Assembly (NCBI GenBank): GCA_038087875.1
Contig: CM075988.1
Span: 19,780,001-19,844,000, forward strand
DNA: 64,000 bases
Direction: 5' to 3'
Origin: Malacoraja senta
Lineage: Eukaryota
In this document: piece after piece, positions 1 through 64,000 of the stretch
Layout of the letters: each line of letters opens with the position of its first letter
How positions within the stretch are numbered: the first letter of the stretch is position 1
The notes under the pieces: generated by a model
Told to the model about the DNA's origin: nothing
Databases searched by the model: none
The model's input: the letters and a program-made list of their open reading frames with translations, nothing else
Program-made: the position numbers and the translations under genes

Positions 1-3000
1 AATTCATTGCTGCAGAAGGCTGTGAAGGTCAAGTCAATTAATATTTTTACGGCGGAGATTGATATATTCTTGATTAGTGCAGGTTTCAGGGGTTATGGGG
101 AGAAGGCGGTAGAATGAGAAGGTGGTAGAATGGGATTGGACCCACTCACCGCGCTGCTGGGAGGAACATAGAACACTGCGGCACAGGAAGAGGCCCTTTG
201 GCCCACAATGTTTGTGTCCAACATAATCTCATCAACCTGAAGATGATCCATATCCCTCTATTCCCTGCACTTCCATGTGCCTATCTAAAAGCACCACTAT
301 CATATCTGCCTCCACCACCACCTCTGCCAATGCATTCCAGGCCCCCACTGTGCCCTGCACATCTCCGTTAAACTTTCCCCCTCTCACCTTAGTGCTTTCC
401 TGAGAAAATGATTAGTGTATTTATTTACAAGTTGGGGGTGTGTGACAGGGAGAGGAGACTGTGATTGGTGATGAGCCATGCACCAGTTCTTACAGGTGGG
501 AGCGTTGTTGGGATTCTGAGATTTTTTTTTAAAAAAGCAAAAAACAGAAATTGCCGAAGGAAAATCATTTAATACTCTATTGGTTTTTCTACCAAAGAGA
601 TTTCAAAGCCAGTAAAGTGAGTAATTGGTAACTGTCAGTGTGACTAATACGGGTCGTATATGTTACTTGTTTTAGTTTAAAGCAAGTCCCAAGTCAAAGC
701 TTTGGAGGAGACATCCAAGAGAAGAGAAAATAAGGTGGACAAGAAACCTTCTTCTGTAATATAGACTTAACTGCAAAAACCTTACAGAAATAGCATTTAT
801 TAGCCATGGACAGACAACAATTTAAAAAAAACATGTTCTGACATGCTCACACATAAACAGATTAGGATTTTCCATTATTGGTAGAAACAGAAAATTGGAT
901 TGAGGAAAAACCTCTACAAATTTAAGTTGATCTAATTTCAGCATTCATTCCTGCAGATGGGCTTGTTTTCTGGGTTGTGTGTGTTTTTTTGAGCAAGCAC
1001 ATATCTGTGAAATAAATGCATTCGGCAGCGTTGTGGTCCCTTGGGTTAATGTGGGAGAGTGGCTTTAGCACCAGCAGTGTGGGATATTCGATGTGGCTCA
1101 GCAGATGTGGTCTTGTCTGATTTCATTGCGTTTGTTGGAATGGACAATGTTCTCAGATTACAAAAGCTGGTCAACGGTTGAACCTTCCCTTTTAAGAATT
1201 GGTTTCCCCAAATGATATAAAAATGTATCAGGAGAGAAAGAGCCCAAACTTCACATTATTTTGTAGAAATACAGATCAAATCAAAAGGAGCAGACACCGA
1301 AAGATTAATTGGAATGCTGGGCATGACTGAAAATATTTGCCCCACTGCACACTGGTGATGGCTCGATTGTAATCATGCATTGTCTTTCCGCTGACTGGTT
1401 AGCACGCAACAAAAGCTTTTCACTGTACCTCGGTACACGTGACAATAAACTAAACTAAAAATATTTCCTTGTATAACAGCTCGGAGGTAAACCCTGGTTG
1501 TCCAGTTGTGAATCTCCACAATGATGCCTCTGGGCAGCAGGTAACAGTGACGTGAACTGTCCAGGGAGGGAAGGTCAAACAGCACTGGACTCTGTTCCAC
1601 CGGGCAGTGCTGAGCGGGTGCTGCACCATCAGACATGCCACCTGTAAGACCAAGGACCTACTGCTCTTTCAAGATGGTGTAAAATGACCTAGTGATCCAA
1701 TGGCATTTTCCAAAGTAGTCCTTGGTCTCAAAATCAACATTTATCCCTCAGGCTTTGACTGGAATTATCACCTTGCAACGTGTGGCAGCTTGCAGTGTGC
1801 AAAGTAGTCACCACATTTCCAACGTTACCAAGATGATGCATTTCATAGACTGATGGAGAATGTGCATCATTCGCTCAGAAGCCATTGTGATGAATGTCAC
1901 TTGCGGCTGGCTCGTGTGTGTCCAGTCAGAGCCAATAGTACGATTGTAGCCAATCTGATATATCATCTCAACAAACAAACGGGAAACTATAATTAGAGCA
2001 TTTGCATGTTTTTGTCCTTTAAATTTCATTCAGAATAAAAACGCCTGCCTGATCTGCAGGTCCTGAAATACATCCTGAATTATATGATACACGGTCCCTT
2101 CTGAGTAAATATTGATGCCACACACCCACCTTCCCACTCTGTGCCAACAAGACCCAACTCTCCATGAGACAACAGGTTGAGGTATTCTCTGCTTTCTCAT
2201 GATAGATCTCATGGCATAGTTTCAAATAACAGCAGGGAAAATCTCCAGGAGTGATAGTCATGGAATCACACTGCACGGAAACAAGCCCTTCAGCTCAACT
2301 CATTTGTACCATCCAAGATGCTCCATCTCAGCTAGTCCCATTTGCCCATGTTTGGCCCATATCCCTCTGAACCTCTCCTATCCATGGACCTGTCCAAGTG
2401 TCTTTTAAATGCTGTTTATAGTACAGTACCTTATATTACGATCTTTCCGCAGGGTCCAATATTTATTCCTGCATCAGCAGAACAGATGTTCAGGTCACCA
2501 TCATGTTAGTGATTGAGGGGCTATGCACACACTGTTTGCCAGGTTCCTGACAATACCAAACACTTAAAAAGTATTTCAAACACTGCCAAGGGCTTCCAGA
2601 GGTTGTTAGAGGGATGTTCGCCTTTCTTCTTTCTGTTGAAGTGAAACAATTGACAGGGTGCCTTCACTTTTTATCGTTTTAATGATGGTCTCTGTAAGAC
2701 TTTTGGATAGGCAGATATCCACCCAGAGATGGAAGGGAAAAGCTCCCTCTGAATAATCCAGGATTGACATATTTTCCGGCAGATTCTTTTCTGAAGATCT
2801 GTAGTGTAAATATCATAGCTACATGAGTTCAGAGTTTTCTGAGATTGCTTTGATAATGCCATCTGCATACACGGGCTGACAGATATCACTTTAATACATC
2901 CTCTACCTGAAGCTCGTCAAAAGCACTAATTATCTGGTCTTTCGTTACACAATCAAAAAAAGCTTTTTATCTAAAAGGCAAAGTGGTGGCATTGCAAGCA

Positions 3001-3276
3001 AGTAATCTCGCATATCTATTGCAAATTGGAAGGACTGCAAAGTATGTAAATTTGTATAGAAAGCTTAGAAAACTCAGAAACAATTGTATGCCTGTATGTG
3101 TGAGTGTGTGCATGTTAGTGTGCGTGTGCATGTATACTTGTCTAGAGGATGGAATGTACTGGTATTTATGAGTGTGCATTTATTTACACTTGTATATATG
3201 TACACCTATGTGTGCACTTGTTTATAGTATGCAGAGTATGTATATACACTTTTCTGTGTGTCTGCATTATTATGTT

Positions 3277-3532
3277 GGTTTAGGTTTAGAGGTTTAAAGA
3301 TACACCACGGAAACAGGCCCTTCGGCACACAGAGAGCGTACCCGACCAGCGATCCCCGCACATTAACACTACCCTACACTAGGGACAATTTTTACATTTA
3401 TACTAAGCCAACTAACCTTCAAACCTGTACGTCTTTGGAGTGTGGGAGGAAACCGAAGTTCTCGGAGAAACCCCACACGGTCACGGGAAGAACGTACAAA
3501 CTCTGTACCTGGAGGCAGGATCGAACCTGGGT
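3277..3532 (-). mobile_element. HE1/V-type tRNA SINE (5'-truncated)
   Basis: V-domain-like GTGTGGGAGGAAACC..GAGAAA.CCCAC block; CR1-like 3' tail. Confidence 0.85.
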
Positions 3533-3539
3533 CTAGAAG

Positions 3540-4490
3540 TCCAGAAAAAATGCCTTTCACTGAGATTTCACTCTGATTTTGTTTTAAGAGTCCCTTCAGC
3601 CCATCATGCCTGTACTAGCCCAGGAGGAGTCCCTTCGGCCCATCAGTAAGTATTCCCCCTGCAAGTATTAAACCTCAACCCAGTATTTTTCTCCCTCCCT
3701 TCATTCGCTCCCTGTGAGATCCAGGCCAGGATAGACTTTCCTCCTTCATTGCTGTGATCTGCAGAAATAGATGAAAAATGTCTAAAATTAATTCTCCACC
3801 CTCTCCCCTTTCTCTCTCACAGAGTCTCTCACCTGTTTTGGACAGAATTTCTGGCAGTTTCTGAGCTGCCAGCCCACCAGCCCTGAGTGACTGAGCTGCC
3901 AGCTCACCAGGCCTGAGTGACTGAGCTGCCAGCCCACCAGGCCTGAGTGACTGAACTGCCAGCCCACCAGGCCTGAGTGACTGAACTGCCAGCCCACCAG
4001 GCCTGAGTGACTGAGCTGCCAGCCCACCAGGCCTGAGTGACTGAGCTGCCAGCCCACCAGGCCTGAGTAACTGAGCTGCCAGCCCACCAGGCCTGAGTGA
4101 CTGAGCTGCCAGCCCACCTGGCCTGAGTGACTGAGCTGCCAGCCCACCAGGCCTGAGTGACTGAGCTGCCAGCCCACCAGGCCTGAGTGACTGAGCTGCC
4201 AGCCCAACAGGCCTGAGTGACTGAGTTGCCAGCCCACCAGGCCTGAGTGACTGAGCTGCCAGCCCACCAGACCTGAGTGACTGAGCTGCCAGCCCAAGAA
4301 TCCATTCATCCCACGTCCATACTAGCCCTCTGGAAATGTCCCTTCGGCCCACAACACCCATACTAGCACTCCAGAAATCCTCCCCTCCCATTGGCCACCA
4401 ATATTGGAATTGGTGGAGAGGTGGAATATTGCATTGGGGGACCAGCCCTCCCGTGTGAACATGGGACGCAATGGGTCCCACTTACTCTAG
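3540..4490 (+). mobile_element. Putative Helitron/Helentron-type non-autonomous element (3' end defined, 5' end not)
   Basis: Subterminal hairpin TGGGAC-gcaatgg-GTCCCA (4462-4480), then CTAG (4487-4490) followed by T. Contains the minisatellite. Confidence 0.5.
3861..4296. repeat. 30-bp minisatellite, ~14.5 copies
   Basis: Unit CTGAGCTGCCAGCCCACCAGGCCTGAGTGA with few substitutions. Confidence 0.98.
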
Positions 4491-4547
4491 TATATATATA
4501 TATATGTGTGTGTGTATATATATGTTTGTGTGCGTGAGTATGTATGC

Positions 4548-4550
<3 letters not shown>

Positions 4551-4628
<78 letters not shown>
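4551..4628. repeat. (GT)n microsatellite
   Basis: About 39 perfect GT units preceded by a TA/TG-rich tract. Confidence 0.98.
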
Positions 4629-4631
<3 letters not shown>

Positions 4632-5489
4632 CCCACATGGGCAAACTAAATAAAGTTTGATTTACGTACTTGTTCGACATGAGTCAATGCAAACTCACTT
4701 GGGAGCAATTTGATCTGCCTCTGCTATATCATCTCCAGCACGACTAAATTTCAATATTCCTGGCACAGATTCAAAGAGAAAAAAACCGAGATCCACAAAT
4801 TATAGACCCGCATTGCAAAACTGTTGAATTTAAAATTGAAACTACATGGAAACTATCAATATTTATACACGGAGAGAATGTGTCACACCTGATTATTAAG
4901 CAGCTTGAGTGGCATCTGGATATAAACCAGTAATACTTGTTACGACACATTTGTTGTGCCTTAATAGACCCTTTAAGCACCAGGAGTACCTGTCTGCATA
5001 AAAATCACGATCACTGAGGCAGCAATGTTTTATCTCAGATCCTCTCTAGTTCATTGAAGTGCCAATACGTGGAATTCTCGTGTCTTTTAGCAAACCCCGG
5101 AAAACCTGAGAGCTTCAGACGTGATCTCTTTGTGGGAATCTCAGCCGACACAGAGTGACGCTCCACAAAACATGCATCACCCTGGCTTCCTCCAACAGGT
5201 CAAACCACAGATACTGGCCCTTTGTCAGACCCACCAATTAGAACACGGAAAGCACGGGTTCAACTGCACATCACTATGGTAACCTTTTTGGGGCAGGACC
5301 AGAACAAATTTGTGCCAGTAGCCATTAAGAATCACTTCACTTCCCAATTAGTTATTGCTGATGCAGGAGCACTTACACTGAAGACAATTAACTTCCCAAC
5401 CACTTAAAGAGGTTTTTAGAGCCGGGGCAAGGGAACCTTCAACTCATCCTTCCATGACCTTGGTCAAAATTAAGGAATGTCCATTGCAA

Positions 5490-6400
5490 GGCACCTTGTA
5501 CATGGACAATGTCATTGTCTGGCTTGGATCCAGGTCGGTCTGCAGCCTGGTCAGTATCTGCGACCAGTTTGTGTTGGCATCAGGAGTTAGAGCCAACCAC
5601 AGGAAGAGCCAGGCCTTGCTCTTCAGCAATTAGACAGACCAGTCTGATGGTCTGCAGGTGCTAGGGATCTGGCTGGGAGGGGTAGAGGCATGTGACAGTA
5701 ATGAACTGGAGCGATGGCCAAGGTTAACCTAAAGCTGAGCCTGGTGGAGCGGCGCTCCCTCTTGATGGTAGGCAAGAACCCGGTCATCAAGTGCGAGATG
5801 TACTTGGTGTTGCTGTACTGGTGCAGGTGTGGCCCAAACCTCACTCCTTGCGGCATCACCTCAAATCCATCTTCTGTTTAGTTTAGTTTAGTTTAGAGAT
5901 ATAACATGGAAACAGGCCCTTTGCCCCATCAAGTCCATGCCCACCAGCAATTACCCGTACACTAGTTCTATCCTCACGCTTGGGACAATTTACAGAAGCC
6001 AATTAACCTACAAACTGGCACATCTTTGGAATGTGGGAGGAAACCAGAGCACCTGGAGAAAACCCATGCAGTCACACCTAGAATAGACAAATTCCGTACA
6101 GACAGCACCCACAGTTAGGATCAAACCTGGGTCTCTGCAATTGTAAGGCAGCAACTCAACTGCTACGGCACTGTGCCACCCCTCATGCTGCTTCATCTGT
6201 TGATCCAGGATAGGGTGCGGGCAACAGGCCACAATGAACAAGTCCCTAATGTCAAATGAAAAAGTGTACCCAACATTGCCCTCATCGTGTTGGCCACCTG
6301 TGTGTGTGGCCACATCAAGGTATCTGAAAAAACCAAAGTACGTAAACACCAGTGTCACTACCTGCTGTTGTGGAGGACGGGTCGAGTCTCATTGCTGCAC
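5490..6400 (+). mobile_element. Degraded L1/Tx1-clade LINE ORF2 relic, interrupted by a SINE
   Basis: Translation gives LYMDNV...CDQFVLASGVRANHRKS, VLGIW, RSLLMVGKNPVIKCE and VPNIALIVLATCVCG, with stops and frameshifts. Confidence 0.75.
5876..6180 (-). mobile_element. HE1/V-type tRNA SINE
   Basis: (GTTTA)n tail, V-domain block, pol III A/B boxes on the minus strand. Confidence 0.88.
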
Positions 6401-6419
6401 AATGTCTAATTCATCTTCA

Positions 6420-6810
6420 AATGCTGGAATCTCGAGCAAAACACAAAGCACAAAGTGCTGAAGGAACTTGGAGGGTCAGGCAACATCCGTGGAGGGAAAT
6501 GGACAGACAATGTTTTGGGTCAGGTTCCCTCTTCAGTAGGGGGGAGAGAGCTGGAGAAGAGATGTGGGGGCAGGCAAAGCCTGGCAAGTGACAGGTGGAT
6601 ACACGTGAGGAGGGGCCTGATTTACAGATGGATGGAGTAAGGGACAAAGGCGAGCGGTGAAAAGGAGACAAAAGGGTGTCAGATACGAAGTAAAGAGGAG
6701 GAGTGAAATGTAAAGCCGGACAGAACTCGACAGACAAAGTTTTGGGTTGGGACTGATTGGAGTAGGGGGGAAACAGCTGGAAAAGAGAGGTGGGCACAGC
6801 CCTAAAAGTG
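6420..6810 (-). mobile_element. Penelope-like 3' region/pseudo-LTR fragment
   Basis: Same module as the other pLTR copies; upstream part homologous to 38540-38612 plus 39223-39440. Confidence 0.7.
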
Positions 6811-7566
6811 AACGGTATCCCAGTGCACAGGAAGGAAGATTTCTGAGAAGCCAGTTGCGAGAGGGCAGGTGTAGCACAGTAGCCTGGTGTTGGCTCACGG
6901 GCAGTGGCTAGCAGGTTATGTTCCCAGACTTGTTGTTCAAAGACATGGAGCAATTTTAAGGCAACAGGAAGCAGAATGAATCTCACAAATAACAGTGAAT
7001 ATTTGTCAGACAGGTGAATAGATTCTGATGAGATACACTTCAGACTAATTTTCTCCTCACAATAAAACATGTCCATTTGCGTTTGATTCTTCGATATTGT
7101 CAAAACTTTCACGTTCATATCTGTGCAATGACCTTTCTTACAAAATCCTTTTATTGCCTCCACCTCAAAATAATAAAGGAGCCTTTCTTTACATCTTTCT
7201 TTATCAGGAAAATACATAAAGAAAGTGCCTTTGGGTTAGTCAGGAGTTGCAACAGACATGTGCAATAATCTGCTCTCTGCAGACCATTCACACACAGATA
7301 CTAATCCTACACCAGCCTGTCCTGGCCTGAAGAATCTGTCTGCATATCTGAGGGAAGGAAATAATTATTCTGCAGCCTTCGGCCAAGTGGCAAAGTTTCA
7401 AGTGCACCAGACCTGAAGTTCATTGCAACCGTGCCAAAATCATACCTACATTATCATGGAGATATTTACAGCCACAAACGAGATTAAATATAAAACAGCT
7501 AATGAATAAACTCCTGCCTCCTTACCATTTGTATTCTCTGCAACAAAATAGGAACAAATCACATTA

Positions 7567-8076
7567 AGGGGCTGTCCCACTTGGGCGACCAAATTGCAGA
7601 GTTTAGAAGAGTTTAGGAGAGTTTGAAAAAATGTCATGTTGAAGACCTCCTTCGACTATGTTGATGACTAGGTTCGACTAGCTACGACTAACTTTGGGAA
7701 AATTGGACACCGAATAGTGGAGAGTGAAGACGACCTCCTTCGATCCCCCTTCGACTATGATGAAGACTATCTACGACTACCCTCGACTACCCTCGATTAC
7801 CTACAACTAACATGCCGACCTACTACGACTAAACCTACGAGTAAAAAAAGTATAGATTTTTTCCATGGCGACCTTTTTTTATTCGCGGGCATTTTTCAAC
7901 ATGTTGAAAAATACGCCGCAACCTAGCTGAGGCCTCGAGTACGCGGAGACCACTCTTGAGCATGAAGGAGAGTTACAAAGACCTCCCAGGACCTCGTATC
8001 GACCATGGTGCGAGTATGAGTCACGGGCAAACTCGCCAGAACTCCCGGATTAGGTCGCCCAAGTGGGACAGGCCCT
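7567..8076. mobile_element. Non-autonomous TIR element, PIF/Harbinger-like
   Basis: 24-bp TIR AGGG(G/C)CTGTCCCACTTGGGCGACC flanked by TTA/TTG. CpG-rich interior with CGACTA repeats. Termini resemble the 38616 element. Confidence 0.8.
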
Positions 8077-10154
8077 TTGGGAGAAGGGTGCTGAGCCGAA
8101 TCGTCGTCGGTCCTTTTTCCTCCACAGACGTTGTTTCATCCACATATTTGCTACAGGTGCCTGTGCAGAGCAGTCACGTTCAGTTATGGGTTCTGCCCCC
8201 AAAGGCCAATTTGGGTAGTACATTCATCGTGTCCATGGGCAATATTCTGTCAAAGATCTCCTAGTGTGGGCTGTTCAGGCAAGTGTCCGGTCCCGGGACA
8301 CAATCGCAGGCAATTGTAGCCCGAGTAGGCTATCGCAGATCTTGCTGCCAGGTATGGCAGCTCAGGGCAGTCACCAGCCCCAGAGCAGGTGTGGCTCAAC
8401 TGGCAATATATCTTATTTAGAGTCTTCAAATTTCTGATATCCTTCCTCTCCCTCTCCTGCTTGTGGATCAGGGTGATGGTGTTCTGCCTCCCAGGTACTG
8501 ACTTGCTGCCAACTACATGCCATGTCTGCGTCTGTCAATCCCCACACAGTCATGTACAACTACACTCACCAGTCATTGCTTCTAGTCAGCTTGTCCAGAG
8601 TTGATGGGAGACCTAGAGTCCCCCACATACTTGCTATCTCTTGCTGTCTTGGAGGTTAGCAAGTGATAACAAAATATTCTGGACTGCTTTTCTGCATTGT
8701 ATTAGAATGACCCAAAGATGAGGGACTTTAGTTGCAGACACAAGGAACTGCAGATCCTGACATCTTGAGCAAAATGCAAAAGTGTTGGAGGAACTCAGCA
8801 GGTCAGGTAGCATCTGGAAGGAATGGACAGGCATAATTTCAGGTTGGGACCCTTCTTCAGACATGGATGCACAGTTACTTACACAAATAGCTTAAAGAGG
8901 GGCAATGGAGGTTAGGACAGGATCTGATGGAAGGGTTTAAAATCATGGAGAATGTTGATAGAAAGCAGACAGAGGGAAACTGCTCCACTTAGAATAAGGA
9001 TCAAAAGCAGAGGACACAGATTGAAGGTGAGAACAAGACAGGTAAGAGGAGAATCAGGAGGTGAGGGTCTCCTAGCGGGAGTTATGATGCCAGAAACAAT
9101 CTTGGAATTCAACAGGGGAACTTGCATTCTTGATATATGAAAGGAAATAAATGGCAGGCTGTGAAAGGAGAGGGGAAGGCCCCAGGTACATTGTCCTTGC
9201 AGAGAGCTGGCATGGATTCAATGGACAGAATGGCCTCCGTTGGTACTCTAACCTTTCTGTGTGAAGGAGGGAGAGTGCTGGAGCCAGTTCACTCTTACGA
9301 CAGGGGAAAGCAGTGTTCTTCTGCAACTTAGTGCATTGGCAAAATTCTATAATTTCTGGTGAAGGAAGGGTAGAAAAATTGAATGGACCTTGAGATGAAA
9401 GTCCATACCATTGAGTGTCCTCAGCAATAATCTGGCGTGAGGCCATCTGTGCAAAAGCTTCCGTTCTTAACACTGAGACAGAACCCTGCTGATCTGGAGG
9501 ACAATGCAAGGTTGATAAAAGAGGCATGGATAAAAGATATTTCAACACATGAACTTTAATAAGATGAAACTCAGTCAAATGGAGAAAAACAATTTGCTGG
9601 GATTATCAGCACATAATGGTGGAATTGTGAAAACCATATTACTGTTACTTTAAGGCTTATACGTTGAAAGGAAAGATTCATGACCGAATGGTTTACACAT
9701 TCATTCCCTTTAAATTATGATCATAACCTTCCAGCGTTCCTCAGTACGCACTACAAGCAGGCACAGCAGTCACTGCTGTATTAATGCTCATTGGACTGAA
9801 AAGCTCCCTTTGGTGATGAAAAATAAATTACTGCAGGGACTCAGCGGGTCAGGAAGTATCCGTGGAGGAAATGGACGGACGATGTTTTGTCTGACGAAGG
9901 GCCCCACACGAAAAGCCATCTATCCATATTCCCCAGGGATGCTGCCTTACTCGTTGAGTTACCCCAGCATTTTGTGTCATAACATAGGAAGACAAGAAAT
10001 AGAAACCGAAGTAGGTCTTTCAACCTTTGTTCTGTTCCACCATTTTAATAAGATAATTGCTGATCGTTTATCCTAATGTCACGCTCCTACAATATCCCTA
10101 CATCCCTTAATTTGTATGGTAGAGAGCAAGCTGACTAGTTGCATCATGACCCCT

Positions 10155-10860
10155 AGTGAGACCACACCTGGACTATTGTGTGCAGTTTTGGTCCCTTAAT
10201 TTGAGGAAGGACATTCTTGCTATTGAGGGAGTGCAGCGTAGGTTTACAAGGTTAATTCCCGGGATAGCGGGACTGTCATATGCTGAGAGAATGGAGCGGC
10301 TGGACTTGTACACTCTGGAGTTTAGAAGGATGAGAGGGGATCTCATTGAAACATATAAGATTGTTAAGGTACACAAAAATGCTGGAGAAACTCAGCGGGT
10401 GCAGCAGCATCTATGGATCGAAGGAAATAGGCAACGTTTCGGGCCGAAACCCTTCTTCAGACTTATTTATGCCGCATCCTGTTAATGTAGTTTCAAATCA
10501 CTTTGGTTTGTTAAGGGCTTGGACACACTAGAGGCAGGAAACATGTTCCCGATGTTGGGGGAGTCCAGAACCAGGGGCCACAGTTTAAGAATAAGGAGTA
10601 AGCCATTTAGAACGGAGACGAGGAAACACTTTTTCTCACAGAGAGTGGTGAGTCTGTGGAATTCTCTGCCTCAGAGGGCGGTGGAGGCAGGTTCTCTGGA
10701 TGCTTTCAAGAGAGAGCTAGATAGGGCTCTTAAAAATAGCGGTCAGGGGATATGGGGAGAAGGCAGGAACGGGGTACTGATTGAGGATGATCAGCCATGG
10801 CGGTGCTGACACGAAGGGCCAAATGGCCTACTCCTGCACCTATTGTCTATTGTCTATTAA
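10155..10860 (+). mobile_element. CR1 LINE 3' fragment (relatively young)
   Basis: RPHLDYCVQFWS...VQRRFTRLIPG...RRMRGDLIETYKI...RTRGHSL...FFSQRVVSLWNSLP; (CTATTGT)n tail. Confidence 0.92.
10370..10507 (-). mobile_element. Penelope pLTR fragment with hammerhead core, inserted in a CR1, plus 45-bp filler
   Basis: TSD TTGTTAAGG (10361-10369, 10508-10516). Minus strand reads CTGAAGA-A-GGGT-TTCG-GCCC-GAAA-CGTT. Confidence 0.8.
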
Positions 10861-11356
10861 CCTGGTTCGGCAGTTCGAAACAAAGGACCCTGCAGAAAGT
10901 AGTAGACATTGCACACTGTCAAGATACTGTCTTCCTTGCCTTCAAAGAGATCTATAGGATCTACAAGAGGCGCTGCCTCAAAAAGGCAGCCAGTATGTCC
11001 TTTTATTCTGACTCGCTCAGTTACTGATGCACTTATGTATTTTTTTATAAACCAACATCTGCAGTTCCTGGTTTCTTTGTTTCCTCATATTATACCTCCC
11101 TTTTCCAAAGTAATGCTTTGGTCCTCCTGCTGAAAGATGATTTTTATTTCCCATTTCACAAGCTCACTGTTTTCTTTGGCAACATTATATTGTTTGCTGA
11201 TCTAATATTGTCATTAACCTCTCTTGTTTGTTTCAGTTTGGATCACTTTTTCCATTGATTATTCTGGCATAATATTACGTATTAGATCTTTACAATGTTA
11301 GCTATTGCTTATTTATGCCGCATCTTGTTAATGTCGTTTCAAATCACTTTGGATAA

Positions 11357-11872
11357 AGTCATAGCGTCATACAGCAAGGAAACAGGCCCTTTGGCCCAAC
11401 CCATCCATGCTGTGCCAGATGCCACATTTAAACTAGTCCCACATTTGGCCCATATCCTTCCAAACCTTTCCTATCCATGTACCTGTCCAAGTGGCTTTTG
11501 AATGTTGTCATGTAACATGCCTCAATCCCACTTCCTCTGACAGATCGTTCCATATATCCATCACCTTCTGTGTGAAAATGTTGCCCCTCAGGTTTCTATT
11601 AACTTTTTTCCCTCCCACCTTACATCTGTGTCCTCTAGTTCTTGATTCTCCTACCCTGGGAAAAAGACTCTGTGCATTCATCCTCATGATTTTATAGACC
11701 TCTATATGATCACCCCTCAGCTTCCTGCATTCCAGGAAATAAAGTCCTTGCCTGCCCAAACTCTCCCAAAAACTCAGGCCCTCGAGTCCCAGCAACATCC
11801 TCATAAATCATCCCAGCTTAATGATATCTTTCCTATAGCATGGTGACCAAAAGTGAACACAATACTCCAAGT
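11357..11872 (-). mobile_element. CR1 LINE 3' fragment
   Basis: LRGDHIEVYKIM...ESRTRGH...FTQKV..IWN; GGGCCTGTTTCC 3' stem. Confidence 0.88.
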
Positions 11873-12107
11873 ATTTTGATCTTTTTGATCTTAGCATGTT
11901 ATAATTTTACTTCGGAGTCACGCGAGTGACTACGTGAAGAACCCCGCCAGGACGCATGCGTGTCATATCGCTACACGCATTGCGAAACAGTCACGCGGGT
12001 GGAACGACGTTCCCCCTCAGCGGCAAAGTTAAGAGCCGGGAACTGCAGGTAAGAGATACTCTGCGTTCTTTTTGTTCTCTACATACTGTGTTACAGGTGT
12101 GGAGTCA

Positions 12108-13343
12108 ATGGACAAGACGAGGAAAACTAAGAAGGCTGCTACAAAGCTGGCGAGGGAGAACCGCGGAGTTGCGGGCAGCCAGCAGCGGCAAGCGGCACGT
12201 GAATCACCCGTAATGGGAACAGCTGTGCCCGACTTCGGCCCCGCACCGGCCAGATCTACACCGCGGCCGGGCGGTAAGGCAATACAAAAGTCTAATAGAG
12301 TCGTCGACTCGGATGAGTCCGACTTTGAGCAGCCGCGAGCGGCCAGCAACCGTGAACGCTGGAGCCGGATGGAGCGGCTTATGGAGCAAATGCTCCAACG
12401 TGACAGGCTCCGGGAGATGGAGTCTAGTCACTGTGGGCAATTTAATGCACCCACAGCAGCACCTCTTGTAGGTCTGCACAGTGCATCTCCCTCGTCAGAG
12501 GGGAGTACTGGGGGTCAATTCTGGGCTGACCCTGAAGAGGGGTTTGCAGAACAAACATCAAGTGTGCGAGGGGTGCAGGAAGACCAAGATCTACTGGACA
12601 TGGTGTCCCAATTCATACAGCCAGACCAAACTGGCCGAAACCTGGAACCGAAACTAGCTGCCAGTATTGACTATATGTCATTTAAGCAGCTACAGGAACA
12701 GGCTGTATTGGACACCACGGCAAGACATTTGCCACCAGGGAACTGTACATCCCTGAATGTTCCTATTGTAAATAATTACATATGGAAACACGTCGGAGCA
12801 GGAGTTAGAGGCATGGATGTCAAACTCCAAAAAGTACTGAAGCTCCTAACAACGGGAATAACAGCTTTCGCCCGCACAGTAGATGAAAAGGAGATGTCGC
12901 AGGATCAACAGGATGCACTGGCACTGCTCTATAATACACAATACAAAATAAACATCATCAGGAAGAGTGCCATCCGACCTGCTTTAAACCCGAAATTTGC
13001 AGGTCTGTGCAAACCTGGAAATATAAAACCACCAATTTTATTATTTGGAGGTGACCTATCCAAACAAGTCAAAGAGCTCGATGAGGAGGCAAAAACCCTG
13101 GGGCTCATCAAAGCGGCATCATCAAAAACCTACTATGGTCATAAACAGCACCCTTATGCACCCACCAGTACAACAAGACAAACTGGTGAAAGCTCAAAGG
13201 CCAGGTACACCGCGCATCGGTCTTTTTTAGGCCATGGCCCAGACCGGCCTTCGTGGAAGATGCGCAAACCACCAACGCCAACCCAACCACAAACCCAGAC
13301 ACCGGCGCCTCAACCTCCACGAAGGATTCACAAAAAGAAGTAA
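12108..13343 (+). CDS. DIRS ORF1 gag-like protein (411 aa from first ATG)
   Basis: Open frame upstream of pol with basic N-terminus, PGNCTSLNVPIVNNYIW and LLFGGDL segments like DIRS ORF1, and a Pro/Gln/basic C-terminus. Assignment mostly positional. Confidence 0.85.
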   Translation: MDKTRKTKKAATKLARENRGVAGSQQRQAARESPVMGTAVPDFGPAPARSTPRPGGKAIQKSNRVVDSDESDFEQPRAASNRERWSRMERLMEQMLQRDRLREMESSHCGQFNAPTAAPLVGLHSASPSSEGSTGGQFWADPEEGFAEQTSSVRGVQEDQDLLDMVSQFIQPDQTGRNLEPKLAASIDYMSFKQLQEQAVLDTTARHLPPGNCTSLNVPIVNNYIWKHVGAGVRGMDVKLQKVLKLLTTGITAFARTVDEKEMSQDQQDALALLYNTQYKINIIRKSAIRPALNPKFAGLCKPGNIKPPILLFGGDLSKQVKELDEEAKTLGLIKAASSKTYYGHKQHPYAPTSTTRQTGESSKARYTAHRSFLGHGPDRPSWKMRKPPTPTQPQTQTPAPQPPRRIHKKK

Positions 13344-13360
13344 ACCTGCCACTGGTAACT

Positions 13361-15285
13361 ATGGAGGTAGGTGGGTCTGGTTCCTTACGAATTGCAGGGA
13401 GAATGGAGGTTGGTGGGAGATGACACTTCTTTCTGGATGCATGGATTATGTTAACTACAGACACTTATATTTTAAGCAGTATCCAGGGATATACCATAGA
13501 ATTTATACACAAACATAGCCCTCCAGTTCAGCATGTACCGAACCGAATGTTCGTACTTTCAGGTAAAGAAAAATCAGACGCACATGCTGAACTGGAGCGG
13601 CTTTACGCAAAAGGGGTAATTGAAAAAACCCAACACGAATCGCTGGAATTTGTGTCCAATATCTTTACCAAAAACAAAAAAGATGGTCGTTGTCGCATCA
13701 TCATAGATTTGACAAATTTGAATATTTTTGTACACTATATTCATTTCAAAATGGAAACCTTTGTTACTGCTAAACAATTGATTTCCAAAGGTTACTTCAT
13801 GGCTAGCATCGATTTAAAAGATGCTTACTATTCAGTGCCTATACGAGGTGACCACAGATGTTATTTAAAATTCAACTGGATGGGACAGCTCTGGCAGTAC
13901 AGAGCACTACCAAATGGGCTAACATCAGCCCCAAGGCTGTTCACTAAAATTTTGAAACCAGCCCTATCGTTTCTGCGGAAACAAAAACACATGGTGATGG
14001 CATACTAGATGACAGACTTATTGTGGGCAAAACTTTGGACTTGGCCAAAGAAACAGTAACAGCCACAAAACAATTATTTAAAAAACTGGGGTTTATCATC
14101 CATCCAGTTAAATCTAAATTAAACCCTTCCACCACAATGGATTATTTGGGGTTCACCATTAACTCAGTTCACATGTCGGTGACTTTGCCTAAAGAAAAGG
14201 CTATAGCCTTAAAAGAGGCTTGCAATAACCTCATTGACATCAGTAAACCATCCATCAGATTGGTAGCAAGAATAATTGGCAAAATAGTGGCTGCCTTTCC
14301 AGCCACACAATTTGGACCTTTACATTATCAAAATTTACAGAGGGCAAAAATACGAGCACTCAAAGTTAATGCTGGTCATTTTGACAGACCAATGAAGCTA
14401 CCAATCGAAGCCATAATGGAACTAAAATGGTGGAAAGATAACAGTCTGCATTGTTCCAATCCAATCGTTATCAGCAACCCTTCTGTGGTACTACAAACTG
14501 ATGCCAGTGCACTTGGTTGGGGTGCTACCAATTCCATCTCCAGCTGTGGAGGTAGATGCAATGCACAAGAGGCGTCATTGTTACAAACACTGGGCATAAA
14601 CTACCTGGAAATGTTGGGTGCATTCCATGGCCTAAAGTCATATTGTTCTGGGTTATATCACAAGCATGTTAGACTACAGATTGACAATACCACGGTGGTA
14701 GCATATATCAACCACATGGGTGGAAACAAATCGGCATCATGTGACAATCTGGCCAACACAATTTGGCAATGGTGTATCCAGAAAAATATTTGGATATCAG
14801 CCACTTACCTACCAAGTAAACTAAATTCAGTGGCAGACACCAGGTCACGCAAATTTAATGAAAACACCGAATGGATGTTGGATAAAAAAGTATTTGCTGA
14901 TATTACAGCATGGTATGGAACACCAGATATCGATCTATTTGCATCCAGGCTTAATCACCAGTTATCAAACTATGTTTCATGGGAACCAGACCCTGGGGCA
15001 GCGGCGACAGATGCATTTTCGCTGCATTGGGGGAAATTGTTTATTTATGCATTCCCTCCTTTCTGCCTCATCAGTCGGGTATTAAGGAAAATACAGCAAG
15101 ACTCTGCGTCTGGTATTTTGGTAGTACCCGATTGGCCTACTCAACCATGGTTCCCTGTGATACTCGACATGGTATTAGAACCATGCATCACCATCTGGCA
15201 TAGACCAGATTTACTGGTTCATCCCGTAACAAGGGAAAGCCACCCTTGTCATAACCATATGAACTTATTAATTTGTAGAGTCTAA
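13361..15285 (+). pseudogene. DIRS pol: reverse transcriptase + RNase H + DNA N6-adenine methyltransferase-like domain, disrupted
   Basis: RT motifs VGGR*HFFLDAW, SIDLKDAYYSVPI, ALPNGLTSAPRLFTK. YLDD split by a 1-bp deletion at ~14005; TGA at 13421. RNase H motifs TDAS, INYLE, IDNTT, NSVAD. MT motifs DLFAS, DAF, YAFPPF, PDWPTQPWF. Confidence 0.95.
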
Positions 15286-16256
15286 AAGTACCTTTACTGC
15301 AACTGGGACTGATGGACTGAACAGTGAACATTATTTCAGCGGCCCACAGACAGTCCACCAAAAAACAGTACCTGGTATACATCAGGAAATGGGAGATGTA
15401 CTGTCACAGAAACAACATCACCTACAGATCAATGAACATCCTGTCTGTTCTGGAATTCCTGGCAGGCCTCCATTACGATGAGGGGCTCAGTTATAGTGCC
15501 ATCAACTGCGCCAGAAGTGCCCTGTCAACATATCTATACCAAGGAACAGAGCGTCATTCTGATGGGACTCACCCCCTGGTAACAAAACTTATGAGGGGAA
15601 TTTTTAATATCAATCCCCCAAGAACCAGGTACTCCCAAATATGGGATGTGAGTATTGTCCTGACTATGCTAAGGAATTGGTCTCCAGCAACAGCTCTGTC
15701 GCTACAAAGACTGACACTGAAAACAGTCATGCTGATGGCATTGGTCACGGCACAAAGGGTACAGTCATTACATAAATTAAGACTGGACAACATGACTTCT
15801 TCATCTGGAAATATAACGTGTCATATTTATGAATTAGTCAAGCAGAACAGACAGGGGTCAGCAGGCCTCAATATAGAATTTAGGGCTTACCCGACAGATG
15901 ATCGCCTCTGTATAGTAAGACATTTACTGCTATATATGGAGAACATGAAAATCATCAGAGGCAAAGAGATGGCACTATTAATCAGCCACAAGCAACCTCA
16001 CAAAAAAGTGACAGTCCAGACCATCTCAAGATGGCTGAAACAGGTTCTAATAAAGGCTGGGGTGGATACTAACATTTTCAAATCTCATTCCACCAGGGCT
16101 GCAGCTACATCGGCAGCTATGCAGTTGGATGTTCCGATGGACCAAATCCTCAAGACAGCAGGATGGTCAAGGGAGAAAACTTTCCAACTATTTTATCATA
16201 AACCAGTAATTAAACCTGGAACGTTTGCAGAAACAATTTTAAGTTCTGTAATATAA
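15279..16256 (+). pseudogene. DIRS tyrosine recombinase (YR); in-frame TGA at 15318 near the N-terminus
   Basis: Catalytic set R (TAQRVQSL), K (KQNR), HxxR (SHSTR), W and Y (AGWS...FQLFY). N-terminal binding-domain-like segment STKKQY...LSYSAINCARSAL. Confidence 0.93.
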
Positions 16257-16420
16257 TTTCACCCCATAAATAGGGGCTATAATTTGGTGTTAATAAATTT
16301 ATCATGGATTTCAATGTCGTATTCATGTCTAAACATGTTAACACAATTCCTCCCATAGTCATTAAGGCAGATGTGATGCATGGACTCGTTTCCACGGCAT
16401 GAAATCACAGAGCTTAGAAA

Positions 16421-16532
16421 TCTTCACGTAGTCACTCACGTGACTCCGAAGTAAAATAGTAAGATTAAACGAGAGCTTACCAGTTCGAAGTTTGATCATT
16501 ATTTTATGAGGAGTACGTTGAGGAAATACGTG
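16421..16532 (+). repeat. DIRS internal complementary region (ICR)
   Basis: 16421-16457 is the reverse complement of left end 11904-11940 (36/37). 16455-16532 is the reverse complement of right end 16670-16747 (76/78). The halves overlap on AAT. Confidence 0.95.
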
Positions 16533-17000
16533 CCCTCCACTCCCACCCTTGATCATATACTCAACTGGTATCTTCTTTTCTAATCTTACTATGTTCAGTC
16601 ATTACAGTTATCTGTGATTTCACACCGCTGCTTTGAAGAATGACACGCATGCGTCCTGGCGGGGTTCTTCACGTATTCCCTCAACGTACTCCTCATAAAA
16701 TAATGATCAAACTTCGAACTGGTAAGTTCTCGTTTAATCTTACTATTATTTCCCCTAAATGTCCTGAACTACCGTATCATCTTTAACCCTTTCTCCTTAC
16801 TCAATAGCAGATCTAATGTAGCCTTTACCCTTGTTGATTTCACCAAATAATGACCTAGGAGACCATTTCTTACACACCACAAGCACTTGTTTTGCACATT
16901 AATGCTGCTAATTTGGTTTGTTGCATGTTGAAGTCTTCTATAATTATTGTGCTATTCTTTTTCCACGTTACCCTAACTTCCTGATCTATACAAGGCTCTC

Positions 17001-17848
17001 CAAGTTCAAGTTCAAGTTTACATTTATTGTCACATACACCTTTTGGTACAGTGAAATGTGTGTTACCATACAGCCTTACGAATAAAAAGAACACAACACA
17101 CGATAGGATTTAACATGAACATCCCCACACAGCGGAATCAACGTTTCCCACTGTGAGGGAAGGCAATAAAGTTCAGTCATCTTCCTCTTTGTTCGTCCGT
17201 GGTCAGGGCCTTTTGAGCCCTCCGCAGTCGCCGCTAAGGGCGGCCCGATGTTCAGGCCCTCTCGACGGGATGATCGGAACTCCGACGTCGGAACGGAAGT
17301 ACATTCTCAGCGGCTTGGAGTTTCCGAATCAGCCACTTCTTACCCGAGACCGCGGCTCCCGGAGTCTACAGGCCGAGCTGGGCGGAGATTTAACACTGGC
17401 GGCCCTCGGCAAAGGGATCCCAGGACTCCGCGATTTTGAAGTCAGCGCCGCCCGCGGCTTGAAGCTCCGCAACCACAGCTCCACGGTGTTAAACAGCATG
17501 CCCAACACTCCGGAACTCCACACGGCGATCGCCGGTAAGGCATCACCCGCTCCGCGATGGTAAATCAGTGCTGCGCCACCGCTGAAGCTCTGGTCGGTCT
17601 CCGGCAGGAAAGGCCGCGCCAATCCAGATGGTAGGCCGCGAGGGGGGGGGCCGAAGACGCGACTCGGAGAGTAGTCACATCCTCGACCAGGAAGTGACTG
17701 AGAAACGGTTTCCCCCTAACCCTCTCCACCTCCCTCTCATACAAAGACTAAGAAACCTCCAAAAACATACTTTTAAACATATTAAAAATAACAAAAAGAC
17801 AAAAAAACAGACAGACTGTAGGCAGAGGCTGCCATCGTACGGCGTCCC
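17001..17848 (-). mobile_element. CpG-rich non-coding retroposon, copy 1
   Basis: (CTTGAA)n tail on the minus strand; TTCACTGTACC..GTGACAATAAA 3' end; head and subterminal block shared with the other copies. Confidence 0.75.
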
Positions 17849-18246
17849 TCAAGACACAATTACTACACAAAAGGATGCAAAATGCTGGAGTAACTTAACA
17901 GGTCATGCAGCATCTCTGGAGAACATGGATGGATGAAGTTTCTGATCTTATATTGTTCATACATCAGACACAAAGTAGGAAGAAATGTCACAGCCAATTT
18001 GTGCGAGTGTTCCTTTATGCCGAAGAGCCACAAAAGAAATAACATCGACCGATGGACCACAAGACTGTACATCACACATCTGAAAGCTATTTAATCTGTG
18101 GTAGAATAATTGAACCAAAGACATGGTAGGTCGTTTGGCCCATTGTGTCCATTGAGAAAGAGCTCACCAGCCTTACTCCACCCCCAGTACAGGGCTTGTG
18201 GTCACAGCTCCTCAAGTACGCAGCCGATGTTTACATCAATCCATCG

Positions 18247-19000
18247 GGTGGCGCCACCGCGGCGGCTGCCTCGCCAACAGTCTGTCAGTCCCCTCTCTGT
18301 TTTTATTATTTTAAGTATGTTTTAAAAGTATGATTTAGTTTTTCTTGGTTTGTTTTAGGTGGAGGGGGGGGGGTTGGGGAGGGGGGGGAATCAGCAGAAA
18401 ACTTTTTCAGTCACTTACCTCGACGGAGATGCGATTTTTCTCCGTGTCACATTTCCGTCCCCCCCCCTGTGGCCTACAACGTGGAGTGCTGCGGCCTTTC
18501 CTGGAGACCGGCCCGGAGCTTCAAGCCGCGGGAGCGCCGTGGACTTTAACATCGAGAGTTGCAATCTTTTGCCGAGAGTCACCAGCGGAGTTCCGACCGC
18601 GGGGCCCGTGGACTTTAACACCTTGAAGCTGCCGGCTCCGGTAAGAAGAAGCCGACTCGGGAGCTCCATGCCGTGGAGTGTTCCGATCCATCCCGACGCT
18701 GGAGTTTCGATCATTCCGATGAGAGGGCTTTAACATCGGACCGTCGGCAGCGGCAAGCGCGGAGGCGTCAAAGGCCCCGACCATGGGCGAACAAAGGAGG
18801 AAGATGACTGAAATTTATTGCCTTCCATCACAGTGAGGAATGTGGATTCCACTGTGGTGGAAGTTTATGTTAAATTTTATTTTATGTAGCTGTGTGTATT
18901 GTTGCTTGCTTTTCACTTAGTATGGCTGTCATTTCAATCAAATGTCACTGTACCCTAATTGGTTAAGTGACAATAAACGCAAACTTGAACTTGAACTTGA
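18247..19000 (+). mobile_element. CpG-rich non-coding retroposon, copy 2
   Basis: Head GGCGCC..GGCGGCTGCC..CAGTCTGTC; 3' block TTGCCTTCCATCACAGTGAGGAATGTG; AATAAA and (CTTGAA)n tail. Confidence 0.75.
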
Positions 19001-20859
19001 ATAATTTGCTATCAGTCCATTTCATTTATTCAGCGCTTCTCTAGCGTAAAGGAATGCCCACACTGCAATGGCCGCGAGTTTCATCCTTCTTTGTGTCTGA
19101 CGGGTGAACAGTGAGGCTCAAAGGCCTGTTCCTGTGATGTACCTTTCTATGATCTATGTTCCAAAGTTCAGCTCTCTCCTGTTCATTGAGTCACAGCCAC
19201 TAACCTGCACATAAATGGCTCTGGAGACGAGAATGGGTGGGAATAACGAAAATAACATAGCCCATCCAAACTTTTCTCACAGGTTAAAATTTTCCATTCC
19301 TAGAACATCCTTTTGAATCCTCTCCACACCCTGTCCAACACAATCCCATCTTTTACTGTAATGAGATGACCAGAACTGTTTGCAGAATCGAGGCTGTGAA
19401 GAGCACTTCATGGATCTTGGATATTCAGGAAGATGGGTTTTGATTGAAAGTTACAGCATGGTAATAGGCCCTTCAGCCCATCATTCACCCATTCACACTA
19501 TGACTAGTTCTATGTTATCCCATCCTTGTATCCACTCCCTACACACCAGGGGCAATTTACATACAATTTGCCTACAAATACGCACATCTTTGGACCCGGA
19601 GGAAGAACATGCACACTCCACACAGACAGCACCCAGTGTCAGGATCAACCCTGGGTGTCTTGCATTGTGAGGGAGCATCTCTACTGGTTATCATACAATA
19701 GGCTGCATCTGAGTATCTGTTCGAAATAATTCTTCACTAATAGACGGCAGTAAAAGCACAGCCTCTCCTTACATTAATTTGGCCCAGAGATCAACTTTTT
19801 TGAAATCAGAGGGGCCACGATGATCACAATGTTCCAAAGCAGTGCCTGTGCGCTAACCCTTCCACTGATTGTGTTCGACCTTCTTTGTGTCAATTAATGA
19901 ACAGAACATATTCTGCCAATCACAGAGCAATGACCTTGACAATAGCAACTCTCCAACCCCTTGAATAAGAAAGATTTAAAGAACTATTATAGGAATTAAA
20001 GTCATTTACATTCGCTTGACTTAAAAAAAAAGCATTAAAGAAAATTCGAAATGTGAACTGGTGTTAATACAGAGTGTTTAATCCGATACTGCCCCCTCTT
20101 GGCAATGTTCCCAGAAAGAAATAAAGTGATTCTGACTTACCAGTCACAATGACAGAATAACCTCGTCACAGCGAGATAAAAGGATGCTTCTGAAGGCTTT
20201 GAGTGATAAAATACATTAATCCAGCAAAGGCTATTATCTTCACACAATCTGTGCACCATTGATCGCAAAAATGGTGGTTTGCAATTGTTTTGCAAGGGAA
20301 TAGGTTTGTTACAATTGTGAAAGTTTTGATTCATTGGTTATTGAACCTTCCAGACGCCTGCGTATTTTGTATATTTGTCTCAACGAAGTCAGCAAGTTAC
20401 TGACAGGAAGGCAGAGGAAATGGACAGTGAACTATCGATGATTCATTTTGGATTCCCGTTCAACAACAATAACAAGATTCAAGCTAAATTAATTTACACA
20501 CATGTGGTTCAGCTGCAATTTTTAATATTTTGCAATTACTTGTTTTATCGTAATGAATATATGCCGTTGTTCGTTTTTCTACATTGCTGTTCTGCATGCC
20601 CAATAGCTTCTAATCTAACATCCATCACTGAAGATGAAAAACATTCAAGTAACAGCAGTCACTAATACAGCAATGTATCAAATGTCATACCGATGGTGCA
20701 GAGAGGTACATACATAACATACAATGGTTTCCTTCAAAAAGTGGCAAATCGACAAAAACAATAACCATTTATTTGCTGTGGAATAATGCTAATAACTAAT
20801 TATTTACAAAACACAGATGAACAACTGTAAATGTAACTAAAGGCACATAAAAGCGCAGC

Positions 20860-21500
20860 TCAGGTGCAGGCCCTTCGGCCCACAATGTCTGTGTCGGATA
20901 ACCAAATTAAACTAATCCCTTTGCCAGCACGAGATCCATATAGCTCCATTCCGTGCATGTTCATGTGCCTATCTAGAAACCTCTTAAGCACTTCTGCTAC
21001 TACTACCCCTGGCAACATGTTCCAGGCACTTATCACACTCTGTGTAAAAAAAACCTGCCCTGCACATCTCCATAGAACTTTTCCCCACTCACTTTAATGG
21101 TCTGCCATCTTTAGTCTTTGACATTTTCACCCTGGGGAAAAAGGTTCTGCCTATTTACCCTATCTATGTCTCGCATAATTAGATACACATCTGTCAGATC
21201 TCCCCTCAAACACCGAGTGCCAGAGAAAACAATGGAAGATTGTCCAACCTTTCCTTACAGTTAAATCCTCAAATCCAGTCAGCATTCTGGTAAAACTCTT
21301 CTTCACCAACCCCAAATCCTTGCTGTAATAGAGCAACCTGAATTGCACATAACACTCCAAGTATGACTTAACTGCAAATTTATGAAGCTGCAATATGACT
21401 TCTTGACTTATACTCAATGGTCCGAATAATGAAGGAAACCATGCCATACACCTTCTTTATCACCCAATGTACTTGTGATGCTACTGTCAGGGAGCTGTGG
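20860..21500 (-). mobile_element. CR1 LINE fragment
   Basis: VILQLHK..YLECYVQF..FTRML remnants and a CR1 3' UTR. Confidence 0.8.
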
Positions 21501-21577
21501 ACTTGAACTCAAGATCACTACTCCTTTCCTGGTCCTAACAACTACAACAATATAACCAAAACTTCCAAATTCTACAG

Positions 21578-22122
21578 CAGGGGTCGGCAGCCTACGGCCC
21601 CCGGGCCGAATGCGGCCCGTAACCCAAAATCTTATTTTTTTACCCATGATTATCCGGCCCGCAGACTTCCGTCATCTCCGGTACCTCCCGGGCACCGAGG
21701 CCGCAGCACCTAGGCGCAAGGAGGCCTGCGCTGGCGGCCGCAATGGCTGAGCCGCCGAGCAGCGGCGAGCAGCACCAAGGGGCGAGCAGCGCTGAGTGCA
21801 ACCGAGCGCCGAGCTCTGGCTGTACCGCATCCTGCGCAAAGCCGCCGGCACGGCCGCGCACCTTCTGTGTCTGGGCTTCATTGTCGGGATCGCGGTTGTC
21901 AATATGCCGGGGACGAGTGAGTGTGAGTATTTGAGCCACCGCCTTCAGGACAGAGCCAAGGCAATGGTCCGTAGGTACGTCATGTTCGTGAGCGCCCATA
22001 ACTAGGGTCCAGTGGTGTCCTTGAAGGGGCGGGATCTATGTGAACACGTGATAGATGTGGCCCGCCATCCGCTCACAGACATGCGTCCTGGTCCCTATGC
22101 AGAACCAGGTTGCCGACCCCTG
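21578..22122. mobile_element. Non-autonomous hAT (Charlie-like) MITE
   Basis: 16-bp TIR CAGGGGTCGGCA(G/A)CCT, perfect 8-bp TSD TTCTACAG (21570-21577, 22123-22130), CpG-rich interior. Confidence 0.92.
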
Positions 22123-22130
22123 TTCTACAG

Positions 22131-22900
22131 GATAAGTGGAAGGTGGGGAATTTTGGTAAGGCAAACCATGGCAGGGCCTTCAGTGAACTGTCGGGCCCTG
22201 GGGAGTGTTATAGAACAGAGAGAGCTTGGAGAGCATGTACAATACATAGTTCCCTGAAAGTGTCTTCACAGGCAGACAAGGTGGTGAACAAAGCATTTAG
22301 CACGCTTCCCATCTTCATCAGTAAGGGCAATGAGTACAGGAGTTGGGATGTTATATTGCAGTTGTACAGGACGTTGGGAGGCCAGACTTGGAGTATTGTG
22401 TAGTTTCCGTTACACTGCTATTAGAAAGAATGCTAAAAAACGTAACAAGGATGTTGCAAAGACTTGATGGGCTGAGCTATAGGGAGAGATTGGTCAGGCT
22501 AAGACGTTATTTCCTGGAGCATAAGAGACTGAGGTGTGACCTTACAGAAGTGTATAAACTCATGAGTTGCATGGATAGGGTGAATACAATATTTTTCCCA
22601 GGGGAATCAAAAACTCAATAGCATATATTTAAGTTGAGAGGGGAAGATTTAAAAGGGACCCTGAGGAGCGACTTCCTCACAGAGATGATGGTACATATGG
22701 AATGAGCTGCCAGAGAAAGTGGTTGACACACGTACAACAACATCATTCAAAAGACATTTGTTCAGATATATGGATAGGAAAGGTTAAGAGGGATTGGACC
22801 AAATGTGGGCAAATGGTTCTAGCTTAGATGGCACATCTTGGTTGACATGGACAAATCGGCCTGGAGGGCCTGTTTCCATGATGTATGACTCTATGACTCG
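22131..22900 (+). mobile_element. CR1 LINE fragment
   Basis: RPDLEYCV..LSYRERL..RLRCDLTEVYK; (CTATGACT)n tail. Confidence 0.85.
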
Positions 22901-25370
22901 ATGTACGTCTGTACTGGTAAATCTAATGAATTAAGCATTGAGGGATACAGTTCATTTTCAGGCAAGTTGGCCCATCAAGTTCACACTGACCACTTGGAAC
23001 ACCTTTACATTATCCTACATAAATCCCATGTTCTACTCTCCACATTTCCCATCTACTATCCCAAGGTTCTGCCACTCACCTGCACACCCTACACCCCAGT
23101 AACATCGCACCACACGGCCTCACTACAGCACACTGCACCGAGCTTCTCGCCTTCTAATTTGTCAATGAAAGAGCCACAGATAGATCGAACACTCCAGTGA
23201 ACCAGTTGTCTTAAGCCATCTAAACAATTCAATGATCCTACTCCAAGCAACTCTCTACTGATGGTGATTAGAAACCGTTGACCTAAAGCCAATAAACTGC
23301 TGAAAAAACGATTTGAAGACACTGAGAAACCTCAATGGGTCAGGCAGCAGCTGTGGAGAGAGATAGAGTTATCGTCAGGGGATGTCCCAAGCCTCCTTGT
23401 TTTTTAAAGCACTGTCGGAGTGGTGCGGCTGCTAAATTGGGACCAGCCTTCACACTGGGACACCTCCTGTGATCTCAACCTTTGGCTTCTCATATTGTGC
23501 TGATTTTCCATCCACTTCATAAAGTCATACTGATTAGTAACAGGCTCTTCGGCCCAACTGGCCCATGCCGACCAAGATGCTCCGCTGCGTTCATCCCATT
23601 TGCTTGCATTTGCCCATATCCCTCAACCTTTCCTATCCATATACCTAGCCAAATGTCTTTTAAATGTTGATCATGTACTTCATAGCGGTTTTCATCGTAC
23701 TTTGACCCACGACTCCATCTGCCGATTCCATTCTTTCTCCAAATACTCCCACTTACCCAATCTTCAATTCCTTCATTGTCTGAACATCTATGTAGTTTAG
23801 CTTTAATCCATTCAGTAACTAGGCATGTTTCCTTTGTCACCAAGATAGTGTACAATTCTCGAGGCCACTATAAAATTGCAGCGAGTTGTTCTTTCTCTGC
23901 ATTCCAACTCAATAATTCCGTCAGCTCCTTCACCTCCCAAATAAAACTACCTATGCAGGTAGTGCAATAATTTGTCCAAGTGGTCAATGAATTATTAAAT
24001 TAAGAAAAGTAAATAGATTTATTACTCAACTGTACACATTCCCTCGGATAGCAGACTGCAGGAGGAAGAGTAAATCCATGGGAAGTTACCAAGATTACTC
24101 AAATGTCTGAGGCAGGACTTGAACCTACAACTTTCTTTCTCTGAGGCAGAGTACTACCTACTAGGGCACGGCTGACACATGAAGCTGGCTACTTCAACCC
24201 TGCAACAGTGCTTGAGCCTTAATCAGCCTGGAATTGTGTTAGATATATTTTTATTTTTGTTTTAGTTTGTGGATAACAGATTTTGCTCATCAGAATCACA
24301 CGCTTAACATTGAATTCCCCTGAAGCCAATTGCAAATTTGGACTTAATTACTGCGGGTTTACAGAAAGGCAAATATTTTCAGGCTCTTCTATGATCATTG
24401 TCTTACAGCCTTTCTGGCCATCATTTTAACTAACAAACCCACAAGGGAATGGGCAGAATGATGAGGAAATGGCCTATGTAGCACAATGTTTGAGTTTACA
24501 TCAATAAAACGAATGATAAAAGGAATTATGCAAATACACCAACGTCAAGTCACAACGGGCTCAAGAAAATGAACATGTTCCAATTTCTTTATTTCATGCA
24601 ATCATCATAGCCTAAGATGAAAATGGCAATCTTAAAACTAAAATATAAATCCAGAATATTAGATTTGTAAATACCAGTATCAGGCATGACTAATGATATC
24701 ACTTAAATTCCTAATTAAACTGAAGCAGTGTATTCATTCTACATTGCTCATTGTTTCCCATACAAAATGAAATCTCAAGTACAGTGGTTCATGAGCCCAT
24801 GCATTTTTAATATTTAATAGAATTTTTTTTAATGCTTTCTCTCTGCAAGACTTATTCATGTTCCGTTCAAATTCCAATCAACATTCAATGACAGATTAGG
24901 AAAAAAAAAATCAAAAAAATTTAAACTATTTTTACGCTAAATTGGAATCCTTAATATGCAATTCCTCCTACTAATGTGAAGATTTAACCTTCCATGTTCA
25001 TTACTTTTAACATGTTTAATAAAGGAATTCAGAGTCTTGTCAATGACGTTGACCTACTATCTCCAGGAGTCCAATTAAGACCACAACCACTTTGGTCCTG
25101 CAAAGAATCCATTCAATCCTCAGAAGTCAAATTAAGGGAATACAATAACTGTACTTAAACTGCTGAGCGTACATTACTAAAATCATCATTTAGGGCATGT
25201 GGAAATCAACCTGTCGACTGTCTATGAGGTTTGATGGCCTATTATTCTGTGCAAAGACCCATTCAGTTTATTTAACTCCACATGAATTCAAACGATGACC
25301 AGCTTATTACAGATGAATATTTATCAATCAACACTTTCACCGTGCATACTTGTATATCAATCTCTTCTGC

Positions 25371-25559
25371 GTGTACGAAGGAACTGCAGATGCTGTTTAC
25401 ACTGAAGATGGGCACACAATGCTGGAGTAACTCAGCGAGACATGCAGCATCTCTGGATAGAAGGGATGGGTGAAGTTTTGGGACGACCCGAAATGCCACC
25501 GATTCCTTCCATCCTGAGATGCTGCCTGTCCCGCTGAGTTACTCCAGCATTTTGTGTCT
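25371..25559. mobile_element. Palindromic (inverted) Penelope pLTR insertion
   Basis: Inverted arms ATGCTGGAGTAACTCAGCG...CGCTGAGTTACTCCAGCAT; perfect 12-bp TSD AATCTCTTCTGC. Confidence 0.8.
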
Positions 25560-27189
25560 AATCTCTTCTGCTTGCCACCCTAAAACCGTTCCAGTTGTCT
25601 TTCTCGCTTTCTCTTAAGTTTACAAGCTGACAGCCTGGAAATTCTGACACAGAGTTCTGTTTTATCTCAGAGTCACATGCCCACTTCCATACAATGCTTT
25701 TTTATGGAGCTGAGCACAATTCTGACCACACCTGAGTCAACTGACAACCTCAGATGTTTGATAGGACATTTCTTCCACTTCTTGTTCCCAGGATAGATTA
25801 TTCTAAAACTAGATGGCATGAGCTTCAGGTGAGAGGCGAGAGATTTAACAGGGAGCTCAGGGACAACATTTTCACTCAGACCATAGTCCATATCTGGAAT
25901 GAGCTGCGAGTGGAAGCAATAGAAGTGGATACGATTATGACTTTTGAAAAGACTTTTGGACAGATATATGGATAGGAAGGGTTTAGAGGATAGGGGACAT
26001 GTGCAGGCAAATGGGACGAGCCCAGTACACCAATTTAGTCGGCATGAACAAGGTGGGCCGAAGGTCCTGTTTTGTGCAGTATAGCTCTATAACTATCAGT
26101 CACACATATGTTGACATAATTCCCAGTACAATTTTTCTTTAGAGTCTAGACCTGGGAAACCAGGACCATGTACAATTTAAGAGAGCCTCCTTGTGCAGGA
26201 ATTTGTCCTGGTTAGGCTTCATCTCAGCTCACTTGAAACCTCAGCCCTCCCCTGCAGTCTCTTCCTCCAGATCAAAACACTTCCCTCCCCGGCCCCAGCT
26301 CCCATCTCACAAAATACCGCCCGTCCATTCCCTCCACAGATGCTCCACAGATGTTAATTGGCTGCTGTAAATTGCCAGTTGGGTAAGCAGCAAAAAAATA
26401 TCAAGGCTGAGTGAGGGACATGTGGGAGTGAATAAGTTTCTGAGCTACAGGGAAACCAGGAAAGGATACATAGGATTGATGGGATTGCACCTCAACCTCT
26501 CACTCAAATCCTGACAACATCCTCGTGAATCTTCTCTATCCTCTTTCCAGCTTAATGACATCTTTCATACAGCTGGCTGTGCAAACCTGAACATAATACT
26601 CCATCTCTTGATACATCTCTTGCATTTCTACTCTCTCTGTATCTCTAAAACCCCAGAGATGGTTTATTTTTATTGTGTGGAACGCACAGTAAAGCAAACT
26701 GGTTAGCAATTTTACCAATGATTTCAAGCAACTCAGAATTAGCTAAATGAGAAGCAATAGAGGGCGATTAATTTTACGCAATGCATATTGACAACCCTTC
26801 AGTTTCATTTACTTCAATATTTCAAGTTGTTTTCTAAATCATTGTGTACGAGGAACAGAAGTAGCCAGTCCAGTCCCTCGAGCCGTTCAATTCAATTAGA
26901 TCAAGGCTGATCTGTACCTCAAATACATTTGCCAGCCTTTGCTCCATTTCCCCTGACAGAGAATAACCACACAAAAATCTGTCAGTCTTTCTCCTCAACA
27001 CCCCAATCGTATGCCGGCAAACATGGCTGTTTGGGAATAAATTAGTTCCAGATTTCCTCTATTATATTTGCAAGAAAACTCTGGATATCTCCTCTCATCG
27101 CAAGGTCAATGGCAGAGACTGATATTACAGGAATTATCTGTAGAAGATAGTGTTGACAGTCTGAAGCTGATCTCATTACCAGATAGGGC

Positions 27190-27830
27190 ACAGAACATGG
27201 ATCAGTACAGCACAGTAACAGGCCCTTCGGCCAACAATGTCAGTGCTGAGCACGGTAAAAAGTTAAACTAATCATTTCTGCCTGCACATGATCCATATCC
27301 CTCCATTCCCTGCTTATCCATTTGCCTATCTAAAAGCCACCTAAATACCACTATTGTATCTGCCACAACCACCACCCCTGGCAGTGCGTGCCAGGCACCC
27401 ACCACCCTCTGTATAAATCACTTGCCCTGATCATCTCCTTTAAACTTTGCTCCTCTCACCCATAAAGCTATAGTCTTTGATGTTTCCACCCTGGAAAATG
27501 GTTCTGACTGCTTACCCTATCTATGCTTCTCATCATTTTAAATACTTCTATCAGGTCCCCCCTCAACCTCCAAAGTTCTAGAGAAAACAATCCAAGTCTG
27601 GCCAACTCTACCAAGAGCTAACCCAGGCCAAAGTCTGGCAAACCTTTTCTGCACCCTCTGCAAAGCCTCCAGATCCTTCTTGTAATGGGGCGACCAGTTC
27701 TGCACACAATACTCCGAATGTGGCCTAACAAAGTCCTGTAAAACTGCAACAGAACTTCCTGACTCTTATAGTTATTGTTACCAATGGATAAAGGCAAGCA
27801 TACCATACGCTTTCTTTACAACCTTACAAC
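27190..27830 (-). mobile_element. CR1 LINE fragment (continues past the SINE to ~28200)
   Basis: Minus-strand CR1 ORF2 C-terminus remnants and 3' UTR. Confidence 0.82.
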
Positions 27831-27835
27831 TTATG

Positions 27836-28125
27836 GACAGCACAGTGGCACAGCAGTAGAGTTACTGCCTTACAGTAGTTGCAGCACCGGAGACCCGGGT
27901 TCGATCCCGACTACAGGTGCTGCCTGAACGGTGTTTGTACGTTCTCCCCGTGACATGCGTGGGTTTTTCTCCGAGATCTTCGGTTTCCTCCCACAATGGC
28001 TTGGTAAATGTAAAAGTCCCTAGTGTGTGTAGGATAGTGTTCATGTGTGGGAATTGCTGGTTGGCGTGGACTTGGTGAGCCAAAGGGTCTGTTTCCGCGT
28101 TGTATCTCTAAACTAACCTAAACTA
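27836..28125 (+). mobile_element. HE1/V-type tRNA SINE
   Basis: A box TGGCACAGCAG, B box GGTTCGATCCC, V domain, (CTAAA)n tail. Confidence 0.9.
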
Positions 28126-28881
28126 TCTATTTGTGTTGCCACTTTCAAGGAGCGGTGGACTTGGACTCCAAGGTCCCTCTGTACATTAATGCCTTAAGGG
28201 TCATGACCAGCCATGCTTTGTCCTGCAGCTCTGCTCTTCCAGCCTTCTTGATTCCCCCCACCCCCCCCTCCCCCTCCCCCATCCTTGCAAGCCCAAAACG
28301 TCACCTAACTATGCTCTCCGGGGATACTGCCTGACCCGCTGAGTTACTCCAGTATTTTATGTCTTTCCTTGGTAAGCTTCCTTGTTTCGAAGCTTTTCAT
28401 TTTCATTCCTATCAGGCAAATAAGCTGGTAGAACTCTGGAACAAGAATTAACTTCACCGTCGAAATATGAAGTGATAAAGAAGAATTAAATCTCTCTGAG
28501 CACAACTGGATTTCTGCAACTTGTGACTTGACATTAATCAGTTGCATATTATATGTAGCCACCACTATCTTCATAATCCCTTTCAGCTATGGTTCACCAG
28601 AGAACGCGCATCTGAAGTGAGCAAAAACCAATTCCATTAATTGAGTCATTCTGTGTTTCGGTGAAAAACCAGCTTTCACAGTCAGACCTGATAATACATG
28701 GTGGAAATATTTTTTTTTAAAAGCTCAAAAAATACCTTGCGTTCTAGCACAGATCATTTCCATTGGCTACTGAAAAGGAAGCTGGTGAGCATTTGGAGTA
28801 TTGTGTGCAGTTTTGGTCACTCCATGGTTGTGGAGGCTTTGTAAATGGTGCAGAAGCAGTTTGCCAGGATGTTGTTTGCAT

Positions 28882-29640
28882 TGAATCAGAATCATACTTT
28901 ATTCACCAAGTATGTTTTGCAACATATGAGGAATTTCATTTGCCAGGTCAGTCATACAATTAAAAGCAACAGATCACTCAAAAACACATTTTAACATGAA
29001 CATCCACCACAGTGACTCCTACACATTCCTCACTGTGATGGAAGGCGAAATAAAGTTCAAGTCCCTTCACTTAGTCCTTCCTCGGTCGTGGGCCTCGAAC
29101 CCCCCGTTGACGGGACGATCTTGACTCCCGTAGCCGGCGGCGTTCGGGCCCTCCGCGTCGAGGCGATCAGCTCCCGCATCGGGGGGATGTCAGCTCCCCC
29201 GCGCCGGGCGATCGAACCTCGCGTCGGGGCTGGTCGAACCTTCCGCGACATTGGAGCTTCCCGACTAGCCTCTCCCGAAGAATGCGAGCTTTTGACGGTA
29301 AGTCCGCGGTGGTCACGGTGGGAGCGATCCCAGACAAGGGATCAGCTCTGATGTTAAGTCCTCACCCCGCGATAGGGCTCAAAGTCAGTCCGAGGAGGCC
29401 TCCAGCTCCATCGATGGAAGGCCGCAGAGCGCCCGGAGAATGTGATCCGAAAATTAATCACATCTCCGGCAAGGTAAGAACTTGAAAAAAAGTTTCTCCC
29501 GATCCCCTCCCCCCTCCCCCACATAAAAACAAATCAAAGAATATTAAAACAAACTTTAACACACTAAAAAAGAACAAAAAGAATGAAAAAACAAACAGAC
29601 TGCCGGCAGGGCAGCCATCGCCCCGGCGCCCCTGGTGGCA
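28882..29640 (-). mobile_element. CpG-rich non-coding retroposon, copy 3
   Basis: Shares CACTGTGATGGAAGGC block and CAGACTG..GCAGCCATCG..GGCGCC head; different tail repeat. Confidence 0.7.
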
Positions 29641-29759
29641 TTGGAGGCATATAAGGAGAGGTTGGACAGACTTGGATTGTTTTCCCTGGAATGAGGGGAG
29701 ATCTGATGAAATATTTAAAATTTTGAGAAACATAGATAGGGTGGACAGTCAGAACTTGA

Positions 29760-30330
29760 CAAATCATCCTCTATGATAATCCTCCACACTGAAGCCCCGC
29801 AAGGATGTGTTCTCAAGCCCCTGCTATATTCCTTATACACTCATGACAAAACCAAATACCAATCCAACTCAATTCACAGGTTGAAGATAGACATAAAATG
29901 CTGGAGTAACTCAGCGGGACAGGCAGCATCTCTGGAGAGAAGGAATGGGTGACGTCGCGGGTCGAGACCCTTCTTCAGACTGGTGTCAGGGGAGTGGGCG
30001 GTTTTCCTTCCTACTCAATTTACAGGTTTGCAGACAATACCACCGTAGTGGGCTGGAGATCAAATAATGACGGGTCGGAGTTAAGGAAGGAGATTGAGAA
30101 CCTCGTAACCTGGTGCCGGGACAACAACCTCTCTCTCAATGCCAGCAAGACAAAGGAGATTGTGATGACTCAGCAAGTGCAGCAGCACACACACCCCGGT
30201 GTACATTGATGCTGTTGAATTAGAGCCTCACCAACTTCTACAGATGCGCTATAGAAAGCATTTTATCGGGATGCATCTCAGCATGGTTTGGGAGAAGGTC
30301 CATGCAAGACTGCAATAAATTGCAGAGTGA
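29760..30330 (+). mobile_element. Rex1/Babar-type LINE RT relic with a Penelope pLTR inserted at ~29883-30012
   Basis: PQGCVL.PLLYSLYTHD and RFADNTTVVG...LVTWCRDNNLSLNASKTKEIV. The insertion is flanked by a 16-bp duplication (29867-29882, 30013-30028; 1 mismatch). Confidence 0.85.
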
Positions 30331-31184
30331 CTTTTGGCCTCCCAAAGCAAGCAGCTTTATAAATTCTTCCAGGTCCAATGGTGCAATATTTAGTTTATCA
30401 AGAGGATCAATCAATTTTGGCTTTAAATGCGTCCTGGAATTAATCCTCATAATGGTGGCGGTACACTAATGATTTAATTGTTATCACTGAATTAAACTGA
30501 ATTTTTTTTATTTCACTTCTTCTAATTGTCCTTATGTCCGACTACTCAGAGCTCCCATGTTGTAACAATTAAAATTAATGATCTTTTTATCCCCGTTACC
30601 TCAATTTTAAAAAAACAACCACCAAGAAAGAAGGTATTTCAGAGCTCTGAATGTAATAGCTTTTTGAATTATGCCTTTGAGAACAAAATTGACCAGTTTA
30701 AAATTAGAATGTCCAGTACTCACATACAAGAGATTAATATTGCCCTGGGTTCTTAGGCTTAATTAAATGAGATCCATGCCTTGATGGAAACTTAATTTAT
30801 TACACTATATGTTACTTTTTCCATGGAAAAGGTCAGTGGTGAAGCCAACCTCAATAAAACATAGGCCTTCAGTTTCTTCAGCACTGTTATCGCAAATCTC
30901 CCTCGCAGATGCAAATTACAATCCTCTCAATCTGCCTCATCCATTGTCAAACATACAGAATATCAATTGTCTTCTGGACAATCCTAAAATAGATAGTCGA
31001 GCAATGGTTTACGGCCATGAACAACTGGAGTAGATTGTATTCTTGGTGTGTGCGCTTGAAACATAACTACTCCTGAAGAGGCCAGATTGGAGATGTCTGA
31101 TGGATCATACTCCTCCACGGACACTTCTGGGGGCATCATGGCAGCAGAGGAACAAGAGGAGCACTTTCAGACCATGAAGACTGT

Positions 31185-32080
31185 TAGAGTCATATTGCAT
31201 GCAAATAGGCCCTTAGCCCAACTCGTCCATGCTAACCAAGATGCCCTGTTGCTCAGGCTGGACTCATTGGCCCATGTTTGGCCCATATCCCTCTAAAACT
31301 TCCCAATCCATATACCTGCCCAATTGACTTTTAAATGTTGTCAGTAGCACCAGCCTCAATCCCTTCTTCTGGCAGCTCTTTCCATATACCCACCATCCAC
31401 TGTGTGAGAAAGTTGTCCCTCAGATTCTCATTAAATCTTTACCCTCTCACTTTAAATGTATGTGCTCTAGTTCCTGATTCCCCTACCCTGTGACAAAGAC
31501 TCTGAGCATTCACCCAATCTATTCCCCTCATGGTTTTATACACTCTATGAGATCACCCCTCAGCCTCCTGTGCTCTAAGGAAAAAAAGTTCTAACCTGCC
31601 CAACCTCTCCCTATATCTCAGGCCTTTTTAGTTTAGTTTAGATTTGAGATACAGCGTGGAAACAGGCCCTTCGGCCCACCGGGTCCATGCCGACCAGTGA
31701 TCCCCACACATTAACACTATCCTACACACACTAGGGACAATTTTTTACATTTACCAAGCCAATTAACCTGCAAACCTGTACGTCTTTGGAGTGAGGGAGG
31801 AAACCAAAGATCTCGGAGAAAACCCACGCAGGTCACGGTGAGAACGTACAAACTCCGTACAGACAGCACCCGTAGTCGGGATCTAACCTGGGTCTCCGGT
31901 GTTGCATTTCGCTGTAAGGCAGCAACTCTACCGCTGCGCCACCATGACCGCCGTGACACTCCAGGCAACATCCCCGTAAACCTTCTCTCTGCACACTATC
32001 CAGCTAAATGGCATATTTCCTGTCGCTGCGCAACCAAAACTGAAGATAATCATTCAAATACTGCCTCATCAGTACCTTGA
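31185..32080 (-). mobile_element. CR1 LINE fragment interrupted by a SINE
   Basis: CR1 3' UTR and RGDL..VYK remnants either side of the SINE at 31626-31952. Confidence 0.8.
31626..31952 (-). mobile_element. HE1/V-type tRNA SINE
   Basis: Full-length, well-preserved copy with (TTTAG)n tail. Confidence 0.9.
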
Positions 32081-32464
32081 ATAACTGTTCTGCCATTCTA
32101 TTTGCTTGTGACTGATAAAAAACATGTCTCCTTCACTGCTTTTTCTCCATTGCCAGTAACATCACCCAAAATAAAGATGCTGGTCTCATGCATGAAATTC
32201 CTATTGACCACATCCACGGTGTGCCAGGACACAGCTTCAGAAGTTGTAACGGAAAGTGTTGGAAATACACAACTTGCCAGGAAGCACCTGTGGAGGGATA
32301 AGCAAAGTTAATGTTTCAGATCAATAACCCTTCATGGAAACTGCATGAGATATCATAGGTCGGAAATGGGTTTTATGTTTTCAGGGATTGAGGGTTGGAG
32401 GGAGAGGAAAGAATCAAAATAGAATCTCTCTGTTAGGGTGTGTAAAGGATTGCTGTGGAAGGTG

Positions 32465-32985
32465 GAACAGTGCAGCATAAGAAAAGCTTATTTGGCCCAC
32501 AATGTCCATCTGAACATGATACCTGGTTAAACTGATCTTCTCTGCCTGCACGTGATCCATATCCCTCCATTCCCTGCATTCCCATGTGCCCGACTAATAG
32601 TCTTAAAGCCACTGTTGTATCTGCCTCCACCCTTACCCTGGGTACTTCATTCCAAAACCCTCTATGTAAAAAAAACTTGCCCCATACATCCCCCTTAAAC
32701 TTTCTACCTCACCTTAAAGCTATCCATCTAGTCTTTGAGATTTCCGCACTGTGAAAAAGGCTCCGACTCTCTCCCCAATCTATGCCTCTCATAATTTTAT
32801 GCACTTCTATCAGGTCTCCCCTCAATCTCTGCTTCTCCAGAGAAAACAGCCTAAATTTGTCCAACCATTTTTGCTACCACCCACCAATTAAGTCAGCATT
32901 CTGGCTAACCTCTTCTGCACCCTCTCTATAAAGCTTCCACATTCTTCCTGTAATGGGTCAATCATAACTGCAGAATACTCCAAAT
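32465..32985 (-). mobile_element. CR1 LINE fragment
   Basis: Same 3' end as other copies (CCATATCCCTCCATTCCCTGCAT block). Confidence 0.8.
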
Positions 32986-34309
32986 ATAGACTCAAAATGC
33001 TGGAGTAACTCAGCGGGTCAGGCAGCATCTCCGGAGAAAATAAATAAATGATGTTTCGGGTCGAGACCCTTCTTCAGACCCCTGAAGAATATTCCACATT
33101 TTTAATTGAGCTATAGACAACAGGCGGAAGAGATACAAAATCCCTTTGTTCCTGCACAGCTCCAAGGATTTCTTAATGAGATGTTCTGATTTATCTTTCT
33201 TAAATCCAAAATTATGCCTTAATGCTTTACATTACATTGCAGGTATAACGTTTTAGCTCAATGAGCAGAGATACCACTCATGAGCAGAACATTAAGAAAT
33301 ATTCAACTGCAACCTGAACAACTTGGGTGAAAAAATTGATTTGTACATCGAAGCCTTGACCGTGATGGAGATCCCTTGGGTTCATTCTTTGTCATATCCC
33401 ATCAATCAGATAACATTCTTTTTATCATTACTCCATTTCCTGACTTCCAACCAATTACCCAACCCATGAGCTGATGGCACTTGAAAAATTTGTCATCAAA
33501 GGAGTTTTTACTTTGATCCAAAAACTTCAAACAGGTTGATCCCAAAACGTGAAGGATTAACCATCGTCTTGAAGTGAGCTCTGAGGCAATGCTCTACTTT
33601 GGCTGACAGCTTGCTGTGAAGTGCGGATGGTTAAAATGTGTTTGAAGTTTCTCTAGGCCTTTGAGAAGAGTTTAGGGAGAGGGAAGGAAGGGCCAGGCGA
33701 AAGTTAAATGCTGGGAGCTCCAGCTGAGCAGAGGCAGCCAGTCAACGGCAGCGGTGAGAGCACTCGGGATGTGAGTCCAAGGATTGCCATATGTTGAGGT
33801 GCTGAGGCAATCCTGAGAGGAAGGCGGTCATGATATTCTTACTGATATCGATGCACTGCACGAAATCAGTCAAAAGAGCAAAGGAAGTGCGGCACACTTT
33901 CGCAAACTATTCACCTTTGTTATTTCCAGATTAAATGCCACTGAATCAAATGGCACAAAAACGGGCCCTTCAACCCAACTCGTCCATGCCAATCAAGTCG
34001 TCCCATCTAAGCTACTCCCATTTGCCCACGCCTGGCCATATCCCTCAAACATTCCCCATCCATGCACCTGTCCAAATGTCTTTTAAATGTTGTTATTACA
34101 CCTGCCTCAACTTGTTCCTCTGGCACTATGTCACAAAGTAATGACTGAATCTTCCATGGTCATTCAAGGCAAGATTGACAGTTTGGCTCCTACACTGTGT
34201 CTCGTGCACATGACTGTTTTAACATGTTCGCACATTTTATAATGTAAACTTTTCTGCACTGCATGGTTGCAGTTAAAGGGATATCATAGTTATACAACAT
34301 GCCTGAAAC

Positions 34310-34610
34310 GGGGCAGCACAATGGCACAGCTGGTAGAGCTGCTGCCCCACAGCACCAGAGACCTGGGTTTGATCCTGAACTCAGGTGCTGTCTACGTTGA
34401 GCTTGCACATTCTCATGTGATTGCATGGGTTTGCTCCTGATGCTCCAGTTTCCGCCCACACCCTGAAGGCGTGCTGGCTTGTAGGTGAATAGGCCTCTGC
34501 ACATTGCCCCTAGTGTGTAGGGAGTGGAGCGAAAGTGGATAACATAGAACATGTGTGAACGGGTGATCAATGGTCAGCGTGGACTTGGAGTGCTGAAGGA
34601 CCTGTCTTTC
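34310..34610 (+). mobile_element. HE1/V-type tRNA SINE (diverged)
   Basis: A/B boxes and V-domain block. Similar diverged copies at 19450-19690 (-), 35025-35320 (-), 54965-55345 (+), 55780-56045 (+). Confidence 0.8.
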
Positions 34611-36034
34611 AAACAAAAATATTTGATCTTCCATTCGCCGATCAAATGCCGAAGGAATATGGAATAAAAACGAGTGTCTCTGTCTGTCAGACATCAGGGG
34701 AGATCGCTCCCATAAACATGCCGGCCACCCAAAGGAGGAACTGCACTTCATGCATCTATCCAAGATAAGCCTGAAGGTCATTGCAGACAATCGCGGTGAC
34801 CTTGACAAGGCGCCAATTAGCACGGGATGATGCTGGCAGAGGGTTTGCTGCAAAGTCACTAAGTGAGAAGTTGGCAACCTACACAGGGGAGGGAGATTTC
34901 CACCAATTCAGCGAGGGATTAATCCCACACTGTTGTCACCCTTAGAAAAATGCCACATTACTTTCAACCTTCCCATGGCTGAGTTCCAAGAAATCATAGA
35001 TCAGTGTAGTACTCGGCTTGATTCATTGAAAATACACCATTGAAACAGACCCTTCAGCCCACCGAATCCATGCTGACCATCGATCACCCTAGTACTGTGT
35101 TATCTCACTTTCTCATCCACTCCATACACAATCTACAGCAGCCAATTAATCTGCAAACCCGCACGTCTTTGGGACATGGAAGGAAACTGGAGCACCTTGA
35201 GGAAACCCACGTGGTCACAGGGAGAACATGCAAACTCTATAGACACAGAACGAGATCAAGATTGCACCCGGGTCTCTGGTGCTGTGAGGCAGCAGCTCTA
35301 CCAGCTATGCAACAGTGCCCCTCTGCAGTCACTTTAATTCCTCATTAAACTCAGCGCAGAAAGTACAAGTAACTGCTCAGCACAAGAGGAGGGTGACTTC
35401 TCCTGCTCCATAGTGTCAAATCATTTGTAGGAATTCTTAAAGAGGAGACACAAGGAACTGCAGATGCGGGAATCTTGAGCAAAACACAAAGTGCTGGAGG
35501 AACTCAGTGGGTCTGGCAGCATCTATGGAGGTAATGGACAGATGATGTTTCAAGTTGAGACCTTTCATCACAATCTGTTATTTTTTAATCCTTATTCTGC
35601 CAGCTGAATATTACTCTCTGGATTCCTCATTCTGCATTTGTTTGGACTCTTGCTCATCCACTTTCAATCTTTCTAATGTATTCCCTCAAAGGATGTGAAC
35701 ACCATTGGCAACGCCAACATTTATTGTCCTTCCCTTATTACCCCTGCATTGAAGACAGAGTTAAGAGTCAGGGGGTCAGAAGACAAATGTCAGAGCAGGT
35801 AAAGACAGCAAAGCCCCTTCACTGAGGCAGCTGGGTTTTTATGACAAACTGGTAATTTATTGGTTACCTGAATTGCAGGTGGAATTACTGAAATAAGACT
35901 TTAATTTAAAGTTTCAAATTTAGTTTTTTATTACGTGAGCATAAATCGAACTGCATACATGTAACCAATAGTTCACTCTGACTATGAAGGCAGTAATTTA
36001 ACTATTAAACAACTGCACCCCAATCCCTCGCATT

Positions 36035-36317
36035 GCACGGTGGCGCAGCGCTTGCAGCACCGCGGACCCAGGTTCGATTCAGACTATGGGTGCTCTCTGT
36101 ACGGAGTTTGTACGTGACCGCATGGGTTTTCTGTGAGATCTTCGGTTTCCTTCCACACTCTAAAGACGTACAGGTGTGTAGGTATATTGGCTTGGTAAAT
36201 GTAAAAATTGGCCCTAGTGTGCATAGGATAATGTTAATATAGCGGGGATCGCTGGTCGGCGTGGACTCAGTGGGCCGAATGGTCTATTTCCGTGCAGTAT
36301 CACTAAATTAAACTAAA
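36035..36317 (+). mobile_element. HE1/V-type tRNA SINE
   Basis: TGGCGCAGCG A box, GGTTCGATTC B box, V domain. Confidence 0.85.
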
Positions 36318-36429
36318 AATGTCACTGTTTCTTTCTCATTGGTTACATCATGTTGTTTGAGGAGATGGATCATTGGACTTGGTGTCCACCAAGATCCCAG
36401 AGGCTGTGTTAATCTGCACTTCCAAAAAC

Positions 36430-36965
36430 GTGCAAAAATAGAGAGGTAAAGAAGGCATATTGTATGCACGCTTTCATCAGTTGAGGCATTGAGTATTAGT
36501 CAGTTTTAGCAATACATTTGATGTATTGTATGCAGTTCTGATTGCTCAACACTGGAAGAATGTGGAAGCTTTGGAGAGGGTGCAGAATAGGTTTACCAGG
36601 ATGATGTCTTCATTGGAGTATATTAGATATAAGGAGAGGTTGGACTAACTTGGATTATTTTCTCTGGGGTGCCAGAGTTTGAAGGGAGACCTGACTAAAG
36701 GACATCGTTTTAAGATCAGATCAGAGGGGAAAGTATATAGATGTGCAGGGCAACTTTATTTTAACACAGAAGGTTGTGGAACACACTGCCAGGAGTGGTG
36801 GTGGAGGCAGTTTGTTTCTTTTAGATAGGCACACAGGATATGCAGGGAATGGAGCAGTAAGCAGGGAATGGAAGTAGAAAAAAATAGTTTGTCTTGGCAT
36901 CATGTTCGGTGCAGGCACATGTGTGGAGCAGGACCTGTTCATGTGCTGCACTGTTCTATGTTCTA
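36430..36965 (+). mobile_element. CR1 LINE fragment
   Basis: LERVQNRFTRMM..YKERL..GDL remnants; (TTCTATG)n tail. Confidence 0.78.
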
Positions 36966-37984
36966 AACCATCTTCTATTTTCAGAGAAAGAGGATTGTGT
37001 GACAGGCTACACCACAATGTTAGCCAGCACCAGCTCATCTTCCTTCTGTGGCAAGGCACTCATGGAAACAGTCCCTTAAGCTGGGATACTCCCACACACA
37101 AGCCCGCATCTTGTCCATTCTGGTCAAAGAGCCAACTGGCCTTCAAATCATTTAGACATTCTTCACCCAAGCTTACGGGCACCATGAGAAGTATTTCCAA
37201 CACAAATTAGGAAACAGAATCTCTGTTGGACTGGCAATAGAAGCCAAGGAATTATTAAATATTAGCAGGCATAGCGAGGGCCGTTCTTAAAGAACATGAA
37301 TTTCAGTGAGCCATAGTCATTATCCAAGCTCCCTGCATTTTACAGCAGAATCATAAAAGAATGTAACACAAAAAGCTTTCATTTCCCATTAATGAGCTTA
37401 GAAATCAAGTATGTTCAGGAGAAAAGCAAAGTGTGAGCAAGCTAACACCCTGTGTTTCACCCTGGGTAATTTAATTAATGCCTTTTCTTTTACATAAACG
37501 GAAGCATGTGGCCTTGTCAGTGCACTGTTAGCTTGTTAGTCCTTTGAAGGTCAAAGGCTTTTTGGGTGCCTTCTTTCAAACTGTCTTGACTGAAGTCAAC
37601 TATGCGGAAATGACATTTAAAGAACGTTCCGCTGGGGTTTAATGAGCAGGGATCCCTGCGACGCATTTTGTTGTTATTAATAGCAGGAGATTTGGGAAAA
37701 GCAACATTGCAGTGACACCAATCACTTCGTCAAAAGAGAAGCTCTGTGTTACTTGAAAACAAATTGGACTTCATTTCCATAAACTACTTCTTTATAATAT
37801 ACAATGCTACAGACAACTCTACAGCAACTGAAATTCAGTCAGCTTCATCACTAGTATTCAGCGGCAAGAGAAAATTGAGATCCTCAGAGAGTCTTATCGT
37901 AGGTGAAACATTAACTGGTTTAACTTTTCACAGGATGAAGTGAAAATCAAGAAAAAACTGCAGATGCTGGAAATCATGTTTGCA

Positions 37985-38408
37985 AATCATAGAGGTAGTC
38001 TTAACCCCTTCGGCCCATTGGGTCTACTCTGCCATTAGATCATGAATCTATTTTTTCCCTCTCAACCCCATGCTCCTGCCTTCTCCCTGTAAACTTTGAC
38101 ATCCTTACTAATCAAGATCCTATCAATCTCCACTTTAGAAATACCCAATGACTTTGCCTCCTCTGCTGTCTGTGGCAATGAATGCCACAAATTCATCACA
38201 CTCTGGCTAAAGAAAGTCCTCATCTCCTTTCTTAAGGTATATCCTTTTATTCTGACTCTGCGCCCTCTGCTCCTAGATTCTCCCACTAGTGGAAATGTGC
38301 TCTCCACATCCACTCCATCTAGGCCTTTCATTATTCAGTAGGTTTCAATGAGATTCCCCCTCATCTTTCTAAACTCCAGCGAGTACAGGCCCAGAGCCGT
38401 CAAACTCT
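37985..38408 (-). mobile_element. CR1 LINE fragment
   Basis: KGLDGVDVESTFPLVGESRSRG...FFSQSVMNLWHSLP. Confidence 0.85.
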
Positions 38409-38615
38409 TTAAAGAAAACAGGGTAGTTGGCCGAAGAAGCTAACTCTGTTTCTCTTCTGGAATTAAAATTGATGACATTGGAAAATTTCAGAAAGGCAAG
38501 TTTTATACAGGGAGAAACAGTTAACACTTATATCTCTCCCTTCAGCTTTACATTTCACTCCTTTCCTTATCTGACACTCTTTTGTCTCCTTTTCACCTCT
38601 AGTCTTTGTCACTTA

Positions 38616-39219
38616 AGGCTCTGTCTTACCTGTGTGCGGTCATCGGCGGTGAAGCGCGGCGTCGCCGGTAGCGGAGAATGCGCGACAACGGCGAGAGCGG
38701 CGAGCCTATCCACCGGAGCGCCGCACGGGTGCTGCGCGGGGGCCGAGTAATTCAAGCACGGCGGGTCCCACGTGCTTGCGGTAAGTAAACAAAAGGGCGG
38801 GCCGACTGCGATGACGTCGGCCCGCCGCACGTGACTCACGAGCGGCGGCTGTGGCGGCGGCCATCCTGATCGCGGCGCTGTAGCGGTGGCTGTGCCTGCG
38901 GCCGTGCAGCACACGTGCCTCACTGGCGGAGGCACGTGCCTCACTGGCGGAGGCTGCGGCAGTGGAGGTTTGACGCACGGCGCTCGAGCCACACTGGCGG
39001 CGGCCCGTGCGGGCGGCCGTGCCGCACATGTGCATCACTGGTGGAGGTTGTGCGGTGAGTATATAGTTTTCGACATTGTCGATTTTATTTTAGCACCGTG
39101 CGGTGTTGGGAACACCGCCGCACGGCCCCGGAATTGTACGTTCTCACGAGTGCGCGGTCTATGGCGGCAGATTCTTCCCGTTTCGCCGCCAATGACCGCA
39201 GACTCGTGAGACAGGCCTT
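38616..39219. mobile_element. Non-autonomous PIF/Harbinger-like MITE
   Basis: ~40-bp imperfect TIRs and TTA TSD (38613-38615, 39220-39222). Inserted in a Penelope fragment whose uninterrupted homolog lies at ~6626-6720. Confidence 0.82.
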
Positions 39220-40791
39220 TTACTCTTCCCATCAGCCATCACCCCTCCCCTCACCTGTACCCATCTATCACTTGCCAGAAGATAGACACAAAATACTGGA
39301 GTAACTTAACGGGACTGGCAGCATCTCTGGAGAGAAGGAATGGGTGATGTTTCGGGTCGACACCACTTGCCAGGCCTTGTCATGCCCCCACCTCTCTTTT
39401 CCAGTTTCCTCCCCTCTACTCAATCAGTCTGAGGAGGGTTGATAGTCGTCTATCAGAACTGGGGAAATTTAGAGATAAACACAATGCAATAAAGGGGGGG
39501 GAAGGGTAACAGAGTGAGTCTGTGATGGAGTGGCTGGCAAGATCTACTAAATGACAGAAGGACTGGTGACACCAGACAATGACAGGTGCATCTGCAATTC
39601 AATAAAAAGCCGTCTGCAGTTTCAACTGTTCCAATCTTTTCTCCAAAAAAATATTTTCCGATCTTTCCTCCAATGAAATCATCCAGAAACACTTGTGATG
39701 AATTTAATGCAGTCGGCTCTCTCCCAATTCCCAGCATTATGGAGTTCTGCAGGAAGCGATGGGTAATAATTTTGTTTCCCAGGTGCTGTTTTATCTTTCA
39801 GCCACATTTCTATCACTGCTAAGTATTTCCTTTAAGTTTAATTATCTGTCAAATTAATTAAAAATGATGTATTGTGACAGATGATATGCACTGTTACAAA
39901 TGATAATTAATCAGACAACTGCCTGGAACTTTAGTCCAGCACCTAAATAAATGAAGTTATGCATCTTTAATACCAACCATGGAGGCGGACAGATTTGAGT
40001 CCACTGAGATATTTCATTAATTGTTGTATTTCTGCCAGTATAATTTTTGTGGGGAGATATATTTCTCCGCAAAGCCTGTGGTTGAAGCTACATCCAATTA
40101 GCTCCAATGGTGGAGAATTGCATTCTCTCATCATTGAGCCATCTGGATGAAGGTCAAGGCTTGTGGGCACTGGTTGCAAAGTGGAAGAATAGTTGAGATG
40201 CCAATTATAAGCATTGTCATGCTTCGGTTTTAGAGTGTGCTTTGGGAGAGGAAGGAAAGGGCTGATTAAGACGGAGGATTTTACATATCTTTTACGTCTT
40301 GGATGTAAATCAATTTGAAAATACTCTATGCACTATCCGGATATGTTTACATAACGTTTCATCCATTACATTTTTAACCACCCCATGCAGATATTTCAAT
40401 AAATATTTTAACCAGGTTTCAGCTCATGTCCAAACAAGTTTCTATCCACTGACTTCAATGAAAATTGTACTGAGAAAATTACCAATTAAAGACTCTCACC
40501 AGCTCCTTGCATCTCCTATCTTTGGCATTGCTACCATTAGCAACAACCACCGGGGCAGCACAGAAGCAACTCGAAGGTAGAATTCACTCATTAGGCTAAA
40601 ATAATTATGAATTGTTGCACATCGTCGCCCAATGACAATGACCTCCTGTACATTATTGATGAAATTAACATACTTAATGATTCAACAGCCATCTAAGTTT
40701 GGATTATCTCCACCATGCTTTCTGGTGATTTAGATCTAAAAACTGGTGGTTTCATCTACAGGGTTCAAGAACAAAATCACAAGTTTCAGAT

Positions 40792-41010
40792 AGAGCAAAA
40801 CGCAAAGCACTGAAGGAACTCTGGATCAGGCAGCATCGTGGAGAGAATGGACTGATGACGTTTCGGGTTTAGATGCTTCATCAGAGTGAATCCATCTTAT
40901 GAAAAAAGTTGTCTATCCATTCCCTCCACAGATGCTGCCTGACATGCTGAGTTCCTCCAGCACTGTGTTTTGCTCAAGATTCCAGCATCCGCAGTTTCTT
41001 GTGTCTCCAT
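40792..41010. mobile_element. Palindromic Penelope pLTR insertion
   Basis: Inverted arms; TTTCAGAT duplicated at 40784-40791 and 41011-41018. Confidence 0.7.
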
Positions 41011-41689
41011 TTTCAGATGCACGGCAGACTGAAGATTAACTTGTCCTCAACATTCGAGCCTTGGTCCCCTTTAATCTGCTCCTTGAGGCAGCTCTGAGTG
41101 AGAGGGTTCTGTACATCTTGCTTCATTCAATATCTGCAGAGAATGGAACCAGAAGACCTAGTTTCCATCACCATCTATAGCAGCGTTTCTCTCAGAGCAT
41201 CAGAGTTTTAACACAAGTTAAACTCTAAATGGTGAATGCTGGGCCCATTGTTGTTTGCGGTTTATATCAACGATCTGGATGAGAATGTATAAGGCATGAT
41301 TAGTACGTTTGCGCATGACACTAAATGGAATCTAAAATAATTTTCAGAAATGCTATCCATGAAGCGCATGGTTTAACTATTCTAGTTTTCCACTTACAAT
41401 CTCATTTTATGTCTCCTGAGAAGTAAGCAGTCGCCACGTCACTCTCTGTGGCTCTCCTACCTGTTGCATGATAATCCCCTTTGCTATTATGTCATCAAGG
41501 CAGCCAGTGTACAATTAATGACTCAATTCAAGATGTATGGCAATTTTGCACCAGTGCATCAAACTACATTCACTGAATTTTCTCAACATTAACATGAAGA
41601 CATAGTCCTTTGAAAATCAATGAGCCAGTTGCCTGGATTCAGAAGCAAAGTGATGATACTCACCAACGACCTGAAAGAAAGCTGCCCAC

Positions 41690-42372
41690 AATGTACCAGT
41701 ATCTCATGGTTCCCTGAAAGTGGTGAGTCAGGTGGAACGTGTAGTAAAGGCCTTTGGCCCACTTGCTCTCAATGGGAAGGTTATTGCGTACAAATGTTGG
41801 AACATCATGTTGTAACTGTATAAGTCATTGGGGAGACCACACTTGGAGTACTGTGTGCAGTTCTGGTCGCCCAGCCACAGGAAGGATTCCATTAAGTTGG
41901 AAAAGGTGCAGAATAGATACACCAGGATGCTCCCTGGGTTTACTGGCTTGAGTTATGGGGAAAGGTTGCGTATGCTTGGACATTTTTCTTTGGAGAGTAG
42001 GAGGCTGATGGTGACTTTATTGAGGTGTGTAAGATCATGAGGAGCATGGATAAAGTGAACACTAACTGTCTTTTCACAGGGTGGAGGATTCTAAAACTAG
42101 AAGGCAGAGTGGCCATATGCTTAAGATGAGAGGGGACAGATTTAAGAGGGACCTCAGGGGGCACCTTTTTCACTCAGAAGGTAGTCCGTATCTGAAATGA
42201 ACTACAGAGGAAGCCATAACAGTGGGTACAATGACGACTTTTAAAATATATTTGGACATATATATGAATAGGAAGAGTTTAGAGGGCTATGGGCCAAATG
42301 GGACTTGCCAGTATGCCAACTTGGTCGGCGTTGATTGTGGCCTGCTGTATAGTTCTGTGACCCTCTGACTCT
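41690..42372 (+). mobile_element. CR1 LINE fragment
   Basis: RPHLEYCVQFWSP..LEKVQNRYTRMLPG..LSYGERL. A further RT piece lies at ~41225-41325. Confidence 0.88.
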
Positions 42373-43744
42373 GCAGGGTGAATTTTCCTTTCCCCAATAT
42401 TGGTTATACCTGGGAATCAGTTCAATAGGATGCTTGACATCCAAGATGCCAGCCACCCAGTTGAACTCCACACTGCTTGGAATTTAAGTTTGTACTTGGA
42501 TCTTGCATTCCTTGCCTAAGATGCAAAGCAAGTTTGGGAAAGAAAGGAAAATCATGGACCTTACAGCCTTAAATATCCCAGGCCCACCAACTGCTTACGG
42601 GGTGTGTGGCCTTATGGTCAGGTCACTGAATCCGTTACCCCAATGCCTGCACATGAACAGAGACACGAGCTGCACCCTTGCCAATGCACTAATAAATAAA
42701 TCTAGAGTGAAAACTTTTCTAACAATGGTATCACTGACACCACAACATTGCCATCTGGATCACAAGTGGCATCTTTGGAGAAGGAAATGTCAAATTTTCA
42801 TGTGCCCCTGTGTTTAGACAGTTAACACTTAGATGACCTCTGAACTTGCCCAGAATGTACAGCAAAGCAAGGACCATTTAGGGACTGGGAATAAAATCTA
42901 GCCTTACCTGTCCAAATTCTTCTTTGAAAAACTTTTCAACAAAAGTATTTTCCTTGACCGGATAGTACACAACAAAAAAAAACTTTTCACTGCACCATGT
43001 TACACGTTACAATAATATATCAAACTAAACAACTGAAGAATGATTTTAAAAAAAAGATAGATATGGTGACAAAGACTAGACCAAAAAAAAAGTCTCAATT
43101 TCTTCAAAGGTGGAAAGAAATCTGACACCGAACATGCCTGGATCAATGGGCATAACCATAACCGTCTATGATCATGACATACAAATAAAAAATGACGTAT
43201 TCATATCTAGGTTCCTCCTCATGCTGTTCGGAGAGGGCAATGGTTAAGTAGCATGTGAGTCATTATTGAGAATGATTAAAATATATTAAGTATTGTTATA
43301 AGTCTGTGGGTAATTACTAACAAAGCCCTAACTGTTATGACTATGATTGATGGAAGTGTAGTAGAAGTGGTAAATATTAATAGTTGCTGAATATTAAATG
43401 TATTTCAATTCAGGAGAAGCCAGCACATATTGTAACATAGTGTGAATTGTGTACTTAAAGTGAGCAAGGAAAGTGAATATGCTCTCTCACGTAATTCACA
43501 TAACACAGGGCAGTCAGGCTTGTACCATTGTCCACTGCCCTGTGTTCACACCATGCATCTTGCCAGTTCACTGGCTGTGAACCTTGGGACAACCGGGTAT
43601 TGTTGGAATGGCCGTTCAGCAGATTCCTAATTGACCCTGGGAAACGCTACTGGAAGATCCTGACAGGATTTGAATGTCAAGAAAAATCTCAAAATCACAT
43701 GCAGCAGGACAGGCAGCATCGATGGAGAGAGTAAGATAATTATC

Positions 43745-44270
43745 TGTTTTAGTTGGCCCATTACAGAAAGGATGTGAAGGCTTTGGAGAGGGTGGAGGAG
43801 AGGATTACTAGAATGCTGCCTTGATTTCGAGGATATTAGCTATAAGGAGAGGCTGAATAAACTTGGATTGATTTCTCTGGACCGTTGGATGTTGAGGGGT
43901 GATGAGATATTATTTTATAAACATATGAGACCCATAGATAGGGTAGACAGTCAGAAAAATTTCCCCAGGACGGAAATAACATAGACTGGGGCATAGTTTG
44001 AAGATCAGAGGGGGAAAGTTTAAAGAAGATGTGCAGAGCAAGTTTTATATTCACACAAAGTGGTGGGTGCCTGGAACGCACTGCCTGGGGTGGTAGTGGA
44101 GCCAGATATGATCGTGACATTTAAGAGCCTTTTACATAGGCAGATAGATATGCAGGGAATGGAGGGATCTGGATCACATGTTGGCAGAGGAGATGAGTTT
44201 AACAGCATCATACTCAACATTAACATCTTGGGTCGAAGGGCCTAGTCCCATGCTGTACTGTTCTACGTTT
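43745..44270 (+). mobile_element. CR1 LINE fragment
   Basis: LERVEE..TRML..SYKERL..VVGAWNALP and 3' UTR. Confidence 0.8.
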
Positions 44271-44399
44271 TATCATTTCAGTTGGTGGGAAATCCTGAAC
44301 TGGGAGTCACAACCTGAGGAGATAGGATCGGGCATTTAGGACAAAGAGGAGAAAATTCTTCACGCAAAGGGGGGAGAACCTGTAGAGGTCTGAGGCCAA

Positions 44400-44820
44400 A
44401 TAAAGTCATACAGCACAGAAACAGGCCCTTCAACCCAACTTGCCCATGCTGATCAAAGTGCCCCATCTACACTAGTCCCACCTGGCCTCGTTTTGCCCAT
44501 ATCGCTCTAAACCTTTCCAATCCATGTATCTGGTCAAATGTCTTTAAAAGTGTAGTTATAGTACCTGCCTCAACTACCTCCTCTGGGAGTTTATTCTATA
44601 TATCTACCATCCTCTGTCTGAAAATGTTGCCGCTCAGATTTCTATTAAATATTTCTCCTCTCGCTTTAAACCTATGTTCTCTGGTTCTTGATTGTCCTAC
44701 TCTAGGAAAAAGACCCTGTGCATTCACTCTATCTATTCCACTCATAATTTTATACACCTCTGTAAGATCACCCCTCAGCCTCCTGAACTCCAGTCCTAGC
44801 CTGTCCAACCTCTCGCTCTA
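44400..44820 (-). mobile_element. CR1 LINE fragment
   Basis: RRLRGDLTEVYKIMSGIDRVN..SRTREH. Confidence 0.85.
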
Positions 44821-45599
44821 TCTCTCTCGCTCTGCTTATAGATTAGATACTTTTTGTACCTCGTCTGCCCAATCCCATCAGGATATTATGAAGGATGTTC
44901 GGTTGGTAATTCTGTTTGAACGGCAAGAACTGGAGCACAGATGACTGTGAGAGAGCTGCAGCATTGCACGTCTCCTTGCAGACACGCTGACAGAGGACTG
45001 GGACCACGCTTCCTGTCTGCCTCTCTGCAGGAGAACAGCAAGTGGCCCGTTGGGAAGAGAAACGATTAATAATATTGCCATGGAATGTGCTTCCACCGCC
45101 ACTTGTAATTGAGGAATCTCGATGATGCTGAATGCTAATTTGAGACATCTGGCTGATGTGAAAAATGCAACAGCTGCTAATTATCATCAGAAAGCTGCTT
45201 GCTTTGGTGGTTCTTCATTAACCATTTGAACGATCAGAACAATAGTGCAGGGACTAAACCAGCTTTTACATCGTCAGAGGAAGATCTTGAAAGACTTGCT
45301 GAAAAAGATGTCTGACAGACATAATTAAAAGCCTTTCTTTTGGCTTTGTTAGCTCATACTTAGAAGACAATTGAGGTTCAGCAATTTCATTTCTTTGGCA
45401 TTCTGTACAACTGAATGCTTTTCAAATTCTCACTCAAGATCCTTCTAACTTAGCTCCCCTGACTTGCAAGTGAATTGAGGGTGTGTGATACCTTTCAATA
45501 GCATCTTTCACATCACAGTTTAAAAGGCACCAAGCTGTTTTACAATCAAGTGACGTCTCTGATTTAGTGGAGAAGATAAGCAGTCGATCTGTACACAGC

Positions 45600-46030
45600 A
45601 AGAGTCAAGACTCTTGACTCAAGAGAGAGTCAAGAGTGTTTAATTGTCACACGTACCGGCAACAGAACAATGCAATTCTTACTTGCTGCAGCTTAACTGT
45701 CCCATTAACACAATAACACCACAAATAAGTATGCAGTAAACAATAATACAATAAATTAATAAGCAGTGATATTTGGTAACTACTCCATAATAGTGCAAAA
45801 CGGAAGCACATAATGCTACCAAAACAAAGTCCATAGTAGGTTGCTGCTGAGGTAGGGTTGTGCAGTGTTCAAGAGCCTTATGGTTGCTGGTAAGAGGCTG
45901 TTTTTCAACCTAGATGTCATGGTTTTCAGGCTCCTGTAGCTGCTTCCCAATGGTAGTGGTGATACAAGAGTGTGGTCAGGGCGGTGTGGGTCTTTGATGA
46001 TATTAGCTGCTGTTTTGTGGTGCGCTCCGT
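45600..46030 (-). mobile_element. Rex1/Babar-type LINE 3' fragment
   Basis: IIKDPHRPDHTLVSPLPLGSSYRSLKTMTSRLKNSLLPATIRLLN, then GTGACAATTAAA tail. Related pieces at 52320-52770 (-), 57640-57940 (-), 58970-59240 (-), 61880-62165 (+). Confidence 0.8.
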
Positions 46031-46049
46031 CACAGAGCAATCTTATAAT

Positions 46050-46565
46050 GTCTGATTATCTGTTGAAGTGATACTGATTAAGCTGACATCAATGATAATT
46101 CCACTATTCTTTTACAGAGATTACGACAGGATCTTTCTTACATCCATCTTAGAAGTTAGGGCATTAGTTTTCACATTGCATTACCAGACAGTCCCTTCAA
46201 CTTTGCAGAAAGAAGGAACTGCAGATGCTGGTTAATACACAAAAGGACACAAAGTGCTGGAGTAACTCAGCAGGTCAGGCTACAGGTGAGGAGAACATGA
46301 ATAGGCCACGTTTGGGTTGAAACCCTTCATCCTGAAGGTGCGTTTCGACCCACAACATCTCGACCCAAAATGTTACCTATCCATGTGCTCCAGAGATACT
46401 GCCTGACCCGCTGAGTTACTCCAGCATTTTGTGTCTTTCCTTCAACTGTGCAGCACTCTTTCAGTACACCACGGAAGGGTCAGCCCACATTTTAGTGGTC
46501 AAGTTTGTGGCTTGAACAAAGGACCTTCTGACTCAGGAGTAGGAGTAATGACCACTGAGACACGG
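46050..46565 (-). mobile_element. Old SacSINE/AmnSINE-like (Deu-domain) SINE relic
   Basis: GTGCAGCACTCTTTCAGTAC...GTCAGCC...CTTGAAC...CCTTCTGACTCAG...CCACTGAG matches my recollection of this family. Weaker relics near 24100-24180 and 59970-60140. Confidence 0.55.
46209..46438. mobile_element. Palindromic Penelope pLTR insertion inside an old SINE
   Basis: Inverted arms; 15-bp duplication CCTTCAACT(T/G)TGCAG at 46194-46208 and 46439-46453. Confidence 0.8.
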
Positions 46566-47069
46566 ACAGCAGAAGCCACCGAGAGAGACAAGGGGGTTGT
46601 AATAGGTAGCTTGCCCCAGGAGGCATGCAGACGTGATGTTCTCTCTCATTCTATGAATATGCTGAACATGACCCAAATGCAAATTGAACCGAAAGACATG
46701 TTTCACTGCTGTTCACAGAATTGGTTTGCTGCAAATTTATCATTTCTGACAGAAGAATTCATGTGCCTGATATTTGGCATCAATTATCTGTATTTGACAG
46801 ATCACAAACAGTACCCACTCATTACTCTTTGCTCTTTCATCCCCAACACTGTTAGTCAAGGTATCAACCTGCCCTGTACCCTCTTTGCAAGAGCACATAC
46901 AGCTGGAGGCCTCGGCCTACCTTTGTGCTCTTCCTGATGTGAGCTCAGCTTGGGAAAGAGTGGCTGAGAAAATTCCCTTCATCATACTGTCCTTTCCTTT
47001 TCCCACTCACTAATTATTAAAACACTAGTACTACTGTCAAACTCCCTCATGGAGTTCCTGTGTCCACTA

Positions 47070-47503
47070 TAAAACATAGAATAGTGCAGCGCAGAAACAG
47101 ATCCTTCGGTCAACAAGGTTCCTGTCGAGCATGATGTCGTTAAATTAATCTCCTCTGTCTGAACATGATCCATATCCCTCCATTCCTTGCATACCCATGT
47201 GTATATCCATAGGCCTCTTAAATGCCACTATCACATCTGCTACAACCACAGCCCTGTGTAAAAAAAAAACTTGGCACGCTCATCTTCTTTAAACTTTGTC
47301 CCTCTCACCATAAAGCCATGCACTCTAGTCTTTGACATCTCCACCCGAGGCAAAAGGTTTTGACTGTCTACCATACCTATGCCTCTCATTATTTTATGAA
47401 TTTATATCAGGTCTCCCCTCAATCTCCTCAGCTCCAGTGAAAACAATACAAGTTTGCCCAATCTCTCCTTTCAGCCAATACCCTCTAACCCAGGCAGCAT
47501 TCT
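47070..47503 (-). mobile_element. CR1 LINE fragment
   Basis: CR1 3' UTR and GDL remnants. Confidence 0.75.
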
Positions 47504-47504
47504 A

Positions 47505-48760
47505 CTGCCTTGAAATTCTACTAACTTCCACCCTGCCCTCACATTTTCTTCAAGTTAAAGGAGTAGCTAACGGCACTCGCATGGGTCCCATCTATGCCTG
47601 CCTCTTTGTTGGTTATGTTGAGCAGTCCTTGTTCCAAATGTACACTGACACTATCCCCAACTCTTTCTCCGCTACATTAACAACTCAATCGGGTCTGCTT
47701 CCATTCAGAACTCGTGGATTTCATTAACTTCACCACTAACTTCCACCCCCTGCTCTCAAATTTATTTGGACTCTCTCTGTCACCTCTTTCCCCTTTCTTG
47801 ATCTCTCTGCCCCTATCACACGGGACAGACTATTGACTGATGTCTACTAAAGACCTACTGACCTACTTTAATAGGAATCCGAGGGGTAACTTTTTCACAC
47901 AAAGGGTGGTGGGTGTATGGAACAAGCTGGGACTTGTTGAGGCTGGGACTACCCCATCGTTTAAGAAACAGTTAGACAGGTATATGGATAGGACAGGTTT
48001 GGAGGGATATAGACCAGGCGCAGACAAGTGGGACGAGTGTAGCTGGGACATTGTTGGCCGGTGTGGGTGAGTTGGGCTGAAGGGCCTGTTTCCACACTGT
48101 ATAACTCTATGACGCTATGACTCCCACAGTTATCTGGACTACACCACCTTCTGCCCTGTTCCCAAGATGAGACTTTGCATTCTAGGACATCCAAGATGTC
48201 CTCTTTCTTTAGTAAACATGGTTTCCCCCCTGCTGTTATAGGTGGATCCCTGATCCGCATCTCCTCAGTGTCCCGTGGTTCTGCTCTCGCTCGCCCTGCC
48301 CCCCCAACCACTCCCCCTCCCTACCCCAGAGAGAACAAGGATAGAGCTTCCCTGGTCCTCACCTTTTCCCTCACAAAGCCTCCACATCCAACACATCATT
48401 CTCTGAAATTTCAACATGAATCCATCATTAGTCACATCTTCCCAAACCCACCCACTTTCCACCTTCCACAGAGATCACTCCATCCACTCCATCACTTGGT
48501 TCACTTATCCCTTCCCACCAAGGTACTTTCCTCTGCAACCACAGGAAATGTAACACCTGTCCTGATACTTTCTCCCTCACCTCCTTTCCAGGAACCCCAT
48601 CAGTCCTTCCAGGTGCAACAGTGGTTCACATGCACCTCCTCTAACCTCACCTACCGCAGCCAGTGTTCCTGATATGGCCTCCTGTACATTGGCACGACCA
48701 AGCGTAGACGTGCGACTGTTTCACTGTGCATGCGCTTAGTCCATCAAGACCAACTTATAC
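47505..48760 (+). mobile_element. Penelope-like element relic (RT + GIY-YIG endonuclease), CR1 fragment inserted at 47863-48121
   Basis: HFLQVKGVANGTRMGPIYACLFVGYVE (PLE RT), FLDL, a PTD|SHSYLDY motif split by the CR1, then FTCTSSNLTY...LLYIGTTKRR (GIY-YIG). Confidence 0.88.
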
Positions 48761-49235
48761 TCTTATACTCAATGCCCCCACAGCTCTTTGACTCCAGGAT
48801 AGGCATTCCCTCTGCTCTACCCATTGGCGTACACTTGTTTACCATTTACAATAAACTTCAACATGAACATGAACTACATTCCCATTCTCTGGAAACCCCA
48901 GGTAACCTCACATTACTAATCCCTCCCCGAATCTAGAAAGCTTCCTTACATTCTCGTTAATTGTAGCTTCAGCCCCATTCAAAGCTTCTTTCATTTTCTC
49001 TTTCCCTTTAACTTATTATCCACATGCGTAAGAAGTTGCAAGACATGTGTCTTGTATTTGAGGAAAGCTGCACAATTTGAACTTCTATCTTTATAACATA
49101 GAACAAAGGCATAAAAAGTATCAAGTGAATCTAAGTGTCAATTACATAGTTATCGATGGATCTGCTGTTCCAAAAATTATGACTGTGTGACAGAATAGTA
49201 TGCTGGAAAAACATAATAAAAGATTAAAAGATATT

Positions 49236-49535
49236 TTAGTTTAGTTCAGCGTTTAGAGATACAGCATGGAAACCAGCTCTTCGGCCCCCCAAGTCCTTGC
49301 TGACCAGCGATCACCCATACTCTAAATCTATCCTACACACCAGGGACAGTTAAAGAAGCCAATTAAGCTACAAACCTGCACGCCTTTTGAATATGGGAGG
49401 AAACCAGAGCATCTGGAGAAAACCCACGCGGTCACAGAAATAAAGTACAAACTCGGCACAGACAGCACCCGTAGTCAGGATCGAACCAGGGTGTCTGGCA
49501 ACTTAAGGCAGCAACTCTATTGCTGCACCATTGTC
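49236..49535 (-). mobile_element. HE1/V-type tRNA SINE
   Basis: Same architecture as 31626-31952. Confidence 0.85.
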
Positions 49536-50004
49536 CACCGTAAATACCTTTTATATGTAAAAAGTATATCCGAAATATGTAATAGAATCATACAGCATGG
49601 AGACGGGCCCTTTAGACCCACAGCACTCATACTGACCATGTTCACTATCTACACTGATCCCATTAAGCTTTTCTTATCTAAGTACCTGTCCAAATGCCAT
49701 TTAAACATTGTAAATGTATCCATCCCAACCACCCCCTTTGGCAGCTCGTTCTAGATAACACCACCCTGTGTGTGAAAAACCTCCCTCTTTCACATTTTTA
49801 CCCTCTCACCTTAAACCTGACCCTTCCAGTTCTGGTCTCATTTGTCCTGGGGAAAAAGCTCTTACCATTTATAACATCTGTGCCCCTCATAATTTCATAT
49901 ACCTTTATATGGATAATCTCTCAGCCTCCTCTGTTCCAAGGAGAATAAAGCTAGCCTATCCAATGTCATTGTAACTGCAGCCATCCATTCTAAGCAACAT
50001 CAAG

Positions 50005-51050
50005 GAATGAATGAATGAATGAATGAATTGTCACATGTGACAAGTCACAGTGAAATTCTTTGCTTGCGTACCCACGGTATGCAAATACAATACAATACAA
50101 TACAATACCATTTATTGTCATTTGAACCTCAAATGAGGTTCAAACGAAATTTGGTTTCTGCAGTCATACAAACAAGTAAAAAGAACCAAGGCACAACACA
50201 ATTTACACAAACATCCATCAGAGCGAATCTCCTCCTCGCTGTGATGGAAGGCAAAGTCTTATCTCTCCCCTGCACTCCCCATTCTCCTCCCGATGTCAGA
50301 TTCAGAGCCCCCGGCGGGTGATGGAAAATAAGTCCCGCAGCCATTAAAGCCGCGCCAGGCGATGCAAGACCGCGCTCCGGGTCTGGATGTTGGAGCCCCC
50401 CCGCAGCGCTAGCAAGTCCCGCCACCATTAAAGCCGCGCCGGGCGATGTTAGACCCAGCTCCAGGTCATCTTCAACCCCGCAACTCGGGCGGGAGAAGTT
50501 GCCGTTGCGGAAGCCCCGAAAAGCGGTCTCCCAGCAGGGACCCGCGAGCTCCCGATGATACCGTCCACCAGACCTGCGCCACATAAGGGTGCTGACAAAG
50601 GTACAAAGTATACACAGTATCCGTGCCAGGTCCCCCTTTGTTCTCCCCCCCCCCCCACGGTGGCCCCACGAACGGCAGGTCCCCATTGTCCATTGTTCTC
50701 CCCTTCCCTCACAGCCCCCCCCCCCCGTTGGGTCCTCCATGTTCCATTTTTATCACCCGCTCCCTCCCTCCCTCCCTCCAGCAGTCCCCCCCCCCCCATG
50801 CTGGGTCCCTATTGTTCATCTCCCCCTCCTCACGGCGCTCCCCCCACACTGGGTCCCTATTGTTCAACCCCCCCCTCCTTTGTTCCTTCCCTTGGCAGCG
50901 GCATCCTTACTCCACGTGGTCCATCCTCGTCCGTCGGTGGACGCCCAACATCGACCGCCCCACCGACCTCTCCGCTATCGCTGCCGGGTCCTCTCCAGAC
51001 GCCTCCATGGCGCCGACCCCGGCCCCAGCCCCAGTCACAAGGTAAATCTC
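50005..51050 (-). mobile_element. CpG-rich non-coding retroposon, copy 4 (composite, two tails)
   Basis: (GAAT)n and (CAATA)n tails on the plus strand, CTGTGATGGAAGGC block, GC-rich body with internal repeats. Confidence 0.6.
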
Positions 51051-53065
51051 TTCTGCTCTCCATCTTCTAGTGTGGAGACCAGAGCCATGCACCATTTCAT
51101 AAGTGCGGTCTTATCAATATTTTGTATCACTGCAACATGCTGTTCCAACTCATACTCAATTCCCCAGTGTATGAAGGCAAGCATACCAAACGCCTCTACA
51201 CCACTGGATTCATCTGTGGAGTGGCCGGGTCGAAGACGAGACGGGGGGGGGGGGAAGGAGGTGAGACGGGGGGGAAGAGGTGAGGAGGGAGCGGAGGTGA
51301 GGAGGTGGGGTGTAGAGGAGGCGAGGTGGTGGGGAGGAGGCAGGTGGAGGAGGCAGGGAGGAGAAGGCAAGATGATGGGATTAGAAAACACATAACAACT
51401 GAGGAAGATGCCTTTGGAGCAGAGAGAGAGAAAAAAATCTGATAATTATGGGTAAATCAAGCCTCTATTAAAAGTGAGGAACTTCAGGTTATTGATGTTA
51501 GCAAAGAAAATAAATAATTGGATTAAGAGGCAAAAAATCTATTGACCTTTCAGAATTTATCCTGTAATTCTCAGGCAGAAAGCTGCAGAGATAATGGTGC
51601 ACTGGTTCCAGGATGGTCTCTGCTGTGTGAGAGAGGAGGGAGAGCATGCACAACTCTGTGCTAATTATCTTGGCATCAGCTGTCAGTGACATGCTGGAAC
51701 CATTTTACAGGCCATGATAATGGGCACATATAAAAGCAGGCAGAGTCAACACTGTTTTATGAAAACATATTCATAGAGTTTTCAATGGGCTAACAATAGG
51801 GTGGTGATGTAGGAATTGATTTTACTAGGTTTTCAGAAGACATTTGAATTAATAAGCACTAAAAACATAAATAGTAACAAAATGGCAAAGGTGTGCAGCT
51901 GGTCAGGCAGCAGCAGAGGAGATAATATTTTTCATTATTTAATAACAATAATAATAATGACCGTGAATCAGGAATTGAAAAAGTTAAAAATAAAACAAAG
52001 TTATAAGTTCCATAAATTAATGGAACGGAGAACAAAAAGCAGGGTCCGTGGTCCAGTGGTGATCAGGTTGGGTCAGGGTGTGACGTAATGGAGAGAAATA
52101 CCAGAGATTCACTGCTGCCAGTGGACCATGTGCCAGGGCTTGGTTTGATCTTCACATACCCCTTTGGCTCAGTCAGCCAAAGACCATGCAGTGGCACTGA
52201 AGGTGGCATGATTCCTCATCGATGTCCGTCTTCACTCAGCAGTGGCTCCCAGGCAGTCCAGGCTTAACAGGGTCTCATTTTGAACGTACATTGTCAAGAA
52301 GGTGTGTTACACTGTGAGGGCAAGTTAAGTTTAGATTAATTATTGTTATATATACCGAGGTACAGTGAAAAGATTTGTTTTTCATGCTATTCAAATAAAT
52401 CAGGTATGCCGAATGTAGATACAATCAGTTCAAACTCAAGTATAATGGATAGAGCAAAGGGGCAGATACAGAATGCAGAATATAGTTATCAGCATTGTAG
52501 CACATCAGTTCTATAGACAAAGTCCAATATCCTTGATGGGGTAGAGGTGAATCAGACAGTACACTAGCTTATGGTAGGACCATTCAGAAACCTGTTAACA
52601 GAGGTGAAGAAGGTGTTCCTGAGTCTGGAGGTGAGCTCTTTCAAACTTCTGTAGCTCCTGCCAGACCGGAGAATGAATAACCTGGATGGGACAAGTCTTT
52701 GATTAAGTTGGCTGCTTTTCCGAGGCAGCATGAAGTGTCTATGGAGTCAACGGTGGGGAATCTGGTCTTTGTAATAAAGCATCACTTTCATATGTAGCTG
52801 TGTATAATATGCTGAGTCATGGAATTCTCTATGGATAGATAATTTTTTTTGAACATTTGGAAAAATGAGGGCAATCGTCAACTGGTGCAGAAGAAGTGTT
52901 GAGGCCTGGGGCAGATATTAAATGGGAGAAGAGGCTTGACGGGCCAGGTGGTCTTCTCCTGTTCCTAGTTTCTACAGTCCTTGTCGTCATATCAAGCCTT
53001 TTCACCCAGAGTGATTAATGGAAGCATCCCATGCAAAACCGTTAATGCACAGTAGGGCATTCCAT

Positions 53066-53119
53066 GGGGTGGGAGATTGCAACCTTCACGTGGTCCACCC
53101 TGTTTCGACTAATGCAATC
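53066..53119 (+). ncRNA. Minimal HDV-like self-cleaving ribozyme (predicted)
   Basis: P1 GGGGUGG/CCACCCU, P2 GAUUGCA/UGCAAUC, P3 ACC/GGU, L3 UUCACGU, minimal P4 U-UUCG-A, J4/2 CUAA. G1 is the first base after the TSD. Confidence 0.85.
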
Positions 53120-53203
53120 AACCCGACGTGCACAAACAAATAGATCAAATAGAACAAGTTGACCTCCAACTTTAGGCTGTGCACGCCATATGCAAGAAGA
53201 AGA
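53066..53203 (+). mobile_element. 138-bp non-autonomous retroposon, probably Ingi/Vingi-related
   Basis: Perfect 12-bp TSD AGGGCATTCCAT (53054-53065, 53204-53215), (AAG)n tail, no pol III boxes. 5' end resembles the ingi/L1Tc Pr77 signature. Confidence 0.85.
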
Positions 53204-56200
53204 AGGGCATTCCATTATGGCAATGGGAACGCAGCCAAGGATTTTTTCATCTCCAAGTTTTGAACAGAAAAGTTCATAAATGATTTGTAGCATCACGATA
53301 ATTCCCACTGTTGTCCGTGGATGTGTGGGAAGGATTCTTTGATCTAAATAAAATCACCTGTTCTTTTCTGACTCTATTTTAGATTCACCAAAATCGCACG
53401 CTTGCTGTTTTTAAGGAGGATAGATGTGCATCTTGCTGAACAAGCGGGAAGTCAGACGTTGAATTATGACTCTTGAAAACATTAAGGATTCATCAACTTG
53501 TTCTGAAAACCCTTTCCCTGGCTGTTTGAACCGGTAAACGCATTTACAAGTCACACAGCCTCTCCAACCCACACCAAGAACAGAGGAAAACTGCTCAGAA
53601 ATGTATGCACAGTCAGCAGCCTTGAACAAGGTGTGTTTCAGCAACGTTGCATTGAACTCTGAAATTCATTCCCTTGACTTTAAAGGGAAGGATTTTGGAG
53701 ACAGATGATAACATGTGGGCAACAGGTAGTGCTGCTGCCTCACAGCTTTTTCAACTTGGGTTCCATCCTGTCTGTGTGGAGTTTGCATGCTTAGTTTAAC
53801 GGCATTATGTTGGGCATGGACACGATGGGCCAAAGGGCCTGTTCCTGTGCTGTACTGTTCTATATTACCTGAAACATGTGAAAATACAGTTGCAGCAAGG
53901 CTGTGAGGTGTTTTATGAGACACCTTGCTGTTGATTCCTGAACAGGTGCAGTGTTTCACTCCTACACTGTCCCATATGCTATTGATTACTACCTTCCTTG
54001 GATATTCCCAAGAAAGCTGAAGCAAAGAGCAGAATAACATGGACTCAGCAACATACATTTAGCAGTTCTAACCGCTTCCAATCAGCTGGTTACCATGGTT
54101 ATGCTTCTCCCTGGAATTCAATGCTCCTTCCTAAACAAGTGGACAAGATGAAATATTTCAGAGCATCACCGACATATCTGAACAACTCTCACAATTTCCA
54201 TCACCTCTGGACCTTGACAATGCCCCTTGGCTTAACTCCATCCATTGCTGACAATCCGTCTTGCAAGGCAAGTTTCATATAACTCATTGTGTGTAGCTCC
54301 CAGGACTCTAAGGTACAGGGACAGTGGAAGAATACAGGTTGTTAAAGGAGCAAAAGAAGATGAAGCGTAGACACAAGGAACTGCAGATGCCAGATTGCAA
54401 AAAAAGACATAAAGTGCTGGAGTAACTCAGCATGTGCTGGAGTAACTCAGTTATAAGACTGATAAACGGACTTTGTCCCCTGCCAAAGTATCGTGCACCA
54501 ACCACCAACCTGGACACACTGCAGCAGAGCCACTGTCGTGCCGCTGCCGATCGGAACGCATGTTGATGTTTAGTAGAGTAGAGTGTTAATTTGTTCATGA
54601 CATATGTATTTTTACTTCTATTTATTTTTTACTGCACACTGAAATGGACACTGGTTGAGGAACGTTTTTTTGTTTCCTCTGGGTATGCGAATACTCAGGA
54701 AATGACAATAAAGATATACAATACAATGTCACGCAGCGTCTGTAGAAAAGATGGACAGGTGACGTTTCTGGTTGGGACCCATGTTTAGAAAGGAGGAAGT
54801 TCACTACTATCTCCATGACATTGACTGACTCAACCACTGAGCTGTAAACTGACTCAAAACTTCATTCTCTCTAATCTTGACCACTGCTGTCCAATCCTAG
54901 CACTCTGATCTCTGACAAACTGAGATCATTTAAATGTGCTATTCAACTCTCCAGATCTCCTGTAGGGTGGCACAACGGGGCAGCTGTTTGGGCTGCTGCT
55001 GCACAGCCACAGAGATAATGTTCTGTACTGTAAATGTGGAGTTTGCACGGTCTCCAATGTTCTGTATATGTGGAGTTTACATATTCTCCCTGTGGCTGCA
55101 TGGATTTCCTCCAGGAGCTCCGGTTTCCTCCCACATCCCAAAGACATGCGGGTTTGTAGGTTAACTGATCTCTGTAAATTGCCTCCAGTGTGTAGGGAGT
55201 GGATATGGAAGTGGAATAACATAGAACTAGTGTGAACAGAAAAAAAATAGTCACTGTACCTCTGTACACGTGATAATAAAGAACCGATTGGGTGATTGAC
55301 GGTTGCCATGGATTGTGTGGGCCGAAGGGTCTCTTGGCATGCTATCTTTCAATCGATCAAACTAGCACTGAATTCCACTACCCATCACCTCTGACCCATG
55401 TGGACTCCTGGTTAGGTAAGTTTAAAGCTTGCATCCTTGATTAGCAACCACTCCATGATCTCACCCCACCCCCTCTCTCTCCAAACTGCTTCAATCTTAC
55501 AACATTGCAAGATCTCTGTGCTCCTCTATTTCTGGCCTCTGAATCATCCATAAGCTTAAATCGTTCCACCATTGATTGGTAGGCATGTCTCCAGCTGCCT
55601 GGCTCCCCGGTTCCTAAATCTTCTGCGAAAACCTCTTCACCTTTATTAATGGATGAAGAAGCTCCGTAATAAATCTTACCTCTGACCAGACTTCTAGTCA
55701 AATCTCACATGAGTCAGAATCAAGTAGTGTTTATTCATACTCAGGCAAACCAATAGGGAATATCTTTTACTATATTAAGGTGGCACGGTGGTAGAGTTGC
55801 TGCCATCGCAACAGTGACCCGGGTTCGATCCCGAATGCAGGTGCTGTCTGTACGGAGTTTAGACAATCTCCCTGTAACAGCAAGGGTTTGCTCCGGACGC
55901 TCTGGTTTCCACCTACGTTCTAAAGCTGTGTAGGTTAATTGGCTTCTGTAAATTGTCCCTCGTGCGTGGAATAGAACCAGTGTATGGATGATCGTGGTTG
56001 GTGTGGACTCAATGGGCCGAAGGGCCTATTCCCATGCAGTGTCTCTGAACAAAACGAAGGTGCGAAAAAAATGCAAATCATAGTTGTTGCTGTCTGTTCA
56101 GTGAAAGAGATCCAAGGCACAAAGTGAAAGGTATAACTTAACCATTGGCATCTTTACCCCATCCTGTTTAATGCAGTTGTTAATTGAAGACAATAATAAA

Positions 56201-56721
56201 CTAATCTTGTAAGCAGGAGGAATATATACAACATTTCCAGTTGGTGTTTTTCTTTAATTTATAATGGTTCCATACTAAGCTGCTGCAACAATTCAAACAC
56301 TATTTTTGAGGGTGATTTAGATTTATGGCATAAGGATATTAAGACCATCTAACATAACCTTATTCTGTTCTAAGAACCAAACCTTATAGGACGTGTCTTT
56401 ATAATAAATGGCCTTGCGCTTGGAGTGGTATCAGTCTTAGGTTCAACTCAAGTGACAGGAGAAAGTATCAGACGCAAGAAGAAGGGACACCTTCAGGCTC
56501 TGCAAAGAAGCAAGGCGACTTCCCCTACCAGGGAACTCACACTCCCCCCACAATCTGACCTCCAAACCCCTGACCTAAATGTAAGCTGACAGCTACCCAC
56601 TGCTACTTAAAGACCCAGGCACAACTGTGTGTTACAATGTTGGCTTTTGGATGGTTAGTAAGTGAAAGGGAATGCAATTTTTTGGCCCCCAATCACACAA
56701 CACTCTAGAGTACTGAGGGGT

Positions 56722-57015
56722 TTTAGTTTTAGAGATACAGTGCGGTAACAGGCCCTTTGGCCCATCGTATCTGCGCCAGCCAGCGATCCCTGCACACATA
56801 CTATTCTACACACACTGGGGATAATCTACAATTATACCAAGCCAATTAACCTATACACCTTTGGGGTGTGGGAGGAAACCGGAGATCCTGGAGAAAACCT
56901 ACGCAGGTCACTGGGAGAACGTAAAACTCTGTATAGACAAGCACCTGTAGTCAGGATCGATCCCGGCTCTCTGGCGCTGTAAGGCAGCAACTCTAATGCT
57001 GTGCCACGATGCCGC
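56722..57015 (-). mobile_element. HE1/V-type tRNA SINE
   Basis: Same architecture as 31626-31952. Confidence 0.87.
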
Positions 57016-57373
57016 CCATTGGCCGCCTGTTACATTGGCTGAGGAGGGAAGGCAGAGAAGATGCACCTGATTGTTACTATGCACGAGATAAGGAAGAAAG
57101 ATCACAATAAACTTGATTTCACCCAAATGTATTAGATAGATTGGTGATTTGAATCACGATTCTGGGACTGTGAATACAATATCAGTAATTTGGAGAAACT
57201 CTCAACACAGAGTTTGGAAAAGTCGGAAAGTAAAAAACTAGTATTTCTTCATAAAAAGCAATAGAAGTTGGCTCAATATATTATTCGATATTCAAGATTA
57301 ATGACACTGAGGTCGCCAAAGGCTTGAAGGGAAATGGAAAGGAGCCAAGGAAGTCAAGAGTGTTTCATTGTTA

Positions 57374-57620
57374 GACACAAACTGCTGGAGTAACTCAGCG
57401 GGACAGGCAGCATCTCTGGAGAGAAGGAATAGGTGATGTTTCGGGTCAAGATCCTTCTTCACTGAAGAAGCGTCTCGACCCAAAACGTGTCTGAAGAAGG
57501 GTCTCGATACGAGACGTCTCCCATTCCTTCTCTCCAGAGATGCTACCTGTTCCACTGAGTTACTCCAGCATTTTGTGTCTTTCTTTGGTTTGAACCAGCA
57601 TCTGCAGTTCCTTCATACAC
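57374..57620. mobile_element. Palindromic Penelope pLTR insertion with tandem hammerhead-like cores
   Basis: Inverted arms; 14-bp duplication GTGTT(T/C)CATTGTTA at 57360-57373 and 57621-57634; CTGAAGA at 57462 and 57491. Confidence 0.82.
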
Positions 57621-60600
57621 GTGTTCCATTGTTAAGTACACCAACAACAAGACAATGAAATTCTAACTTGCTGCAGCTTTTCCAGCCTGCAAACGCAATA
57701 ACACAGATAAATATTTAATGATCAACAATGTAATAAATTAATAATCAATAATACTGGGTACCCATGATAGTTTAAAACCGAAGTCCATAGTGCAACCAAA
57801 AACAAAGATCTATAGACGATCATAGTTGCTAAGGTTAGTGTTGTGCAGTGTTCCAGAGCCTGATGGGAACAAGTTGTTCTTGAACTGAGTGGTCATGGTT
57901 TACATGGTACCTTCTTCCCAATGATAATAGCGAGATGAGTTACTGGCATCTCATCATTTTAACAATTATGTCAGTTTATTTGAACAGTTGTTCAAATGTC
58001 TCTGCTTATCAAAGTTTCAAGGAAGACATGCGGTAGCAATGGCTCACAGATCATTCCCACTGTCTGTGTACCGGTCAGCCTGTAGTTCAGTGGGTTCTAA
58101 TGAGGTACCGTGCAAAGGAGACCCCATCAATCTGTGAGGCATTGGCCAGATGGTTTCCCACTTACTCAACTCTCCATTCATCATGCCAGGTGGTAACAAT
58201 GTGGGAGTTTTCAGAAACTCAGGACATCAAATTCCAGAATCTTAGAGCAATGAGCTGGGCGTCCTGAATCCAACATCCTGCCAGAACCAAACTAACCCTG
58301 TGTACTCAAGAGTTATCCTGGGCAAAGTTGGCTATGAGCAATGATCAGGTCTTAGGTGACAAATCCAAAGATCCCCACGTCCTCTTCAACCATCCTTATG
58401 GCTTAATTCCTTACTGCCGTCAAATGGCTTTGAAACTGTAATCGGAGACATTTTAAAAAACTGTTCAAATAAACCTAATTTTTTAAAACATTATAAGTAG
58501 ATGGTGTCAGTTTAATGATAGAGGCCGGTACCATAACAACATTTAAAAGACATTTGTACAGGTACATGGATAGGAAAGGTTTAGAGGCCCAGAGACATGG
58601 GCCAGACAAGTGGGACTCGCTAATTCGGTAACTTGGTCGGCATGGATGAGTTGGGCCGAAGGGCCTGGTTCCATGCTGTATAGCTCTGTGGCTCTCAGTA
58701 GAGTGTGCTAGTTGAAGATAAGCTAAAAAGCAAAACACTAAAGGCTGGTGGTTCCCCACCCATGGAACAGCTAAAGGGAAGGTATAATCCAGTGGATGGA
58801 TTTCATTTATTAACAAGAAAACATTTCTACTTTCCTGATGCATCTGCCCAGCTGTGGGTGAGGCTCATGACATTTAATTACAAAGAAGTCCCAAAGAATT
58901 TATATAAGTTTTCAATAACTTGCAGTTATTGGTTTTCTCACAACTACAGGCGAACCATCTTACAAATATTCTCAAGAGTAAAGAGTAAAGAGTGTTTAAT
59001 TGTCATATGTATCAATAATTAAACAATGAACTTCTTATTCGTTGCAGCTTAATAGACCTGCAAATGCAATAATACATAGATCAATAAAATCACACAGAGA
59101 TAAATCTATAATAATCAATAATACAACAAATTAATAACCATAATACTAGGAAATTATAAAAGTATAAAATCGTGCAACCACAGACACAATCTAGAGAAGA
59201 TCATAGTTGCTGAGGTCAGTGTTGTGCAATGTTCAAGAGCCAAGAGATACTTGAAGCAAAACTTTAAAAATCTTTGCCCATCCATAACATATGCATCAGC
59301 CAAGCACATTAAAAAAATTGGATTTGAAAAAAACATCCCTCTCCTTTTCAGAATGAAAAATAACATACAAAATTCTAGTTCTAATGGAAGGCTGCCAACG
59401 AGAAGCATTTACACTCCTCACGGGTGCTACTGGGTATTTTCAGCATCCTCTGTTTTTGATTCTAAACTCAAGATTGAAATTACAGGAGTGCGAAATTATA
59501 ATATCAGTGCTTTATTTCATTAAGCGCAAGAAAAGTAATCTGTAACTCTAGTCACCCAAAGCTTGAAGCCATATGACCCAACAAAGGCATACATTAAATA
59601 ACAAGTTTAATTAGTAATCAAAAATATAGTTTCCTTTTCCCAAATGAATACAAAATACACCCCTAGAGTCCTCAGGCAGTAGCACATAATAAGTTCATAT
59701 CCAGTTATAATTATGTGCTCCATTGGAACCAATTACCTGAGAGTTTGTGTATTAATGGAAGCTAATGTTCATTTAAAAACAATTCTGAACCCACAGTAAT
59801 GGTATGTGGGCCATATACAGTGGTAATTACAGTTCTGGAAATACTTAACTAAATTTGCACAGCAATTCAGTTTAGACTGAACCGTTTTAGCTTTTTATTT
59901 CTTTATATAATTTTCCATTATTCAGCACAAACAATTTGTAATATTTGTAAAGGAGAGACAAGAGGGTTTGTGGACATTTGGCCAGGACTTGGTCGATATT
60001 TTTCCAGTCTCTGGAGCCACCTAGGGGAATGTTTAACAGTGCCATCAGCTTCAGCTGCAATGTGTTGGAGGATTAATTTGTGCAGCTCACTTTAAAGCCT
60101 GTATCTTGCTGAGTTAGGAAAAGCTTCCTACACTGAGCACAGATCTACACCCTAGCTGAAGTTTTGGTGGGTTACTGCAGCTGGTGAATAGTACACACAA
60201 CCATTCAGCCTATACTCTCCATATTAACCAGTGACACCATTTGTATTAATTCCAACCTCAAAGTGCAGAATGATATTTTATTCTCCTGAAGGTGATATAT
60301 AAAACATTATATTATGCCACAGCTTTCTGAACAATGCACATAGTATTGGGTTTGAGTACAATAACTTTTTTGTCAAAGAATAGCAACGTTTCATTTCTTT
60401 CTGAGACACGAGACTGCAGATGCTGTGCTCTGAAGCATAAAACAAGCTGCTGGTGGAACTCAGTGGTTCAAGTAGCATCTGTGGAGGGAATGGGATAGAC
60501 AAGGTTTTGGCTCAGGGCCCTGTATTAGTTTAGTAACTGACAAAGGTGATAACTCCTAGAAAAGTTGATCAATTGCACTTTGCAGTCTGCCTTCCATCCA

Positions 60601-62739
60601 CAATAGATAAACAAACTTAAAATTGCTCATAGGCTCTTCACCTCTTTGCATTACAGTTTCTTTATGCCAACATTTATAACGAAAATTGCAGATGTGACTA
60701 CAATTGCATCTTCCACCAATAGTATTCACAGTGCATAGGTGTCTCCAATCTAAATGCAGACAGATGAACTTTGGATGAAAATAAAAAGATGCAAGAAAAT
60801 ATAAAAGACGAGAGGTCATAGCTTTAAGTTCAGAGGGAGGTTTGAAAATGATGTGTGGGCCAAGTTTATTACACAGAGAGTGGTGGGTGCCTGGAACACG
60901 CTGCCAGGGGTGGTGGTGCAGGCCCTATATATAGTGGCAATATAGTGGTGGAGGCCCTATATATAGTGGCGATATAGTGGCTTGTAGGTAGGCACATGGA
61001 TATGCAGGGAATGGAGGGATATGGATCGTGTGCAGGCAGAGGAGATTAGTTTAATTTGGCATCCGTGTTTGGCATAGACATTGTGGGCAATAGGGCATGT
61101 TCTTGTGCTGTATTGTTCTATGTAGATGGTAGATGCTTAGCATGCTTATAAAATGGGACAAATGCTTTTGCTCTTGGTCCAACTACATCCACTTTTTCAA
61201 CTTCCAATAAAGACGACTACATTTGATCTTGACTCCGCAAATGAAGCACCATAGGAAATCAAGGGCAAAGGTTACATATGCTCCCACCTTGGTGATAATC
61301 ACCATTCTGAGGCACACTCACACCTGCAGATCTGCCCTAATGCCACGAGAGGGAGTATCACATGCTGAGAGTTTCCTGCCCATCATTGCACCAACACACT
61401 CCAGGGGTTGACCAATGCCACTGCCGGCAGCAGTCCACGCAAAACATAGCCCACAAACTTGGTCACTCTTTCGCATGTCATTCTCTTGTCATAAACACAA
61501 ACCTGCACACACACAACCTTCTGCGTTTTATCCACTGTTCAAATATTATCCCTATAAAACTTTGCATTTGGTCTTCTTCCTCTTTCTATTTGAAGATAGG
61601 ATTGAACATACCAGGTGGAAGAAAAAAATTCCCCTCTTGAGCTGTGTTGACTAAGCAGCACTGATACATCGTGGAGGACTAGATATGCTGTCCATGTTTT
61701 ATCTGCACATTGTAAATTCAGTGTGCAGTCTCAGATCTTGGCAAGACCAACTGTCCTGGCATTTGACAGAATCGGAGACCTTCAAGCAAAAACTAAAAAA
61801 GTTAAATACAACTCAGTGATTAATCCAAAACATATTTTTTTAAATATGTCTCTGGACAAAGACCAGAGATGAAAAGACAGGTGAAAGCCCGAAAGGACAG
61901 TTTTTTTCCAGCTTCTATCAGGCAACGGGACCATCCTCTCGCACCTAGAATATGGTCCTGACCTCCCATCTACCTCATTGGAGATCTTTGAACTATCTTT
62001 AATCGGACTTTATCCTGCACCAAATGTTGTACCCTTTATCCTGACATGTGCACGGTGGACGGCTCAATTGTAACCATGTGTAGTCTTTTCTTTGACTGGA
62101 TAGCATGCAAACAAAAGATTTTCACTGCACCTTGGCACAGGTGACAATAATAAACTGAACTAAAATACAAAAAAAAGTTTGGAAGTTCAAGGTAATGTTT
62201 TAAGTAAAAACAAAATGACATCTTTTTTTTTAAATGATGGACATCTAAAAATAAATGACAAAGAGGGAGAAGGTAGAATAAATGACCAAATTCACCAAAT
62301 AATAGGAGCTGCCACTAAGATGAAGAATACAGCTCAAGAAAATGTAGGTTAAGACAGACTGAGAAGTTAATAATGGAAAATGGAGAAAAAGTAGAGAATT
62401 CAAAATAATTATTTAGAATTAGACTTCATGTAGGAGATACTAAAAACAATCCAATGCTAACAGATAATCGAGGGGTCATAGCGTGATACAGTGTGGAAAC
62501 AGACCCTTCAGCCCAACCTGTCAGACATGTCTCAGCTACATTAGTCTCACCTGCCTGCCTTTGACCCATATCCCTCCAAACCTGTCCTATCCATGTAAGG
62601 ATATCCATGTAAGGTTTAAGGAGAAAGAAACTCAAACAAATACAGCCAAAGCAAAAAAGAGGCTCAATTGGGCAATTATAAAGATAGGTTAGTAAGTTTG
62701 ATGAAGACATTTGAAATGAAGATAGGTTGAAGTACACAA

Positions 62740-63640
62740 AAATTGATGGATTTGCAGACAGTGAAGAAGGCAGTCAAAGGATATACAGCAGGTCAATTAC
62801 CATTACGGGCAGAGAAATGGCAGATGAAGTTTAATCTAGGCAAGTGTGAGGTGGAGCACTTTGCGTGGTCAAATGCAAATCAGTGGAATAACCCTTAGAT
62901 GTATAGAGGGTCCAAGTCCATAACTCCCACAAGTAGCAATATGAGTGGATAGAGTGGGAAAAAAGATGCAGCATATGCTTGCCTTCATCTGGTGGGGAAA
63001 GAGTTTAAGAATCAGCAAGTCATTTTGAAACTTTATGGAACATTGGTTAGGCTGTATTTGGAGTGCAATTCTGTTTGCCCCATGATAGGAAGGATATGGA
63101 GGCTTTGGGGAAGGTGCAGAAGAGTTTTATCAGAATGCTGTCTGGATTAGATGGTAATAGCTATGAGAAGTTGGACAAACTTGTGTTATTTCCTCGTGGA
63201 GTGTCTCAGGCTGAGGGGAGAATGGGAAGTAGTTTATAAAATTGTGAGAGGAATAGAGGTATAGGGTAGACAGTCAGAACTTTTATCGCAGGATGGAAAT
63301 GTCAAATACTAGAAGGTTATAAGATTATGAGGTGTGAGGAATAAAGGAGATGTGCACGGGAATAGTGATGGGAATGTGCATCCAAGGGTGGCAGTGGAAA
63401 CAGATATGATAGTGGCGTTTAAGAATATTTAGATAAGCACACGGATATGCAAGAAATGGAGGGATATAGATTGCATACATGCCGAAGGGATTAGTTTAAT
63501 TTGACATTGTGTTTGGCATAGACACTGTGAGCCAAAAAGGATATGGTCCAAATGCAGACAAATGGGGCTAGCCCAATATGCCAACATGCTTCACATGAGC
63601 AAGGTGGGCCGAAGGGCCTGCTCTGTGCTGAACAGTTCTG
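62740..63640 (+). mobile_element. Degraded CR1 LINE fragment(s)
   Basis: FAD, WQMKFN..KCEV.HF, KVQKSFIRML remnants. Shorter CR1 3' ends also at 1-138, 165-410, 2255-2430, 25790-26095, 49585-50000, 58515-58695, 60815-61120, 62478-62600. Confidence 0.8.
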
Positions 63641-64000
63641 GCTGCATTTGAACATGTTCATAATTGACTGGAAAGCAAGCCGATGCTATAAACAACGCAA
63701 GGGGAATGTAAATCGTTTTTTTCTTTCTTTCCATTGCATAAAAACCTCTCTCACTCTACACATACCCTTTCCATAAACATATAGGTCACACATTTAAAAA
63801 ATACAAGCACATATTACAGGAAAGCAAATCCAAACCTGTTGATTTCAGACAGCTAACGTTCAAATTCTGCCAATGTTTTAACTATCTGTGTAAATAAGAA
63901 TGTCACTGCCAGAATTCATAATTGACAATTTGGTAATAAACTGCCAACATCGAATGGACTGAATAAATTAATGATAAATGTATATTACAGGGAAATTATT

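What the first reader, a model, noticed from the sequence alone, without database searches (positions are those of the whole stretch)
53054..53215. 138-bp retroposon whose first 54 nt form a complete minimal HDV-like ribozyme
Seen: perfect 12-bp TSD and (AAG)n tail. Starting at the first inserted base is a fully paired nested double pseudoknot: P1 GGGGUGG(53066-72)/CCACCCU(53095-101) with G1-U wobble; P2 GAUUGCA(53075-81)/UGCAAUC(53113-19); P3 ACC/GGU closing L3 UUCACGU; one possible P1.1 pair C53087-G53102; vestigial P4 U-UUCG-A; J4/2 CUAA with candidate catalytic C53109. Established: ingi/L1Tc-type LINEs begin with an HDV-like ribozyme with a similar ACC-U..ACGU-GGU core. Inference: a ribozyme-headed SINE-like element without a pol III promoter, which cleaves itself out of host transcripts and borrows an Ingi/Vingi RT via its 3' end. 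I do not know whether this family has been described.
Basis: partly seen in the sequence, partly recalled or inferred. Interest (0 to 1): 0.9.

Follow-up and report, generated by a model that had tools for sequence, protein, structure and literature searches.

The report
Ribozyme-headed retroposon related to CPEB3
A 138-base jumping element that begins with a small self-cutting RNA motif belongs to a large group of such elements in this genome, and their motif closely resembles the ribozyme in the mammalian CPEB3 gene, which may point to where that ribozyme came from.

Summary
Window 53066-53203 is a 138-bp insert with a 12-bp target-site duplication and an (AAG)n tail. The genome search gave 3178 first-look candidates; all 40 scored were 97-100% identical and 36 of 40 start at base 1.

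The first 54 nt fit a minimal HDV-like ribozyme. A covariance model built only from other families finds 53066-53119 end to end (29.9 bits, E 2.7e-5) as the sole significant hit in the window. Across 40 distinct sequences, 88% of cells pair and 18 of 22 pairs change on both sides.

The element is one of at least seven ribozyme-headed families. One is an autonomous 3.1-kb LINE (endonuclease plus reverse transcriptase, no RNase H) with the same kind of head and an (AAG)n tail.

The heads of the LINE and of five other families (E, F, G and two single variants) pass Rfam's threshold for the mammalian CPEB3 ribozyme (37-64 bits; 39 of 60 genome matches). Family A itself does not.

Self-cleavage and the reverse-transcriptase donor are inferred, not shown. 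Ribozyme-headed non-autonomous LINEs are known (NARTc/RIME, R2 SIDEs). I found no paper reporting the CPEB3 link.

The parts
53054..53065 (+). 5' copy of the 12-bp target-site duplication
   Evidence: Identical to 53204-53215. 53053 (T) differs from 53203 (A), so the repeat is no longer than 12 bp.
53066..53119 (+). Minimal HDV-like (CPEB3-related) ribozyme; predicted cleavage 5' of G53066
   Evidence: Model R1, built from 18 ribozymes of other families, matches end to end at 29.9 bits, E 2.7e-5; the next hit scores 9.4 bits. Rfam RF02682 aligns end to end but below threshold (17.5 bits).
53066..53072 (+). P1 5' strand, pairs with 53095-53101 (G53066-U53101 wobble)
   Evidence: 7 of 7 pairs in the sequence. 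P1 was not part of model R1, yet 5 of its 7 pairs show changes on both sides across families and 83.8% of cells pair.
53075..53081 (+). P2 5' strand, pairs with 53113-53119
   Evidence: 7 of 7 pairs. All 7 pairs show changes on both sides and 95% of cells pair (the alignment was fitted to this helix).
53082..53094 (+). P3 (53082-84 with 53092-94) closing L3 UUCACGU (53085-91); C53087 pairs with G53102 (P1.1)
   Evidence: This L3 has the same letters as the Rfam CPEB3 consensus L3 printed. The C-G P1.1 pair is present in 40 of 40 distinct sequences.
53095..53101 (+). P1 3' strand
   Evidence: In other organisms the common variant 53097 A>G keeps the pair with U53070 as U-G (table 3).
53102..53108 (+). 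J1/4 G plus a vestigial P4 (6 nt)
   Evidence: Model R1 aligns this stretch to a deleted P4. Family G has nearly the same short stretch.
53109..53112 (+). J4/2 CUAA with candidate catalytic C53109
   Evidence: The column pattern C-N-A-A holds in most rows of the alignments; the two A columns are invariant in the 18-sequence alignment A1. The 53110 T>G variant in other organisms gives CGAA, as in family B and the LINE head.
53113..53119 (+). P2 3' strand
53120..53193 (+). Body with predicted 3' stem-loop (53127-34 with 53178-85; 53156-61 with 53167-72)
   Evidence: MFE -15.1 kcal/mol, z -2.11; 5 of 200 shuffles fold as well. All 8 frequent body variants seen in other organisms lie outside these stems (tables 3-4). 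A role in reverse-transcriptase recognition is inferred.
53194..53203 (+). (AAG)n tail
   Evidence: The tail is present in all 30 fetched copies; its length varies.
53204..53215 (+). 3' copy of the target-site duplication

Best explanation
Window 53066-53203 is one copy of a young, high-copy, non-coding retroposon, which I call family A. Its first 54 nt form a minimal HDV-like self-cleaving ribozyme of the same lineage as the CPEB3 ribozyme.

Proposed cycle:
1. The element has no promoter of its own and is transcribed as part of longer transcripts (inferred).
2. The ribozyme cuts just 5' of G53066, so the RNA starts at the element's first base and keeps the whole ribozyme (inferred; it fits the uniform genomic 5' ends).
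3. A LINE-encoded endonuclease/reverse transcriptase primes on the (AAG)n end, probably helped by the 3' stem-loop. It copies the RNA into a staggered nick, which gives the 7-13 bp duplications. The duplications are shown; the donor is inferred.

The most likely donor is a 3.1-kb single-ORF LINE (endonuclease plus RT, no RNase H). It starts with the same kind of ribozyme and ends in (AAG)n. A 5.1-kb I-like LINE with an (AAG)n tail is the alternative.
For: Retroposon:
- 12-bp duplication and AAG tail.
- 3178 candidates; 40 of 40 scored at 97-100% identity; 36 of 40 start at base 1.
- 29 of 30 copies start at the same G, and 18 of 30 have exact 7-13 bp duplications.
- A 3'-end query returned 30 of 30 family-A copies, 24 of them aligned from base 1. 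One is truly 5'-truncated and has its own duplication.
- In contigs of four other runs the flanks diverge at 53065/66 and 53203/05 (table 7).

Ribozyme:
- Model R1, built from 18 heads of other families, gives one significant hit in the window: 53066-53119, end to end, 29.9 bits, E 2.7e-5.
- On 40 distinct sequences, 88.3% of 828 cells pair, against 65.5% in shuffles (0 of 500 as high) and 35-45% when partners are slid.
- 18 of 22 pairs change on both sides. The covariation score is 0.567, against 0.185 in shuffles.
- P1, which the model did not contain, has 5 of 7 pairs with double changes.
- The only two frequent variants inside the ribozyme in other organisms keep the fold: 53097 A>G gives U-G, and 53110 is the variable J4/2 position.

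Relatives:
- Families B, C, D and G are also uniform at the 5' end and have AAG tails. Candidates: B 837, C 2073, D 396, G 1692.

No pol III head.

Donor:
- The LINE has a ribozyme head, an endonuclease-RT ORF, an (AAG)4 tail and a 12-bp duplication.
- Its last bases before the repeat, ACACGA, match those of families C and D.
Against: - No cleavage or RNA 5'-end data. All runs were contigs and none is on record as RNA.
- Family A reaches no Rfam gathering score: RF02682 gives 17.5 bits against 44, and RF00622 was not listed at E up to 10.
- The nested fold of the 54 nt is no more stable than shuffles (z +0.20). This energy model cannot count the pseudoknot.
- P4 is vestigial and only one P1.1 pair is possible, so activity could be weak.
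- The alignment used for P2, P3 and P4 was fitted to the model. The sequences are related, so the shuffle control overstates support.
- Bodies of A, B, C, D and G show no significant similarity to the LINE's ends (z at most 2.4). They are therefore not simple internal deletions of the copy I read.
- The LINE copy read end to end has a stop codon inside its long frame.
Confidence: 0.8

Rival explanations
1. The head keeps an HDV-like shape but no longer cleaves. It would serve as a protein-binding, 5'-protecting or promoter-like module, and the uniform 5' end would come from transcription initiation.
For: P4 is vestigial and only one P1.1 pair is possible. Family A falls below all Rfam thresholds. 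Nested-fold energy is not unusual. No cleavage data exist. From listings and abstracts only: the first 77 nt of L1Tc/NARTc act as both promoter and ribozyme (PMC3383444).
Against: All conserved HDV-type positions are kept: G1 wobble, L3, the C-G P1.1 pair and C-N-A-A in J4/2. Helices co-vary between families, which implies selection on the fold in source copies. Family G has the same minimal P4, 1692 candidates, and passes the CPEB3 threshold.
Confidence: 0.12
2. The reverse transcriptase comes from the 5.1-kb I/Ingi-like LINE (ORF1 with zinc knuckles; ORF2 with endonuclease, RT and RNase H; (AAG)6 tail). It does not come from the ribozyme-headed compact LINE.
For: This LINE has an (AAG)n tail in two copies. 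ORF1 and ORF2 are intact. 34 of 104 ORF1 matches cover the full length at 93-100% identity. The body of family D is homologous to its 5' UTR including the start codon: score 55 against 25.8 +/- 4.8 in shuffles.
Against: Its copies have no ribozyme, and their 5' ends differ from copy to copy. Its last bases before the repeat differ from those of A-D, while the compact LINE shares ACACGA with C and D.
Confidence: 0.35
3. It is an ordinary pol III SINE whose head happens to resemble a ribozyme.
For: It is short, high in copy number and has a uniform 5' end.
Against: ARAGORN finds no tRNA-like gene. No B-box-like motif lies inside the element (the motif was recalled). No Rfam tRNA, 5S or 7SL hit. 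The head matches a ribozyme model built from other families.
Confidence: 0.02

Closest known systems
NARTc and RIME, the non-autonomous partners of L1Tc/ingi in trypanosomatids (PMC3383444 and PMC4035085, listing and abstracts; PMC5786205, passages)
   Same: Short ORF-less elements that start with an HDV-like ribozyme shared with an autonomous LINE and insert at many sites.
   Different: Those are protist elements with a 77-nt head that is also a promoter, and with A-rich tails. This head is 54 nt, belongs to the CPEB3-type sequence lineage, and the tail is (AAG)n. The body is not a plain internal deletion of the LINE copy I read.
R2 SIDEs, short internally deleted elements (PMC3414825 abstract; PMC6765202 passage)
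   Same: Non-autonomous elements that keep a LINE's 5' HDV-like ribozyme and a 3' end used by the LINE protein.
   Different: SIDEs are rDNA-specific and low in copy number. Family A is dispersed (36 of the 40 scored copies lie on 14 large contigs, 4 on small ones) and has thousands of copies.
Mammalian CPEB3 ribozyme, Rfam RF00622 (PMC10919898 and PMC8256844, passages)
   Same: Same fold. L3 has the same letters as in family A. In the related heads P3, P2, J1/4 and J4/2 also match the Rfam consensus, and 10 of 10 tested heads pass the gathering score at 37-64 bits.
   Different: CPEB3 is a single-copy intronic element described as conserved among mammals. These are multi-copy heads of retroposons. 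Family A itself does not reach the RF00622 score.
Bipartite non-autonomous LINEs of the RTE and Vingi clades (PMC5786205, passages)
   Same: They derive from compact single-ORF LINEs that need both ends. That paper lists RTE among the clades with 5' ribozymes.
   Different: That paper does not list Vingi among the ribozyme-bearing clades. The clade of the LINE found here is unresolved.
Minimal HDV-like ribozymes without P4 (drz-Mtgn and theta ribozymes; PMC10879173 listing only, otherwise recalled)
   Same: The size is about 50-60 nt with P4 reduced to a few bases.
   Different: Those come from bacteria and phages and are not linked to retrotransposition. The minimal form here sits within a eukaryotic CPEB3-type lineage (family G).
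Schistosome SINE-like elements with hammerhead ribozymes, and twister variants in schistosome LINEs (PMC6765202 passage; PMC8501958 abstract)
   Same: Self-cleaving ribozymes that define the ends of non-LTR retroelement RNAs.
   Different: They use other ribozyme classes.

Membership tests
HDV-like self-cleaving ribozymes (fold class) | Nested double pseudoknot: P1 and P2 crossing, P3 inside, P1.1 between L3 and J1/4 | tested here: met
   All helices are fully paired in the window copy. 88.3% of cells pair and 18 of 22 pairs show double changes across 40 distinct sequences.
HDV-like self-cleaving ribozymes (fold class) | Cleavage site immediately 5' of G1, with nothing upstream required | tested here: inconclusive
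   Genomic copies begin at G1: 36 of 40 and 29 of 30. Flanks are unrelated (table 7). This fits cleavage there, but no RNA ends were seen.
HDV-like self-cleaving ribozymes (fold class) | Catalytic C in J4/2, and Mg2+-dependent self-scission | not testable with these tools
   C53109 sits at the expected place in a C-N-A-A motif. Activity needs a bench assay.
HDV-like ribozymes as catalogued in Rfam (RF02682, RF00622, RF00094 and others) | Score at or above a family's gathering threshold | tested here: not met
   For family A: no gathering-level hit. RF02682 gives 17.5 bits against 44, and RF00622 is not listed at E up to 10.
CPEB3-type ribozyme lineage (RF00622), tested on the related families in this genome | Score at or above 35 bits | tested here: met
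   39 of 60 genome matches are over the cut-off, best 64.2 bits. 10 of 10 fetched heads score 37.4-64.2 bits. Family C scores 34.9 and D 24.3 bits, both just under or under.
The ribozyme superfamily of this genome (model R1) | Significant end-to-end match to a model built without family A | tested here: met
   29.9 bits, E 2.7e-5, model positions 1-67 of 67, at 53066-53119. The next hit scores 9.4 bits.
Bipartite non-autonomous LINE (NARTc, RIME, SIDE type) | No ORF, target-site duplication, and a tail like the partner LINE's | tested here: met
   138 bp, 12-bp duplication and (AAG)n tail. Two LINE families end in (AAG)n.
Bipartite non-autonomous LINE (NARTc, RIME, SIDE type) | 5' and 3' parts derived from one identifiable autonomous LINE | tested here: inconclusive
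   The head is of the same ribozyme superfamily as the compact LINE's. However, the body shows no significant similarity to that LINE's ends (z -0.2 and -0.3). Other LINE subfamilies were not surveyed.
SINE in the strict sense (pol III head from tRNA, 7SL or 5S) | Small-RNA-derived head with internal promoter boxes | tested here: not met
   No tRNA-like gene. No B-box-like motif within 53066-53203 (the motif was recalled). No Rfam hit of that kind.
Vingi or RTE clade (for the ribozyme-headed LINE) | Single ORF with endonuclease and RT, no RNase H, about 3-4 kb | tested here: met
   About 3.1 kb; Pfam finds Exo_endo_phos, Exo_endo_phos_2 and RVT_1 only.
Vingi or RTE clade (for the ribozyme-headed LINE) | Placement on an RT tree with reference elements | not tested
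   No reference LINE sequences were available in the tools. It is 24% identical over 740 residues to the I-like LINE of this genome, which does not decide the clade.

The most novel reading that the evidence does not exclude
The mammalian CPEB3 ribozyme is a domesticated head of this retroposon lineage. An ancient copy of a ribozyme-headed LINE or its short derivative would have landed in a CPEB3 intron and been kept. If so, 'CPEB3-type' ribozymes are primarily retrotransposon 5'-processing devices, still active in thousands of copies in a genome that does not look mammalian. It carries a DIRS-like element and an intact I-like LINE with RNase H, which to my recollection mammals lack.
Probability: 0.55. 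Interest if true: 0.85.

Novelty: new variant of a known kind. Interest (0 to 1): 0.75.

Why it matters
Four points.

1. **Scale.** Here HDV-like ribozymes head at least five abundant short families. Summed first-look candidates: A 3178, B 837, C 2073, D 396, G 1692. Published cases known to me are mainly LINE heads and low-copy derivatives.

2. **A natural minimal form.** The families include 54-nt heads (A and G) next to full-size relatives. That gives a ready-made series for asking what P4 and P1.1 contribute.

3. **Link to CPEB3.** The sequence-level match makes an open question testable: where the one well-studied functional HDV-like ribozyme of mammals came from. Four literature searches found no paper making this link. 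The library lacks most subscription journals and Repbase/Dfam records.

4. **Possible tools.** Compact LINEs that need defined 5' and 3' ends are being developed as gene-insertion tools (PMC13708176, passages). A natural ribozyme-plus-(AAG)n system with very short cargo RNAs may be useful there.

Tried and rejected
**Partner hunt**
- The top Pfam RVT_1 matches led to two L1 families with A-rich ends. I rejected them as partners.
- A 3'-end query returned only family-A copies.
- A pattern meant to catch a LINE 3' end sharing family C's tail gave 11 hits. The 3 I fetched were all variant C copies.
- A pattern joining family D's head to the I-like LINE's start codon region found nothing.
- Two more distant I-like LINE families (ORF1 about 30% identical) have no ribozyme-like L3 motif upstream of ORF1. 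One of them ends in (AAG)4.
- Bodies of A, B, C, D and G compared with the compact LINE's ends showed no significant similarity.

**RNA evidence**
- No RNA holder was listed, and all runs laid were contigs. No molecule ends could be read.

**Folding**
- The nested MFE of the ribozyme is not better than shuffles.

**Rfam**
- Nothing in the window reaches gathering level.

**Earlier scan notes**
- Nothing on this genome or on this sequence. One search listed only unrelated phage and transposon ribozymes.

**Papers**
- Ruminski 2011 and Kojima 2011 are not held. What I say of them is recalled or taken from citing papers.

I used coordinates from earlier outputs instead.
- The RT clade was not resolved. 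I ran no further search on it.


Full report
**1. The observation**

One search shows the 12-bp repeat AGGGCATTCCAT at 53054-65 and 53204-15. It flanks a 138-bp insert (53066-53203) that ends in AAG repeats.
- P1: 53066-72 with 53095-101, including the G-U wobble at its base.
- P2: 53075-81 with 53113-19.
- P3: 53082-84 with 53092-94, around L3 UUCACGU.
- One possible P1.1 pair, C53087-G53102.
- Six bases in place of P4, then J4/2 CUAA.

The head occurs once in the window. The window has no Rfam hit at gathering level. With permissive settings, the F. prausnitzii HDV model RF02682 aligns end to end on 53066-53119, but at only 17.5 bits (threshold 44).

**2. It is a retroposon family with a precise 5' end**

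The window lies in a 1.94-Gb assembly. The 138 bp gave 3178 first-look candidates. All 40 scored were 97-100% identical, and 36 of 40 start at query base 1.

In 30 fetched copies:
- 29 start with the same G; L011 has a substitution there.
- All 30 end in AAG repeats of varying length.
- A script found exact duplications of 7-13 bp in 18 copies, one of them doubtful. Several of the other 12 are imperfect by eye.
- L009 and L010 are one duplicated locus.

A query with the last 65 nt gave 2300 candidates. All 30 fetched were family-A copies, 24 of them aligned from base 1. One (L046) is truncated at base 40 and has its own duplication.

ARAGORN finds no tRNA-like head. No B-box-like motif lies inside the element (the motif was recalled).

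**3. Other organisms**

No run on record as RNA holds the stretch, and all runs were contigs. That leaves expression and RNA ends open.

Contigs of four runs from four coded organisms carry the element in large numbers: 17068, 14759, 1140 and 173 pieces laid. Depth over the element is roughly 10^4-10^5 times that of the flanks in the two large runs. Loose ends with unrelated letters sit at 53065/66 and at 53203/05.

One contig of run X6 spans the 5' junction of this locus with 31 letters inside the element. This suggests the same insertion in that organism.

Frequent variants inside the ribozyme are only two:
- 53097 A>G, which keeps the pair with U53070 as U-G.
- 53110 T>G, the variable second base of J4/2.

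The body has eight frequent variants, and all lie outside its predicted stems.

**4. More ribozyme-headed families**

Running RF02682 over the genome gave five matches of 26-37 bits. These belong to a 206-bp family B with a full P4, duplications and an AAG tail. It has 837 candidates, and all 40 scored were 91-95% identical.

Scanning the DNA already fetched for AAG tails revealed two further families:
- Family C: 191 bp, 2073 candidates, all 40 scored at 96-98%.
- Family D: 169 bp, 396 candidates, all 40 scored at 96-97%.

All begin with an HDV-like head. P1, P2 and P3 differ in sequence between families, while L3, the J1/4 G and the C-N-A-A of J4/2 stay the same.

**5. The link to CPEB3**

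Rfam placed family C's head on the mammalian CPEB3 ribozyme model RF00622 at 34.9 bits (threshold 35, E 3.4e-6). Family D scored 24.3 bits.

Over the whole genome RF00622 gave 60 matches. 39 are over the threshold, and the best reaches 64.2 bits (E 2.7e-14).

I fetched 16 of these matches. All ten that I re-scanned pass the threshold at 37.4-64.2 bits. The printed alignments show the same L3, P3, P2, J1/4 and J4/2 letters as the CPEB3 consensus. Changes in P1 and P2 are compensatory.

By my hand count's alignment, copy L101 of the old, low-copy family F matches the consensus at 51 of 60 aligned positions, including the start of P4.

Family G has 1692 candidates, and all 40 scored were 95-96% identical and full length. 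It has the same vestigial P4 as family A and still passes the CPEB3 threshold. Families E and F have only about five recognisable copies each.

**6. Family A belongs to this lineage**

I aligned 18 heads from families B, C, D, E, F, G, two single variants and the LINE, with no family-A sequence. From that alignment I built a covariance model with P2, P3 and the base of P4.

Run over the whole window with filters off, the model gave one significant match: 53066-53119, model positions 1-67 of 67, 29.9 bits, E 2.7e-5. The next hit scored 9.4 bits.

Over 72 sources it found 56 matches and produced an alignment with 40 distinct rows. On that alignment I counted a pseudoknotted structure that also includes P1 and P1.1:
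- 88.3% of 828 cells pair. Shuffles give 65.5 +/- 1.1% (0 of 500 as high), and slid partners give 35-45%.
- 18 of 22 pairs change on both sides.
- The covariation score is 0.567, against 0.185 in shuffles and 0.06-0.11 when slid.
- P1 was not in the model. It has 5 of 7 pairs with double changes and 83.8% pairing. Some misses come from flank bases or one-column register shifts in families C, D, G and one variant.
- The P1.1 C-G pair is present in 40 of 40 rows.

Caveats: the rows are related, and the alignment is fitted to P2, P3 and P4.

**7. Autonomous partners**

Top RVT_1 hits were L1 elements with A-rich tails, which I rejected.

*An I-like LINE.* Pfam Exo_endo_phos_2 hits led to a 5146-bp LINE with an 11-bp duplication.
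- ORF1 is 401 aa. By eye it has three Cys-His knuckles; Pfam found no family for it.
- ORF2 is 1277 aa and contains endonuclease, RVT_1 and RNase_H.
- The tail is (AAG)6.
- 34 of 104 ORF1 matches are full length at 93-100% identity.
- It has no ribozyme, and its 5' ends differ between copies.
- Family D's body is homologous to its 5' UTR: score 55 against 25.8 +/- 4.8 in shuffles.

*A ribozyme-headed LINE.* The strongest CPEB3-type hits are the first 73 nt of a second LINE. About 30 nt after the ribozyme an ORF opens with an endonuclease N-terminus.
- 12 of 18 matches to its 5' region cover it fully at 98-100% identity.
- 28 of 40 scored matches to its mid-RT region cover it fully at 96-100% identity.
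- One copy read end to end is about 3.1 kb. It has a 12-bp duplication and a long frame with Exo_endo_phos and RVT_1 and no RNase H. That frame is interrupted by one stop codon in this copy. The element ends ACACGA followed by (AAG)4.
- Families C and D end with the same ACACGA before their repeats. Families A and B end in ACGC.
- The bodies of the short families do not resemble this LINE's ends.

I therefore treat it as the likeliest donor type, not a proven parent. Its architecture fits RTE or Vingi. It is 24% identical over 740 residues to the I-like LINE, which does not decide the clade.

**8. Mechanism**

*Shown:*
- insertion with duplications and AAG tails;
- exact, shared 5' ends;
- an HDV-type fold conserved by covariation;
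- coexistence with (AAG)n-tailed LINEs, one carrying the same type of head.

*Inferred:*
- read-through transcription;
- self-cleavage 5' of G1;
- protection of the 5' end by the fold;
- priming on the AAG repeat, helped by the 3' stem-loop (z -2.11).

**9. What is known**

From passages in PMC5786205:
- Six LINE clades (R1, R2, R4, RTE, Ingi, LOA) are listed as having 5' ribozymes.
- Four clades (RTE, Ingi, Vingi, R2) are listed as producing bipartite non-autonomous derivatives.

[quoted passage not shown] R2 SIDEs and NARTc are the described cases (PMC3414825, PMC3383444; abstracts). The kind of element is therefore known.

Passages in PMC10919898 and PMC8256844 describe the CPEB3 ribozyme as conserved among mammals and unlike HDV in sequence. 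Four searches found no paper tying it to a retroposon family. Ruminski 2011 and Kojima 2011 could not be read, and Repbase/Dfam could not be queried.

The genome looks non-mammalian to me. The window holds a DIRS-like element, and the genome holds an intact RNase H-bearing I-like LINE. That judgement rests on recalled knowledge of where such elements occur.

**10. Verdict**

Cleavage and the donor remain to be shown. The element is a new variant of a known kind. The wider result deserves follow-up: a multi-family, CPEB3-type ribozyme system at the 5' ends of a LINE and its short dependents.

Noticed in passing
window 12033-16256 (+): A row of long open frames with RVT_1, an RNase H-like domain (RVT_3) and a tyrosine recombinase (Phage_integrase). 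This is the layout of a DIRS-like retrotransposon.
   Followed up: partly
window 53223-53300 (-): A weak match to the C/D-box snoRNA family snoZ157 (22.2 bits, threshold 55, E 0.042) right next to the element. If real, the element sits in an intron of a minus-strand host gene.
   Followed up: no
window 3675-4481 (-): An open frame of 268 aa matching Pfam 'Decapeptide repeat region' (E 1.1e-22).
   Followed up: no
L072 1285-1400; L081-L088: Copies of the 5.1-kb (AAG)n-tailed I-like LINE share only the last ~70 nt of the 5' UTR. Upstream of that, each copy or subgroup carries different sequence, as if 5' ends were variable or transduced.
   Followed up: partly
L017:144-312 (-) versus L072 1285-1410: The part of family D after its ribozyme is homologous to the I-like LINE's 5' UTR, including the start codon. 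The similarity seems to begin inside the 3' end of D's ribozyme. This may mean that LINE lineage once had a ribozyme head.
   Followed up: partly
L110 2820-3053: In the compact LINE copy read end to end, the reading frame after the internal stop continues through a Cys/His motif and runs into the AAG repeat. The repeat would then encode lysines and the 3' UTR would be almost absent.
   Followed up: no
L009/L010, L034/L035, L039/L040, L032/L033: Pairs of family-A copies with identical flanks at different coordinates. These are recent segmental duplications or assembly duplicates.
   Followed up: no
G000 C1302 and C15 (rows): Many RVT_1 matches with the same 794-aa frame and one TAG lie close together on contig C1302 and on C15. 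This looks like a tandemly amplified block containing a retroelement.
   Followed up: no
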